From: Ramazzottius varieornatus
Lineage: Eukaryota > Animalia > Tardigrada
Direction of reading: 5' to 3'
Assembly (NCBI GenBank): GCA_001949185.1
Contig: BDGG01000003.1
Coordinates: 1,033,530 to 1,097,529, forward strand
Length of the DNA stretch: 64,000 bases
The notes under the pieces are model-generated. The model worked only from the letters and a program-made list of their open reading frames with translations. It did no database searches and was not told the DNA's origin. Shown piece after piece: positions 1 to 64,000 of this stretch (position 1 is its first letter; each line of letters begins with the position of its first letter). The position numbers and the translations under genes were made by a program.

Positions 1-237
1 AAAGACCAGACTTCCGACATCCAGACCCCACAGTTGACAGCTTAACTGGTTATTTCGGCTCTACGTATATACGACCAGAAAACTTCGAAGACATCAAGCC
101 AACCGTGTACGCATGTGGTATGTCTTCTCTACAGTATGACATTACACCATCACAAGCGACATCACTACCACTCACAAGCGCGCGCCGGCCAGTACTGTCT
201 GGTACTGTCGTTTCCTATTGAGTAATGAGAGACCACA

Positions 238-382
238 CTGTAAATATTCGCTGCATTCCGGAAGTGCGCACACGTGCGTGCTAATGCACTCCCGTGGGAA
301 GTTGCGGAACCCGTGAAACCGGACCGGGGCTGTACTTCACTTGTACGAGGACGTGTTGCGCGGATGCAGCGAATTTTTACAG
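238..382. mobile_element. Small MITE (TIR ctgtaaatattcgctgcat / atgcagcgaatttttacag); diverged relatives near 35630-35700, 37003-37100 and 38290-38430
   Basis: ~20-bp imperfect terminal inverted repeats, TA at right flank; the same terminus or core recurs three more times in the window. Confidence 0.6.
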
Positions 383-1122
383 TATTTTCTGGCTGGCAAT
401 GTTGAAATGAGGTCTGGGAAACGAGATTTCCTGGACCTTGGGAGACGCTAATTCAGCTCAGGGTTCTATCAAGGGGGAAGACGGTTGTAAGACGGATGTT
501 TGTTGAAGCAGTCATAACTGGCGCAGAAAGCACAGAAAACATTGGGACCGCTGCGTCAAGTCAGGTGAGCAGGTTGACCCTTTAGCGTGGCGCAGGTTAC
601 CATAGTGAAGTATACGAAAGTGAGATGGATTCCACTGCGGTGCGAAGTTAGAAGCATGAAGTTTGATCATGCTTCTATCGTAACTGCAGGGGGCAAGAAG
701 TGTTTCAACATCGGGATCTTTATGATCCTGTGTCTATCCTGTTCTCTGGATTGGCCACAACACCGCTATCTCTTTGGTTATAGTGACCGCTCCTTGGATC
801 CTACTGTGGTACCAGGTCGCGGCGCAGAAAGGAGCATGACACATGTAACTCTTTGTAACACGTGTATAAGAATTCCCGATCCGTCGATCCCGAAGTAGCA
901 CCAGCTGTTCGGGGCAGAGCACAATTTACCACCATCCGGATCCTCCCATGTTTCCGTAATAGCTGCCACCGTTGTAGTATCTTCCGCGTCGCCCTCAACT
1001 GTACCTGTCATATCCATAGTTGCTGCCGTAGTAATCGCTTCTACAGTCGTCAACCTTACACAGCAAGAGTGAAAGTTTTCTGCAGACTGATGCAACCAAC
1101 CAGCAGAAAGCCGGTCGATTAA

Positions 1123-2471
1123 CACTCTGCGTACTACCGTCCTCTTTGTGTATACAATCACTCGGTTTTACTCCCTTCCCAATTTTAGCTTTTGGTCTTT
1201 CGGGTCCGGGTCTTCCTGTTTGCATGTACTGTACCTCGGTCTTCTCACCAAAGTAACACTAGTGACCAGCGGTCAGCAAAACCCCAGCACGCTGGAAATG
1301 TTTTCTACGGTTTCGGGGGGTTTTGGTGGAATTTGGTCTTTCGTCTCTTCGCGCGAGACACGTGCACGGTATTCGCTTAGAAAAAAACTGGAGCACTGGG
1401 GACAGTCTTATCTACCGAAGCCGAGCCTGGGATAAATTTTGTAGTTATCAGTGCGGTCAGAAGAAAATCAAGACTACCAGTTCTCCCTTTTGAGATTTGG
1501 CGTTCATGGCCTGCCCATATCCGAATTATGAAATTTCGAAAACTGCCTATTGGTTGGCCCAGCCTCCGCAACACGGTACCAGCCGATAAAATTCCTGTAT
1601 ACACAAAGAGGACGGTAGTATTCTGCAAACATGAACACGATCGTGCTGAAAGTAGAGCTATTATTGGTTTGAACCATGTGGTTTGCTTTGGTTTAAGAGG
1701 TGGTTTGCATGCCGGACCGGTTAAATGAAAATGGTATCTCCCACAAACCACCAAAAGTGGTCTAAATTTTAAACCAGACCAATTAAACCAAACCACATAA
1801 ACCGTCGGTTTGAACCGGTTTGCGAACAACTTTCGATCCCCAGTACATAGTAAGTGGTGCCACAGTTTTCTTCACTTGACCAAACAACTAAAATAACCAC
1901 CGAGGACAAGAAACTGAGCCACAGTTGCTGGTTTCTCTACGAGCACACGCAAACAGGCAAAACTGGCGCGTGCCGGAATTGTAAAGACACCGTGGCAAGC
2001 ACGGCGGTAGCACAATCCTTTTTCCACCAGCAATGATGTCCAGCGCTGTCAGAATTGTGATTTCTGCCTGACGGAAGGCGTAGTTCTCAAGTCGCGCAGC
2101 TTATGACATAGTGCGCACCCAGTTAAAGCTGTGCATCACGAGTCATAGCTCATCAGAACGATGCGGCTGCGCACGGTGGCACTGGGTGGAAAAGGGATTG
2201 GCACAGCCAGATGGCCAATTTCGGCTCGAGTTCTGGCACGGAATCCGCAGGTTTCTTACGAAGTCTTCCCTTACCGCAAACCATATTAAACCACATAAAC
2301 CACTCGTTCATATGGTTTGGCGCGTGATCAAAACCGGTTTGAGTGGTTTGGTTTGAGATGCCATATGGTTTGAGGTGTTTCGGTTTGGATGTTAAACCAC
2401 GAACCACATAAACCATATAAACCACTTTCCAAGTGGTCTGGTCTGGTTTTTAACAGCTCTAGCTGAAAGTG
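1123..2471 (+). mobile_element. piggyBac-like non-autonomous element, interrupted near its right end by a hAT element
   Basis: TTAA at 1119-1122 and 2472-2475; CACT...AGTG termini; asymmetric internal inverted repeat tactaccgtcctctttgtgtataca (1132-1156 vs 1596-1620); uninterrupted sister copy at 61474-61918. Confidence 0.8.
1653..2461 (+). mobile_element. hAT-family internally deleted DNA transposon nested in the piggyBac-like element
   Basis: 8-bp TSD GCTGAAAG (1645-1652, 2462-2469); TIR TAGAGCTATTA / TAACAGCTCTA; many AAACCA/TGGTTT subterminal motifs; BED-finger-like remnant SCWFLYEHTQTGKTGACRNC at ~1920-1985. Confidence 0.85.
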
Positions 2472-2871
2472 TTAAATACAATTGCCGGGCATTTAATATC
2501 ACTAATTGCTTCCTGTTTACTTTTGAAATAGTCAAAAAGTTTCTTACTTCCATTGCGCACGACATGTGTCCAGTTTTTTCCGCAGCGACCTTGGGATAGC
2601 TAGACACTCACGGTATGGGATTTTTTGTTGTTTACCAAACAAGTTTCCATGAACGACTGGGATCAATTAAAACAATCTTGGAACTTGCTTCTGTTGATAT
2701 TGTCTTCGGTAGCGTCGCATCATACCGTGTCTTTCAAGGAACACCACACAGGCGAAGCCCAAGCTTAAGTAAAACCGGTTCCATAGTACACTTGGTAGCC
2801 GAACCGAATCTTTTTCGACGGAAAAAAAGCGGAAAAAAGTACAGACAAACGATATGCCGAACACCCTGGGT

Positions 2872-3195
2872 TCACCACCCGTGTCTTCCGTGATGTCCAT
2901 GATGGTGATGCCGTCTGCGGTGGCGCCTCCACCATCCTCCGTGGTAATGTCGATGATGATGGCGGTGTGGATAATCGTGGTAGTCGTCCCAGTAGCTCCG
3001 CTTTTCCCGGTTCAACGCCACATCAGTCGCGTTGGTGGATGAAGCAAGTATTGCGAAAAGCAGAACGCCGAAACCCAGCAGGTAAAACAAACGCAAAGAA
3101 CCCTACAAGAGTACCACACGGTTGGTGTCAGAGAAAAGTAAATGTAATGCACAAAATCTTAGAGTTAACAATATGGACAGATAAGCACTCACCAT
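2872..3195 (-). CDS. Secreted His/Arg/Trp-rich prepropeptide (2 exons: ATG 3193-3195, 2872-3102)
   Basis: ATG|GTGAGT donor and TGTAG acceptor join in frame to MGSLRLFYLLGFGVLLFAILASSTNA (signal peptide); REKR furin site; 41-aa His-rich mature peptide. Confidence 0.8.
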
Positions 3196-4089
3196 GATGG
3201 CACAGCTCGCACGTGGATGAATACCGCATCAACTGCACACCAAAAAACGCGAAAAAGACGTAAGAGCTACGTTAGTCTACATCTCAGATACTTATCTTCT
3301 GAGGTCCGAAAGGAAAAATCTCAGCCCATCCGTGTCTAAAGTATTTAGGTTTCTTGGCCAAAAGACATAAAACATTTTATTACCGTGACTTATGTACGAG
3401 GTACCGTCAATATTTGAACAAAACAATTTTGTCTTCATGAAGGTGAGCATGCCGGCGCCAATCTACCAGCCTGAGTTGTTGGACTTCTGACATCAACGTT
3501 CGGATATGCTGTAGGTTTCCGCGCTTTTGATGCGCGGTTTCATCAGTAAACCTGCATGTAGTTCGAGAGCTCTCATTAACAAGCCTGAAACTATGTTACC
3601 TTTCCACACGATAGAATTCAGAATAATGGAGCTACCACGCGCATCGTTGGGAAGTTCTTTACCACATCTACACTGGGCGTTACCCGTGTGACAACTGGTA
3701 CTGTGTATGTACTAGCAGTTACTGTAGTTCTGTGATGTGCTGATCAGCTGGGACACTTTACGGACCCGGTCCTTATGTAACGACTAGCCGGATAATGGAG
3801 GAAATATATCGTCGATGTGCCTACCGATCAGCTGATCGATATAACACCACACATAAAGCCCAGAACCGTCCGCCTCGGGCGGATTTTGCGCACAAACCGA
3901 GTTCTTAAGGCTTCCCAGCTGACCAACGCTTTACGGTATAGAACGGTACAACGAAATCCTCCACGGACACAACTTAAGGGGAAGTTATAGAGTATTCCGG
4001 CCCTTCTGGAGAACAATTGAATACGAGAGATGGGGCAACGTTTTCCGTGTAAAGACCGTTTCGCATGTTAGAATAATGGTCATGATACA

Positions 4090-4436
4090 GTTTACTGATG
4101 CGCGCAACGCACAAAGACGCTGAGGTGCGCTGCTGCGGACCCACAGACACAATTTTGGTTTTGCAGCGTTCTATCTCAACTTATCCGTTTCGTCAAAAGC
4201 CACCCAGTATCAAAGTCATAGATAACAACCTCGCCAACAAAGTGTAAGTGTTTTCGAACGGCGACCTGCAATGTCATCGAGCAATTCAAAAAATGGCAGA
4301 GCAACTCACTTTCGAGACGGAACTGTCAAAAACCGCGGACGGTCCACAAAACAAACATTCTGTGGGCACAACTGTCTTCGCTCGACAACGCTTTCTTGAT
4401 GAATTTCTTTTATCATTCGTTCCGTTTTTGGTTAAA
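4090..4436 (+). repeat. Dispersed repeat, homologous (inverted) to ~36350-36690
   Basis: Shared spurious ORF text FSNGDLQC...MAEQLT(F/L)ET(E/D)LSKTADG in both places; boundaries approximate. Confidence 0.7.
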
Positions 4437-7435
4437 CTTTAATCGTGATCGGGTCGACTGTTCAGAGTGACGCTTCGAAGTTGTTTACTCTAGGAGAAAG
4501 CGTGAGAGAGGCTTGAGCAGTCAACTTCCACCCTCTGTCTGCAGATGACTATTGCGCCGATTCTTCCTTTTTCTGCAGCGATAATTCGCTCTGTGCGTTA
4601 ACAACAGGCAGATAACGTTGAGTCTAAAACCGCAAGAAGTGACACTTTCCCTGTTTTTCTGAATTTTTTCTCCCCGCCTTGGCTCAACAGATTTTGAAGC
4701 CTGTCTTAACATTCGTTAGCAGCAGGTTAGGTCTCCATGATAGCAGTCACAAGATATCTCACCACGACCTCTGGAATTTTCGGTGCAAGCCGAAACCTGA
4801 GGAGCTAGCTTTCGACAGCTGATGCACTCATCGCCGCTCGGATCGCCTGATGAAGGTTGCGCCGATTTCGACAGGTATGATGTGCTTGTGAACTCTTTCG
4901 GCTAATTGAAAGGATCTGGGAACCCCGCTGTCTTCGTTGTAGAGGTTCTGAGTCTTTTGGTGTGTGTTTCAGGTGGCGGTTGGGGATCGAAAGTCGAAAT
5001 TGTGCGTTCCGTCAGCGATGTCGCTTTGGCATAATCAAACAATCAAGTGACTGGGTAAGAGTAATTTCGCTTGGGGATCGTAGTTTAGAACAAGCCAGGC
5101 AGCTGGCATCATCCTCGCTGCCTACCTTAACACCTGCTTTCTTCAGAACTCATAGTGGCGCGATGTCGCTGTTTTCTTTCTTGCACGACTGGATCGTCTC
5201 AACTTTGAGTAGTCCGGACATCGCCACCGACGTTTGTCCTACCTTTGAGCTGGTGTTTTCTTCAGAGATATCGCTTTGAATTGTTCGCTGTGTGTCCTGC
5301 GTCGAGTCTTGATTAATACGCTCCAACATTATAGTCAGGACTTCTGGAATCTCTTAGATCGTCCCGCTTTTGTGCACTTTCTGTCGTTATCTGCGGGCGT
5401 GAAGAGTAAAAGAACGAAGAACAATAAAAATCATCTTTTTGGGCTTTATTAGGGTTTTGGTCCAAGTGAAACACTTGAAAAATTCATAACTTTTTCCATG
5501 TCCCATAAACTTATATTTCCCAGCGGTAAACCAGTAACGTCATTTTCATGTCAGTTTTTGGGTTTCCTCTGGACTGTATCTGGACCAAAATTATTTCGAC
5601 GGAGTCATGCATAAGTGAAATTTCGGGGATTTCGGTTTTTGAATTTCATCGAGGCACGAACGCATCTCGCACCGCCGACAAAATCAGATCTATGTTTGAT
5701 GATGAAAAGACCTAAAATTTTTACTTTGGGAGATCGGGTTGATCGGTTTCGTTCCGGGGATGTTTCATTCAAAAGTTAACGTTACGAAAGACTGAAATCG
5801 AAAGTGGACGACAATGTATTGACCGATCATGTCACACCCGATCCTTCCCAAGCTATAGTGTAATTCTTACAGGACTAAGGTGTGCCTCCCTTAAGTCTCT
5901 AGTTAAATTGAATAAGACAAGGAGGGCGAAAAACCCCACTTACTTCGCGCACCCCGAAAATAACGCAGAGTTTTGTCTTTTGCCCTCTCCGAATAGCAAA
6001 CAAGAACGAGCTGAAAGGATACCGCATTGCTATCCGTGACAACACCGGCACTCTATAAAAGATTTCTAAGCAAGAAATGCTATGTTTTGCCAGAGGCGAA
6101 CCACGACAGAAAAGTTCGAACCGTGAGTGGCACCGAAAGAGAACCATGATTACATTTTGATGGCCACCTCCCACGCCTGACCGCTATAAATCTCTTTCGT
6201 CCAGCTACACGATAACATCATTCCGGTCCTCTTTGAAACAGGCATTATGTATGGAAACCTTCCCGTTGAAAACGAATTAATTCACGGACTGGAGTCACTA
6301 CTGTTGCATGTCTGCTCCGGAGGGCACTCTGAACAAAACACTTCCGCAGTACTGCAGAAATAGGAACTGAAATTTCTCATTCGGGCTTCTTATAGAAGGG
6401 TCCTTCTGCTAACCGATTTTCACCTGCTCAAGACATTAGACCTTCTCCAGCGAGATTTTCCCGGAACTGGGTTTGAAAAGTGGCGTTACGGAGATTATTA
6501 TCCCTCTTCTCCCAGGCTTTTGCAGCAATGGCACGAAATGTCTCCCAGAAAACTCTCGGGAGTTCCGCACTAGCATGTGTGTATAAGTTGATCAAAAAGA
6601 TTGCGGTATGGCGTTAGAAAAAAAATTTTGACTTCGGCAGAGGCCAAGGGACAAGTTATACAACGAGAAGGTTAGCGAACACCGTGACGATTGCAATGGC
6701 ACCCGAGTGTTGTCAGTACCCACCATGTTCAACTGCAGCGAAGCTCGGTGCGTGCAGCCACAGTCAAGTTGGCGTTGTTCCTGCCTGTGATACATGATGA
6801 GGTATCGGTACCGTGCAAAATGTTCATCCGAGTCTGATTGCACAGTGTGCGTATTATAAAACCGCTTGAATTCATCAGCATAAGTTCTGATCGATTTCGT
6901 CGTGATACGTAAACGGCACCACATTTATGGTTTGAAATTTGATTAGAAATCTGCTTGTATCTGCTTGTATCCTTTGCCACTACAGTTTTGTTTCTGTAAA
7001 TGCTGTGTCGGCATGAACCTGAGTCTGCTGTCCTTCGAGTTTTGTCAAGATCCGCGAGGAGCCACTGAACTACAGACCTGTAACTGCTGATACAAACGAA
7101 AAAGATGTTAAAGATACGTTTTCAGCGCAGTGACGAGCGGCACGCTCTTCTGTATTGGGAATATTAAGACATGCGCCTCCTGCCTGGACCTAGTTAGCCT
7201 TTCACAGATGACGCACAATCGTATGTCCTTTATGACATCGTTACAGATAGTTTATCAAAGTTATCTCCGGCGCATGGCTGTCACTGTGCAGTTGCCCATA
7301 CTGTTTATAATTAAAGACTCAAGCGAAAAGATTATTGTCGTATCCAAGCACGCGTCTTTCAGTCACTTTCCGGTTGTCCAAACGGTGTGAGGCGTTGGGC
7401 GTTCACAAAACCTTTATCTCCCACCTTTTGAAACC

Positions 7436-10400
7436 ATGGCAGATCACATTCGTCGGAGTTTCGGTAACAGGAAATCCAAAACCGACAATCGACTGACCAT
7501 TAGCCCAACTGACCTGAACGCACAGACGCGGAGCGTTTCGGAGTACGATCTGCCGTCGGTAACTTACTGGAAACCTGAAGACGACTTCGCTGCTCCCTAT
7601 TACCTCAACTCGGCACTCCCGGTCTCCACTCCTGAGTTACGCATCCAGGTCGAGACACCTCCAAATTCTCCGCCCTTGCGGGATTCCTCTCTGGGTCAAG
7701 TGGACCAAAGTCCTCTGACCAGTGACGCCACCTCCGAGTTTGAATACAGTAATAACTTTGTGCAGCGCGGCAGCGTCTTTCAGCCCTTTCACAAAGTTGT
7801 CCTTTGGTAAGGTCAATTGTACATACAGTACAGCACAGTACACCCGCCTCGCCTAACCATTGGCATGGACGAGAGTGTTAATTTTGGCAGCCTGCCGAAA
7901 GCGGCAGTGCACATTAAATCAAGCTAAAGCTGGCCACTGCCGCTTTCGACCGGCTGTCAATAGTTTTATCCATATCAAATTAAGGAATGGCGCGTGTACT
8001 ATTAATAGTATCTGATGCTGTTGTTAGACCTCTTGTTACTTAGTTGGGACAAACTCAACGCTTTCGTGCTGTCGCCAGAGGAGCGTCTCCCATTCGTAAA
8101 AAAATCCAAGCTTCACCCGACCTACATTGCTCAGCCTCTCCGGAATGTTAGCGGTGTTGCCTATGCTGGAAATACGGTGGCTGTAATCGGACCAAGTAAG
8201 AGCATCTGGGTTTCGGCGGCCCAATTTTCATACAAGCGTATGCCAGTCAAACTGTTCAGAAACGAGTTTGAAGTTCTGGGACCCTAAGGACACGATGCTG
8301 AAGTCCATTTGGCGATCTGACCACTGGTCAAACGTCCACGTAAGAATGATCCAGAGGGATTCGAAACTTTGACCGAAAAAGCGTTGACGTCATAAGGACG
8401 TCACATATCATAAAATTGCACATACCATCGTTTCGACATCCAACCCCCAGGCTTGAGTGTTTGAGCCATTAATCACCCCTGAAATTTTCTGGAGTAGGTT
8501 CCCAAAAGGGCGAACAGTGTTTTGGAACTTTGAGCCACGACGAGGCACGGTAAACTCACCACGAGACGCCCTTCGTTATCCTCCACAACTTGACGGCAAA
8601 AAAGGATCGTTCGGAGTAGAAAAAGTTTGTGTGCAAATTGGGCCGCCAATACCCATTTCATGAAGTAACGTACGACTTTTCCAGCGGTATGCTGTATCCT
8701 AACAGTTCTCCTCCGTAGCTGGAGCGGGAAAGACAGCTCTGCTGAACGTCCTTTCCGGACAATACTCCAAAAAGAATCTAAAAGTTGACGGTCAGATTTG
8801 CGTGAACAACGAAACCGCGTCACTATCAGCCTTACGAGCATTTGTGTACGTCCCCTCAGAAACCGTCTTCAGCACCTGTTTAACCGTTAAAGAACACCTC
8901 ACATTCCACGCTTATCTCCGCAACGAGCAGTGCTACTTCACTACCGAGAAAGACACCCTGGTTCTCGATATGATCAAAGCCGTCAACCTAACGTCGATTT
9001 CCGACCACCGTCTTGACCATGATATATCGACACTCCAGCTTCGCCAAGTCTGCATTGCTACAGCATGTCTTACGAATCCCGCAGCTATTTTCCTGGACGA
9101 GCCGCTGGCCAACCTCGATGCGGAAGAAGCCGAGCATGTCGGTCGACTTCTCAAAGCCATGGCGATTCAAGGCAAGATCGTCATGTGCAGCCTAACTCGT
9201 CCCACGTCCGAGGTCTTCGGTCTCTTCGACCACGTTGCGTTGATGCACAAATCCCGAATGGCTTTCTACGGGAGCATGGATGAGGTGGGACGTTTCTTCG
9301 CTTCTGTACTCCATATCTGGTCGACAGCTTACAACCCAGCTGATCATTACGTCCGAGCGGTTTCGACCGACGCCGACAAAGCGGACCGCATCTGTGAGCA
9401 GTACCTCATGTCGGATGTGTACGATACAATTCGGCGGAAGTTGGAGAACACGGCTCGGCTAGCCAGGGTGCATAACAAAGCGAAAAAGATGGGAGTGACG
9501 TCGAAGACGAAAACGGACTGGGTGTACCAACTGAAGACCTTGTTGGGAAGGAGGACGAAGGGATTACGGAGAAGTACCGTGGAGATCAAAGCGCCGTTCG
9601 CCTTGTACGCGTTTTTGGGAATCGTATTGGGAATGACATTTCTACCGCAAGACTACAGCGACATGGCCGGCGTAGAAAATATTAACGGTGCCATCTTTCT
9701 TCTTGCGTTCTTTCTGGTAAGCGCTCACAGTTTGCCACCTCTCGTTGCAGGCGAGTTCTTCATCGGTATCGTTTGTCCCCACCTGGTAGTTGGATTGTTT
9801 TTTCTGTTGTAGTCCTGGTTGCCCTTGTGTTCGATCAAGCCAGTCTTCTTCCCCCAACTGACTCTCCTTCAAATAGAGACTCGCTTCAAGCCGATATACC
9901 GCTTTTCCGCATTCTATCTCAGTCACATCCTCCTCGCAGTTCCCCTGCAAGCGATCCTCGCCGTCACGCTGATGACTGTTTCCTACTGGCTGGTCGGTCT
10001 GGCTCCTTCGGCGGTAAGCTTTCTGGCAGCATGTGGGATAGGAGTGTTGATCGCCAACGCTGGCCAGGCTTTTGCATTCCTGCTGGCTAGCTGTGTCTTC
10101 CAACAGCCGAAGTGGCGCATTCCTGTTATCTTCCTCCTGGGTGTTCCATCCACATTGTTAGCTGGGTACCTGCCACGTCTTCGAACAATGCCTGAATGGC
10201 TACGACCATTTTCTGTAAGCCTCACTGGAAGCATCATCTGCTGACTTTCGGTGTTCTTACTCTTTTGATATTTCAGTACCTTTCGTGGCTCCGATACGGA
10301 TTTCAAGCCTTGATGCGTAACCAGTGGAACATCGTTTCAATTAATGAGTTTGTGGCGTTGCGACATGCCTGTGATGAGGACAGCGAGGATTGTGAAGAAC

Positions 10401-10591
10401 TTTTGGGTACAAGACGCTTCAACGCGACGTGGAACGAGGAAGTAAGGTTTGTCTTGAAAGATTACGGTCTCTCAATGGACCTCAGCGAACAGCAAGACGA
10501 CGTTGCCTTCAACTCAGCAATGCTGGTGTGTTTCATACTGCTCTTTCATTTTCTGGCCGTTGTTGCTCTATGGCGTAAACCTTCTCGCTGA
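7436..10591 (+). CDS. ABCG (White-like) half-transporter, 5 exons, degenerate nucleotide-binding domain
   Basis: Walker A GPTGAGKT across an intron; Walker B IFLDEP; YNPADHY motif; NBD-then-TMD order; YLSWLRYGFQALMRNQW motif; canonical splice sites. Confidence 0.9.
7864..7973. repeat. Foldback/mini-MITE in ABCG intron 1
   Basis: Inverted arms tggcagcctgccgaaagcggcagtg / cactgccgctttcgaccggctgtca. Confidence 0.5.
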
Positions 10592-11672
10592 CTCAACGGA
10601 TCGGGTCAACACGAGTCCTAGCTTGAGTTTTTCGAGGCTCGATCCTGCGGCTACAGAGCAGGTTTCATTGTTGGAACTTGTCGGTGACGGCAGCGTGATG
10701 TAAAATGTCAGTTCCGGATCCTGCCATTATAACTTATCTCGACTAATTGCAACATTTGCTTGTTGATCGATCTGCACTAGTGGTTAGTTCCAGCTGGCAA
10801 ACTTCTCAATCTCAGTCCCACGCCAGATTTGGCTGCCATCGCTCCCCGTTTAACCGTTTTATGAGATGACTACGCCATGCCTTTCACCACGCGATAAAAG
10901 TTTCCCTGTAAATTAGCCGTAAACCAGCACATCAGATTTTTGTTACCGGGCGCACCAGTTTCGACCGCAGACCTTTTGTCAAAAACAGAAGAACTACTGT
11001 TTTCGGTAGGTAAGATCATTATGGAGAGATCAACCTTAACGATGCCTGCAATACGCGCTGTTCACGTTCGATCTTGCTTCAAGTTTTTGACACCTCATCG
11101 AACGTTTGATATTACGAAAAGCATCCACCGGCCCTGAATATATTAAAGTATTAAAACGAGTACTCCCAAGAGCTGCCGTTTCTCTCAAATTTGTACTGCG
11201 TTGATCATATCATCAGTGCGGATGGGTAGTACGATACACATCCGCCACATTCTTTTGGCAAGCATGATACCATGTATCATGTCTCCATCATCACTGTAAG
11301 CTTTTTATAGTGTGCGAACTCGTTATTGCATGGTTTCCTGCTTGACGCTTCTTGTTCTTCCGAAGATGAGCCGTCGGCTCTCCCAGTTGAGGTTTCCGAC
11401 ATGAGTCACCCAGTTTTGCTAGTAATTATACAACCACTTCCGACTGTGAAACCGACGTCAAGGCAAAGGCCGGCTGGAGTAAATATAATGGCTTACTTAA
11501 CACGCTGCTGAGTAATTAGTTCAACATCGGTTTCTTCCTACACGCTCCCTTTCTTTCAAACATGCGACTTGTGTTTGCCGCAGCAAAATCTTACCTCTTG
11601 TATCCTATTCTGACACTGATATCCAACAACTCTATATCTACATCTTTTGTTTATCAATAGTGCCTTTGTAAC

Positions 11673-13450
11673 ATGGCGCATCAGAATGACGCAGCGATTA
11701 TTATCCTGAACGATGAAGATGACCCCATTCGCCCTGTCCAAGTTCTTCATGGACCACAAAGACCATCGAAATCCAGTCTTGACACATTGGAAGTTGAGGA
11801 TCAACCGAAAGGATATTGGAAAGTCCTGCGGAAATGTTTACAGTTTTTATTCTCGCATATTGGTCTGACAGGTTTAGTAATTGGATATACTGTGGGCGGA
11901 GCATTTCTGTTCAACTATATTGAGGTATGAAGAGTATCATAAGTTGACTTCGAAGTATCCGTCGGGCTTTTCCCCGGATATCATCTTGCAGTTCGGAAAC
12001 CAACTCACCACGATCTTTTTTTAAATGGCGCACGCTTCCAGCCAACGGTACTGTAGGCGTGCGCTACTCGAGGAACGATCTGGTCGAGTTTGCGCGCACA
12101 GCTCCCATCTGTTCGCTCTGTGTGTTTTAGGAAGGTCAATGGCTGAATGACAGACAACAAGACCTAGACAAACGTCGTCCTCTCATCATCGAGGAGCCAG
12201 ACTATCTCGCGCACGCCGCTTTATCGGTGGCCGCCTGGAAAGCTTCATGGATGGATGACAAAGTCTTGCGTTTCTGGAATGGCGGTAGCGTGATCAACGA
12301 AATCTATCCCGTAGGCGAACTTGATCTCTGTCTGGGTCTAAACGAGCAATGATTAGTTATGTACATAGGATGATTGGCACAAGGATAGAGTTGATCAGAT
12401 TCGATTATGGGAAATCGAGCTAAATCAGTACATCTTGTTAAGCGTCGCCAGAATGGCTGCTGAGATTGCCGCCAACCGCACAGCGCGGGAGATGGAACAG
12501 ACGTCCAATGTTATCAATGCCCCCAACTGGAGCTTTCCCAGTGCTTTCTTGTACGCTCTCAGCATCGTTACAACCATCGGTAAGTAAATATGAACAAATT
12601 TTTTCATCGTTGGGTCGTCTAACGGGTGTATCTTACATCAGGTTATGGTCACGTGGCACCCTACACGCGCACCGGCAAGGTCGCCACTATCATATACGCC
12701 ATCATCGGTATCCCTCTCATGCTGGCTTTCCTCGCCAACATTGGTGATCTTCTGGCTCGTTTCTTCCGTATGGTCTTCGACCAGCTCTTCCTCATGAAAA
12801 CTTGCCGAAAAATCTACCGCCGTCGTGCTCAGACCTCGCTTCCGTCCACTGCCGTTGCATCCGTCACTGCTTCCCCTATGCCGCTCAAGAAACCACGCAT
12901 CAGCACGACCTCTGCCCCCTCTGCCTTTCCTTCGCCCATCCGCGTCGAACGACCGAAGCAGTCCCTCGTCATACAAGATCCATCAGCTTTAATGCCAAGA
13001 GTCCGTTCAATCTCCAGTGTTAACCCGGAATTCGAAGGGTACACAGCCGCTCAAATCTCCGTCATATCCGATATTCGAGAAGCCGAAAAGTCCGTGCCGG
13101 TGATGATGTGCGTCGTCATCATGGGCATTTACTTATTGGGGGGCGCAGTCCTGTTTTCGGTATGGGAAGGTTGGAACTACATGGATGGCTTGTATTTCTG
13201 CTTCATTACGCTGTCCACGATTGGGCTGGGAGATATGGTACCTGGTGCCACCTTACTGAATATAGCTGGCGGGAAAGGGCAGTTGATCGTGTGTTGTCTG
13301 TATATTTTAATCGGCTTAGCTTTCTTAGCTTCGTGCTTTAATCTTTTGCATGATTCCGCTAGAGGTGGACTAAGGAGTATCGGCGAGAAGATTGGATTGG
13401 TTAAGCAGAAACCGCCCAGTCGCAAAGCTTCCTCGGGAACCTTAATTTGA
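11673..13450 (+). CDS. Two-pore-domain (K2P/TWiK family) potassium channel, 4 exons
   Basis: M1 SHIGLTGLVIGYTVGGAFLF; pore 1 WSFPSAFLYALSIVTTIG|YGHVAP; pore 2 EGWNYMDGLYFCFITLSTIGLGD. Confidence 0.95.
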
Positions 13451-14675
13451 AACTTCGGTTCAAGTTGCACGGTTTCTTTATGCTGGCAATAAGAGATGGT
13501 TTTACGTTGTATAGTACAAGCAGAATGCCCGCCTGCGGCTCGCCACATTGGTTTATGATTGCGTGTGAGATGTGAAAAAAAAAATCTTCGTCACAAGAAC
13601 AGTAGGCATCTTGGTATTGGGAACCTAATACCAAGATCATCAAACAGAGATTTTTCAGCCGGAAGAAAGTTTTTTGTAATGTTCTGTTCCTTTTACAGAT
13701 TTCCTGATCCGAGCCTTCGTTCGTTGGTTTTGCGCGGTTCTAGTTAACCGCTTATTCTCGGGATGATCTTTATTAAGCACCGTGCGTTTTCGACTGAAAG
13801 CCTTGAACAATGACCAAACTAATCAGTAGAAAAATGATCATTGTCCGAAACTCAATCTTTCCTTAACTTCTAAATACGCCGATTCTTGGTCTCGGGATAA
13901 TAAGATTGTCGAAACAGGTTTGTCATACGAACCATTTTTTTACTGATTACAGTAGTTTGGTCAATTGTTTAAGTCGTTGGCCGATAACGCACGGAACCTA
14001 TTCCAAGTGCCACACGACCAGGGCACGCACAAAGAAAATTGTGCCGGTTGAGAGAACGATCAATGTGAATCCCATATGGCCATTATCGGTTCGTGTTGCA
14101 GGGTAGTACCACATAGGTATCGCGCAGTAAAACGCCGAAAGACCGAGATTGAGGAACTGTAGCGCAATGACCTTAAGTCAGCTGAGAGGCTAAAGGTTAG
14201 AGTACGTTGCATCGGTTATGTGGGTATTGGGTAACAACCAAATTGTGAAAAATTATGGAAAAAACGATCCAAAGGTTGAAACCAGGATCATATGGTTGAA
14301 AACATCCACAAGCCACAAATGATTTATACGTATTTAAGCTGGCAGTCTCAAATTATTGGACTAGCGCTCCGGTGTCTCTAAGATTCCCTTGTCAGAACAA
14401 TTCTGCATTATTATATTGATAATAAAGGGGCGGGAAATAATATTTCCACACCAAATATCTTTCTGGCAGAATGTACAAATCCCGACTGAACAGTTTGGCC
14501 GTCGGATAATGCTGGGGTGCAGAAAGTACTGTCATTTGTGTCGCAGCTCGTAATGCACAAATGCATAATGCTTTCCAGAAGAGGTCCTTGGATACAAGGA
14601 AACCCAAAGTCAAGCTCTACCGAAAGAGGATGACAGGATGGGAGAAAAATGCGAAAATTTTAAGGTGAGATTGTC

Positions 14676-17645
14676 TTAGGTCTTGGAAACGAGCAAATAG
14701 GCATGCAGGTGGTAACGCTCGTGAACCTGCTGTCTCCTTTTCGTCGCCCACCTGAAAAGTAGATATTCATTTTATTTCGTTTCTAAATCGGCCTTTGATT
14801 CTATTGAATCTCCCAGTATAACTTTGCCGTTTTCTGGGGTTATACAGTCCACTCGTTTGAGATCTGTTACCTAATTTTCTTTTCTGTTTACCACCAGCCA
14901 AACGTTTGCTGTACATGCAAGACGAGAAATTATGGTACAGTAAATGTTATGCATATGGGACAGGCAGAAGGACAGCGATATGGAAATTCAACCGTAGAAA
15001 AGTGTCGAAAAATGTATAACTGTCCATCGGTCGCGTAGCGAAAAGGCCTGTACCATAATTTTCACTCTACCATAATTTCTCGTCCTGCGTATACAGCTTG
15101 CCAAAACAGAAGAAAGTGACGTCAACGCTCAACTGCAAATCAAATAGAAGGAAAATCAACTATTTATGTGCGTCAGTAAGCAAGCAATCCTCCTGATACT
15201 TTTCGGAGAACCGAGAGCCTCAACTATCACAAAAAAGCATTGGTTTCGTGGCCGACGAGTGACATGGTCTGAATGGTCCCTCGTGAGCAGAGATACAAAT
15301 TTTTGAAAAGAGCATTCGTGAAACGGCAAACTGACACTGAATATTTTACCCCCAATACTTTACCCGATACAATAAGCTGAAATCAGCACTGAACAACCGA
15401 TCGAGGAGAGAACAGCAGCCGCGATGGCTCCAGAAGATAAAACTAAGAAGAAAAGAGTGTTCACTCCGTCATATCTGCCTGTTCGACCAGTGTCGGTAGG
15501 CTACCATCGGGGTTGAAACTTCGCTAGATCCCTGGGCAAGACCTACCATGAAAACTGGCACAATACTCGCCGCGGAACCCGCAAACTGGCATACTGTGAG
15601 GAGCGTGTCCGTTTTTCCATCGTATGACGCCAGTTCTTTCAAGCACGTCGGAGCCAGGTGGCAAGGCGAACACTGACTGGAAAGGTCAAAGACTTCTTGA
15701 TAAGGGTATACCCAAAGAGCTACGTAGCTCTTTGGACTTTGGTTGCTAACTTCCACTCCACCCCGGTTGTCCAAAAAGAAGTCTAATTCTAAGAAGTCTC
15801 AGCTTACCGACCAACTTCCTGTGTCCTCACTGACTTGAGAAAAATGCAGAGCTATCCTTTTGACGCCCGCGGTGTCAAAGTATATTCGACCTAGCGATGT
15901 TTGAAAACTGCGGTTTTGATAGGATGATGCTAGGGAAGAAGACACTAGCACTGGCGTTCCGTAGCTGCGTTTTGTATCGAAGTACTCCGCAAGGACCTTC
16001 AAAAAGGAAACTATACATGCGGCAATATCATTGATTTGGCCTTTATTGACATTTGCAAAATTCCCTGACCAAAAACGTTCACGCAAGTGTACATAGACCT
16101 ATCAAAGGAGGAAGCCTGGAAACGCGACGGAAGTCGTGAGATCACAAAGCACCTTCAAGTGAGATCATTCCATTGATACAAGAATTGCCCAATTACCATG
16201 ACAGGATACTTGGGTGACTGGCTGCTCTGTTCCAAGTTTCTTCCGTACAACAGCTCGGTAAACCTTCTGATTTCCGCTATCGTTTCGTTCCCCAACCGCG
16301 GAGGTGACGAGAGCAGTACCGATCTAAATGCTTCGAAGGCAATGTCGTCTTCCGCGTCGTTGTACTTCCATGAATAATTTCCGAAGTAGTTGTCAAACTC
16401 ATCCCCGGTGTTAGGTAGTAGGAATACCTGACAAACAAATTGGCTTGCTTGGGCAAGATTCATAAAATTTCGACGTTCGAACCGCGTCGCACAAAGAAGG
16501 CGGGATGCTGGTTGACTTACGTATTCCCCATTGGTCATGTTCTTGTTATGTGCTGCAGTCTAAAAAGCAATCGATCAAGTTGTATAACAAAGGCGTTTAC
16601 TCTTCGAATATGTAACTGACCAAGATCTTCCTCACAATGTCCGTGTGAGCAACGATCTGGATGACTACAGCCAAAAGCAAATTCAGGCCATTACACACAG
16701 GTGTTTTTTTCTCGCACGTCTAACCTCTGGCAGAAACTCGGACGAATTCCAAGAAAGAGTCCAGCTGGACCGTAAAGTTTTTGGCGGACGAGTCAATCAG
16801 CATGAAATGTTTTTCCTGTTTCAGGGAGACCGCTGCTTGCGTCAAAGATTGTTTGAGTTTAGGCACTGCTGCCGCGGACGGCGCGAACCCAGTGTCCCCC
16901 ACCACGCAAATTATGTTCCATTCGTAAAGACGATACAACAACATATGTGCCAGCGAGATTGCTGCACCGTCCACAGGACTTGCCAGAATAGTGTTAGGAA
17001 AGTCCCTTTTGTTCGTGAAAAGCAAAGGATCAGGATATACCCTACAACGACAAAAGTAAACAACGCCGGTAAGTGCGCTAACTCACCGAATCTCAGCTCG
17101 AGCCAATCGTACCCAATCACGACCAGGACATTCCACTCTGTAATAAGGAACGACTCAGCAAATGCCTTTTGCGTGCACGAAAGATGTTTCTTACCCAAAG
17201 CCAATCGAGCCACTTGCACGGTTTCTAAGCATCCTGTTCAAACATGAAAGACATCCTGTCAGATCAAACATTTCACGCCAGGTGTAAATGGACGTCAAGC
17301 GGTACCTGGCAAGATGATGGCGATAAGGCAGGACGGGTCTCGCGACAGATCGTGGTATTTTGAGCTCAAGAGGTAGTCGACATTGTAAGTTATCGAGAGA
17401 CAGCTATTAAAATGTTCGTCGAACAGATAGGTGTGCGATAAGTCGAGAAACGGATATAATGTTTGCAACTCAGAAACCCCATAGTCCATCGCCGGCTCGA
17501 CGTACGTCAGGCTTCCGCGTTCAGGTCCGTAGTTTCCTGGAGTCAATATCTCTACACGGTATCTTTGCGAGATGTTGTGCTTGGGTTGACCATCAGCAAA
17601 GAGGGAAAAAACATTGACCAACACCAAAAAATAGAAGGGAGACAT
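14676..17645 (-). CDS. Natriuretic-peptide-receptor-like single-pass receptor: ANF-receptor ectodomain, TM and ~25-aa tail, no kinase-homology or cyclase domain
   Basis: Signal peptide MSPFYFLVLVNVFSLFADG; PAMDYG; GRIYFDTAG; juxtamembrane IRWKNGHAPHSMPVCGFRGEYC; TM exon 15363-15442; last exon ends ...LLVSKT* at 14676. Internal exon limits approximate. Confidence 0.75.
14914..15091. mobile_element. TA-flanked MITE (TIR CAYGCARGAYGAGAAATTATGGTA), intronic
   Basis: ~25-bp TIRs with TA on both sides; family copies at ~23456-23658, ~44480-44658 and 46749-46946. Confidence 0.75.
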
Positions 17646-18284
17646 GTTCAGAGTCCCGTGGGGTGGGAGGAAAATCTGGACTCTTGGAAAACAGTGTGTT
17701 TTTTTTGGGTGTTGCCCACTTTATGGAATAGGGCAGTAGGTTACGTGATGCAGTGACTTCGATGATTCGCCCTTTGATAGCGAGTTCATCAGGTATAATT
17801 TCCCAGGAGGGTAGGAGGAACCAGTGAAGCTCCACTTCCGGGTCCCCCGAAAGGACAGCAGCTGTTTCTCTCGAACAATTTACATGTACCCGGTACGGTT
17901 CCAAAGGGGCAATTCCATGGTCCAATAGGCCGTTCTGGTTTTCGCTGACTTGGGCTTATTCACAGGCTCGCAGCGAATGTATCGTACAGAAGGTTCGGCG
18001 AAGTGCAGTGAATTATTTTCACCAATTTTCAGCGACTTAACGCCTGTAGCACCACGTGTTTTGTGTCAGAATTTACACAGAGCGCGTATTCGCATACCTA
18101 AGTTCGGCAAGTGCTGCGCATCCGTCTGAGTTTCGAGATAAAATTTCTGTCCGTCACCCCAAAATTAGGCCAACCAACTATCTTGCCGTCGACTGGGACT
18201 ATTCCTCGAAGGGCGTCGTACTGCGTACCACAGCACATACACGGTTTTAGTTTGCCATCGTCAGAGTATCACGTATTACCCAGA

Positions 18285-19003
18285 TCTGTGGGTGCCAGAG
18301 CTCGGGTATCCTACTGCCCGGGCTCTGGCTAGCAATGGAATGAGGGCGGTTGCTTAAGCAAATAGAGGATCGAACGATGTTGGCCTTCCTGAAGCATTAC
18401 AACTCGTCTTGGCGTTATAAGATAACTTTCAACTTCCGGTCCAATATCGGCTGTGCTTTCCAGAAACTGCGCAACGAGCTACCAAAAGGCTGGAACGATC
18501 TGTCTGCCATCCACTGCGATCTTTTGAAAGAGGAAGACTTTATCCGCTTGTTCATGGAGATCAAGAAGTTCGGTCATGTGGATGTATTAGTGAACAACGC
18601 CGCCTGGTGTGGAACAGGCTTCGTTATCGAAGGGTCTACTAAGGCCGAATGGCAACGGATGCTGAACGTATGTATTATCGATTACGAACCTTGGGCCTGC
18701 CAGTGTGGCGTTTTCACTTTTGCCCAATTTCCGATCGCGAACACCTTAACAGCGTTATGTATTCGGCTCAGTGTGATAGCTGGAACGATGTACACTCCAA
18801 AAGCCACTCGACTGATGAGAAAAAACATGTGAATGACGGGCACATCATCAATATCAACACCTTGTGAAAAGTAAGGCTGCTCTCGCTTCTTTCCACAAGA
18901 TTGATCCAGCGACATCTCGGATGCTGTTGTATACATCTTGGGCGCTCCAGCGCATGTGAACGTTCGAGAACTAACAATGGTCTCAACAGAGCAGGCTTGG
19001 TAG
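18285..19003 (+). pseudogene. Short-chain dehydrogenase/reductase (DHRS11-like) pseudogene
   Basis: Frameshifted GASSGI-like motif; TARALASNGMRAVA* stop; HVDVLVNNA; frameshift before DGHIININT; C-terminal DISDAVVYILGAPAHVNVRELTMVSTEQ; no YxxxK catalytic segment found. Confidence 0.75.
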
Positions 19004-19139
19004 TGACGAAGAAGCCACTCTTGAGATAATACCTGCACAGTAAGTTGGTCTAACAGTACAATTTACTACGGCTCGGAGATCGGGTTCGTGGAAAAAAAGC
19101 GGAGTGACAGCTACAGTGTACAAAACCGACCATCACAAA

Positions 19140-21544
19140 TCAGGCACGAAACGAATTTAGTTTTTTCGACCCTTCAACGGGTATCACAAAAGGAGGAGCC
19201 GGCAACGCAGTATTGGTACCGTAGATATCACAGCGAAGATAGGCACATGGCGTGACTTTCCAGGCGTAGCGAAGGAACGCAACACCTTTGCCTTGGCACT
19301 CGGTAACATCGAGCGTTATCGCCTTAATTGTGCTGCTCGTAATACTGCTGGGGACCCAAGAATGGCAGTCCTGCCAGCTTGACATTGGTATGCCAGCGCA
19401 GCAAACCTGGAACAATAAATCAGAACTGAGGCCACCCGTCGATTAACACCGAGTGGGATGGTGTACAGCACCTGTCCACCTTTCTCACCTCAAAATTATG
19501 ATTTGAGCTATTCTTGACGATAATCGGTGCCGGGTCGAAGTGGATCGTCAACTGGCTGCCCGCTTGACTCAACGCTATCGGATACGGACCTTGGAATGGG
19601 ACTTTGACGCCGTATACGGTATTGAGCGCGCCCAATGTCAGTCTTTGCGCCACTTCTTCCTTGTACCGTGGATGAATTCTGCAAAACAAAAAGCATCTGG
19701 TAAGCAATGGGCACCGCGCCAATTAATTATTCCACGAATAGGCTTTCTCTCACGAGTTATAAGGCGAATCTGGGTCGGGAAGGTCCATGGCGACGGCCAT
19801 GAAGACGTTCTGAAGAACCTTATTGGGTGCGAAACCCACGTCTGCCGTCTGATGCCATCGTACCACTGGCGTCCCTGTATCTTCTTCATTCTTGTCTCCA
19901 ATCTGCACAAAGCCAAACGGTAGTCTCGCACTTCGAAAAGCTTTCCTCCACGACGCGATCATAGCTGGGAAGAGGCACAGGTAATCGTCGGGTCGGGCAC
20001 CCATTGCATCCGCCTCGCCTGCAGCCAAAATTGTTCAAACAGACCGACATCAGTCTGGAATATATAAGAGCGGGTTCTTGAAATTTCTTCTTACCCTGGT
20101 ACCATAGCGCGCCTTTGATTTGTAGGGGTGTCAGCGGTGCGATCATGGCGTTCCACAGTACAGAAGGGTCCGCAGGGTACTTGAGAAGCCATGGTTCGTA
20201 CATGGGCATCTCGAGATCCGTCAGGGGAGTTGTTGGGCACTGTTCCCCCACTTCCGGGGGAGACCAAGCGCGAATCGGCGTGCCTCCGTAGTATGAGCCG
20301 ATAAGTCCCACTGGAATGTCCAGCTTCTCTTGCAGACGACGTCCGAATGCCCAACATACTGCCGAGAACTCCGCCAATGAAACTAGAATACACAACTTTG
20401 GGCTTTTTCAGCGGCTATTTCCTGCGAACACTGGGGTATGTACCTGAACTGGGCATAGCCCATGCTTGGTATATATCCGGTTCGAGGAGTGGATTGGGTG
20501 CGTCGCTTTTCAGGATTTGGAGGAATCGAATACTGTCTTTGTACGTCCGCGCATACTGAAGCTCCTCAGTTCCATTAAACATCTACGAGGGAAAAACCAA
20601 TTAGCGGTAGCATTTTTTCAACAAGCATTCAGCATTCCCAAATGAAGTTGCACATGACGTGTTACAGTGTTGCCAGTAGTGACTGTAGTGTGCGCCAGTA
20701 GTTCATGGTATAAAGCCAGTAGTTCAATGCATGGAATTATTCAAATTGCCACGTGCGTCGTGTTTGTGTGTGTGACATATTGTACCTGTTGCACTTGGAA
20801 TTCCATATTGCTCTGCCCGCTGCACAACCAGACATCTCCAAAGAGCACTGCTCTCAGCGGGACCATTTCCTTGTCCCCATCGACAACCGATGTGGCTTCG
20901 ATGTCGTATGGTCCACCGGCTTCGCTCGGCGGAAGTTGGATCAGCCATGTCCCGTCCGCTGAAATTACACGAGGATAATATCGTGAAACAAAAGCGATAT
21001 AGATTCAACCGAAAGTGGATGTACCTTCAATTACGGTCTTCAGAAGAGAACTCTGGAACGTAACATGAACTTCCTGGTTGGCTTCTCCAAACCCCCACAC
21101 TCGAGCGCCAGGCTTCCCACGTTGTAGCACCATCCCATCTTGAAAATAGTTTGCAAAGCGAAACTCTGCCTTCTGTCTAACAGCCGATTTAATCTTCTTT
21201 GGAGGTATAGCGGCAGATTTCCGATAGATGACTTCGGTTCGTTCCACGTAGACCAGTGTGGCTTCTTCCCCGACTGCCGTCTTCTTCCACGTTTGACGAG
21301 CCGACCATTCGCTTTTCCCTGCATGCAAAAAAACCCGCTGGTTGCGTACCACAATACAGTTAGGACAGAAAGTATATTGTACTTTACCGACTCGTAAACA
21401 CGGTCTGCGTGATCTGAATAGACCCCATCGTCTCAGACAGTCCTCGGAATCATCCGAATCATGATCCAAGGGAGGAAGGTATTGGACGAGAAGGAGGATT
21501 ATGACAGCTGCGACAACGTACACGAAACATGCTGGCTGCATCAT
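19140..21544 (-). CDS. SIAE: Sialate O-acetylesterase-like (SASA/SGNH), multi-exon, N-terminal signal/anchor
   Basis: FANYFQDGMVLQR, FGDVWLCSGQSNM, FSAVCWAFGRRL, IPVGLIGSYYGGTPIRAWS, GALWYQGE, IHPRYKEEVAQRL. Confidence 0.92.
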
Positions 21545-21833
21545 CTTGCAATTGATTCTGCCCATGGGGCAACACCGACAGGTGTCTCCAAGAATGGCGA
21601 GGAATTTGATGAAGCCCAAGCCCAGGGACGACCTGGAACTGTTATCAACTAAGCAGCACCGTGTCGATAGATGCCAATGTGGGTCGAAAGAAGATAACGG
21701 TTCAGAAAGCCCAAGAAATCTCTGAGTCGGTTCGATGGCGTAGAAATTTTCGAAAGCTATGTTGCCGTTTACCTATCAATCAAAATCAATCGAAATGTTG
21801 GTATTTTCTCAAGGCGCCTATAAACAGCTGCTA

Positions 21834-22401
21834 TGGTGAGCCGGGCGATTCAAAAGTCCACAGTACTTTTACCGCGGGTGCATGCGCGGAGAAACTCCAT
21901 GCGCGGCGAAATACTTTTTCCGCGCATGCACCCGCGGATAAAGTCAGTTTATCCGCGCATCCATGCGCGGAGAAACAGTCAAACCGCGCATGGAGCGCTG
22001 AAAAACTAGTTTCCCCGCGGGTGGATGCGCGGAAAAAGTATTTCACCGTGCACGGAGTTCTCCGCGCATGCACCCGCGGTAAAAGTCAGTTTATCCGCGC
22101 ATCCATGCGCGGAGAAACAGTCAAACCGCGCATGGAGCGCTGAAAAACTAGTTTCCCCGCGGGTGGATGCGCGGAAAAAGTATTTCACCGTGCACGGAGT
22201 TCTCCGCGCATGCACCCGCGGTAAAAGTCAGTTTATCCGCGCATCCATGCGCGGAGAAACAGTCAAACCGCGCATGGAGCGCTGAAAAACTAGTTTCCCC
22301 GCGGGTGGATGCGCGGAAAAAGTATTTCACCGTGCACGGAGTTCTCCGCGCATGCACCCGCGGTAAAAGTACTGTGGACTTTTGAATCGCCCGGCTCACC
22401 A
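21834..22401. mobile_element. TA-flanked MITE with ~60-bp TIRs and an internal ~3x 142-bp tandem array
   Basis: TIR tggtgagccgggcgattcaaaagtccacagtacttttaccgcgggtgcatgcgcggagaa; identical ORFs at 22025 and 22167 give the 142-bp period. Confidence 0.85.
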
Positions 22402-22685
22402 TAAGCTGCAAACACCAAGTCGAGATCGAAGGCCTGCATTGCGCATTCTAACATGGATGATGTCATGGTCGCGAGCCAGACCGAACACTAACACAATGAC
22501 ATCATTCATTGCACTGGATAAATGAATCAGAACTGATTATTTCGAATTTCCGATGAGTACTGTGCGTCTCAGCTCTTGGGCTCAGTCTCAGACTTCCCAG
22601 AGGAAGCGAGATTTGGATCAAAAAGGGAACAAAAAGGGAAGATTTAGCCCCTGAACCCCCACCCTTCGACCCCCCTCTTTAGCCT

Positions 22686-22723
22686 AGGCTCTGAGGCTCT
22701 GAGGCTCTGAGGCTCTGAGGCTC
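22686..22723. repeat. Tandem 8-mer (AGGCTCTG) x ~4.7
   Basis: Direct reading. Confidence 0.9.
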
Positions 22724-22798
22724 AGCATTAAACATGGGTTACTCTTGAACTATCGAGCAAGGGAAGGTTTGATATAAGCAATTCAATGTAGAAATTAA

Positions 22799-23226
22799 CA
22801 CCCTGATTACCACCGTGCTCATTGTGAGTACAATACGGCACTTTTTCGCTCCCCGTAATTTCCATTTTCCCGGTTTGAATCAAACTTTTTTTCTTTGCTT
22901 GGTCTGCGGTCTTATCAGCAGAGCGCAGCCGATGACCACTGGTCAGTACAACTTTCCGCAGGCTGGAAAAAGTCCTTACGATTTCGGGCAGTTTCGGGGG
23001 TATTTTAGGTTCCATGTCTTTGCTCGAGATACATAGCTACCATCTGTTTAGAAAAAAATTGAAACACTGAGGAGAGCTCCCTCTGCCAATACTAGGCCTG
23101 GGACAAACTTGGTGTCATCTGTGCGTCCAGAAAAAAATCAAAACGGCCAGGGCTACTTTTCCCACGTTGGCCTTTACGGCCTGCCAATCTGCCCAATTTC
23201 GAAATTCTGAAAGTTGTCTATTGGTT
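22799..23226 (+). mobile_element. Diverged, 3'-truncated relative of the piggyBac-like element
   Basis: TTAA-CACCCTGATTACCACCGTGCTCATTGTGAGTACAAT aligns with the left end at 1119; colinear similarity to 1261-1555. Confidence 0.6.
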
Positions 23227-23455
23227 AATTTGGGTTAAAGTTAAAGTTTTGTGCTCCCAGTGAGTACGCTGGTAGTCTGCCGACACAAAAAGCTTGGTAT
23301 TCACGAGGGGATTTAGCCAATGCTCCAGACTTATTTCACAAACTGAAACGATAGAGAGGTAGAGGAGAGTTTTCTCTATCGACTGGGATAGACCAGGCCG
23401 GCAGAAAAAGATCCTAAATCCCCTCGTCAAGGTGATAATACAGTAGAGTGAATGT

Positions 23456-23658
23456 ACAGCACGCGCACGTCGAGAAAATATCGGCCAGTGAAAATTCTTG
23501 GCCCGGCGGAAGAGACGGCAAAATAAAAATTCAACCGTAAAAAAGTGTCGGAAAGTGTGTTAGTGTGAATCAGTGGCCTACGTACATGCTTCCGTACCGC
23601 CTTAGCGAGAAGGTCTGGTCCATAATTTCTACTGGCTCATGATTTCCCATCGCGCGTG
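23456..23658. mobile_element. Diverged copy of the 14914/46749 MITE family
   Basis: Shared aattcaaccgta..aaagtgtcg core and degenerate TIRs. Confidence 0.55.
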
Positions 23659-24716
23659 TACTGTTCTCACTGTTGGCTGCTTACTGCGTAGTGCATGGTT
23701 GAATAATATATGCACGTGTAGGCGAAATTTACAAAATGCACTTTTGTTCTGAACGCACTCTGTTCTCTAGGTCTCTTCAACGCTATTGAATACTGAGAGT
23801 GTTCAGGAATTTTAGTCTCCACAATTCAAAAATTACTAACAGCTTAGCCTTTAACCCTAATATACGTACATGTGCATATTAAGCTTTGTTCACCCAAGGC
23901 CAACTAGAGGGTCTTGCTTCACCCGTCCGTGGGGCAGAATAATGGAGGGTTCCTTGCGCAACGAGCTTCTGGGAAGACGTCTTTGTTCTGTCAGACTTAC
24001 AATTGCCCTATTGTACACTTGCAATTTCCTTGTTGCTGCGAATGCGTGAAGGGAAGAGGATTAGTGTAGAGGATTAGACATGGTGGCGTCATCATGACAG
24101 CCCTCGGAGGCAGCCAAGGAGAAAGTGCCTTTGGCATGGCGGCATTCTTGACAGAATATAAAATACCCACTTGAGAAAAGACACCTTAAAATGTCCACCT
24201 GCTTCCTCCCACTTCCACCATCTCAAATTAAGACCGCTCCTCACTTCCTTCTGGTTTCGCGATAGAATTTCGAATCTAACTTAGCCTTAACATCCACAGA
24301 GCTGCTCGACGTTGTACAGCACTTCGAAGCTTGAAGAAAGCTTTGGCACCATTTTCTAAGTATTCCAAGCTTCCGGTACAGAAATTGTTTTACTACCGCA
24401 AACACTAATATCCGGCGGGCACGTTTTCCTCAGTGTTGCGTACCTTTTGTCGGGAGCCATATTGCGCAGATGATTACTCTATGAAATTCTATGTTACAAT
24501 TGGCGCCATCCTTAATCCATGTTTTGACTTCCGCCATATCCGAGGAATAACTTCCCTCGAAGGTTCATATCTCGGTATAGGCATTCTAGTGGCCAGTGCC
24601 TGTGGAGAAGAAGCCTTTACCTTTTCCCCCTGACGAGCGCTTGTGCTTACGCGATGACGGCATGACTTAGCGCACTGACCATCTGTGTACCATTACTTCA
24701 CGAGCCGGCGTTTGGC

Positions 24717-27700
24717 ATGCAGCTGATATTATGGTTGATTAACTATTTGCTGCTTGTATACTGCCAATTTTTATCGTTGGTTTCTTCGAGGATCGCTGGC
24801 AAGGAATATCTGAACGAATGGCTAGTGGAGGTCCCTGGTGGACTGGAGCAGGCTCGTCATGTGGCTAAGGATAACGGATATGAGCTCGTGAAAGAGGTAA
24901 GTCATGCAGTTCCAACTCACCGAAGTCTTGAGTGTGACAATCAAATATTAATATTTTGCAGCTGGCTTCCTTGCCCAAAGTATTTGTCTTTCGCCGGAAC
25001 GTTCCCCGGAGTCGGATCACACGGGATGTATCCCTCATTGCCAGACTGTTTTGGGATGACAGAATTGCTTGGGTCGAACAACAAGCCGCCTATGTTCGAG
25101 AGAAACGCGATTTCATCGATGTGAGGAGAGAGTTACCAGATGATGCTTTCTTTAAAACTGATCTCAGCGCACCACGCCCTCGCGCCGCATCTTCTTTGCC
25201 CGGGCTTCTTAACCAAAACCCCAATATCCGTGTCTTTCTGGAGGGACAGGACGAAAGTCTCAGCACAGATGAGAACACCTTTTTTAATGACCCACTGTGG
25301 ATCACCCAGTGGTACTTGGTAAGTTTTAAAAGAGATGTTATTCCAGCGGCAATGTCCCGAATTATCATAGGAAAATGGTAATTTCAACCCAACCACGCGA
25401 AATGGTACAACCTTGTTTTACGGACCGTTCTTATTTTTGAACTAGGACGTAAACAAATGAACTGAACCGCATCGTTTTCCCGAGTGGCGCACGCGTCCAG
25501 CCATAGTTATGAATATGTGCGCGACTCAAGATAACGATCTGGATAAACTCATTTGCCCACGTATGTCCCAGTTGAATATGCGGATATGTATACTCTGTGT
25601 CATCATCGAGGATTTTCTGATTGTCACAGTTGGATTCATCAAACTCGCCGGGTGTGAGGACGATGCGAGCCATCGATTCAAGGACATCTGTCAGTCTCAA
25701 CGTCTTTCCCGCTTGGAGAGCCGGCTACACAGGAAAGAACGTCGTCGTGACTATTTTGGACGACGGTAAGTACGACTTGATCGTTTTCCGGCTTGTTCTT
25801 AGCGCACATGGTACACGGAAGGAAGTGTTGCGGTTGAAGTACTTCCATTACGAAACCAGATGTTTCACATGGTTGACCATGAAATTAATTTAAAAACACA
25901 TGTCTTTATACCTTTATCAATGTCGTCTTTCGCTGCAGGTCTTGAGACTACACACAGCGATCTCGAGCACAATTATGTAAGTGTCTCTACAATCCCATTA
26001 ATATGCCACTCATTGAATACACGAGAAAAATTGTTGGAAGTTGGCAGAAGTCGAGACACTAAATTCGAAACCTTAAATTACATAATCGGAAACATGAGTC
26101 GACAAACCGTTCTTCGAGGTGGCAGCACAGGAAAGCATTCAAGTATCATAGAACATCCAGGTACTATCCAGTTCTGTTACTCGCCCAGTACAACGGTGCG
26201 CCTTCGACTCTTGTGAAACATCAATGAACTATTAATGAAGGGCTCTCGGAGATTGGACTTCGACAAACGATGATACAGTTAGAGCTTTTCGATAGAGGGT
26301 TTGACCTCGGCAAACTCGTCAGACAAAGTGTTCTTTTATTGTTCTTCCAGGATGCAGAGGCCAGCACAAACATTAACGGAGGCAACCGCGACCCTACTCC
26401 CCGGTACGATAACCCTGATGATACCCATCATGGGACCAGGTGTGCAGGGGTAGTGGCTATGCAAGCCAATAATCGCGTCTGCGGCGTGGGTATCGCCTAT
26501 AACTCGCGCATCGGCGGAGTACGCATGCTGGACGGAACAGTGACGGACCGCGTCGAAGCAGAGGCCTTCTCCTTCAACAACAACTACATCAACATTTACA
26601 GTTCCTCCTGGGGACCAAGTGACAACGGCAAGACCGTCGAGAAGCCTGGGCGCATGGCGGCAAAAGCCATGGAGAAGGGTGTCACTGAAGGCCGAAACGG
26701 GCGTGGCGTCATCTATGTCTGGGCTTCCGGAAACGGTAGGCCTTCTCAGAAAAAACTTTACAGCTTTTTTGAACCTTCGGTCCTCGTTTAGGAGGCATCA
26801 ATGGAGATTCGTGTGCGTACGATGGTTATGCTTCTAACATATTCACGTTGAGCGTTGGAAGTACCACCGAAAGTGGCCGAGTGCCCATCTACGCCGAACG
26901 GTGTTCTTCGACGATGGCGGTGACCTACTCCAGCGGCGCTTGGGACGAAGGAAAAGTGGTCAGTGTTTACTTCCCTCTCTTTTAACCTGGGACTTTCTTG
27001 GGCGCTGTCTCGAATTTATCCGTTCTTTATAGATTAGTACGGACCTGAATAACACCTGCACCAACTCGCATACCGGTACTTCAGCTTCTGCTCCTCTGGC
27101 TGCTGGAATCATCGCCCTGGTCCTTGAAGCAAAGTAAAGGCCCTTTTCTCCGTTTTCTGGGTGTAATTTATCCTGAGCGCCGAATCACTCAATGGTGTGC
27201 CTTTTATAGCCCTAATTTGACGTGGAGAGATGTGAAGCACTTGGTGGCCTGGACCAGCGACCCATTCTCACTGCTGCACACCGTGGGGTGGTACGTGAAT
27301 GGTCTGGGCATGCTGGTTCATCCCTACTTTGGCTTTGGCTTGATGGACACTGAAAGACTGGTCAGAGCGGCGACTGTCTGGCAGACGGTTCCCCCCAAAA
27401 ATAAATGCATCGTCCAGAAAGCGGGAATCGAAGGCCGGTAAGTTTCTGTCGCTTTGAACTCTCCTCGCTCAAAACGCAAGCTTATCACCATCAATTTTTC
27501 GTTTTTAGAGTATTCACTCATGACGATCCACTGGTCATTTCTGTCAACACACGCGGTTGTCAGGGGACAGCCAGCGAAGTGAAGTTTCTCGAACAGGTTG
27601 AAGTCATTTTGACACTGTCACATCCGCGAAGAGGCGCTGTGCGAATTTTCCTCTACAGTCCTGCACGTAAGGTTCAATATTGTCCCAAATTTACCTCCAC

Positions 27701-28078
27701 TACTCTTGCACGGGTTCTTGTTCAACAGGTACGCAGACGTTGTTGGCGCCGTTACGAACGGCGGATCTTTCAGCTCGCGGCTTCGTTGATTGGCCCTTCA
27801 TCTCTGTGCACAACTGGGGCGAGAACCCTTTCGGCGTCTGGAACGTTACTATCGAAAGCCACGTAAGAGCCCGCATAATCACTTGATCTTCTCACTGTAC
27901 AGTCAACAAAAGACATAACGCCATGCTTCCGGTATTTCAGGCTAACAGCTCCGCAGTATTTGGTTCCATAACGGAACTTCGTCTAGTTTTTCACGGAACT
28001 TTGATCGAGCCCACCTCGACAAAGATACTGCGCGAGTGGCGCAGAAGGCAGACCATTGAAGCCTTAGGTACCACGTAG
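24717..28078 (+). CDS. Proprotein convertase (subtilisin/kexin; PC1/3-like, soluble), ~11 exons
   Basis: Signal peptide; prodomain ending REKR; catalytic DDG, HGTRCAG, WASGNG (oxyanion Asn), GTSASAP; P domain FLEQVEV...RRGA...WGENPFGVW; no Cys-rich or TM region. Confidence 0.93.
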
Positions 28079-28229
28079 CCTAACTACAACTCAACATCAA
28101 TTTTTTCACTTGCACCCTAGCAGCTTAGAATCTCTTGCTGTGCAGCTCAACGTCAGTAATTTATACGCACACCAGCTCTCCACCTCTCCGCACGCTCTGC
28201 AGTTAAAATAAAATATTCTGAAATTACGT

Positions 28230-29029
28230 TCACATCTTGTTGGTTCTTCCAATAATTCCGCACGACATACGGCCATCAAAATAGCCGGTCGCTATGCTAT
28301 CGGCAGTTGCAGCGAGACCCAGATCGTCAGTCCTTGCGTGGAGAACCAGACTTCCGGTAACTGACCACGGTATGACGAGCGGCAAATCACCAAATTTGAA
28401 GTTAAGCCACTCTCGATCCTGCTAAACAATCCTGCAGGAACACCATAGCCGGCTTGGTGATGGTCGGCTAAAGAAGGAGTCGAGAGCATGTGGTGCTAAT
28501 GGACTCATATTTTAATGTCCGACATGATATTGGCAAGGTCGCCAGCATGGCGTTTAGGGTTCGACGCATTGATCGCAATGCGCCAGGTTTTGAGGATTAT
28601 AGTGCAACCGGCTACTGTTACAGCCATCGGTCAGGTTACCGACTTGGTAAACATGGTCGCCAAAATTTCCCCGAAAATGCCAACAGCTGTAACTTCTGTG
28701 GGGAGCCACCCAAAACTTGCTGCGCGTGCCATGCATGTGGTTATCAGTTTCAGTGAGTTTTCGCCAGAGATCTGTCCCTTCAGGGTTGTTGGTTGGCCGA
28801 CACTTTGCTGACCAAACATGATCATCCCAACTCCAGCGGTTTGCTCAGAGTTGAAGGCGCCTCTTGGAACCGGCCATGCTATTGCGGAATAAGGGCCCAC
28901 TGTACCACAAGCGATGGCTGCAACACCGTCTGACGGGTTTGGGACGCTTGAATAATCATCGGCAGCACAGCTGGTCGAGCTAAAGCAGTTCAAGAAGCGA
29001 TCAAGATACAACCTGCATTTTGGACCCAT
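28230..29029 (-). pseudogene. Decayed paralogue of the secreted Cu/Zn SOD
   Basis: ACGTVGPY..RG; DHVYQVGNLTDGC; HYNP; frameshift before KRHAGDLANI; SVTGSLVLHARTDDLG; GRMSCGIIG; disrupted signal peptide. Confidence 0.75.
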
Positions 29030-29444
29030 AAAACTGTACGAAAAGTGAAAATTATGGGGCCGAAGCGAAGGGCTTCGAGGCTGTGCCAAAGCGTTTCATA
29101 CGTGGCCACGACACATTTTTTCAAGTGCGCTTGCGTAGTCAACAGCCAGCAGAGTAATAAGTAATTGATGAGCTACCGAGTCAGTTTCGGCTGGCGCGGC
29201 AGCTAATTTTCCCGATGGAAAGATTCGATGGCCGGCCCGGTCAAGTCTACTTATCTTGTGTTTGTGATTATGGCGTTTTTACAAATGATGTTCGGGACTA
29301 CAGTAAATGACTTTTAGGAGAGAAGAACAAATCAAGCATTTGAGAACACTAAGAAATCCGATCTTGTATCAGAAAAGAGTATATTGTATAATAGCGATAG
29401 AAAAATCAAGCGGTAAGCTTAACGTGACAAAAGAATTCATTCGC

Positions 29445-30391
29445 TTATGTCGGTCTCAACTGTCCAATAATGCCGCAAGCCGAACGACCGTTAGCAGAAC
29501 CGGATGCCAAACTCTCGGCAGTTCCACCGAGACCCAGATCGTCCATCAACCGATGCACGATTATAGTGCGACCAATAACCGACTCGGGTCCGATGAGCGC
29601 CAGCAAGTCTGATTGCTTATTGATGTTCGCCACTCCGTTGGCTGCAAAGCGGTGAAACATCATCAAGCTGCTTTCTTTCAGACAATACGACATATTTAAT
29701 GTACTGAACGATCAAAGAAAAATTTCAGCAAAACTTTTCAGCAAAAATTTTTCATACCATCACTCTGAACGTTGCCTAAATCTCCATTGTGGCGGTTGGG
29801 ATTGGTCAAGTCTCCATGAGTCTTCATGCGAGGGTTGTAATGCTCGAGGGCGCTGTCGCATCCGTTCGACAAGTCTCCGAGCTGGTGGACGTGGAACCCA
29901 AGCATCACTGTACAAAACACCCGAAAAACAACGCTTGTAAAAGGACAAAGAGGTGCGCGTCACAAATCAAGGTAGTCGACAGGGGACGCCACCGTCCGTT
30001 AAAAATTGGGAGGTCGGCAAAACAATCTACGGGCAATCGCTGTCTCAAGTGGCGCACTTTTTCCGTCAACAATATAGAATCCTACTTCACTTGAGGCTCG
30101 CATTCCGAAATTTTTGCCAGCCTCGTTGTTTTACCAACCGTTAGGAGTTAGACCAGTAATTTGTCCGGTGATCGTTGTGGGTTGTCCGGCAGCGGCTTGC
30201 ATGAAGGTGATGTTACCCAGGACAGCCTCTCCAGAGTTGATGGCGCCTCGCGGTGCCATCAAGGCACGGGCCATGTACGGACCGGAGGTCCCGCAGCTGT
30301 TGATGGAGGTTCCATTTGGAGCCGTGTAGTAGGTACCTTGAGCCAGGATACTGGCTGCGCTCAGCAAGAGGATCGCTAGGGAGCAATACAT
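29445..30391 (-). CDS. Secreted Cu/Zn superoxide dismutase, 3 exons
   Basis: Signal peptide; [53 protein letters not shown]; all metal ligands, the disulfide and the catalytic Arg are present. Confidence 0.95.
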
Positions 30392-32003
30392 TTTTGAACG
30401 CGATAGGAATGAAAACTGTCTGTCCGTTTTCGCCAGTGCTGATATCGTCCGACGCTTTACTTTATACTCTCGTGGTACGGTTGAAGTTTTTCCTGTCGAT
30501 AGCTTGCGGCCACTACTCTCAGTTTAGGTATTTCCCCAAAAGTCGAGACGTCGAGTTTGCCCCACAGTCAGAATCTTCTGTGGACCCGATCGCCGAAAAT
30601 TCTCGAAATCTAAACTTTCTGCACAGTTTTCGACGAAGAACCCAATGCAATTCGACACTCCACTGCCCGTTTGTATACACAGTCCGCATCCTGTATTTAA
30701 CGAGCCAGCGTTGCCGGTACAACGTATTTTGCGGATGGTCGCGCAAATACAGTTATCAGACGTAGTCCGAATTCTGTATTTTCCGGGCCACAGTAGTCCG
30801 AAATGTGCCTGAGTTCTTCGTATATTCAGGCCGACTGATACATATGCCTATCTGAGTATGATAGTCCGGGCAAAGGGGTACATAAGAACGAAGATTATGT
30901 GATAAAAGACTGTCAGTTAGGAAATACTGTCTCCCGTAAGTCTCTCATAATTGAATGGCCACCTTATACCTCCATTCAAAAATTCATAACTTCCTTCGTT
31001 GTGAACCGATTTTGACATCCTAATGATGCATGAGAAGACTGACGTTTTATCCTCACGACCGCGGGGCTTTTGTGCGAACTCATCAACGAATCGATTTGCC
31101 AGCCCAGCCAGATCTCTGATTCGCCAGACAAAAGCTGAATTTAAGATGACATGTTTTGCCTGGATTGAAAGCTCCTTTTCGGCCAATTTACGCCTGTTTT
31201 CGATCAAAAGCCTGCCAAAATCAGATAAAAAGCTGATTGTTGTAGTTAATATTACGTTCTTACTGCAGGCTTGTGGACACAACACTCAGTCCATACTTTG
31301 GACCTGCGTCAGTTACAAATCAATATGTAGTATCGTGCGAGTTGATGGCCATCACAAGAATCACAAGAATAATCCGTTGCCGACGGATCCTTACTCGGCG
31401 AAATGCTGACGGTACATACATGCTGTATCTGAAGCTGCGTAATTTGATTTATCACCTGCATGCGATAATCCAAGACTTTAGTTCGTAAACCTCCAACCAA
31501 ATCTCCGATCGGTTATGATTCATGGGCTCATGACTATCACACACGGTAAATGATTAAACGTAGACCTTACTTGATAAAATCTCCAAACCCCTTTAGACGG
31601 TCACGAATTTCGGAAACCTATGGAAGGTCTCTGTCTGCTTCCGACAGTAGCTGGTGGTAATTCTTGGAGCGACTACGAAAACGGTAATTCACAGTGTAAC
31701 GATACTTAGGCTTGGCGCAGGCAATTTAATTTACTGTAAGTAGGACAATCTCGGGCAAAAGGCAATCTTCACCACAATTGACCGAATTTTACCCAAAATC
31801 AAAGGAAATGCCCATAACCGTCCGAAGTTACCCGAAGTTTTGTTGCAATGACCCGACATTCTGAAACACTTTCTGAGATTCGTCGATGTTATCTAAGCCA
31901 TTCTCGGATCCTCTTGTTAGTTTTCTTTTGCGTTCTCGGTGAAGGTTGACAGTTTTCGGCAGCTGTGTTGCAAAACTAACAAAAGCACTTCAGTATGGCC
32001 AGA

Positions 32004-32267
32004 GTATAACCTCTAGTGTATTCACTGCAGTGCTGGCCTCTGTACAGGCTCGTTGATACACTGGACAAGTCCAATCCCACAATCAAGCGTAGAAAGGCAA
32101 GACAGGGCGGACTTTTCCTCTTGATCGTGAGTTAGCCCTTGATTGACTAGGGCCGACTTTTGTAACTTCAGTTCCGCCGTTGATTTTGGACATCATTGAT
32201 TGACTGGGGAAATGTGTATCAACGCGCACTCTCAATGCAGTGAATACACTACTGTAGAGGCAATATC
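32004..32267. mobile_element. Foldback MITE-like element
   Basis: Inverted arms tagtgtattcactgca (32014-32029 / 32236-32251) and cgttgatacac / gtgtatcaacg. Confidence 0.5.
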
Positions 32268-32659
32268 GTTTCACTCTGGTATGGCTCGGACGACGTGCGC
32301 ACCAAACACAATGCGTCCTTTGGCTCAGTCCACCTCTTCAAAGATGTTCGGTACTCGGGGAAAAGGAGGCGACGACAGAAGAGCTCTCGCAAAATGCAGT
32401 ACGATAAGTTGGGTCCCCAAAGTAGCGCTGTTGGCGCCCTCTACACAAAGCGCTGTGTAAAACCAAGTGTCATCGATCACCACGATCAGCTGATTTCGAC
32501 GGTTGTTTCACGCAGATCCTATCCATCCGAGTAGGTCGAGCTCAAGATTTCTGTTAAGGTTTGTACCAAATTTGGTACATCGCTTTCCCTCATTTCGCTC
32601 AGAGATACTGGGAATCTGGATAACTGGAGGACCCTACGGCCGTAATCTTCATGTTAGTC

Positions 32660-33622
32660 ATGGACAACCAGACGCTGGTGAGAAGTGCACCTACTGGCGG
32701 TGACGGCGACAACTCTACATCGCACTCGGGTACATAGACATATCGACAGTCGTCTATTTTAACTTATTCGGGGTATTCGGTTATCATCCTGTATGATTTG
32801 TAGTGCAGGTTAGCCTAGTGGGAGAAACCCGAACATTTGAGAATGTGGATCAGCAGAGCAGCGTAGTGGACAGGATGGACTTGATTGGGCTTGCACGACA
32901 GATCCAAACAGCTGACAAGTTCACTCAAGCCGTCGTCGTCAACAAACTTAGTTTCATCGTTGATCAAATTCGATACCTTCAAGAACAAGCGCGGAAAGTA
33001 CTAGAAGAAGCCCAGACAGCGAGCGATCTGCACCATGTACCATGCAACTTCAAAAGAAGACCAGGGAACATCTATCACCTATATGAGAGACCGGAAGTGG
33101 GCCGAACTAATTCCAGACTATTCTCGATGTTATCACCACAGGTATTCGTGCATGTATCATGCGGAAAACTGGGCGCTCGGCTTTTGCAAGCAAACTTGAC
33201 AAGATTGTGCTCTCAAGAGGCGGACGCTTTCAGCCGATAACACTGTGAACATGCGCCACGCGGAAAAATAATCTTGTCGAGTTCTCGAGTGGCGCACGTT
33301 TTGAGCCATATTGACTGGTTTTGAGCACCACTTGGCTAAATGATCTCATCAAGTGTGTATTTTCTAACTGCACACGATCCAATATGTAGGGCTTTATTCA
33401 TCACAGGAATGGGGATCAAAATGTCCTTACCAGCATCTGGGTTCGTACAAACTTCAGCATGACATGTCTTGGACACCGCTGGATCAGTTATCTACCAAAG
33501 AGCAGGATCTGCACCTAATACAGCGGATGGTACAGCAGCATACAAATACCCAACAAAAACCCTATGATCCCTTTGCCTTCTCGATCACAGATGTTTCCCA
33601 CCACACCGACTCGCTGTCTTGA
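32660..33622 (+). CDS. C1orf50 / DUF2452 family protein, 3 exons
   Basis: DLIGLARQIQTAD, NKLSFIVDQIRYLQEQA, LHHVPCNFKRRPGNIYHLYER, FSMLSPQ|EWG, HLGSYKLQHDMSWTP; alternative in-frame ATG at 32651. Confidence 0.88.
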
Positions 33623-34168
33623 ACCCTAAGAGAATTTCTCGAAATTAGTATCGTGCTCGTCAGCTCATGTGAAACTCCTTTCTGATCGCTAACCGGAAAC
33701 TTTGTCGACTATACTTTCGGATAATAAAATTTCGGTTAACCGCTGATTATTCAGTTTTCCATAGCGGGTTATTTCCACTGCGAAATGATTGATTGGTCGC
33801 AGATTGCGAGTGACAGTTTACTCTTATCGAAAGGATGTTTAAAGTGAGTTTGATCATCGAAAAACAAGCACAGGGAGCGTCTGCAGCGGCTAGAGTACGC
33901 TGGATGATTTAAATGTCCGTCAAGCATTATGAACACACGCGAGTTCGGACAAGACATATCACAAACTTGTACGGTGACAGACTCGTCGCAAGTAATTAAA
34001 ACTAATAACAGTACTTTTGGCGAGGTCCGACCTCGACAAAATATCGAAGTGTGCGTACAACTGCAGAACATGACTAACTGTCGAGCGACCATGGGCTTGC
34101 GATTGTTGCTCCAGTTTACACTAATAGTATGATTGACTGACGTCCAAACGGTCTTCGACCTGAAACAC

Positions 34169-34297
34169 AAGGACGAAAAGTTTAAACCGTGTATTTACGG
34201 TACTCAGGAAATTCGATATAAACTAAACTATCAGAAGGACGAACAGTTTTAACCGTGTATTTACGGTACTCAAGAAATTCGATATAAACTAAACTAT
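34169..34297. repeat. Tandem duplication of ~65 bp upstream of the LBD-only gene
   Basis: aaggacgaa.agttt.aaccgtgtatttacggtactca.gaaattcgatataaactaaactat occurs twice. Confidence 0.85.
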
Positions 34298-34384
34298 TTA
34301 CTGTTAACTCGCGTTCCGACTTTCGCTTCGAATTCGGTATCTGGAGGATATTCATTGCTCGGCGAGTTACTGCGAATATTTACA

Positions 34385-35383
34385 ATGGGGTTCATCACAA
34401 AGATGACTCTTGCCATGGTTGTGCTGTCGTTGTTTCAAAAAGAGACCAAAGGCCAATCGGCGTCCACGGCCACCCTGACCAGGAATTTGCTTGCGCTCAG
34501 CGACCCGGAAGTGCGCCCGAATGCAGACCGTACCGGACCCGAAATCACCGTGAATCTATTCGTAACTGGAGCAGAGAAGGTGGTAAGAACTGCTAACCGA
34601 AATTTTGTATCCTTCTGTCCTAGACTCCGCTGAAAGTCCGTTTTGTGTAGGCAGGTCGACCCAACGTTGTGACCGTCGGATTTTGGGTACAAATGTTGTG
34701 GATCGACCCCAGACTTTCATGGGATCCTGCTCAGTACAACAACATCACGACAGTCTACCTTCCTGCTAGGAAGCTTTGGCTGCCGAACTTCGCTGTATGG
34801 CACAGGTATACCGTGTATCATCAATTTTCACAATACTTCTTTCCACTCTGACCCGCGTAAGATTGACATAGCCTTTCCTTATAGTGCCAACCCTCTGGAA
34901 CCATTTTTCTCGGAGGAGCAACGCATCGCAGTAGTGACGTCGAACGGCGCAGTAGCCTGGTCTCCAAAGGGCGTCATCACGGTGTACGCTGACCAAGTGA
35001 CACCGGGGAATTATACCAGCGGTGCCACCTACCAAACACAGAGTATAATAGGTAAGGTCGCTCACGCAGCTCGCCATCCCTTCGTCATCACTTTTCATGG
35101 CGTGATCTTTCGAATTTTGTAGGAGACTGGGACCTTCAGGATGTAGAAATCAGCGTGAAGGCCGTTGGTACCACAGTTGGTACGCGAATGAATTGGTCAG
35201 CAAGTCGGGTAAAACTCTGTAGGGTGTTTTTATTTGCTTTCAGACCTGTCGCAGCAAAAGAACAGCGGCCTGCAAGTTACAGGTACCTCGCTACGAAGCG
35301 TCATCCAGAGCTTTGAAGGCTTTGGCCGCTATCCACTCCTGGAAGTCATCTTGAACTTGCAAGAGCAAACGCGTTCAGCATAG
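34385..35383 (+). CDS. Soluble pentameric ligand-gated ion channel ectodomain-only protein (AChBP-like), 238 aa, no cysteines
   Basis: Exons 34385-34582, 34651-34805, 34885-35051, 35123-35179 and 35244-35383 join in frame; signal peptide; DPEVRP, WIDPRLSWDP..Y, LWLPNF, V.SNG.V.W.P, GDW; stop before any TM. Confidence 0.85.
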
Positions 35384-35391
35384 TACTTGTA

Positions 35392-35544
35392 CTGTAGTGC
35401 TACCAAATTATCGCGCACTCAACCACGTGAACAGTAAATGATGCCCGGGTGAGAGTCAGGAGGCTAAACCGATAACATCTGATCGCGCTGGGCAGCGATG
35501 ACTCATCACATGGTTCAGTGCGCGATAATTTCGTAGCACTACAT
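35392..35544. mobile_element. TA-flanked MITE (TIR ctgtagtgctac.aaattatcgcgcact.aacca.gtga)
   Basis: ~38-bp TIRs; inverted copy at ~38435-38587; partial copy at ~41190-41250. Confidence 0.75.
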
Positions 35545-36254
35545 TACTTATTTATCGTTTTTGAAAGCGAAACGACTGTAGTGCCATCCTCAACCTTTCG
35601 CTACTATTTATATTCCGATAACACAAATGCTTTAAATATTCGATGCTATCGCGCAGTACGTACACGTACGTAACGATGCACCCCCGTAGGGCGTTGCGCA
35701 AACTTCCATCCTCTGCAGGCAGAGGGTGGAAGTTGACTGGTCAAGCCTCTCTCACACTTTCTCGTACAGTAAACAAACTTTGAAGCGTCACTCTGAACAG
35801 TCGACCCTATCACAATAAAAACTCAACACTTAAAAGACCACGCAATTCCGAGCTCTGGGAGTACAAGGGGGGGGGGGGGGTACATCACCTTCCCCAATTT
35901 TTAACTGGCTGAAATCGTAGGGTGGGGTCAGAGCGGGCCAGTCACCACATGTACGTTTCGCCTTTCGAGTAAAATGCGCCACTAAGTGAACCAAAGTGCC
36001 AGACCTTTTTATTTTTTCTCTGACCACTGGTCACACAGCATGGACCATACTGAAGCTTCTAAGACGGTACCGATGTACTAGCTCTGTGTTCAATTTTTAA
36101 GGAGGCTTTCCTTCAGCCAGCTCTTGAGTAAGAATTTGGTCTGTCAACTTAAGACACAATCTGGTCAAGAACGAAATAGTCTCTCGAAATTTTCAGAAAG
36201 CTGCTAGCCAATTCACGTCTTTTTTAACTGGAAGCGACAAAGTTCCGAAAGCAA

Positions 36255-36690
36255 ACGTGAAAATTTGAGACGAAAAGGTTCAACAGTAGCCATTCCGCAA
36301 GGCTTTTGGGATGCGCCAGGCAACTGGGGTACCCCCTTGGTCTTTTTAGTGTTAACCAAAGATAGACGAACGATAAAAAAGTTATCAAACACACTTTGTC
36401 GAGCAAAGACAGTTGTGTCCACAAAATGTTGGCTTTGGAGACCGCGACCGTCTGCGGTTTTTGACAAATCGGTCTCCAAAGTGAGTTGCTCCGCCATGTT
36501 TTAGAATTGCTTGATGAGCATTGCAGGTCGCCGTTTGAAAAAACTAACACGAAAACCAGGTTGTTATCTTCAAATTTAATACTCGTTGGCTCTTGACCGA
36601 ACGCATGAGTCGAGATAGAACGCTGCAAAACCGAAATCGTCCTTGTGGGTTCACAACACCACTTCTTCGTCTTTGTGTGTTGCACGCGAA
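36255..36690 (-). repeat. Dispersed repeat related to 4090-4436 and 38125-38220
   Basis: Near-identical aaatttgagacgaaaaggttcaacagta..cattccgcaaggcttttg...ggggtacccccttgg block at 36261 and 38126. Confidence 0.7.
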
Positions 36691-38434
36691 CCAGTACAAA
36701 AGGAGTCGTCACGCTTGGCTTTCTAACACCGCTTATGCAGAAAGCAGACGTCACAGCGTGACACAGCTTATCGCGCAAGCACGTCCTGGGACGGCCAAAC
36801 TTTCGAGATAGGCAGCTCCGAGGCTGCTTATCTTTAAAGTTTGATTCGCTTATCCACTCCATCCGAAAAAAAAGACACACGGTCGCCGAATTTCAGTCGC
36901 GCACGATCAGCTATTTTACCTTGTGACGTCAGCTTTCTCGATAAGCAGTGTTAGAAAGCCAAGAGTGACGATCCCCAATAGGGTAGATGTAGTATGACGA
37001 TTACTGTGAAGATTCGCTGCATCCGCGCAGTACGTATACGTACGCGAGATGCACCCCGTAGGGAGCTGCGCAAGCAGCGCAACCGGACCAGGGTCGGTAT
37101 ACGAAACAACCTCCCCTCATTCCGGAAACGAACTCAGTATCATTAACTAGTTTTACCAAGCGTCGATTTATTAATATATCTTCGGCCTTGACCTCGTCTG
37201 TGTTCGGCGCTCCCCGTTCGGCGTTCGTAGACCTAGTGCAAGTAAGAAATCGAAGTCTTATCCTAACAGATTGCGCCTGCAATATAACAAAACCCTCTCA
37301 TACACATGGTTGCTCCTTGTTGGCGTGAAGATCCTTAGATCAGCAATGACTTCGTCCAGGTTGGGAGGAACCGTGCTTATTACGATATCCGTGATCGAAG
37401 CGAAAACTCTAGCACAATCGAACTCCACAACCTTGCTCGTTGAATACTTGCTGGAGTGAAGTAACCCAAATGTTCGTCCGAATGCGAACACCAGCGGGCC
37501 CAACGTCATCGTCAGTCTAAAGGGCCAAACGTATACACGCCTGCGCCTGCCCTTAACGTGGGCATGGACAAAAGTATGGGCCACGGAGCGCAAGCGGCAG
37601 GGGCCAGCTGCAGCCGACCAATCAATTGAATCAATCGGAGCAATGCGGCTTTCGCTCCGGAGCCCACAATTTTTTCCATGGCTATGTTTAGGGCAGGCGC
37701 GTGTAGCTTTGCGGCAAGACCAAGGAAAAAACGGTGTTCATGGTGTGCCAAAGTGTGAAAACCGAAAGTACATACAGTCCACTCCTTCGAGATCCGTACA
37801 CCCTTCTTCCATTCCTATTTGCCCCCAGACAAACATCAACCGTACAGCTTGCGAAAAACGTCAGAAAAATGACGTCATAGCCTATGGACAACCATTTTTC
37901 CATCGAAAAGCAACTATTTGTTTGTTTGCTACATATGACACGCACCAGCTCTGCGAAAGCAGTTTCGTAAGTCGAACTACCATGCCTTCCTAATCCACTT
38001 GACCGAATGGAGCACTGTCATACTCTCTTGTATTCTTCGACGTTCTGGAAGTTGTTTCTGTTTCGTGAGCACCGAGTCTTTGACCAGTGTACACGGCGGA
38101 TAAGCTTTCGGGGAAGTTTAACTGAAAATTTGAGACGAAAAGGTTCAACAGTAACCCATTCCGCAAGGCTTTTTGGGTGCGCCAGGCAACCGGGGTACCC
38201 CCTTGGCCTTTCAAGTGTTAAGCATAATTTGCAAGAGGGTTCGGAGTTTTGATGAGATTTCTACTTTCGGTTATTTCGGTGAACCACTGCTGTGAAAATT
38301 CGTTGCGTCAGCGCAGTACGTACAATTGCGTGAGGATGCAGTCTCGTAGAGGTTTGAACAGGCAATTAAGCTGGACCGGGGCTGTACTTTACTTGTACGT
38401 TCACGTACTGCGCGGACGCAGAGTCTTTAGAGTT

Positions 38435-38587
38435 GTGTAGTGCAACCGAATCATGGCGCACTGAACCACGTGATGAGTCATCGCTGTCCGGTGTAATCAG
38501 ATGTTATCAGTTTAGCCTCGCTGGCTGTCACCGGGCATCATTTACTGTTCACGTGGTTGAGTGCGCGATAATTTCGTAGCACCACAG
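38435..38587. mobile_element. Second copy of the 35392 MITE family
   Basis: Reverse-complement identity to 35392-35544. Confidence 0.7.
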
Positions 38588-39000
38588 TATCTTGTCCGAT
38601 AGATCGCGAGCTCAGCATCATGTTTGTTCCCAAGTCATTCATTCCTCCATAGGATAAAAAGATATCGCCAGAAAAACCGGACGTGACGTCACTCCGAACA
38701 TTGTCAGACAGGCAACCAAACGAAATGAATCGGACTCGAGACTATGCTCAGCTCTTCCAGCTTTGCTGTTTAGCAGCATAGTGTTTTTGCAGTCGAGAAG
38801 GGAAACGTACTGTAATGCTTTATAAACTTCTCGAACTGATGTCACAGTACGCGCGGAGTGTACGGGTATGATAACGCATACTGCGCACGCTTACTATGAC
38901 GTAAATCGCGAAGTTCAAGAAGCATGACAGTATCGATATCAAAAGCACCGTCTGTTTGGTCCTTCGTGGGATTTCTCCGCCAGCCTATTCGAACTCGCTA

Positions 39001-39310
39001 CGAGGTAAACGACATAATTCGGGCATATCAATTTTCGCAGCATAATTCGGGCAACGCGAAAAGTATGAACGTTATCGTCAACGCTTGATCCATCCTCATC
39101 GTACGCCTGTTGATACAACATTAGGCTTTTTAACATTGGACAGCCCCATCTTTCTCCCAGGCCAAATTCCCGTGACCCACAACGCTTTATCGTTCTCAAA
39201 GCTATTGAAACCTTGAGATGTGGATCAGTCTACCTCAGGAAACAAGAAGCGGTTCTTTTCGTCCAGCAGGAGCTGAGAAAAATTATGCCCGAATTATGTC
39301 GTTTACCTCG
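39001..39310. mobile_element. Tc1/mariner-type MITE
   Basis: TA TSD; 27-bp TIR cgaggtaaacgacataattcgggcata. Confidence 0.75.
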
Positions 39311-39560
39311 TACCGTCCCCTTGTATGGTTGAGATAATATCGCTCATAGTGGCACAAGGGGAAACGCTCACAACAGCATCAAACAGATCCGCACGGGTTT
39401 CAATACGTAAAAATTGAGTGAAACTACGGCGGATGTCCTGAGACAACAAATTCTGTAAAACGGCGATTCTAGTCTGGTTAACTGTAACTGTCACAACCCG
39501 TGGGAAAACAAATTAGGGAAAACGCTCAGGTTGCAGCAGCGCCCACCTTCTGCCCGGCTA

Positions 39561-40821
39561 TCATGTATGTACACGAGGGACTCGAAGAACGGGGATAATT
39601 ATCATCAAGAGGATGGGGTCGATTACGGGCGTCACAGCATACAGAAATGTTCCCACTTCTACCAGATGTACATAGTAAGGGCCTCCGTAAAAGACCACTG
39701 CGTAATAGCAGATGAGTGGGGCCCAGCACAGCACTGTCATGGAGGTCAGCACGAGCCACAGCTGGAAGTACGACCTCTCCATCGCCTTCCGAACCGCCAG
39801 CACCGAAGCATCCCTACTCTTGCTGGAGTCGAACGTGCTGTTGGCCGTCATGGCTACTGCGATAGCTTGTTGTTGAGACTGGTGTTTGTCCCTCTCTCGG
39901 GCATTCAGAACCTGGACGGGGCGAGTTCGTCGTAGTCGTCGCTTGTACCAAACCAACGGCACGGCGAATGCCAAAAAGACCAGTGGAATGTCGTAGAGCA
40001 CCGTTTGGGCTGCCTTTGCCCACTGTAGGTTCTTGTCGGTCTCCAGTGTACAGGGTACGGTATCGACAAGCACCGGTGTCATAACGATCCCGATTGTCAG
40101 AAAACCGCTGACGTAGATCCACATACCGACACATATCAGCGTGGCCCTCTAAAAATGTCCAGTTCAAATATTGATACTTGAAATTTTCGACGCAAAAGTT
40201 GATTTGCAAAAGTGATGCCAAAGTATTTGAGTAACATTAATTGTAACACAGTGTTTCGAAAGTTATTCGCTTGTACAGTCTATTGTAAACGTGGAAGCGC
40301 GAATATCAAAAGGAGCCAGATCAAACACGAGCATTGCCCTTGATGCTGTATTCGATGAACGATTTTGACTTGTCTACGCTTACGTTACGGTGTCTGATTT
40401 GGTGGCGGTGGTAATGCAGAGGGAAGAAAATCGCCCACAGGCGATTCATCGTCAGGAGTACATGGGAATTAGTGAGACACCCGTGGAATAGCCAATAGGC
40501 GAATTGGTAGTAAGCGCAAGCCGTTCGACCCAGCGTCCACCTGACGTAGATGGAGTTGACGATATCGAGCGGGAGGTAGCACAAGATGAAGCAGAAGTTT
40601 GAGAACGTGAGGTTGATGAGGTAGATGTTGAAGGGAGGCTGCGATTGCCGGGTCAGGATCAGAACGATACAGACTCCACCGTTCAGGACCGCCGCTATTG
40701 GGATGATGATGGCCAAAACTACTGGACAGGCTGTCCAGTGCGCTCGGTCGTCGAACACGGTGAAATTCCTTCTTGTGATGTTCTGGTTGAAGTAGTCACT
40801 CAGATTGGCCAAGTCCATCAT
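39561..40821 (-). CDS. Class A (rhodopsin-like) orphan GPCR, 2 exons
   Basis: N-glycosylated N-terminus; TM1 LNG; FNIYLINL; WTLGRTAC; NRLWAI (DRY variant); CWAP; IDPIL; AAC|GTAAGC...TTAG|AGG splice in frame. Confidence 0.88.
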
Positions 40822-41699
40822 GCGAACAGAATACAGCACAGGGATTAAATGCGGAAATATCTGGCTGGATCTGGGTAAAACCTATCACACTAACAACAAG
40901 AGCATCGAAGATCTAGTAAGAAGGTGCTTTTTTGAGGATATCTAAATGTACGGATACGCATAAGAGGAATCTCTATTTGAGTTTTCTAATTGGTCATTAA
41001 AAGCAATTAACGGAATGATACCCATTTCCTTGTTTGCTCCAAATGCCTTCTGATGTTTTGATCCGCGCATGGGAATGCCTGTCCAGCGTACTCCTGAGTG
41101 ATAAATCGCGTGCGACAAAATTGATTCGAAACAGGTGACCGAAAGTCTCCTTGGTAGGTATCTATTGACTGCCTGCAGGAAACACTACTGAGGTGCTCGT
41201 AAATTATGGCGCACTCAACCACGCGAGTCATCGTTGCCCAGCATGTTCAGATGTAGTCCCTCTGACTCTCACGCGGGCGACATCTGGGTATCGGCGGCCC
41301 TTTTTGCGTACGAACGATTGCAAGTCAAATGTTCAGGAAACGAGTCTGAATTTGGGGACCCCGCGGGTAAAGTTAAAATGCGGATGCGATCTGGTGTGAC
41401 TGGCATCAAAGAGCACGATGCTGGTAATCATTTGCCCGTCTGACCTTCAGCCAGGTAGATACTTCAGCCATCACAAAAAGCGGGTTCTGATTTAATGGGC
41501 GATGAAAACCGTCGTTTGCTGGACAAGTATGCATAAAGTCTCGGTGGGCCAAAATCCGGTACATCGTTTTTCAGTAAAATAAGGGGTGCTTAATGTTCAT
41601 ATTAACATGGTGCAAAAGGCTTTGCTCTATAGCAGGATTCGTCAAGCTAATTTTCCACCGGAACGAACTGGTGGTTTTTGCAGCAAGATAGAAACAAAT

Positions 41700-42790
41700 C
41701 TCCATCAGCGAGCTGGGGTCGATGACAGGTGTCACCGCATAGATGAACGTGCTCACGTCCACAAGCCGTGTGCTGGCGCCACCTCCGTACACCAACTCAG
41801 CGAAGTAGCAAATAAGCGGTGCCCCACAAAGAACCGTCGTTGTGGTCAACAAGTGACACAATCCAAAGTACGACGTCTCTTCCGCTTTCTTGAGTTAGCT
41901 ACCAGCGCAAAAATGTCCTAGCTTTTCCTCGATTTTCAGCTACTGACTTCGGCGACAGCTTGCCGGCACCTCTTCCCAGCACTGTGGATCTGACTGACGC
42001 GGTGGTTGCCTCGCTGTCGGCGTTTCTACCAGACCACGGGCACAGCAATGGCCGAGAAGACTACCAGGATATCGTACAGCATGATCCGCGCGACTTGTGC
42101 CGAAAACTGGTTGCTTTTTAACCCTCAGTGTACACGGCAAAGTACCGTCGAGGACGCTGGCCTAGAGATGGGATAAGTGTGATTTACAGAAATTTACCGA
42201 AACTAAATCGAACTTATCGATTTGGTATGAGAAGTTACCGAAACCGGAATTATCGGTGTGAGTCTCACACTGAAGAACCGATTTCGGTGTGCGTTCGCAC
42301 CAAACCGATACCTAATCGAAAATTTTCGGTAAATTGAAAAATACCGAAAGGCTCAGAAAGATGAGAGTTTGACCGATTTCTGAGCGATCCCGAGAAATTT
42401 TTCGGCTTACAGACTGTATTTCTGCTAGCTAGATAGACAGCCATCCGGTGGAGGAAAACCTCCCAACATGTCAAGACACGCCAAGCGTTGTACGCTTGCG
42501 GCTCGCCCCGTTTTGCGCCAATTTTACCTGGTTTTTCCCGTTAATAAGAGAAACTTTATATTTTTCGGTTTACCGATTTTTCGGTTTGATTTGGTGTGAT
42601 AAATCGAAATTTCGGTGCAGAAATTTACCGAATCAAAAATATCGGTGTTGACTTCATACTGAAATTTTCGATTCGGTGTGAGTTTTCCAAATCGGAAAAT
42701 ACCACACCGAACTTAATCACACTTATCCCATCTCTACGCTGGCCATCCTGAAGAACACACTCGTGGTCAAGCTTACGCGGAGCTACATTT
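41700..42790 (-). pseudogene. GPCR pseudogene, paralogue of 39561-40821, disrupted by a hAT MITE
   Basis: LPCTL; IMLYDILVVFSAIAVPVVW* (in-frame stop); LCGAPLICY; YAVTPVIDP; frameshifts. Confidence 0.8.
42163..42736. mobile_element. hAT-type MITE
   Basis: 8-bp TSD CGCTGGCC (42155-42162, 42737-42744); perfect 22-bp TIR TAGAGATGGGATAAGTGTGATT; ACCGA/TCGGT subterminal repeats. Confidence 0.92.
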
Positions 42791-44845
42791 CACCTGCTTT
42801 ATCTAGTTGATATCCTAAACCGCGTAAATATATCTGATGTCAGCTTGATTTGGTATCCCAATTGCCATCTTTTGAAAGTATTTTGTCCAGAAAGAACGAG
42901 AAGAAGAAGATATCTTCCGAAGGGAGAACAGTGAAAAGTTCGCGTCGGAGCAGCTGCGGGGGTGCACCCTCCCTAGTCTCGATCTTAGTTGATTCTCGAC
43001 TTCGCATAGACATTGTTCCCGGGCCAGTTCTGTTTAAAAGGTGGCAATAGGGATACTATAAATAAATCAAGAAACAATACTTGTGAGGAACAACATGCTC
43101 AGTCGAGAGCGCCATGAATATGATGAGGTGGTAGTCACTTGGCGTCCCCACCCTGTAAACTGTTTGTGCTCAGAAGCGTTATTAACCGTGATTGTACGCG
43201 GTAATGGATGTAATATCCAAAGCGGTTGCTCCCTGAATGAATTACTCTTTCTTATTCATATCCGTCGCAGCCCAACAGAGATCTTCCTTAGCCAGAATAA
43301 CATCGCGTGCTGGTATCCATCTCTAGCCGGTGTATTCATTACGCTATTACGTTGTTGGAGGGGTAACGAGAGTACCAACCTCTGGCAATAAGTGCGCCGA
43401 CCTTTGGTAATAAGTATAAGAAGTGACCTTTTTTCGCACCATGGGGTTTTCTTTCTTACGACTTGTGCAATCGGCTTGAGGTGTCCAAAAACAAAAACTT
43501 GGTCTTTTAGGTAAACAAGCCTTGGTGGTAATGGCGAAGAGGCAAACTGAAAAATCCGAAGCCTGCACGAGTTTCGCGGAAAGTAAATTGTTTTGAAGGT
43601 CATCATACCTGACACTAAAGGTCGTCTTAGTTTTGACTATTCCAATAGATGACAAATTAGTAGGTGCCCCGGCTACAGTATACCCGTTGACTATAAGGAG
43701 ATGCTGGTTCCACCACGAGTTGGGAGGACACCTGGTTCTCGATTTTCTTGCACGAACTACAGCTCGTAAAGATCGGGCCAGCATGTGGCGGGCTTGGAGT
43801 TCTGTTCATTGGGGGGATCCCCATGATCGGCTTCGAAGCGTGGCTTTCTTGATGTCTCAGCATGAGTGTGTACGAGCAGCTTTCCCCAGTAAATTCTGTA
43901 CAAATTTCAGTAGGGCTCGTACAGTAGCAACTAGCAAGCTTTAGCTGTACCGATAGCTGAATTACAATGGTTACAGGTACCTTCTCCGGGTACCCACGTC
44001 AGGAAACCCTTCTGAAACGGATGCTCGTCGACGTAAAAATGAGTACGTTCAGCCTCTAGCCTTTCCCATTGACAGCCAAGCGGAAGACAATATTACTGTA
44101 ATGCCTCTTGAACTTCACGAAACAGGTCAGTATACGCCTACAGTTGAACCCCGGTCCGAAAATTTTGCCCTGCCAACCCCCTAAGGGATATTTCGCGCGT
44201 ATGATGACGTGCTTCGCGAAGTTCAAGAAGCATTACAGTACAGCACCACTTACTTGGCAATCGCAATGGCTCCCCTTGTGTCCGCATTACTGGTCCGAAC
44301 GTCGCCGGAGCTACCGACCTTATAATTTTTTCGGCTACCAGCGCCTGTACTTCGAAACCCACCTTGGGATTTAGCGAGGCGAGCACTATTTCCTTTGCCA
44401 CGCGTTTGGCCATTATGTTGCCTGGGGTCGCGGGCCGCTCTGCATTACCACCATCAAAGGCTATCGCACGAAGAACGGCAAGCGTAAAAATTACGGGAGA
44501 GGCCTTTGCGCTACGGCGGTACGGAAACACGTACGTACACGACCGATTCACACTAATAACTTTTCAACAATTTTCTACGGTTGAATTTCCATTCTGCAGT
44601 CCTTTCCGCCTGTCCCAACTATGGGACAGGCGGAAAGGACTATCCATCGTGCGTGTATATTTGTCGGCGTGTTAATGAGCAATAACGAACGTGTTATTCG
44701 TTGCGCCTTTCGTTTTACAAGCAGCATACTAAACAACAGTGCATTCTGAGACTACGAAAAGTAGTTTTCGTAAACTGCGATGGTGTCCGACATTTTTGTT
44801 TCGGCATCGTGAACCGACGTTCCAGGCCACCATGCACACGCTGCT

Positions 44846-45622
44846 TTATCCATAGGCGCTTCCCCCAGACAAACTCGCATACCCATACGAACCGGTTAGC
44901 GGGCTACCGCGTACTGGAATGCCAGGTGTGACCACCTGACGCTGGGGGAATCTGTTCTGATCCATGCCTCCTTGCATCTGACTGGACTGTTTCGGTTGGG
45001 AGATTACTGGAAAGGGGTTGAATCGAGTAGCATGAGGCAGACTGTCTTCAATACTGTTGAGGACCGCCATTGACCGTTCCAGCTCGTCGTTGACGTTCGG
45101 GTCTAGAACTGGTGGATCAACAGGTGACGGCGTTGGATAAGATGGTCCGTAGTACCCGTTACCATAACCCGAGTTACCGTATCCGTTGACAGCATAATTT
45201 GCTTGGGTGAGTCCGTTTGAGTAGTACAGGTTGTAACCGTTGTAACCGATACCATTGGCTGGGTTTCCGTTTGTGGGTTGACCGCTGAATCCATTGTAGC
45301 CGTAGTTTCCATAACCAGCGTGCGAGTATGGGTAGCTGTAAGAAACTGGGACTTGTCTGGCTACGTTGTTCATGGAGATTTGACGGGCTTGTACTTGGCT
45401 GGTAATTTGGGCGGCCAGGAAGTTGGCTAGAAGAGCGAGTGCTCGTCTGCTTTCGAGGGTCTTGGCCATGCTGGCTACCGGCAAAATCTCTGCAGCCACA
45501 GTGGTCGTCGTTGTAGAGGAAGGCTGCTGAGTAGTGGGGAGACTCGTTACCTGAGCTCTGCTGGTGATAACTAAAGTCAAACTTAACATGGACCAGAGTA
45601 CTGATAGATATCCGCTGTCCAT
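44846..45622 (-). CDS. Secreted low-complexity Gly/Tyr/Asn-rich protein (258 aa, single exon)
   Basis: Signal peptide MDSGYLSVLWSMLSLTLVITSRAQ; Thr-rich stretch; repeated GYGN/GYNG motifs; long open frame. Confidence 0.75.
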   Translation of the reverse strand: MDSGYLSVLWSMLSLTLVITSRAQVTSLPTTQQPSSTTTTTVAAEILPVASMAKTLESRRALALLANFLAAQITSQVQARQISMNNVARQVPVSYSYPYSHAGYGNYGYNGFSGQPTNGNPANGIGYNGYNLYYSNGLTQANYAVNGYGNSGYGNGYYGPSYPTPSPVDPPVLDPNVNDELERSMAVLNSIEDSLPHATRFNPFPVISQPKQSSQMQGGMDQNRFPQRQVVTPGIPVRGSPLTGSYGYASLSGGSAYG

Positions 45623-46748
45623 TTTTCTCGGTTGAAGGAAATCTATATGAGTGTTCCCGCTGACATCAAGCAAAGTTAAAGTTAATGATTTTCTAAGTGA
45701 TGATCATGCAAAGCGTATTTATGTCCGCAGAGGTTGCTTTCAAGTACGTAAACAATGATTGTGAGAGGGAGGGGGGGGGGGGGTGCAGAAAATCAATGTT
45801 CAATGTCGTGCACACAGGATGCATCAGAACCGTTATATGGAAAGAAAATACGTTCAAGGAGAAACGACCACAAGAATGTGATAAATAAAGAAACACGCAG
45901 GCGAGCTTTGACTATTCTTGACATCAGGGAACCTTGACAGTGCTAGGATACATAATGGCCACTGCGCGGTTCCGAGTCCAAGGCCCCAACAAGGGCGCCA
46001 CTAGTAAGTCATCAAACGTTTGGGTGGGTGTGTTGACAGTTACACGAAGCGAGGGCGAATCAGAGCTAGCCGGAATATTTGGCGTTCTCGACAAAAGCGG
46101 TATTTTTATGGCGCATTGGCTGCTCTCTGTTGGGGCGAGTCTCTCTACAGTCCTTGATCGACGCCGTACTGAGTGCTTTTTCTTCAGACCAGAGTTTGTT
46201 CGAATTCTTGAGGCTCTGTTATATTTTGTGAATGCATATTATTAGAGAGTTACCAAGAATTCGGTTCCAGGTTCGGGTACCTGCATGAGACACCAGAGAT
46301 TCCACCAATGATTTGCCTATTACGCCTCGCACGTACAGTGTAGGCAAATAAGATACTCTAAGAGGGGCAAGGCCAAAATCGATGCGACGCAGAAAGCAAA
46401 CAGCTGATCAAGCTGCACTCCAGAGACGTGAACTGCCGCTTGATCTGCTGATTACTTCGAGCCGGAGTTTCTACGTCACTTGTCGAAAACTCGATTTTGG
46501 CCCTCCCCCTTTTAGAGTAACTTAATTGCCCACACTGTATCGATGCGCCACATTGTTCAGATCTCAAGGCCGGATGTTCGTTCCCGGAAGGTCCGTAAGA
46601 AGGACTGAGTGCTGCTACCACCTTGCACAACTGGTGGGGCCAAGCGTGGAGACATGCCTTGCGAGGACCGACAATAATCCGGGCTCACCGACATAAAGAG
46701 AATCCAGGAACACAAAGGATACAATAAAACTTACGAGTACGAGGTATA

Positions 46749-46946
46749 CACGCAGGATGAGAAATTATGGTACAGTGAAAAATTATGGTACAGACCTTTT
46801 CGCTGCGACGGTACGGAAGCACGTACGTACGCGACCGATTCACAGTAATACATTTTTCGACGCTTTTCTACGGTCGAATATCCATTTTGCCGTCCTCTCC
46901 GCCTGTCCCATTATTTTTACTGTACCATGATTTCTCGTCTTGCGTG
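46749..46946. mobile_element. TA-flanked MITE (14914 family)
   Basis: TIR cacgcaggatgagaaattatggtacagt / actgtaccatgatttctcgtcttgcgtg. Confidence 0.75.
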
Positions 46947-47215
46947 TACTGTAAATGACGCGACGTGGTCATGAAAAAATTTTTTGTCTCGATCCGGCCC
47001 GCCCGAAAGTTCAAGCGTTACAGCCTACGTTATATTGATTGTTCATCGTTGATACGCATTCAAGCTTTTTAACATTGCAGCCATGTAAATGCAGTACCAT
47101 GGTGAGAAGTCATGACCAACAACACTCAACTCGAAAAAGATGAATCTGCAACCACGAACGAGGAAAACTCAAAAGCAAAACGGAAAATAAAAGACCGATC
47201 ACTTGGATGTTCATC

Positions 47216-50200
47216 TTATTCTATGGCATTGTTAGTGTTTGTCGAATGGCTAACTTCCTCGTTCTCTTTCAGCGGACTATAGGTCCCCAGGCTCTTCTTG
47301 GACTTTGACTTGGTCCAAGTCGAGACACCGCTGGAACTGGCACAGCTCGCCGTACTCTTCTCCCTGCTGCCTTCATTGATGGGACTAAGGAGCTTACTTA
47401 CACCGCTTGGTGGTAGGTAACTGGGCCGCCGGTTCATCCGCAACTGCTCTTTGGTCAGCCCTTCTTCGGTCAGACCGAGGACCACCGGCGTGGAAGACAT
47501 GTGCTTTCCTGGATCTATGGACTGGAAGAACTCCACCTGAAAGAGGTTAAATTCCATAGTCCCCCTTCTGTTCTAGCATATTCTTTTCGTAGACACAGCC
47601 GAAAGAAATCAAGGTATTCCCCACTGGGAAATACACTGAGCTACCTTGATTTCTATTGCGAGTTGTATTACAAAAACAGGAACTCGGTAAGCAGACTCGA
47701 AAAGATTGAATTCTCAAGTAGCGCACGTTGTCTATGTTATTGACTGGAAGCGTACGCCACTTGGGAACTTCGAGAAAATAATTATACTAAGTGGCGCACT
47801 TTTCAGGTACTGATGGCTGACCACGTACGCCACTTGGGAAACAAAACAATCTAGCCGAGCTGTTGCTGCACTCCCAGATTATTTCTGTTTTGGACGTGAT
47901 CATGTTTACCTGTGACATGAAGGGTAGAGTTTGGTCCGTGGCACCGCCGAGCGACTTCCGGCCATACGCGATGACATCTTGGGTGACATTGAACTCATCG
48001 TTCATGTCGAACGCCATTGTGTTGAAGGCGATGGAGCGACGAGGTTGGGGCATGGGAGGCCTTGCTGTCGACGGCCGAGTCGATGGTGGATCGTTGGACG
48101 GAAGGAGGGACGCCGTCTTGGTCGAGATGGGTTCCGATTCGTAGTCAGAATCAGACGAGGAAGCTTCCACCTCGATGAAGTCTTGGGCGGTGAGACGATC
48201 GGGAGGAACAGCGGGAATATCTAGCGATTCGTTCAGGACACCGGTCACCTTGCGCGACGTTAACTTCGCCGCCTGAGATAAAAGAAGAGGTGAAAGCAAA
48301 GATTCTAGCGAAAACTCTGGAAAAAGGAGATTTCGCCAATCAATTCACCCAGTTTGGGTTTCAAAGTGGCGCACGCTCTCGACCACTGACACTGACAATG
48401 TACACCACTTGACTAACGATCTGGGTGGAACCGTTGGCCGACGTTCCAAAAATCCTTCACAGCTATATTGTACATTATTATTAACACATTTTTCGGCTCT
48501 TCATTTTTAAATGGATATCGTTTTCATTTACCGCTGCAGTTTTGTTTTGCTGGGGACTGTCGATAGGTGGCGTGTTCTCACTGTCATCATCACTATCTTT
48601 TTTCTCCTCTTCCTCCTTCGCCGCGTCTTTCGGCTTCACTTCCGGCAGGTAGTTCTCCGGTTGCCTCGAAGACTGATCCTCGAAGATCTGGAAAGCGGGG
48701 ACCTCAACTACCTGCTTTCTCACTGTCACCGGGACGTTTTCTGGATCCGCCACTGCGCTAGTCTGCAAGGCCGGTTGCTTGACGGACTTCCGAGGCGCCA
48801 AACTTTGCCTAAAAAAGACACACCAGATGTATTTCTGAACGAGCCAAAGAGGAAGGTGGACCTACCGGACAGGCACGAGGACGGTTGTGGCAACAGGTTC
48901 GGGCTGGACGAGAAGAGACCTCGACGTCTCGTCGAACATGGTGGGAGGTTTGTGGCGCGAAGCGTCGGACGAAGCGCTGCGTGGCTGGGAGTCCCGCGAC
49001 GTCTGGTTGATGGTGGAGTTCCACATGGCTCGAATGTTCGGGTTGGTCTGGTCGGGCTGAGAACAGGGAAGGATAGAGGAACGCGTACTGGCGCCACTCC
49101 GCGTGACGGAAGAGACGTCGTCACCAAATGTCGTCTCATTATTCTTCATCTAACAAGAAAACCCATTCGACTCTGCACCCACAGAAAAAGAATCTCTTTT
49201 CCTTATAACTGAACTGATACAAGATATCATTCCAATCAGCTTTTCGAAGGAAACAATCTCGGAACTGATTGGGGCATGGTAAATGTCTTGAACATGATTG
49301 TTCTTCCTAGTGGCTCACTCTTCCACCCAAGAGCAACGAAGAAGTGCGCCACATGAGAAAACCATCATGTTCAGTCCAACTGCCGACGGCCAACTAAAAA
49401 AATGGTTAACAATAAGATTTCGTTTTTTTTTTATCGGACGGTTTTTTTACCAGGTTAAAGTCGCCGGTACTTCTACGATGTTTTCCGTTCATCCTCAGCC
49501 TTTTCCGCTCTACCACCAACACCAGGTGGTCCGTCACGGTCTTCAGCACGTTGAAATGCTCACCAATCTCCGCTTCCCCCGGATTCTTCAGTCTGTCCTG
49601 TAAAAATCTGGCCAGCTTCAACACGGCATCCACCACGGCCATTTCGTCCTTCCCCAGATCTTGACTGAAGGCCGACAAGCAAGAAGTCAATGTATGGAGA
49701 ATCTCTTTGGAAATACTCAGCTTAGAGTCCGCTTTGGTGTGAAGGTCTTCGGCGGAATCGAGCTTATCGATCGCGGTCTTGAACTTGGCTTCATCGACCT
49801 TCAGTATTCTATACTCTTCCTCAAAGACACTCCTGGCTCTCTCACTGGTTTCTAACTTGTGTTTCCACTGTACAACTTCCTCTTTTATGTTATTCAGTTG
49901 CTCTGTTAAGTGGATATTTTGTTCACGGAGCTGAATGAACTCTTCGGAGAATGTGGGACTCTTTTGTGGGGAAATGTGGGTTTGGTTGACTGATTGTGTG
50001 ATGCTCAGTGTTTCGTCCGAAGCTTCGCCGGAAAGGACGGCCAAGACCGTATGGGACTGCTTGGAACGGTAGCGAAGAGCTAGACGTTCTTCGAAGGACA
50101 TCTCACAGCCATCGTTGGATGGGAAGTGGTCGAACGCGAAAGCTTGACCGGCTTCCAAACCGAGAGGACGATTGGTGTGAGGTTGTGTCCTAGGTTCTTC

Positions 50201-52180
50201 GCTGCCGTCGGAAGAGGGTTCTTTAGTAGCTGAGTCGTGAAAGGCGGCGCATGTTGCTGTAACGACAAAAGAAATACTCGCGGAGGAAGCTTGAAACTTT
50301 GGAAAGCACTGCATCGATCTTGCATGCACATGCACATTCTCGCAGCTTACAAAATGCACGCGCAAATGTACTCAGGTGGATGAAAGATCACTACCCTTCG
50401 ACATCGTACTCTCAGACAGGCTTTGCGTAATATACTATACTTCCTAGTGCCACTACTACGACTTCAAGAAACGTGTACGAGTGTTTCGTAGACCTGCTAA
50501 GGCTTTCGAAATGTTCCATACCGTTGGACATGATCTGTGTCTTTTGAGACAGACCGGGCGAGGCTTCGTGGACATTCTGGCTGCTTAGTCCGCTATCATC
50601 GTCGCTTCTCCTTATCTTCGTGCCTTGCGAAGAAGCTCCGCTGTCCGTCTCGTCATTGGATTCAACTACCACTTCCACCTGGAGCCAAACAATCACAAAT
50701 ATGCACTGTGCAAACCGAAATCGGATACTACTGTGTATAATAATTATTCCGGCCTTACTTTTTCTATTGCTTCATTTCTTTCTTCGACCACCACTGTCGT
50801 CTTTGTTGAAATTTCCACGTGCTTGGTTGTGGTTGTCAGTTTGGAGGCCACGCTAGGTGGAGGAGCGACAGGCGGATGAACATGCAGTTTATCGTACCTT
50901 CTGATGCAAAGGCTGTCTCGCGGCTTCCGACCCATCTGGAACTGCTTGGAAGTGATGGGCGGAGGTACCAGGGAAGTTCTCGACGACTGAACCGACACGC
51001 TGCTGGACGTCGTGGACATTGTGGGTGAAGCAGGTGATCCTGTTTCCTTGAAGGACGAAGGATCCACTTTTTCCGCAGCTGAAAAAACAGATAAAATTTC
51101 AGACCGCTTCATTTTCCCCCAATTTTACCCCACGCGTTATTACGATTTTTTTGGAAGTCCATCTCAAAGTAGGAAAGAGACTACTGTTTAGAGATTAAGG
51201 CAGTGATACCGGGAACTCTGACTGGGACTATAGAAGAAGGTTTCACAAAGTTCTCCCCTTCCGTTCCTGACGTATTTTCTTTCTCGCTCGAAGCTTTCCT
51301 CTCCTCAATCTTCTCTTCTTTCTTCGCAGTCGAAACTGGTTTTGCTACTCTCTCCAACGATAGCTTCCTTTCGGGTCTTGCGGCAATATCCGTCTGTAAT
51401 TTCCGAAGCTTCGCCAAACCCGGTGCGTTCTCCTTACAGGCAGTCGTACCGAGCTCCAGAATCCGCGACGCTTCTTTCAGATCGTTCTTCTTGTCCCTTA
51501 GAAGGTTGGACCAATAGACGTACAGTTCAACCGACTTCAGCCCGATCTACGATGAATATCACCCACTAGAGAAATACCATTTAGGGACGTCGGCCCTGAA
51601 TTTAGGACCTCGGCAAACAAACTGAAGCAGATCGTTTCCTCAAGTGGCGCACATTGTTGGTGATGCTGTATTGGCTGGATTCATGCCCCACTTGAGAAAA
51701 CGATCTTGCAGGTTTCGTCGAAGTGGCACGCGTTTACAGTAATATCGGCTGGAAGCGTGCGCCGCATGAAAAAAGCGATCTGGTTGAGTTTGTTCATCGA
51801 GCGTCCAAATCTTATTCGTAATGTTAACTGGAACAGGATAATACCTGCTCTTTGTACATGAACTCGAAGGTTTTCAACGGATCCGGACTATCCGCAGCCA
51901 TTTTCAGCCACAGCTTGACGAACGTGTCATTGTCAAAGTATCGCTTGGTGCTTTTGTTTTGCTCATATAAAGCATGACAACAGTTGGAGATTGCGGCGTA
52001 AACTCTTTCCTTCTGGATACTGTCCGGTTGTTCCTTGTAAAGACCATAAACCCATTTGATGAACAGAGTCCAGTCGTTCAGAGGATCACTGCCGACCGTT
52101 GATTTCAGCTGTGCCTCGCTCTTTATCCGTAGCGCGTCGAGTTCTTGCAGTGGAGTTGGGTTCCGCTGGCTGGACGCCAT
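47216..52180 (-). CDS. Mad3/BUB1 N-terminal (TPR) domain protein with coiled coil and long disordered tail, no kinase; ~9 exons
   Basis: DPLNDWTLFIKW, RYFDNDTFVKLWLKMA, DPLKTFEFMYKEQ|IGLKSVELYVYWS, EASRILELG; phase-compatible GT-AG junctions link ORFs 51824, 51181, 50744, 50412, 49406, 48862, 48481, 47787 and 47216. Confidence 0.7.
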
Positions 52181-53422
52181 TGTTGGAAAGCCCTTGTGAA
52201 ATCTGCAGAGGATGAAAGTGTGCTGAAGAGGAAAATATTGAACGAAAAGAAGAACGAACAAGCTTATCGACAAACCTCGACACACCCACGAAAACGAACG
52301 CATGACGTCACAGCTAATAATAAGAGCACACGGCTCGACGGATGACGCATGCGTGAGTGACAAAAAAGCGTTCAGTGAGACGAATGCTCTTCGTACCTTT
52401 TATCCGGATCTCAGTGGCTTCCAGTCGACTCAGACCTCCGTGAAATTTCTATGTCAAGTGTAGAAGGTATCATCTAAGTTGAGAAAGCAAAAAGTAGAAT
52501 GCTTCAAATCCGTAGATCGTTCTCGTCAAGGACAGAGGCGCAAACTATCCATCCGTCGTCAGGGTTGATTGGCTAGTCGACAATCGATGTTGGAAAGAAG
52601 ACGAGCTATCGTCCTCCATAGTCCAAAATATTAGATTTACGTAACTGTAGCGAAGGACACGAAGGAATGAGAAGAGCAGATCAGAATAAGTCTCAACGGT
52701 TGAAGAGGGGGAGATTCTCAGGAGAATATGATCATGATATCACAAATCAAAACCAGAAAAGTCTCTGTCCGCGCTTTTGGTGAAATCATCTCACTGACGT
52801 ATCACAGTGTTACGTTATGCAGCTTATTTTTCTGTCGTCATGCGACACGTTCTGTTGTGTTCTATATCCAACCCACACGATAAAGCCCACCAAATTACAA
52901 TGCACGGCAGGCAGCTCTCATTTGATTGATGTATAGCTAGTTCGTCCGCAAGTTGGTCAGTGTGTTCAGAAAACAGGCCAAACAGAAGTCGGATTTCGAG
53001 GAAACTGTCTCGTCGATACCTTTGGTTTCTACTCCGTGACAGTGCGGTCGCTTGATTGCCATCAAGATTTGATTTGTTGGCATGGATGAGCAACCGGAAA
53101 CGGAATTTCTTTCATCGTCTCCGTATTACGAAGAAGAAGCAGATTCTCAAGTGTTTCCAGGTACAACGAGGTCTCTACCTCTTTGAAATTCATAAGTTAC
53201 AGAGAAGAGCTGTGGTGGAGATTTGTAAAGTGACACGTTGCTGTTTCGACTGCTTTTCAGGTGGAAATCAACGGAATTCATGCAAACGCTGCAAAAAGGT
53301 CCGTTTCGGTGCCATCGTTTGATCCTTGTAACCAGCCATCCGCATTCGAACCAAGAATCGAGCTTCGAGGTATGTTTCCTTGAGTTTTCTCCAGATTTTC
53401 TTCGTGCTCAGGCAAGTGCAAA

Positions 53423-55094
<1,672 letters not shown>

Positions 55095-55704
55095 AAAGTT
55101 CCTTGTTGCTGTCTTTATCTGAATCATCTCTAATTCATTGTTAGCATGTTTCCCAAGGACCAATTCACCGCAGCTTATGGTTCCTTTCTCATTGTTTTAA
55201 GCATGGTTTTTATGGAGGAATGTCAGTCCGGTAAACATTCCGAACTTCCGATAACGTCCAACCAACGACGAATAAGCGCTTTTTAGAACGCGACGTTTCG
55301 GCTTACTTGCCCTGTGTGTTAACAGTACTCACCTGCTCGTTTTCTGTTCGGCTTGCCGCAGCCAGCCATAAATTCCGTTGTCTCAACCGGCCAACCAGTG
55401 CTTGTGAGGACCATTTACAAAGTCGCTCTTATCTAAGTCCCGCCTTGCATCCAGCGTCAACTCCTCGAGCAAAATCCGGAAAATAATTACTTTTTAGTTG
55501 AGGATTTTCTTTCGCCGCATCGGTTCATCAGAGAAACTCCTTTCTCGTTCTAGGAGGCACGAGCTATGTTTTTTGTGGTAGTTGTTTCGTTTCGTCCTTT
55601 CTGGAAGAAGGATGACGTGCGAGGATGGCGGCTGAGCTCGGAGGAAAGATCGGCAATGGTGAGTTTTCCCAACCATTTAAACTTCCTTGAGTTCCTCTCG
55701 AAGA

Positions 55705-55791
55705 AGCTTTTATGATGACCTCTAGGCTAGAGTTTTTGAGTTATCTTGACACGTCAAGAGGCTGTGAAGTTAATCATCGAATCTGAAGCTT
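55705..55791 (+). ncRNA. Box C/D snoRNA, predicted LSU Um (yeast U2421 equivalent; snR78/SNORD52-like)
   Basis: C ATGATGA 55712, D' TTGA, C' GTGAAG, D CTGA 55783; AGCTT terminal stem; guide ggctagagtt pairs GACUCUAGUC with G:U wobbles. Confidence 0.7.
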
Positions 55792-55999
55792 TCGTTAACA
55801 ATCTTTGGTAAATTGGAAAGCTGAAGGAGCTTTTTCTGACGATAGTGGTTTCTTGCAGGTGTTGCGAAATCGGCTAGATATCCTGCCCGACCCTTTCGGC
55901 ATTGCGGAACCCTGGTCTGAGATGGCAGATCGCTCCAGCTGTTTTTGGAAGAATGGTACGTTCCTTCTTCTCTTGTGTAACGAGCGTTATGGGCGAGGG

Positions 56000-56063
56000 C
56001 TTCTTGATGACTTGACTAGAGTCTCCGAGGCAGACAGTGAAGATGTATAATTCCGTCTGATAT
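56000..56063 (+). ncRNA. Box C/D snoRNA, paralogue of the previous one (same LSU Um site)
   Basis: C TTGATGA 56004; guide gactagagtc 56014-56023; D' CCGA; C' GTGAAGA; D CTGA 56057. Confidence 0.75.
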
Positions 56064-56374
56064 TTTCTGGGTCCCTTTTTGAAGCGTGAATGTGGCTCAA
56101 CTCACTGATTCACGCAGTATGGTCTTTCTGTTCCAGATTGAGGAAAGCAATGGAGATCAACGAAAGGAACAGTTCGCTAGCGGAGGTTCGATAAAGATTT
56201 CGCTATCTTGCCGACGTGGAGAATCAAGTTGACACTCAATCAACGGTAATGTCTTTCGCCCATCTGTGTCAGGACCGTGCCGATGTGCAGGTTCGCCTAC
56301 TCAAGGGCGTGTCGAGCACGGCCCTGTTCTGTACAGTCACGATAACGTTGTTCAGGGTTTCCGTTATGTTGTTT

Positions 56375-56512
56375 CGGCCTTTCGCCACCGAAGGTTCGGA
56401 TCTTTTCGATCGCTTTGGCCAGTAGAGAGGCAAGAAAGAAGTGTAGCGTCTTTAGGAAGCAGTTCTGCAGCATTGCCTGCTGTAAACTGTGCCGAAAAAT
56501 GCCGCAACAAAT
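56375..56512 (+). ncRNA. Box H/ACA snoRNA, snR34/SNORA65-like (two LSU pseudouridines)
   Basis: Two hairpins; H box AAAGAA 56435; ACA 56507; pockets gccac/gccagt fit ACUGGC-UU-GUGGC and taggaa/gccga fit UCGGC-UC-UUCCUA. Confidence 0.85.
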
Positions 56513-56678
56513 GGAAATAATTTGTTTTTTCTATTTCTAGGTCTGGCTTGCTTGAGTTCTTAACGGTTCACCGTCGCCACTGCATTCCTTCGCAAATAGC
56601 TTCCGTCTCCTTGAAAACAACTTTGAAAGTCTGGTAAGAACTATTGAGTGAAGCTCCAGTGCTGCAATCTCTGAAGTA

Positions 56679-56762
56679 GAAAATGATGAGATTTTGTCTG
56701 ACACCTCTTATGAATAATCGTCATGATTATCTAACGCAATTTGGTAACTTGAACCTGAAATC
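56679..56762 (+). ncRNA. Box C/D snoRNA, predicted LSU Gm (yeast G2793 equivalent; snR48/SNORD60-like)
   Basis: C ATGATGA 56683; 13-nt guide tctgacacctctt antisense to AAGAGGUGUCAGA; D' ATGA 56710; D CTGA 56755. Confidence 0.8.
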
Positions 56763-56913
56763 TTCTGCACTGCAGAACGCTGCAGATATCATCCTGGTAT
56801 GATGAGCCATGCCGAACGATATTTCGATTTTTTAGGAACGTTTGAAAGGACTGACATTCTTCCTTTGGAGTAAATTGAACGGGTAAGCCTTGTAAGTTAG
56901 ATTAAGGAAACAC

Positions 56914-57062
56914 AACCTCTCTTCTTGGCGTGGCTTTTCCTTTTCTGGAGAAGTCATGTATGCTCAAACGGGAGGGAAACAAAGGGTCGAGTGAAGATTG
57001 CCTTCGGTGTTGTCATTTTATTGCCTTTGACAGTCCCATCCTCTAATCTTCAGATAACATTC
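56914..57062 (+). ncRNA. Box H/ACA snoRNA, two SSU pseudouridines (SNORA57/U99-like)
   Basis: Two hairpins; H box AAACAA 56977; ACA 57057; pockets ttcttggc/atgct fit AGCAU-UU-GCCAAGAA and gccttcg/cctcta fit UAGAGG-UU-CGAAGGC. Confidence 0.8.
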
Positions 57063-57173
57063 AATGTTTCTCTCATTCCAGACTCTAGCGTTGACTTTTG
57101 GAAATCGGAACGGAAATCGGAACGGATGATGAAGTCAGAAGGTAAGGTGCCTTTCTTGAAGTGGCGTTAGAAG

Positions 57174-57279
57174 GGGGAAATAGGATGAGTAAATCAGAAT
57201 GTTGATCCGGAGTTGACTGCAGTCTATCTTTGGAAAACGTGGGACAATTTCTACTTTCGTTCTTCTGACATAATTCCCC
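57174..57279 (+). ncRNA. Box C/D snoRNA, predicted SSU Am (yeast A974 equivalent; snR54/SNORD59-like)
   Basis: GGGGAA/TTCCCC stem; C AGGATGA 57182; 12-nt guide actttcgttctt antisense to AAGAACGAAAGU; D CTGA 57265. Confidence 0.8.
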
Positions 57280-57442
57280 ATTCCAAACCGCAGACCGATC
57301 TGCCTTTTTCATTCATCGATTATGCTTGCCTGATGGAAGTCTTGCATCTCAGGAATTTTTGAGGATCGAAGGAAGTCTGAAGTTTGTAGAATGGATATCA
57401 CGGTAAGAAAATTAGCTCTCTTGTTTTCCTTTTGAAATTGAA

Positions 57443-57514
57443 GAAAGTGATGATAAACTGACTTGACACCTCTTGAATGAACAGCCGTGATTTCAACCTT
57501 TTTTACCTGAAGTT
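57443..57514 (+). ncRNA. Box C/D snoRNA, predicted LSU Gm (yeast G2791 equivalent)
   Basis: C GTGATGA 57447; guide tgacacctcttg 57464-57475; D' ATGA 57477; C' GTGATTT; D CTGA 57507. Confidence 0.8.
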
Positions 57515-57682
57515 TTCAGTTAAAAAATAGCATTTAATATGCTTCGACCGTTTTAGTGATTGTTCCTTTTTTGTCCAGTGAAGAGACGCATTTCACCACT
57601 AGAGCGTTTGGGAGAAGTCACCGCGTTGTTCTTGGGTAAGTTCTGCTGCAAAGATTTTCATTTTATCGTTTTGGGGTGGAAT

Positions 57683-57758
57683 ACAAATGATGACAAACTC
57701 ATGCGCGTCAACTGAAAGCAGTGATGTTTCAAATGTACTCTAATTTTTTTCTGAAGTT
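57683..57758 (+). ncRNA. Box C/D snoRNA, predicted LSU Cm (yeast C2337 equivalent; snR64/SNORD74-like)
   Basis: C ATGATGA 57687; 12-nt guide tcatgcgcgtca antisense to UGACGCGCAUGA; D' CTGA 57712; C' GTGATGT; D CTGA 57751. Confidence 0.85.
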
Positions 57759-57916
57759 TTCCGTCCTCACATTTCGCTCGCAGGAATACCTTTGGTTTCT
57801 CGGTCGGTAATATTTAACGGTTTGTTTATCGCAGCTCGTGAAGGAGTTTCTTGAGCTCTAGATCGGTGGAGTGTTCCATGTCAAGGAGGTGAGTCAATGT
57901 TGACTTTGGGTTGGTT

Positions 57917-57975
57917 TTTGGTGATGGAGGTAGGGTTGAAACTTGCGGTGATGATTACATAGTTCATCTGACGAG
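57917..57975 (+). ncRNA. Probable box C/D snoRNA, predicted LSU Am (yeast A807 equivalent; snR39/59, SNORD32/51-like)
   Basis: C-like GTGATGG 57921; C' GTGATGA 57948; 9-nt guide catagttca antisense to UGAACUAUG; D CTGA 57968. Short guide and non-canonical C box. Confidence 0.55.
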
Positions 57976-58203
57976 CTCTGATTGGTTTATGTTGCAAATG
58001 TCTTTCGCTCCTATCTGAGAAACTTTCAACTCTTGGTTTGCTGCTTGAATACTTTTTTCGAGCGCAATTATTTTGAGAAAAAGTTAGTCAGGTTCTTGAT
58101 GTTTTTTTACAGGTGTCGAACTGGGAGGACCGGAAGTGGGGCTGTCAAATTCGAGGTGAGTCTGCTCGAAATTTCGGATTGGATGATTTTGGTTTTTGCG
58201 AAT

Positions 58204-58283
58204 GTGGATGATGATAACGATCCAACGCTGATTGTCGGTGATGTTATTTTGAATCAAACGAGCTTTTTAACCCTGACTTCCAC
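58204..58283 (+). ncRNA. Dual-guide box C/D snoRNA (SSU Am, yeast A619 equivalent, plus an LSU Gm near the A-loop)
   Basis: GTGGA/TCCAC stem; C ATGATGA 58208; D' guide aacgatccaacg vs CGUUGGAUUGUU; D guide acgagctttttaac vs GUUAAAAAGCUCGU; D CTGA 58273. Confidence 0.88.
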
Positions 58284-60641
58284 TTCCGGTTCAGACTATT
58301 GGACGACTTCGATTGCCGAAGGTTCTTCAAGTTCAGCTTTGGTTTTTGTTCTGTAGATTGGCTTCGATGTGGAACTGCTAGCCGGGATGGAAAGGATTCT
58401 CAACTGACGCTCTAGAATATTTTTGTTTTGAAGAGATGACTTTCGGTTGTCGAGAGATTCCTCAGTTCGGTGCTGAACCGTATTCTTGTTTTCGTCTTTT
58501 GGTTCGCACTATTTTACGAATGTGAGTTTTCGGTCGAGTGTGATACTGGAATTGAAGAACCCTCTGTGCATCGGTCGAAGAAAAATTTATGAGCGAGTGT
58601 TTCGGCTGAAGTTATGAGAATCAACGAGACTAACGAACTTGAGACTCATTTCAGTAGAATTGTAATCTTAATTTCGGTCTTCTTTTGGCTCTGAGTATCT
58701 AACGCAAGACCACGATGAGTTTACTGTGTTCGCGTAAAAGAAAAAAATGTCTATCGAGGGAATAGATTTTTGTGAACCGATTCGCCATCTTGCACCTTAC
58801 ACAATGCTCCGGGATTCAGGCACGTGTACAGAACCATCAAGACGCTGGAAGCAAGAAGATCGCGTTTGCCGGTGTCTGTGATGGAAAATACGCTATGGAT
58901 GAGGTACCAGTCGGCAAGGGCCGCAAGGCTATTGTGCTACTGCGATATCACAATATCCAAACTTGGGCTCCGTCTGTCCACAGTCTACAGTATCTTAGCT
59001 CGCGCAGTACTTCCGCCAAATCTCCCTAAACACCAGTAGGATCGACTTCCAAGTCCCCCCTCCCGCTGATTGATTTTCCATTGTCAATACGCCCCGTGCT
59101 TTTCCGCACAAGTTAAGAAGTAAGAACAATGTAAAATAATCATTGTCCTTTTCGACCCTTTGTCGGATCGGTTATGGTGCACTGTATGATTTGTAGCATC
59201 GTAGAAGATGGGTTATGGAATTCGAGGAAGATAAAGCGTGACAATGGTGGAGGTAACCATGATCTATTGATACAATTGCTGACCCGGGTGGTTAATGAAT
59301 GATGTTTGCTAGATGGGTCCAGTGTTCAATTGGGTGGAATATTCCACTACGGAGAGCGAGTTGACAGCTGACCTCCTGTGTAGACCGTCGAGAGCTCAAG
59401 GAAGCGTCAGCATTTTGCCGCCGACTACTGTCGGATTTCTTCCGACCTGGGTGCCGCGAGTAGTGCCGGGCAGCCTAAATTTCTCTGTTCCCGCTCGAAT
59501 CTCAGGCTTGAGGATAAGGAGATCAGTGCTGGTCCCGGAAGTTCCCCTGTACTCTCCGACACGGTCACCTAATGATCGAGATACACCTGAGATCGGGACT
59601 ACTTCGGCAAACGATTTAGGTAATTTAGGTAATTTGCCGCAGATAATGATGCAACGGGAAAGCAGTTTGATGCTCAACCGCGGGTGGAGTATCGATCAAT
59701 GCTCTGATATTTAGGTATTTCTCTGCTTGAGCAGTGGGTTTCTTGAACGGGTTATGAGCAGTGGCGCACTGCAACATAAAAAATGTCAGTCTGACACACC
59801 GTGGTTGTCATCTCAAGTAATTCACAGAATTACAGTTTCCAACGTCTCAGGGTTGAAACGCTGTCAGTATCGAACGCGATCTAGCTGCAGGGAGAAAAAC
59901 CGGAGCCTTCCGGGACCAACAGCAATTTCCTCCAAGTCGAAGAGACTACCCTGCAGCCACGTCGTTGGGCTCGCCGATGAGCGTGCGTGTGCGGGACCCA
60001 CGATCAAAACATACCAGGCAACCGCTTATGGCTGTTAGCTGACATAAGACGTTGGGTTTTATGCTGTCTTAGTACGAATAGTGACATTTAGTGGTTACAC
60101 CAATGAGCAACAGTCGTACCAGTGTGGGTGGACCCACACTGGTTGGACCCACACTGGTTGTACCAGTGCGTACCTGCTGTGTACTTCGCTGTAACTGCGA
60201 GATTATCGAGTAATTGCCAATTGCCACAGGACAGCTTTCTCACAATCTTCTTTTGACAGTGCAGAGGCGCTAAACAAGATAGCGAATGATGTGTTGAGAT
60301 GTATTTCCTTTCTATTCAACTCTTCATTTGTTTCTGGCCCGGCGACTGCGTCTTTCCACTTGTGTTTCCTTCACACACCGTCAATTAGTTTATGACAGGT
60401 CAGTGCCACAGTCGTGCCGAAAGAAGGAACGTATGTGACAAAATTTTTGTCCAACGTCAAACTCTTTGAAAATTCAACGTCGGAAAAGATAGCGGCCACT
60501 CAATCCTTGTCAGCGTAAGCACACAGACAGTACGTTCTAACGTGTACAGCTGTAATTTCTCTTTGCTGCTCGTATGGCGCAGTCCTTCGGAAAAACATTT
60601 ATACATCTAACCGGCACTCACAACTGCTCGAATAAAGTACG

Positions 60642-62681
60642 ATGTGGAGGAATTTTGTGAGTCCACTTTTTATTATCGTACTGTACCACATCTCAGGGAC
60701 CACTGCCACCATCCGGTATTATTCCTCGTACACCTCATATGGAACGGTTAGTTCGAACCAACATTGTCGTAGTCCGCTGTCTGATTCCACCACGCTCCTA
60801 CTTTTCATCTCTACAGGGCGACACGACCATCCAGCTCTTTCACAATGCCGGCGGACCTTTACAACCTCATCAAAAATGGATTGCAGAGTGCTTTGACGGT
60901 AAAACATTTTTTTCTGTTTTTTCCGGCGCACCAGAAGATAACTCGTTCTTGTGTCCTCAGGTGAAGCGGCAACGGGAATACAGTGAGCTGCAACCAACAG
61001 AATCTTTTACCCAGAAAGCATTTTTTATAAACCGGATGACGAATACAGTACATGAGTAACCAGATGAGAATATCTAATTTCAGAGACCAGGTAGCCGACT
61101 ACAAGCGGATCACTGCTTTGTGGTGTCGGTTCACATTCGTGAATAAGCCAGCAAGTGGAGGTCGTTACCCATACTACCCAAGGTACGTCATCTCCAAGAA
61201 TTACTTCCGATTGAGGTGTCTGGCTGTGCTCATTATTCTTTTTCGATCAAGCTGTCATGTGCGAAACATGACCGACTTCTTCTTCTGTTTCGACCCTCAA
61301 CGATCAGCATTGACTGTCAACACCTTTATGACGGCTGTATGGGACTCCGAGTCGATGTTCTTCGTGAACCGGCTGGTTCGTGGTGGCCCAGATGCTGCTA
61401 ACGACACCATTCAACCGTACAAATGCTGCAAGACGCCACCAGGTTAGGATATCTACACAGCCACATTGATTAACACTTTCAGCACGATCGTTTTCATGTT
61501 TGCAGAATACTACCGTCATCTTTGTGTATACAGCAATTTTATTGGCTGGTACCGTGTTGCGGAGGCTGGTCCAACCAATAGGCAATTTTCGAAATTTCAT
61601 AATTCGGATAATTGGCAGGCCATGAACGCCAAATCTCGAAAAGGTCGTCCTGATTTTCTTCTGACCGCACTGATGACTACAAAATTTATCCCAGGCTCGG
61701 CTTCGGTAGATAAGACTATCCCCAGTGCTCCAGTTTTTTTCTAAGCGAATACCGTGCACGTGTCTCGCGCGAAGAGACGAAAGACCAAATTTCACCAAAA
61801 CCACCCGAAACCGTAGAAAAAATTTCCAGCGTACAAAAAAATTCTGCTGGCCGCTGGTCATTAAGGTGAATAAAACCGAGTGATTGTATACACAAAGAGG
61901 ACGGTCGTACGCAGAGTGTTAAAGTACCTGCACCATCTTTATATAGGCTACTACATTGACTACACCTCGTGCTACTACGTTCCGACTCATGATATCTATT
62001 GGGAGTACTACGACTCACCTTCGCACAACATTGTCTATTGTAGGCAAGTCTGAAGATCCGAGCTCTCAGAATTTTGTTGGTCTTGACGCCTTATCACGTG
62101 CTTTTTACACATTGATGTCCGATGTTTCATGTGTTATTCAGAAACGGATTCGTTATAACGGGATGGGCGAAAAAAGTAAATCCCTGGAACAAAGAATGGC
62201 ATTTGGACTGGCTTCAGTGTTGTCGGGTTCGATGCTCTTGCGTTTCTACCATTATACTGTAGTATAACCAAACCGGGAATTAAACATCCCGAGCTGTCGA
62301 CGCACTTGTCTGACTTGGTTTGTACTGTAGGTTGGGTATGGTCCTCCTGCTGGCGAACTCCCACCGGACAACCCCGTCCAGTCCGGAATGCCATCGTACT
62401 CACGCTTGTCCGAGGAAATACCAGCCGGGTACCGTCATCGGTACCGTCGCTCAACGCATGACGAAGACGAATACCTGATGCGAGAAATCCGCTCTGAACC
62501 CTATCACGAGTACTACAATATGAGTCTGGAGTCAACGTTATCGCGGACTTCCTTGTCCGAAAGCATGCGATACAGGCGCGAACCCATTCCTAAGATTTAC
62601 AAACCGGTGAATGCCAGGACGCCCGTACATTCGATAAATAGACCGATTGGGTGTGAGTCCACTCACGCGCCATTGCGCTAG
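60642..62681 (+). CDS. Secreted Cys-rich protein of unknown function (~8 exons, one GC-AG intron)
   Basis: Signal peptide; spliced WIAECFD|GEAATGIQ|, YPYYP|SCHVRN, QPYKCCKTPP|GYYIDYTSCYY, WEYYD, DWLQCCR|VGYG; resembles a multicopy tardigrade family as recalled; 3' end tentative. Confidence 0.75.
61474..61918 (-). mobile_element. piggyBac-like non-autonomous element, uninterrupted intronic copy
   Basis: TTAA at 61470-61473 and 61919-61922; high similarity to 1123-1652, ~87 bp shorter. Confidence 0.85.
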
Positions 62682-63658
62682 CTGATCTGTTGTTACTTAT
62701 CATTTGGAAACCTACGGATAGAGAGGGCAAATGAAAAAAATCATCTCGAACTGTCCGTTTTACTCCTGTGCAACTTAAAATGGCTACAAACATCAAGATG
62801 TTGGTCCTAGTGGGGAGGTCTGATGACCAACGCGCACCTTTGCGCACCCATAGGCACCAATAGACCACCCACACAAAAATTGATTATGCAACCGGAGTTC
62901 CATATCCAAACCAGAACGCGTCAGTGTGGGTTGACTACATAGTGGAAAATGTGTAAACAGTAATAATATCGAAAATGTCGAACAACAGCCTGTACGCCGA
63001 TTAAAATAGATGAAGGAGAACCAAGGTGTCCATACTGCACCCCTACTACTCGTATTCTCTGTGGGAGAACTGTCAATAACTCGGACCCACGTTCAGTTAA
63101 CGATACTAATCAGCGGAAGTAACCATCGAGGACATAAGGCGAGCTTCTTGATTTCCAGCCAAAAACGTGACGTTTCAGCCCGCTGGAGGCCTCTGCTGGC
63201 GGACGTAGAAGAGCCCTTAGCCGATCGTTTGATCGCTCTGACTGAGGACTATCCGCAATGATCGGACTGAAAGCCGGCAGAGCTTGCCATGCAGCAGTAA
63301 ATTGCTGATTCATACGGGTGCCTAGCAAGCTCTTGCGGATAGTTCCATCATACCAAATTGCTCTTATTGCTGGCCGTGCTGGCTCCAGTGTTGAACAAGT
63401 ACGGGTATCAGTGAGACTTTTAGCTGGCGTACCGGGTAAAGTATACTTCGTACAACTTTCAACTTTTGAATCAAACAGGATTAACAGGATTAGTAATTGA
63501 GGTGAGGTACCTCGAGCACGTGTTTTACTTCAGGCTGTCTGAGATGGCCAAAAGCTTCGATAAATAAAAATAGACTCTTGATCCACCTGTCCTGTTTGTT
63601 TGTCAGTAGTCTTCTCCAAACTTGCGGCTGAAAGCTTTACGCGATATCTGGACGGAAG

Positions 63659-64000
63659 ATGCGTTTCCCGACAGTAGTTGGGCTCGTTGTGGCGGCGCTA
63701 TTGGTAGCGCTTTTTGCCAACGCAGCTCCATCTGGCAAAGGTAGGAGCATAATGTTGTACTCTCCCCGAAGGTGTTATATTGTTCGGACGGCAAAGACTA
63801 AATTCCGTGGAGTTTTCAAATTGAATGCTCATGGTATCTTTTTGTGTCTGAAGGTTCATCCAACAAGATGGCGGTCGGCAATCCTCAAGAAAGCCTGAAC
63901 CAGTTTTCGATAGACTTTTACAAGCAGATCACAGCCGACGCCAGTGAGACCACCAACGCCTTCTTCTCACCCATCAGCATCGCTTCGGCCTTGTTGCTGG
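63659..64000 (+). CDS. Serpin, 5' part (runs off the window)
   Basis: Signal peptide exon, then SLNQFSIDFYKQI...NAFFSPISIASALLL (helix A, s6B, helix B). Confidence 0.85.

Follow-up and report, generated by a model that had tools for sequence, protein, structure and literature searches.

A probable non-coding host gene for ten intronic snoRNAs in the tardigrade Ramazzottius varieornatus

Introduction

The genes GAS5 and UHG host box C/D RNAs exclusively, and some other human SNHG genes host mixed sets. Uhg genes of Drosophila were reportedly described by Tycowski and Steitz in 2001. An earlier note on the genome of Ramazzottius varieornatus proposed an unannotated non-coding gene of the GAS5/UHG type, mixing C/D and H/ACA RNAs. 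Is there such a gene at this locus, or do its exons and guide-like elements have another explanation? We examined the locus in a window of 64,000 nucleotides (assembly GCA_001949185.1, contig BDGG01000003.1, positions 1,033,530–1,097,529). All positions given below are those of the window, and all features of the locus are on the + strand.

Results

Transcript and splicing

Ten consecutive GT-AG introns were found to be spliced out, and all ten joints on which the earlier note had asked for spliced RNA were seen in contigs of the runs X1, X2 and X5, which come from three separate studies (X5 from a diverged strain). Since the introns are absent from these contigs and the genome assembly contained no intron-less copy of the host gene, the contigs derive from RNA. 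The read evidence consisted of assembled contigs throughout, from which true ends, strand and abundance cannot be read.

The host transcript extended from about 55489 to 58637–58784 and contained 11 exons, about 1.2 kb when spliced. Exon 1 was present at 55489–55658 (5′ end approximate; contig piece 55489–55657 in X1) and exon 2 at 55859–55955 (joints in X1, X2 and X5). Contig joints placed exons 3 to 10 at 56137–56245, 56541–56633, 56836–56882, 57082–57141, 57353–57402, 57579–57635, 57835–57888 and 58113–58155, followed by the last exon, 11, at 58357–58784, its 3′ end falling somewhere in the range 58637–58784. The joints at exons 9 and 11 were read as 57634 to 57834 (X1, X2 and X5) and 58153 to 58355. 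According to the spliced contigs, introns 1–5 occupied 55659–55858, 55956–56136, 56246–56540, 56634–56835 and 56883–57081, and introns 6–10 occupied 57142–57352, 57403–57578, 57636–57834, 57889–58112 and 58156–58356. Seven of these had been predicted exactly, whereas the end of intron 6 was at 57352 instead of 57351, one base off. The donors of introns 8 and 10 were as predicted, but their acceptors were found at 57834 instead of 57783 (51 bases off) and at 58356 instead of 58336 (20 bases off). The gene limits first proposed, 55595–58400, were too narrow at both ends: the contigs of X1 and X5 both start at about 55489 (computed as about 55488 for X5), and the last exon reached 58637 in X2 and 58784 in X1. 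A promoter motif that had been pointed to at about 55595 falls within exon 1 as seen in the contigs. Next to the contig starts is a C followed by five T nucleotides, which is compatible with a TOP sequence, but contig ends do not map start sites; a promoter of the TCT/5′TOP type is a guess for this gene.

Coding potential

The host was found to be non-coding, as proposed, in that the longest ATG ORF of the spliced transcript contained 64 codons. This ORF starts at 55566, the first ATG of the transcript, and ends in exon 3, with eight exon junctions beyond its stop. One exon had been claimed to contain stops in each of the three frames; four did (exons 1, 3, 9 and 11), with 6–10 stops per frame in exon 11. 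ORF segments from exons 1 and 2 and the longest stop-free run of exon 11 were searched against Pfam, with no match. The exons of strain X5 differed by base changes and by indels of 1, 3 and 6 bases. Within the 64-codon ORF there were two residue-altering changes (55573 and 55892), one silent change and one 6-base insertion, and thus no sign of constraint.

The ten snoRNAs

The predicted eight box C/D and two H/ACA RNAs, one per intron, were borne out by boxes, Rfam matches, guides and a paralogue. An Rfam scan of 4 kb gave 13 snoRNA-family matches, every one of them on the + strand, and a snoRNA family was found in eight of the ten introns, always on the + strand. Guides of 10–16 bp against the rRNA of this genome lay immediately 5′ of a D or D′ box in all eight C/D RNAs, and six exact antisense matches of 12–15 nt stood directly before such a box. 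Each C/D RNA had at least one guide that placed its target at the fifth position from D/D′, as had been claimed. Guide significance was judged by the best score against 200 shuffles.

snoRNA 1 (box C/D, intron 1, 55704–55792) was identified by its boxes and guide. It contained a C box at 55712–55718, a degenerate D′ box at about 55736 and a D box at 55783–55786, and its ends pair in a 6-bp terminal stem. Alternatively, the RNA may extend as far as the CTGA of 55821, in which case its stem would measure 10 bp. Its D′ guide paired by 13–14 bp with 18S 1336–1349 (predicted target C1340 or U1341; reached by 3/200 shuffles). snoRNA 2 (SNORD52-like box C/D, intron 2, 56000–56064), supported by Rfam and its guide, was without a clear terminal stem and contained the boxes C 56004–56010, D′ 56025–56028 (CCGA) and D 56057–56060; in strain X5 the change C>T at 56026 gives a perfect CTGA. 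The D′ guide matched 28S 2797–2806 by 10 exact bp (predicted target U2800). SNORD52 scored 21.6 bits (E 0.027), with the guide core of the family consensus. snoRNA 4 (SNORD60-like box C/D, intron 4, 56678–56763), likewise supported by Rfam and its guide, contained the boxes C 56683–56689, D′ (ATGA) 56710–56713 and D 56755–56758. Its D′ guide, with 13 exact bp extendable to 17, was directed to 28S 3190–3206 (predicted target G3194; 0/200 shuffles), and SNORD60 scored 25.2 bits (E 0.1). snoRNA 7 (box C/D of the snoR1/SNORD60 clan, intron 7, 57440–57517), also recognized by Rfam and guide, is a paralogue of snoRNA 4, with boxes C 57447–57453, D′ (ATGA) 57477–57480 and D 57507–57510. The D′ guide paired by 13 bp with 28S 3189–3201 (predicted target G3192; reached by 2/200 shuffles), and snoR1 scored 18.5 bits with the guide core common to the consensus.

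Intron 6 contained snoRNA 6 (box C/D, 57173–57280), which was recognized by its boxes and a 12-bp guide. A variant C box (AGGATGA) was present at 57182–57188 and a D box at 57265–57268, and a G/C-rich terminal stem, 57174–57179 with 57274–57279, can be read from the sequence. The D guide, which runs up to the D box, matched 18S 978–989 by 12 exact bp (predicted target A982), and a possible D′ guide matched 28S 1902–1915. No Rfam family was matched by snoRNAs 1 and 6. snoRNA 8 (SNORD10-like box C/D, intron 8, 57681–57761), supported by Rfam and two guides, contained the boxes C 57687–57693, D′ 57712–57715, C′ 57722–57727 and D 57751–57754. Its D′ guide was directed to 28S 2680–2691 (predicted target C2683) and its D guide to 18S 758–773 (predicted target A762), both with 0/200 shuffles; SNORD10 scored 23.2 bits (E 0.044). 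In snoRNA 9 (snR60/Z15 box C/D, intron 9, 57939–58026; Rfam and two guides), the boxes were C 57948–57954, D′ 57968–57971 and D 58015–58018, with a D′ guide to 28S 1050–1058 (predicted target A1053) and a D guide to 28S 1140–1154 (predicted target G1144). Its match to RF00309 (snR60/Z15), 51.4 bits against a gathering score of 41, was the only one above its cut-off. snoRNA 10 (SNORD36-like box C/D, intron 10, 58205–58283; Rfam and guide) contained the boxes C 58208–58214, D′ 58228–58231, C′ 58239–58244 and D 58273–58276. The D guide paired by 15 exact bp with 18S 617–631 (predicted target A621; 0/200 shuffles) and equals the consensus of SNORD36, which scored 26.9 bits against a gathering score of 30. 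Five guide elements, the D guides of snoRNAs 1, 2, 4 and 7 and the D′ guide of snoRNA 10, had no significant rRNA match (46–152 of 200 shuffles).

The H/ACA RNA of intron 3, snoRNA 3 (SNORA65-like, 56376–56512), was supported by Rfam and its paralogue and contained the H box at 56435–56440 and ACA at 56507–56509. SNORA65 scored 27.5 bits (E 0.045) with the pocket strands of the consensus, and the target of the 3′ pocket was found in the organism's own 28S at 3276–3288 (predicted pseudouridine U3281). The second, snoRNA 5 (SNORA57-like, intron 5, 56916–57062; Rfam), contained the H box at 56977–56982 and ACA at 57057–57059. SNORA57 scored 35.5 bits (E 7e-6) and ceN88 32.8 bits; the 3′ pocket target was found in the own 18S at 990–1004 (predicted pseudouridine U996 or U997). 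Folding predicted the upper stem of the 5′ hairpin of snoRNA 5, and the minimum-energy folds of snoRNAs 3 and 5 hardly surpassed those of shuffles (z −0.7 to −1.95) and did not on their own reproduce the canonical shape.

The scores of SNORA65, SNORD36, SNORD60, SNORD10, SNORD52 and snoR1 were weaker, yet the guide cores were those of the family consensus. A scan of the full 64 kb on both strands for a C box and D box with stem and rRNA guide found loci in this region only, on the + strand. The pattern of one guide per intron was far beyond chance. In all eight C/D RNAs, 68–94 nt (mean 79) separated the D box from the downstream 3′ splice site; according to Hirose and Steitz in 2001, such a distance is said to favour splicing-coupled assembly of C/D snoRNPs in vertebrates.

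Conservation and site homology

Conservation between strain X5 and the reference was restricted to the snoRNA bodies. Over introns 3, 7, 8 and 9, which X5 contigs span, the intron flanks (526 nt) showed 15 differences, whereas the snoRNA bodies (333 nt) were unchanged, a split with a probability of about 6e-4 under an even spread. A paralogue of snoRNA 3 on another contig was 93% identical over the snoRNA stretch alone. The match starts at the base of the 5′ hairpin and ends three bases beyond ACA, which sets the boundaries of snoRNA 3. The pocket strands of the paralogue were invariant and its single H-box change was at an N position.

The human sites are A668 (SNORD36), A1031 (SNORD59), A1534 and G1625 (SNORD77-80), C3808 (SNORD10), U3925 (SNORD52) and G4370 (SNORD60) (PMC11550049), and the predicted target bases were identical to these counterparts. 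The spacing in 28S was the same as in human (1144−1053 = 91 = 1625−1534; 2800−2683 = 117 = 3925−3808), and that in 18S was nearly so (982−621 = 361 versus 363).

Discussion

With a probability of about 90%, the locus is a separate RNA polymerase II gene, from 55489 to about 58784, whose introns are the useful products. The proposed unannotated, non-coding GAS5/UHG-type host with mixed guides was thus supported by spliced contigs, lack of an ORF above 64 codons, Rfam matches and guides. After splicing of the primary transcript, each of the ten excised GT-AG introns would be trimmed to one snoRNA, shielded by its proteins, and mature small RNAs would accumulate. The eight C/D RNAs would direct 2′-O-methylation of the rRNA nucleotide opposite guide position 5, counted upstream from D/D′, that is, of A621, A762, A982 and C1340/U1341 in 18S and of A1053, G1144, C2683, U2800, G3192 and G3194 in 28S. 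The two H/ACA RNAs would direct pseudouridylation of 28S U3281 and 18S U996/997. What remains of the transcript, a 1.2-kb RNA of spliced exons lacking a meaningful ORF, is most likely a by-product. Because translation would stop early, with eight exon junctions still to come, this RNA would be exposed to nonsense-mediated decay.

The exons might instead belong to the upstream gene for GDP-mannose 4,6-dehydratase, as a long, spliced extension at its 3′ end (read-through or an alternative 3′ UTR), so that a protein-coding gene would host the snoRNAs. The dehydratase gene is on the same strand, with its stop codon at 55092–55094, and its contigs end at 55352–55411. Because the gap to the start of the host contig is just about 80–140 nt, the two genes can only be presumed to be transcribed independently. 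However, the two contigs were separate in all three RNA-derived runs, the host contig started at the same base, 55489, in two runs, and in X2 the depth was zero in the bin 55435–55601 while both genes were well covered. The sole bridging contig (X15, type unknown) was unspliced and of low depth, and is therefore probably DNA. We consider such an extension very unlikely. A slightly larger, still small, chance belongs to a function of the spliced RNA itself, through the 64-residue peptide or as a regulatory lncRNA, as proposed for GAS5 and fly Uhg4. The peptide ORF begins at the first ATG, the k-mer depth of the spliced contig is close to that of the neighbouring dehydratase mRNA (k-mer depth cannot rank genes), and in Uhg4 there is a precedent, its deletion phenotypes not being accounted for by its snoRNAs (PMC9710044). 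Against such a function stand the exon pieces without a Pfam match, the changes of X5 within the ORF, which show no sign of constraint, and the junctions after the stop.

That the boxes and complementarities are chance features of ordinary introns is hardly credible, even though most Rfam scores were below gathering thresholds and some guides were without a target. One family was above threshold, an element was present in ten of ten introns, and matches were confined to one strand with no candidates elsewhere in the 64 kb. The human-identical spacing, the strain differences that spare the snoRNA bodies and the paralogue conserved over snoRNA 3 alone are further points against chance.

Read as a separate host gene, the locus is of a kind already known, of which it is a new member. 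It resembles vertebrate UHG/SNHG1, GAS5 and other SNHG genes in several ways: the polymerase II transcript is spliced and has no meaningful ORF, the exons are short and weakly constrained, each intron contains one snoRNA, many junctions come after an early stop, and the C/D RNAs lie about 70–90 nt before the 3′ splice site. It differs from vertebrate SNHG genes in sitting in an animal of a different phylum, and from GAS5 and UHG in mixing C/D and H/ACA guides. The Uhg genes of Drosophila contain several snoRNAs in their introns, some of them H/ACA guides in successive introns (PMC9710044), and are likewise ecdysozoan non-coding hosts, whereas the snoRNA set and the neighbouring gene are different and all ten introns are occupied in the tardigrade. 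In comparison with the Rfam families snR60/Z15, SNORD36, SNORD52, SNORD60/snoR1 (CL00066), SNORD10, SNORA57/ceN88 and SNORA65, the boxes and guide cores were alike, and thus the homologous rRNA targets; all but snR60/Z15 were sub-threshold and diverged outside the guides. In snoRNA 8, unlike SNORD10, a SNORD10-type D′ guide was joined to a second guide for 18S A762.

The snoRNA Host Gene and Its Spliced Introns

In our study, the plus-strand region from about 55489 to 58637-58784 was found to be a non-coding multi-snoRNA host gene. Ten spliced joints were observed, each of the ten introns held one snoRNA in sense orientation on the plus strand, and no long open reading frame (ORF) was present, in agreement with the earlier note, which had proposed a non-coding host of the GAS5/UHG type with both box C/D and H/ACA RNAs. 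The architecture is the one known from the vertebrate UHG, GAS5, and SNHG genes and from the Uhg genes of Drosophila, some of which also carry H/ACA guides in consecutive introns (PMC9710044). With the present gene, the non-coding host design with one snoRNA per intron reaches another ecdysozoan phylum, beyond vertebrates and flies. Protein-centred gene finding sees nothing at this locus, and no paper on tardigrade modification-guide snoRNAs was found in the open-access literature. The annotation gains ten predicted rRNA-modification guides and their host gene, and about twelve modified rRNA positions are predicted in a form that can be tested. The gene itself is new; the kind of gene is already known, and the understanding of how snoRNA host genes work is unchanged.

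The contigs of four public runs assigned to this species were aligned to positions 54600-59600. Contigs of the runs X1, X2, and X5, which come from three studies (X5 from a diverged strain), skipped ten stretches on the plus strand, each starting with GT and ending with AG. A search of the whole assembly found no intron-less copy of the locus, and the joined contigs must therefore derive from RNA. The spliced contigs placed introns 1 to 5 at 55659-55858, 55956-56136, 56246-56540, 56634-56835, and 56883-57081, and introns 6 to 10 at 57142-57352, 57403-57578, 57636-57834, 57889-58112, and 58156-58356, all on the plus strand. Ten introns had been proposed earlier by inspection of the sequence; they begin with GT and close with AG behind a pyrimidine-rich stretch. 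Seven of them agreed exactly with the contig joints and one was displaced by a single base. The remaining two had wrong acceptors, at 57783 and 58336, where no contig joint was found; the observed acceptors lie further downstream, at 57834 and 58356. The gene start proposed at 55595 and the TCT/5′TOP motif suggested for it fall inside exon 1, and no contig ends at 55595.

Unspliced contigs, containing single introns and about 30 flanking bases, were also present at a depth lower than that of the spliced contigs, as expected for precursor RNA. An unspliced contig across intron 8 (57606-57863) was the same in X1, X2, and X5, with a depth of 59 in X2 against 141 for the spliced form; this hints at frequent retention of intron 8, contig depth being a poor measure.

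At the 5′ end, an X1 contig starts at 55489, and the end of an X5 contig computes to about the same base. The next base is a C with five T nucleotides after it, which would fit the definition of a 5′TOP start quoted in the literature (PMC6954239), although contig ends cannot map cap sites. The last exon was unbroken to 58637 in X2 or 58784 in X1.

A GDP-mannose 4,6-dehydratase gene (53731-55411, plus strand) was found directly upstream. Pfam assigned the last piece of its ORF to PF16363 (E 2.5e-12); the gene contains a 58-nt intron (54806-54863) and a stop codon at 55092-55094, and its contigs end at 55352-55411, only about 80-140 nt from the start of the host gene. Read-through from the dehydratase gene into the host exons has a low probability: the two genes lay on separate contigs in all three RNA-derived runs, and the X2 depth was zero in the bin between them. 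On these two grounds we infer two transcription units, about 80-140 nt apart.

Coding Potential and Fate of the Host RNA

The spliced RNA is 1208 nt long if its 3′ end is at 58784. Reading frames were followed across the eleven exons by coordinates. The longest ATG-initiated ORF comprised 64 codons, opening at 55566 and terminating in exon 3 (stop codon 56139-56141), and the next longest comprised 34 codons. Stops in all three frames were found in exons 1, 3, 9, and 11. No Pfam match was obtained for the portions of ORF in exons 1 and 2 or for the longest stop-free segment in exon 11. The X5 exons differed from the reference by base changes and by indels of 1, 3, and 6 bases, and two of the three base changes in the 64-codon ORF altered the residue. 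None of this evidence suggests that the host RNA is protein-coding, and the earlier description of an ORF-poor region with a non-coding host gene is upheld.

The first ORF ends in exon 3, with eight exon junctions downstream. In GAS5 and UHG RNAs, an early stop followed by downstream junctions leads to exposure to nonsense-mediated decay (PMC6954239), and the host RNA, to judge from its layout, may be exposed in the same way. The host gene is transcribed and its ten introns are spliced out; the introns would then be debranched and trimmed to protein-bound snoRNAs, which would guide methylation and pseudouridylation of the rRNA, and the exon RNA would most likely be a by-product. It is improbable, in our estimate, that the exon RNA is stable and abundant with a role of its own (encoding a peptide of 64 residues or acting as a regulatory RNA), that a TOP-type start lies within about 100 nt of the 3′ end of the preceding gene, and that much of the rRNA-modification machinery is gathered in a few such genes under common growth control.

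Families and Anatomy of the snoRNAs

Over the whole window, a single family passed the curated thresholds of Rfam: snR60/Z15 (RF00309) in intron 9, with 51.4 bits against a gathering threshold of 41. When 4 kb were scanned by E-value, 13 snoRNA-family matches were found, spread over eight introns; the plus strand has all of them and the minus strand none. Below their gathering thresholds were SNORA57 in intron 5 (35.5 bits; threshold 40), SNORA65 in intron 3 (27.5; 70), SNORD36 in intron 10 (26.9; 30), SNORD60 in intron 4 (25.2; 42), SNORD10 in intron 8 (23.2; 37), SNORD52 in intron 2 (21.6; 45), and snoR1 in intron 7 (18.5; 49); intron 5 also matched the nematode family ceN88 with 32.8 bits. 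The letters conserved in the Rfam alignments were the boxes and the guide cores. The scores are lower than the cut-off for formal membership; these snoRNAs probably function like SNORD36, SNORD52, SNORD60/snoR1, SNORD10, SNORA57, and SNORA65, because their guide cores match. No Rfam family was matched by introns 1 and 6 in the 4-kb scan.

The snoRNAs are numbered here by intron; 3 and 5 are H/ACA RNAs and the other eight are box C/D RNAs. Six of these eight contained a canonical C box (RUGAUGA) and a terminal stem of 4-8 bp. In snoRNA 1 the C box lies at 55712 and the D box at 55783, with a terminal stem of 6 bp. In snoRNA 6 the C box (57182) contains one mismatch; the D box follows at 57265, and the terminal stem is G/C-rich and 6 bp long. 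The C box of snoRNA 2 is UUGAUGA, without a clear terminal stem. The window was scanned on both strands for loci that combine a C box, a D box, and a terminal stem with an rRNA guide of 11 bp or more; six loci were found, all in this region and on the plus strand, and none elsewhere in the window. SnoRNAs 4 (56678-56763) and 7 (57440-57517) are paralogues of the SNORD60/snoR1 clan.

Two further CTGA motifs were present 3′ of snoRNA 1 (55787-55840), at 55821 and 55836. The stretch after the motif at 55821 is able to pair over 10 bp, as a stem, with the sequence 5′ of the C box, and a longer, 133-nt form of snoRNA 1 ending near this motif is possible. The 9 nt in front of the motif at 55836 are complementary to 18S 621-629, the region targeted by SNORD36.

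Guides Against the rRNA of the Same Genome

One rDNA unit of the same assembly was used as target, in which 18S (1820 nt), 5.8S, and 28S (3814 nt) were located with Rfam; positions follow this rRNA. Exact antisense matches of 12-15 nt to the rRNA occurred six times in the 2.8 kb of the host gene, each immediately 5′ of a D or D′ box. In the other 61 kb, ten such matches were found on the plus strand and fourteen on the minus strand, none of them before such boxes. The exact-match search missed several guides that have degenerate D′ boxes, and a loose duplex scan was too noisy; both were superseded by a test anchored on the boxes, in which each guide was compared with 200 shuffles of itself.

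All eight C/D snoRNAs were found to carry at least one guide of at least 10 nt to the organism's own 18S or 28S, ending 1-3 nt from the D or D′ box with the target at the fifth position, and the complementarity to rRNA claimed earlier was thus confirmed. No shuffle out of 200 did as well as the guides predicted to target 28S G3194 (snoRNA 4, D′), 28S C2683 and 18S A762 (snoRNA 8, D′ and D), 28S G1144 (snoRNA 9, D), and 18S A621 (snoRNA 10, D). The figure was 2/200 for the D′ guide of snoRNA 7 (predicted target 28S G3192), 3/200 for that of snoRNA 1 (18S C1340 or U1341, the box register being uncertain), 11/200 for the D guide of snoRNA 6 (18S A982), and 16/200 for the D′ guide of snoRNA 2 (28S U2800). 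The D′ guides of the paralogous snoRNAs 4 and 7 address the same 28S stretch two bases out of register, which gives the two predicted sites G3194 and G3192. For the D′ guide of snoRNA 9, the best duplex (18S 1562-1578) was rejected as it uses C-box bases, and the family target 28S A1053 (9 bp, no shuffle figure) was kept. The D guides of snoRNAs 1, 2, 4, and 7 and the D′ guide of snoRNA 10 had no significant partner in the own rRNA.

SnoRNA 10 is SNORD36-like. Between its D′ guide (58216-58227) and 28S 3314-3325 there is a single mismatch, A-C at guide position 3, and the pairing was not significant. In other eukaryotes the mismatched rRNA position is a U, which would pair with the guide. If this U is right, guide and target may have drifted apart.

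The predicted sites were compared with human sites, which are numbered separately. Known human sites are Am668 (SNORD36) and Am1031 (SNORD59) in 18S, and Am1534 and Gm1625 (SNORD77/80, relatives of snR60), Cm3808 (SNORD10), Um3925 (SNORD52), and Gm4370 (SNORD60) in 28S (PMC11550049). The predicted target base was the same as the human base in every listed case. The spacing agreed as well: 1144-1053 and human 1625-1534 are both 91, 2800-2683 and human 3925-3808 are both 117, and 982-621 is 361 against 363 in human. This agreement in base and spacing is independent of the Rfam matches, and it supports the earlier proposal that the base predicted to be modified falls at the fifth guide position.

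Position in the Introns and Constraint Between Strains

The distance from the end of the D box to the 3′ splice site was 72, 76, 77, 84, 68, 80, 94, and 80 nt in the eight C/D RNAs. The two acceptors proposed earlier would give 29 and 60 nt, whereas the corrected acceptors restored the regular spacing. In vertebrates, a D-box distance in this range is reported to favour splicing-coupled assembly of C/D snoRNPs, and the distance of about 80 nt between C/D snoRNA and 3′ splice site likewise extends to this phylum. For the two H/ACA RNAs, 28 and 19 nt separate the 3′ end from the splice site.

The X5 lineage differs from the reference by 1-5%. In X5 contigs spanning introns 3, 7, 8, and 9, 15 differences were found in 526 nt of intron flank, and the 333 nt of snoRNA body had no difference; an even spread of the differences would give this result with a probability of about 6e-4. 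The only listed X5 difference inside a snoRNA, C to T at 56026, changes the D′ box of the SNORD52-like RNA from CCGA to a perfect CTGA.

The H/ACA RNAs

Both H/ACA RNAs (predicted extents 56376-56512 and 56916-57062) showed the order hairpin, H box (ANANNA), hairpin, and ACA, the triplet lying three nt ahead of the 3′ end, with an Rfam structural alignment over the full model. The H boxes are at 56435-56440 (SNORA65-like, intron 3) and 56977-56982 (SNORA57-like, intron 5), and the ACA triplets at 56507-56509 and 57057-57059, respectively. Free-energy folding gave z values of -0.7 to -1.95, which are uninformative by themselves; the upper stem of the SNORA57-like 5′ hairpin was strongly predicted by folding.

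H/ACA guides typically have a bipartite pocket around an unpaired U of the rRNA, about 14-16 nt away from the H or ACA box. The 3′ pocket of the SNORA65-like RNA fits 28S 3276-3288 around the candidate U3281, about 16 nt from the box. The 3′ pocket of the SNORA57-like RNA fits 18S 990-1004 (candidate U996/997), with 14-19 nt to the box depending on the triplet taken as the box. The 5′ pockets of both RNAs had no convincing target in the own rRNA; for the SNORA57-like RNA, a site near 18S 970 was rejected on its geometry.

A paralogue of the SNORA65-like RNA was found on another contig of the assembly (G000:C5:27633-27773; L005:1034-1174, minus strand), 93% identical and with 27.0 bits for Rfam SNORA65. 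The two copies are similar from the base of the 5′ hairpin (about 56376) to three bases past the ACA (56512), and the flanks are unrelated. The pocket strands of the two copies are identical, and the sole change in the H box is at an N position.

Folding predicted a 75-nt imperfect hairpin (56262-56345; -32.3 kcal/mol, z -2.1) in the 5′ portion of intron 3, ahead of the H/ACA RNA. The hairpin matched no Rfam family and lies outside the duplicated SNORA65-like unit; it may represent another small RNA, such as a microRNA-like hairpin, or have no significance. X5 was without any difference over 56254-56505, which covers this hairpin.
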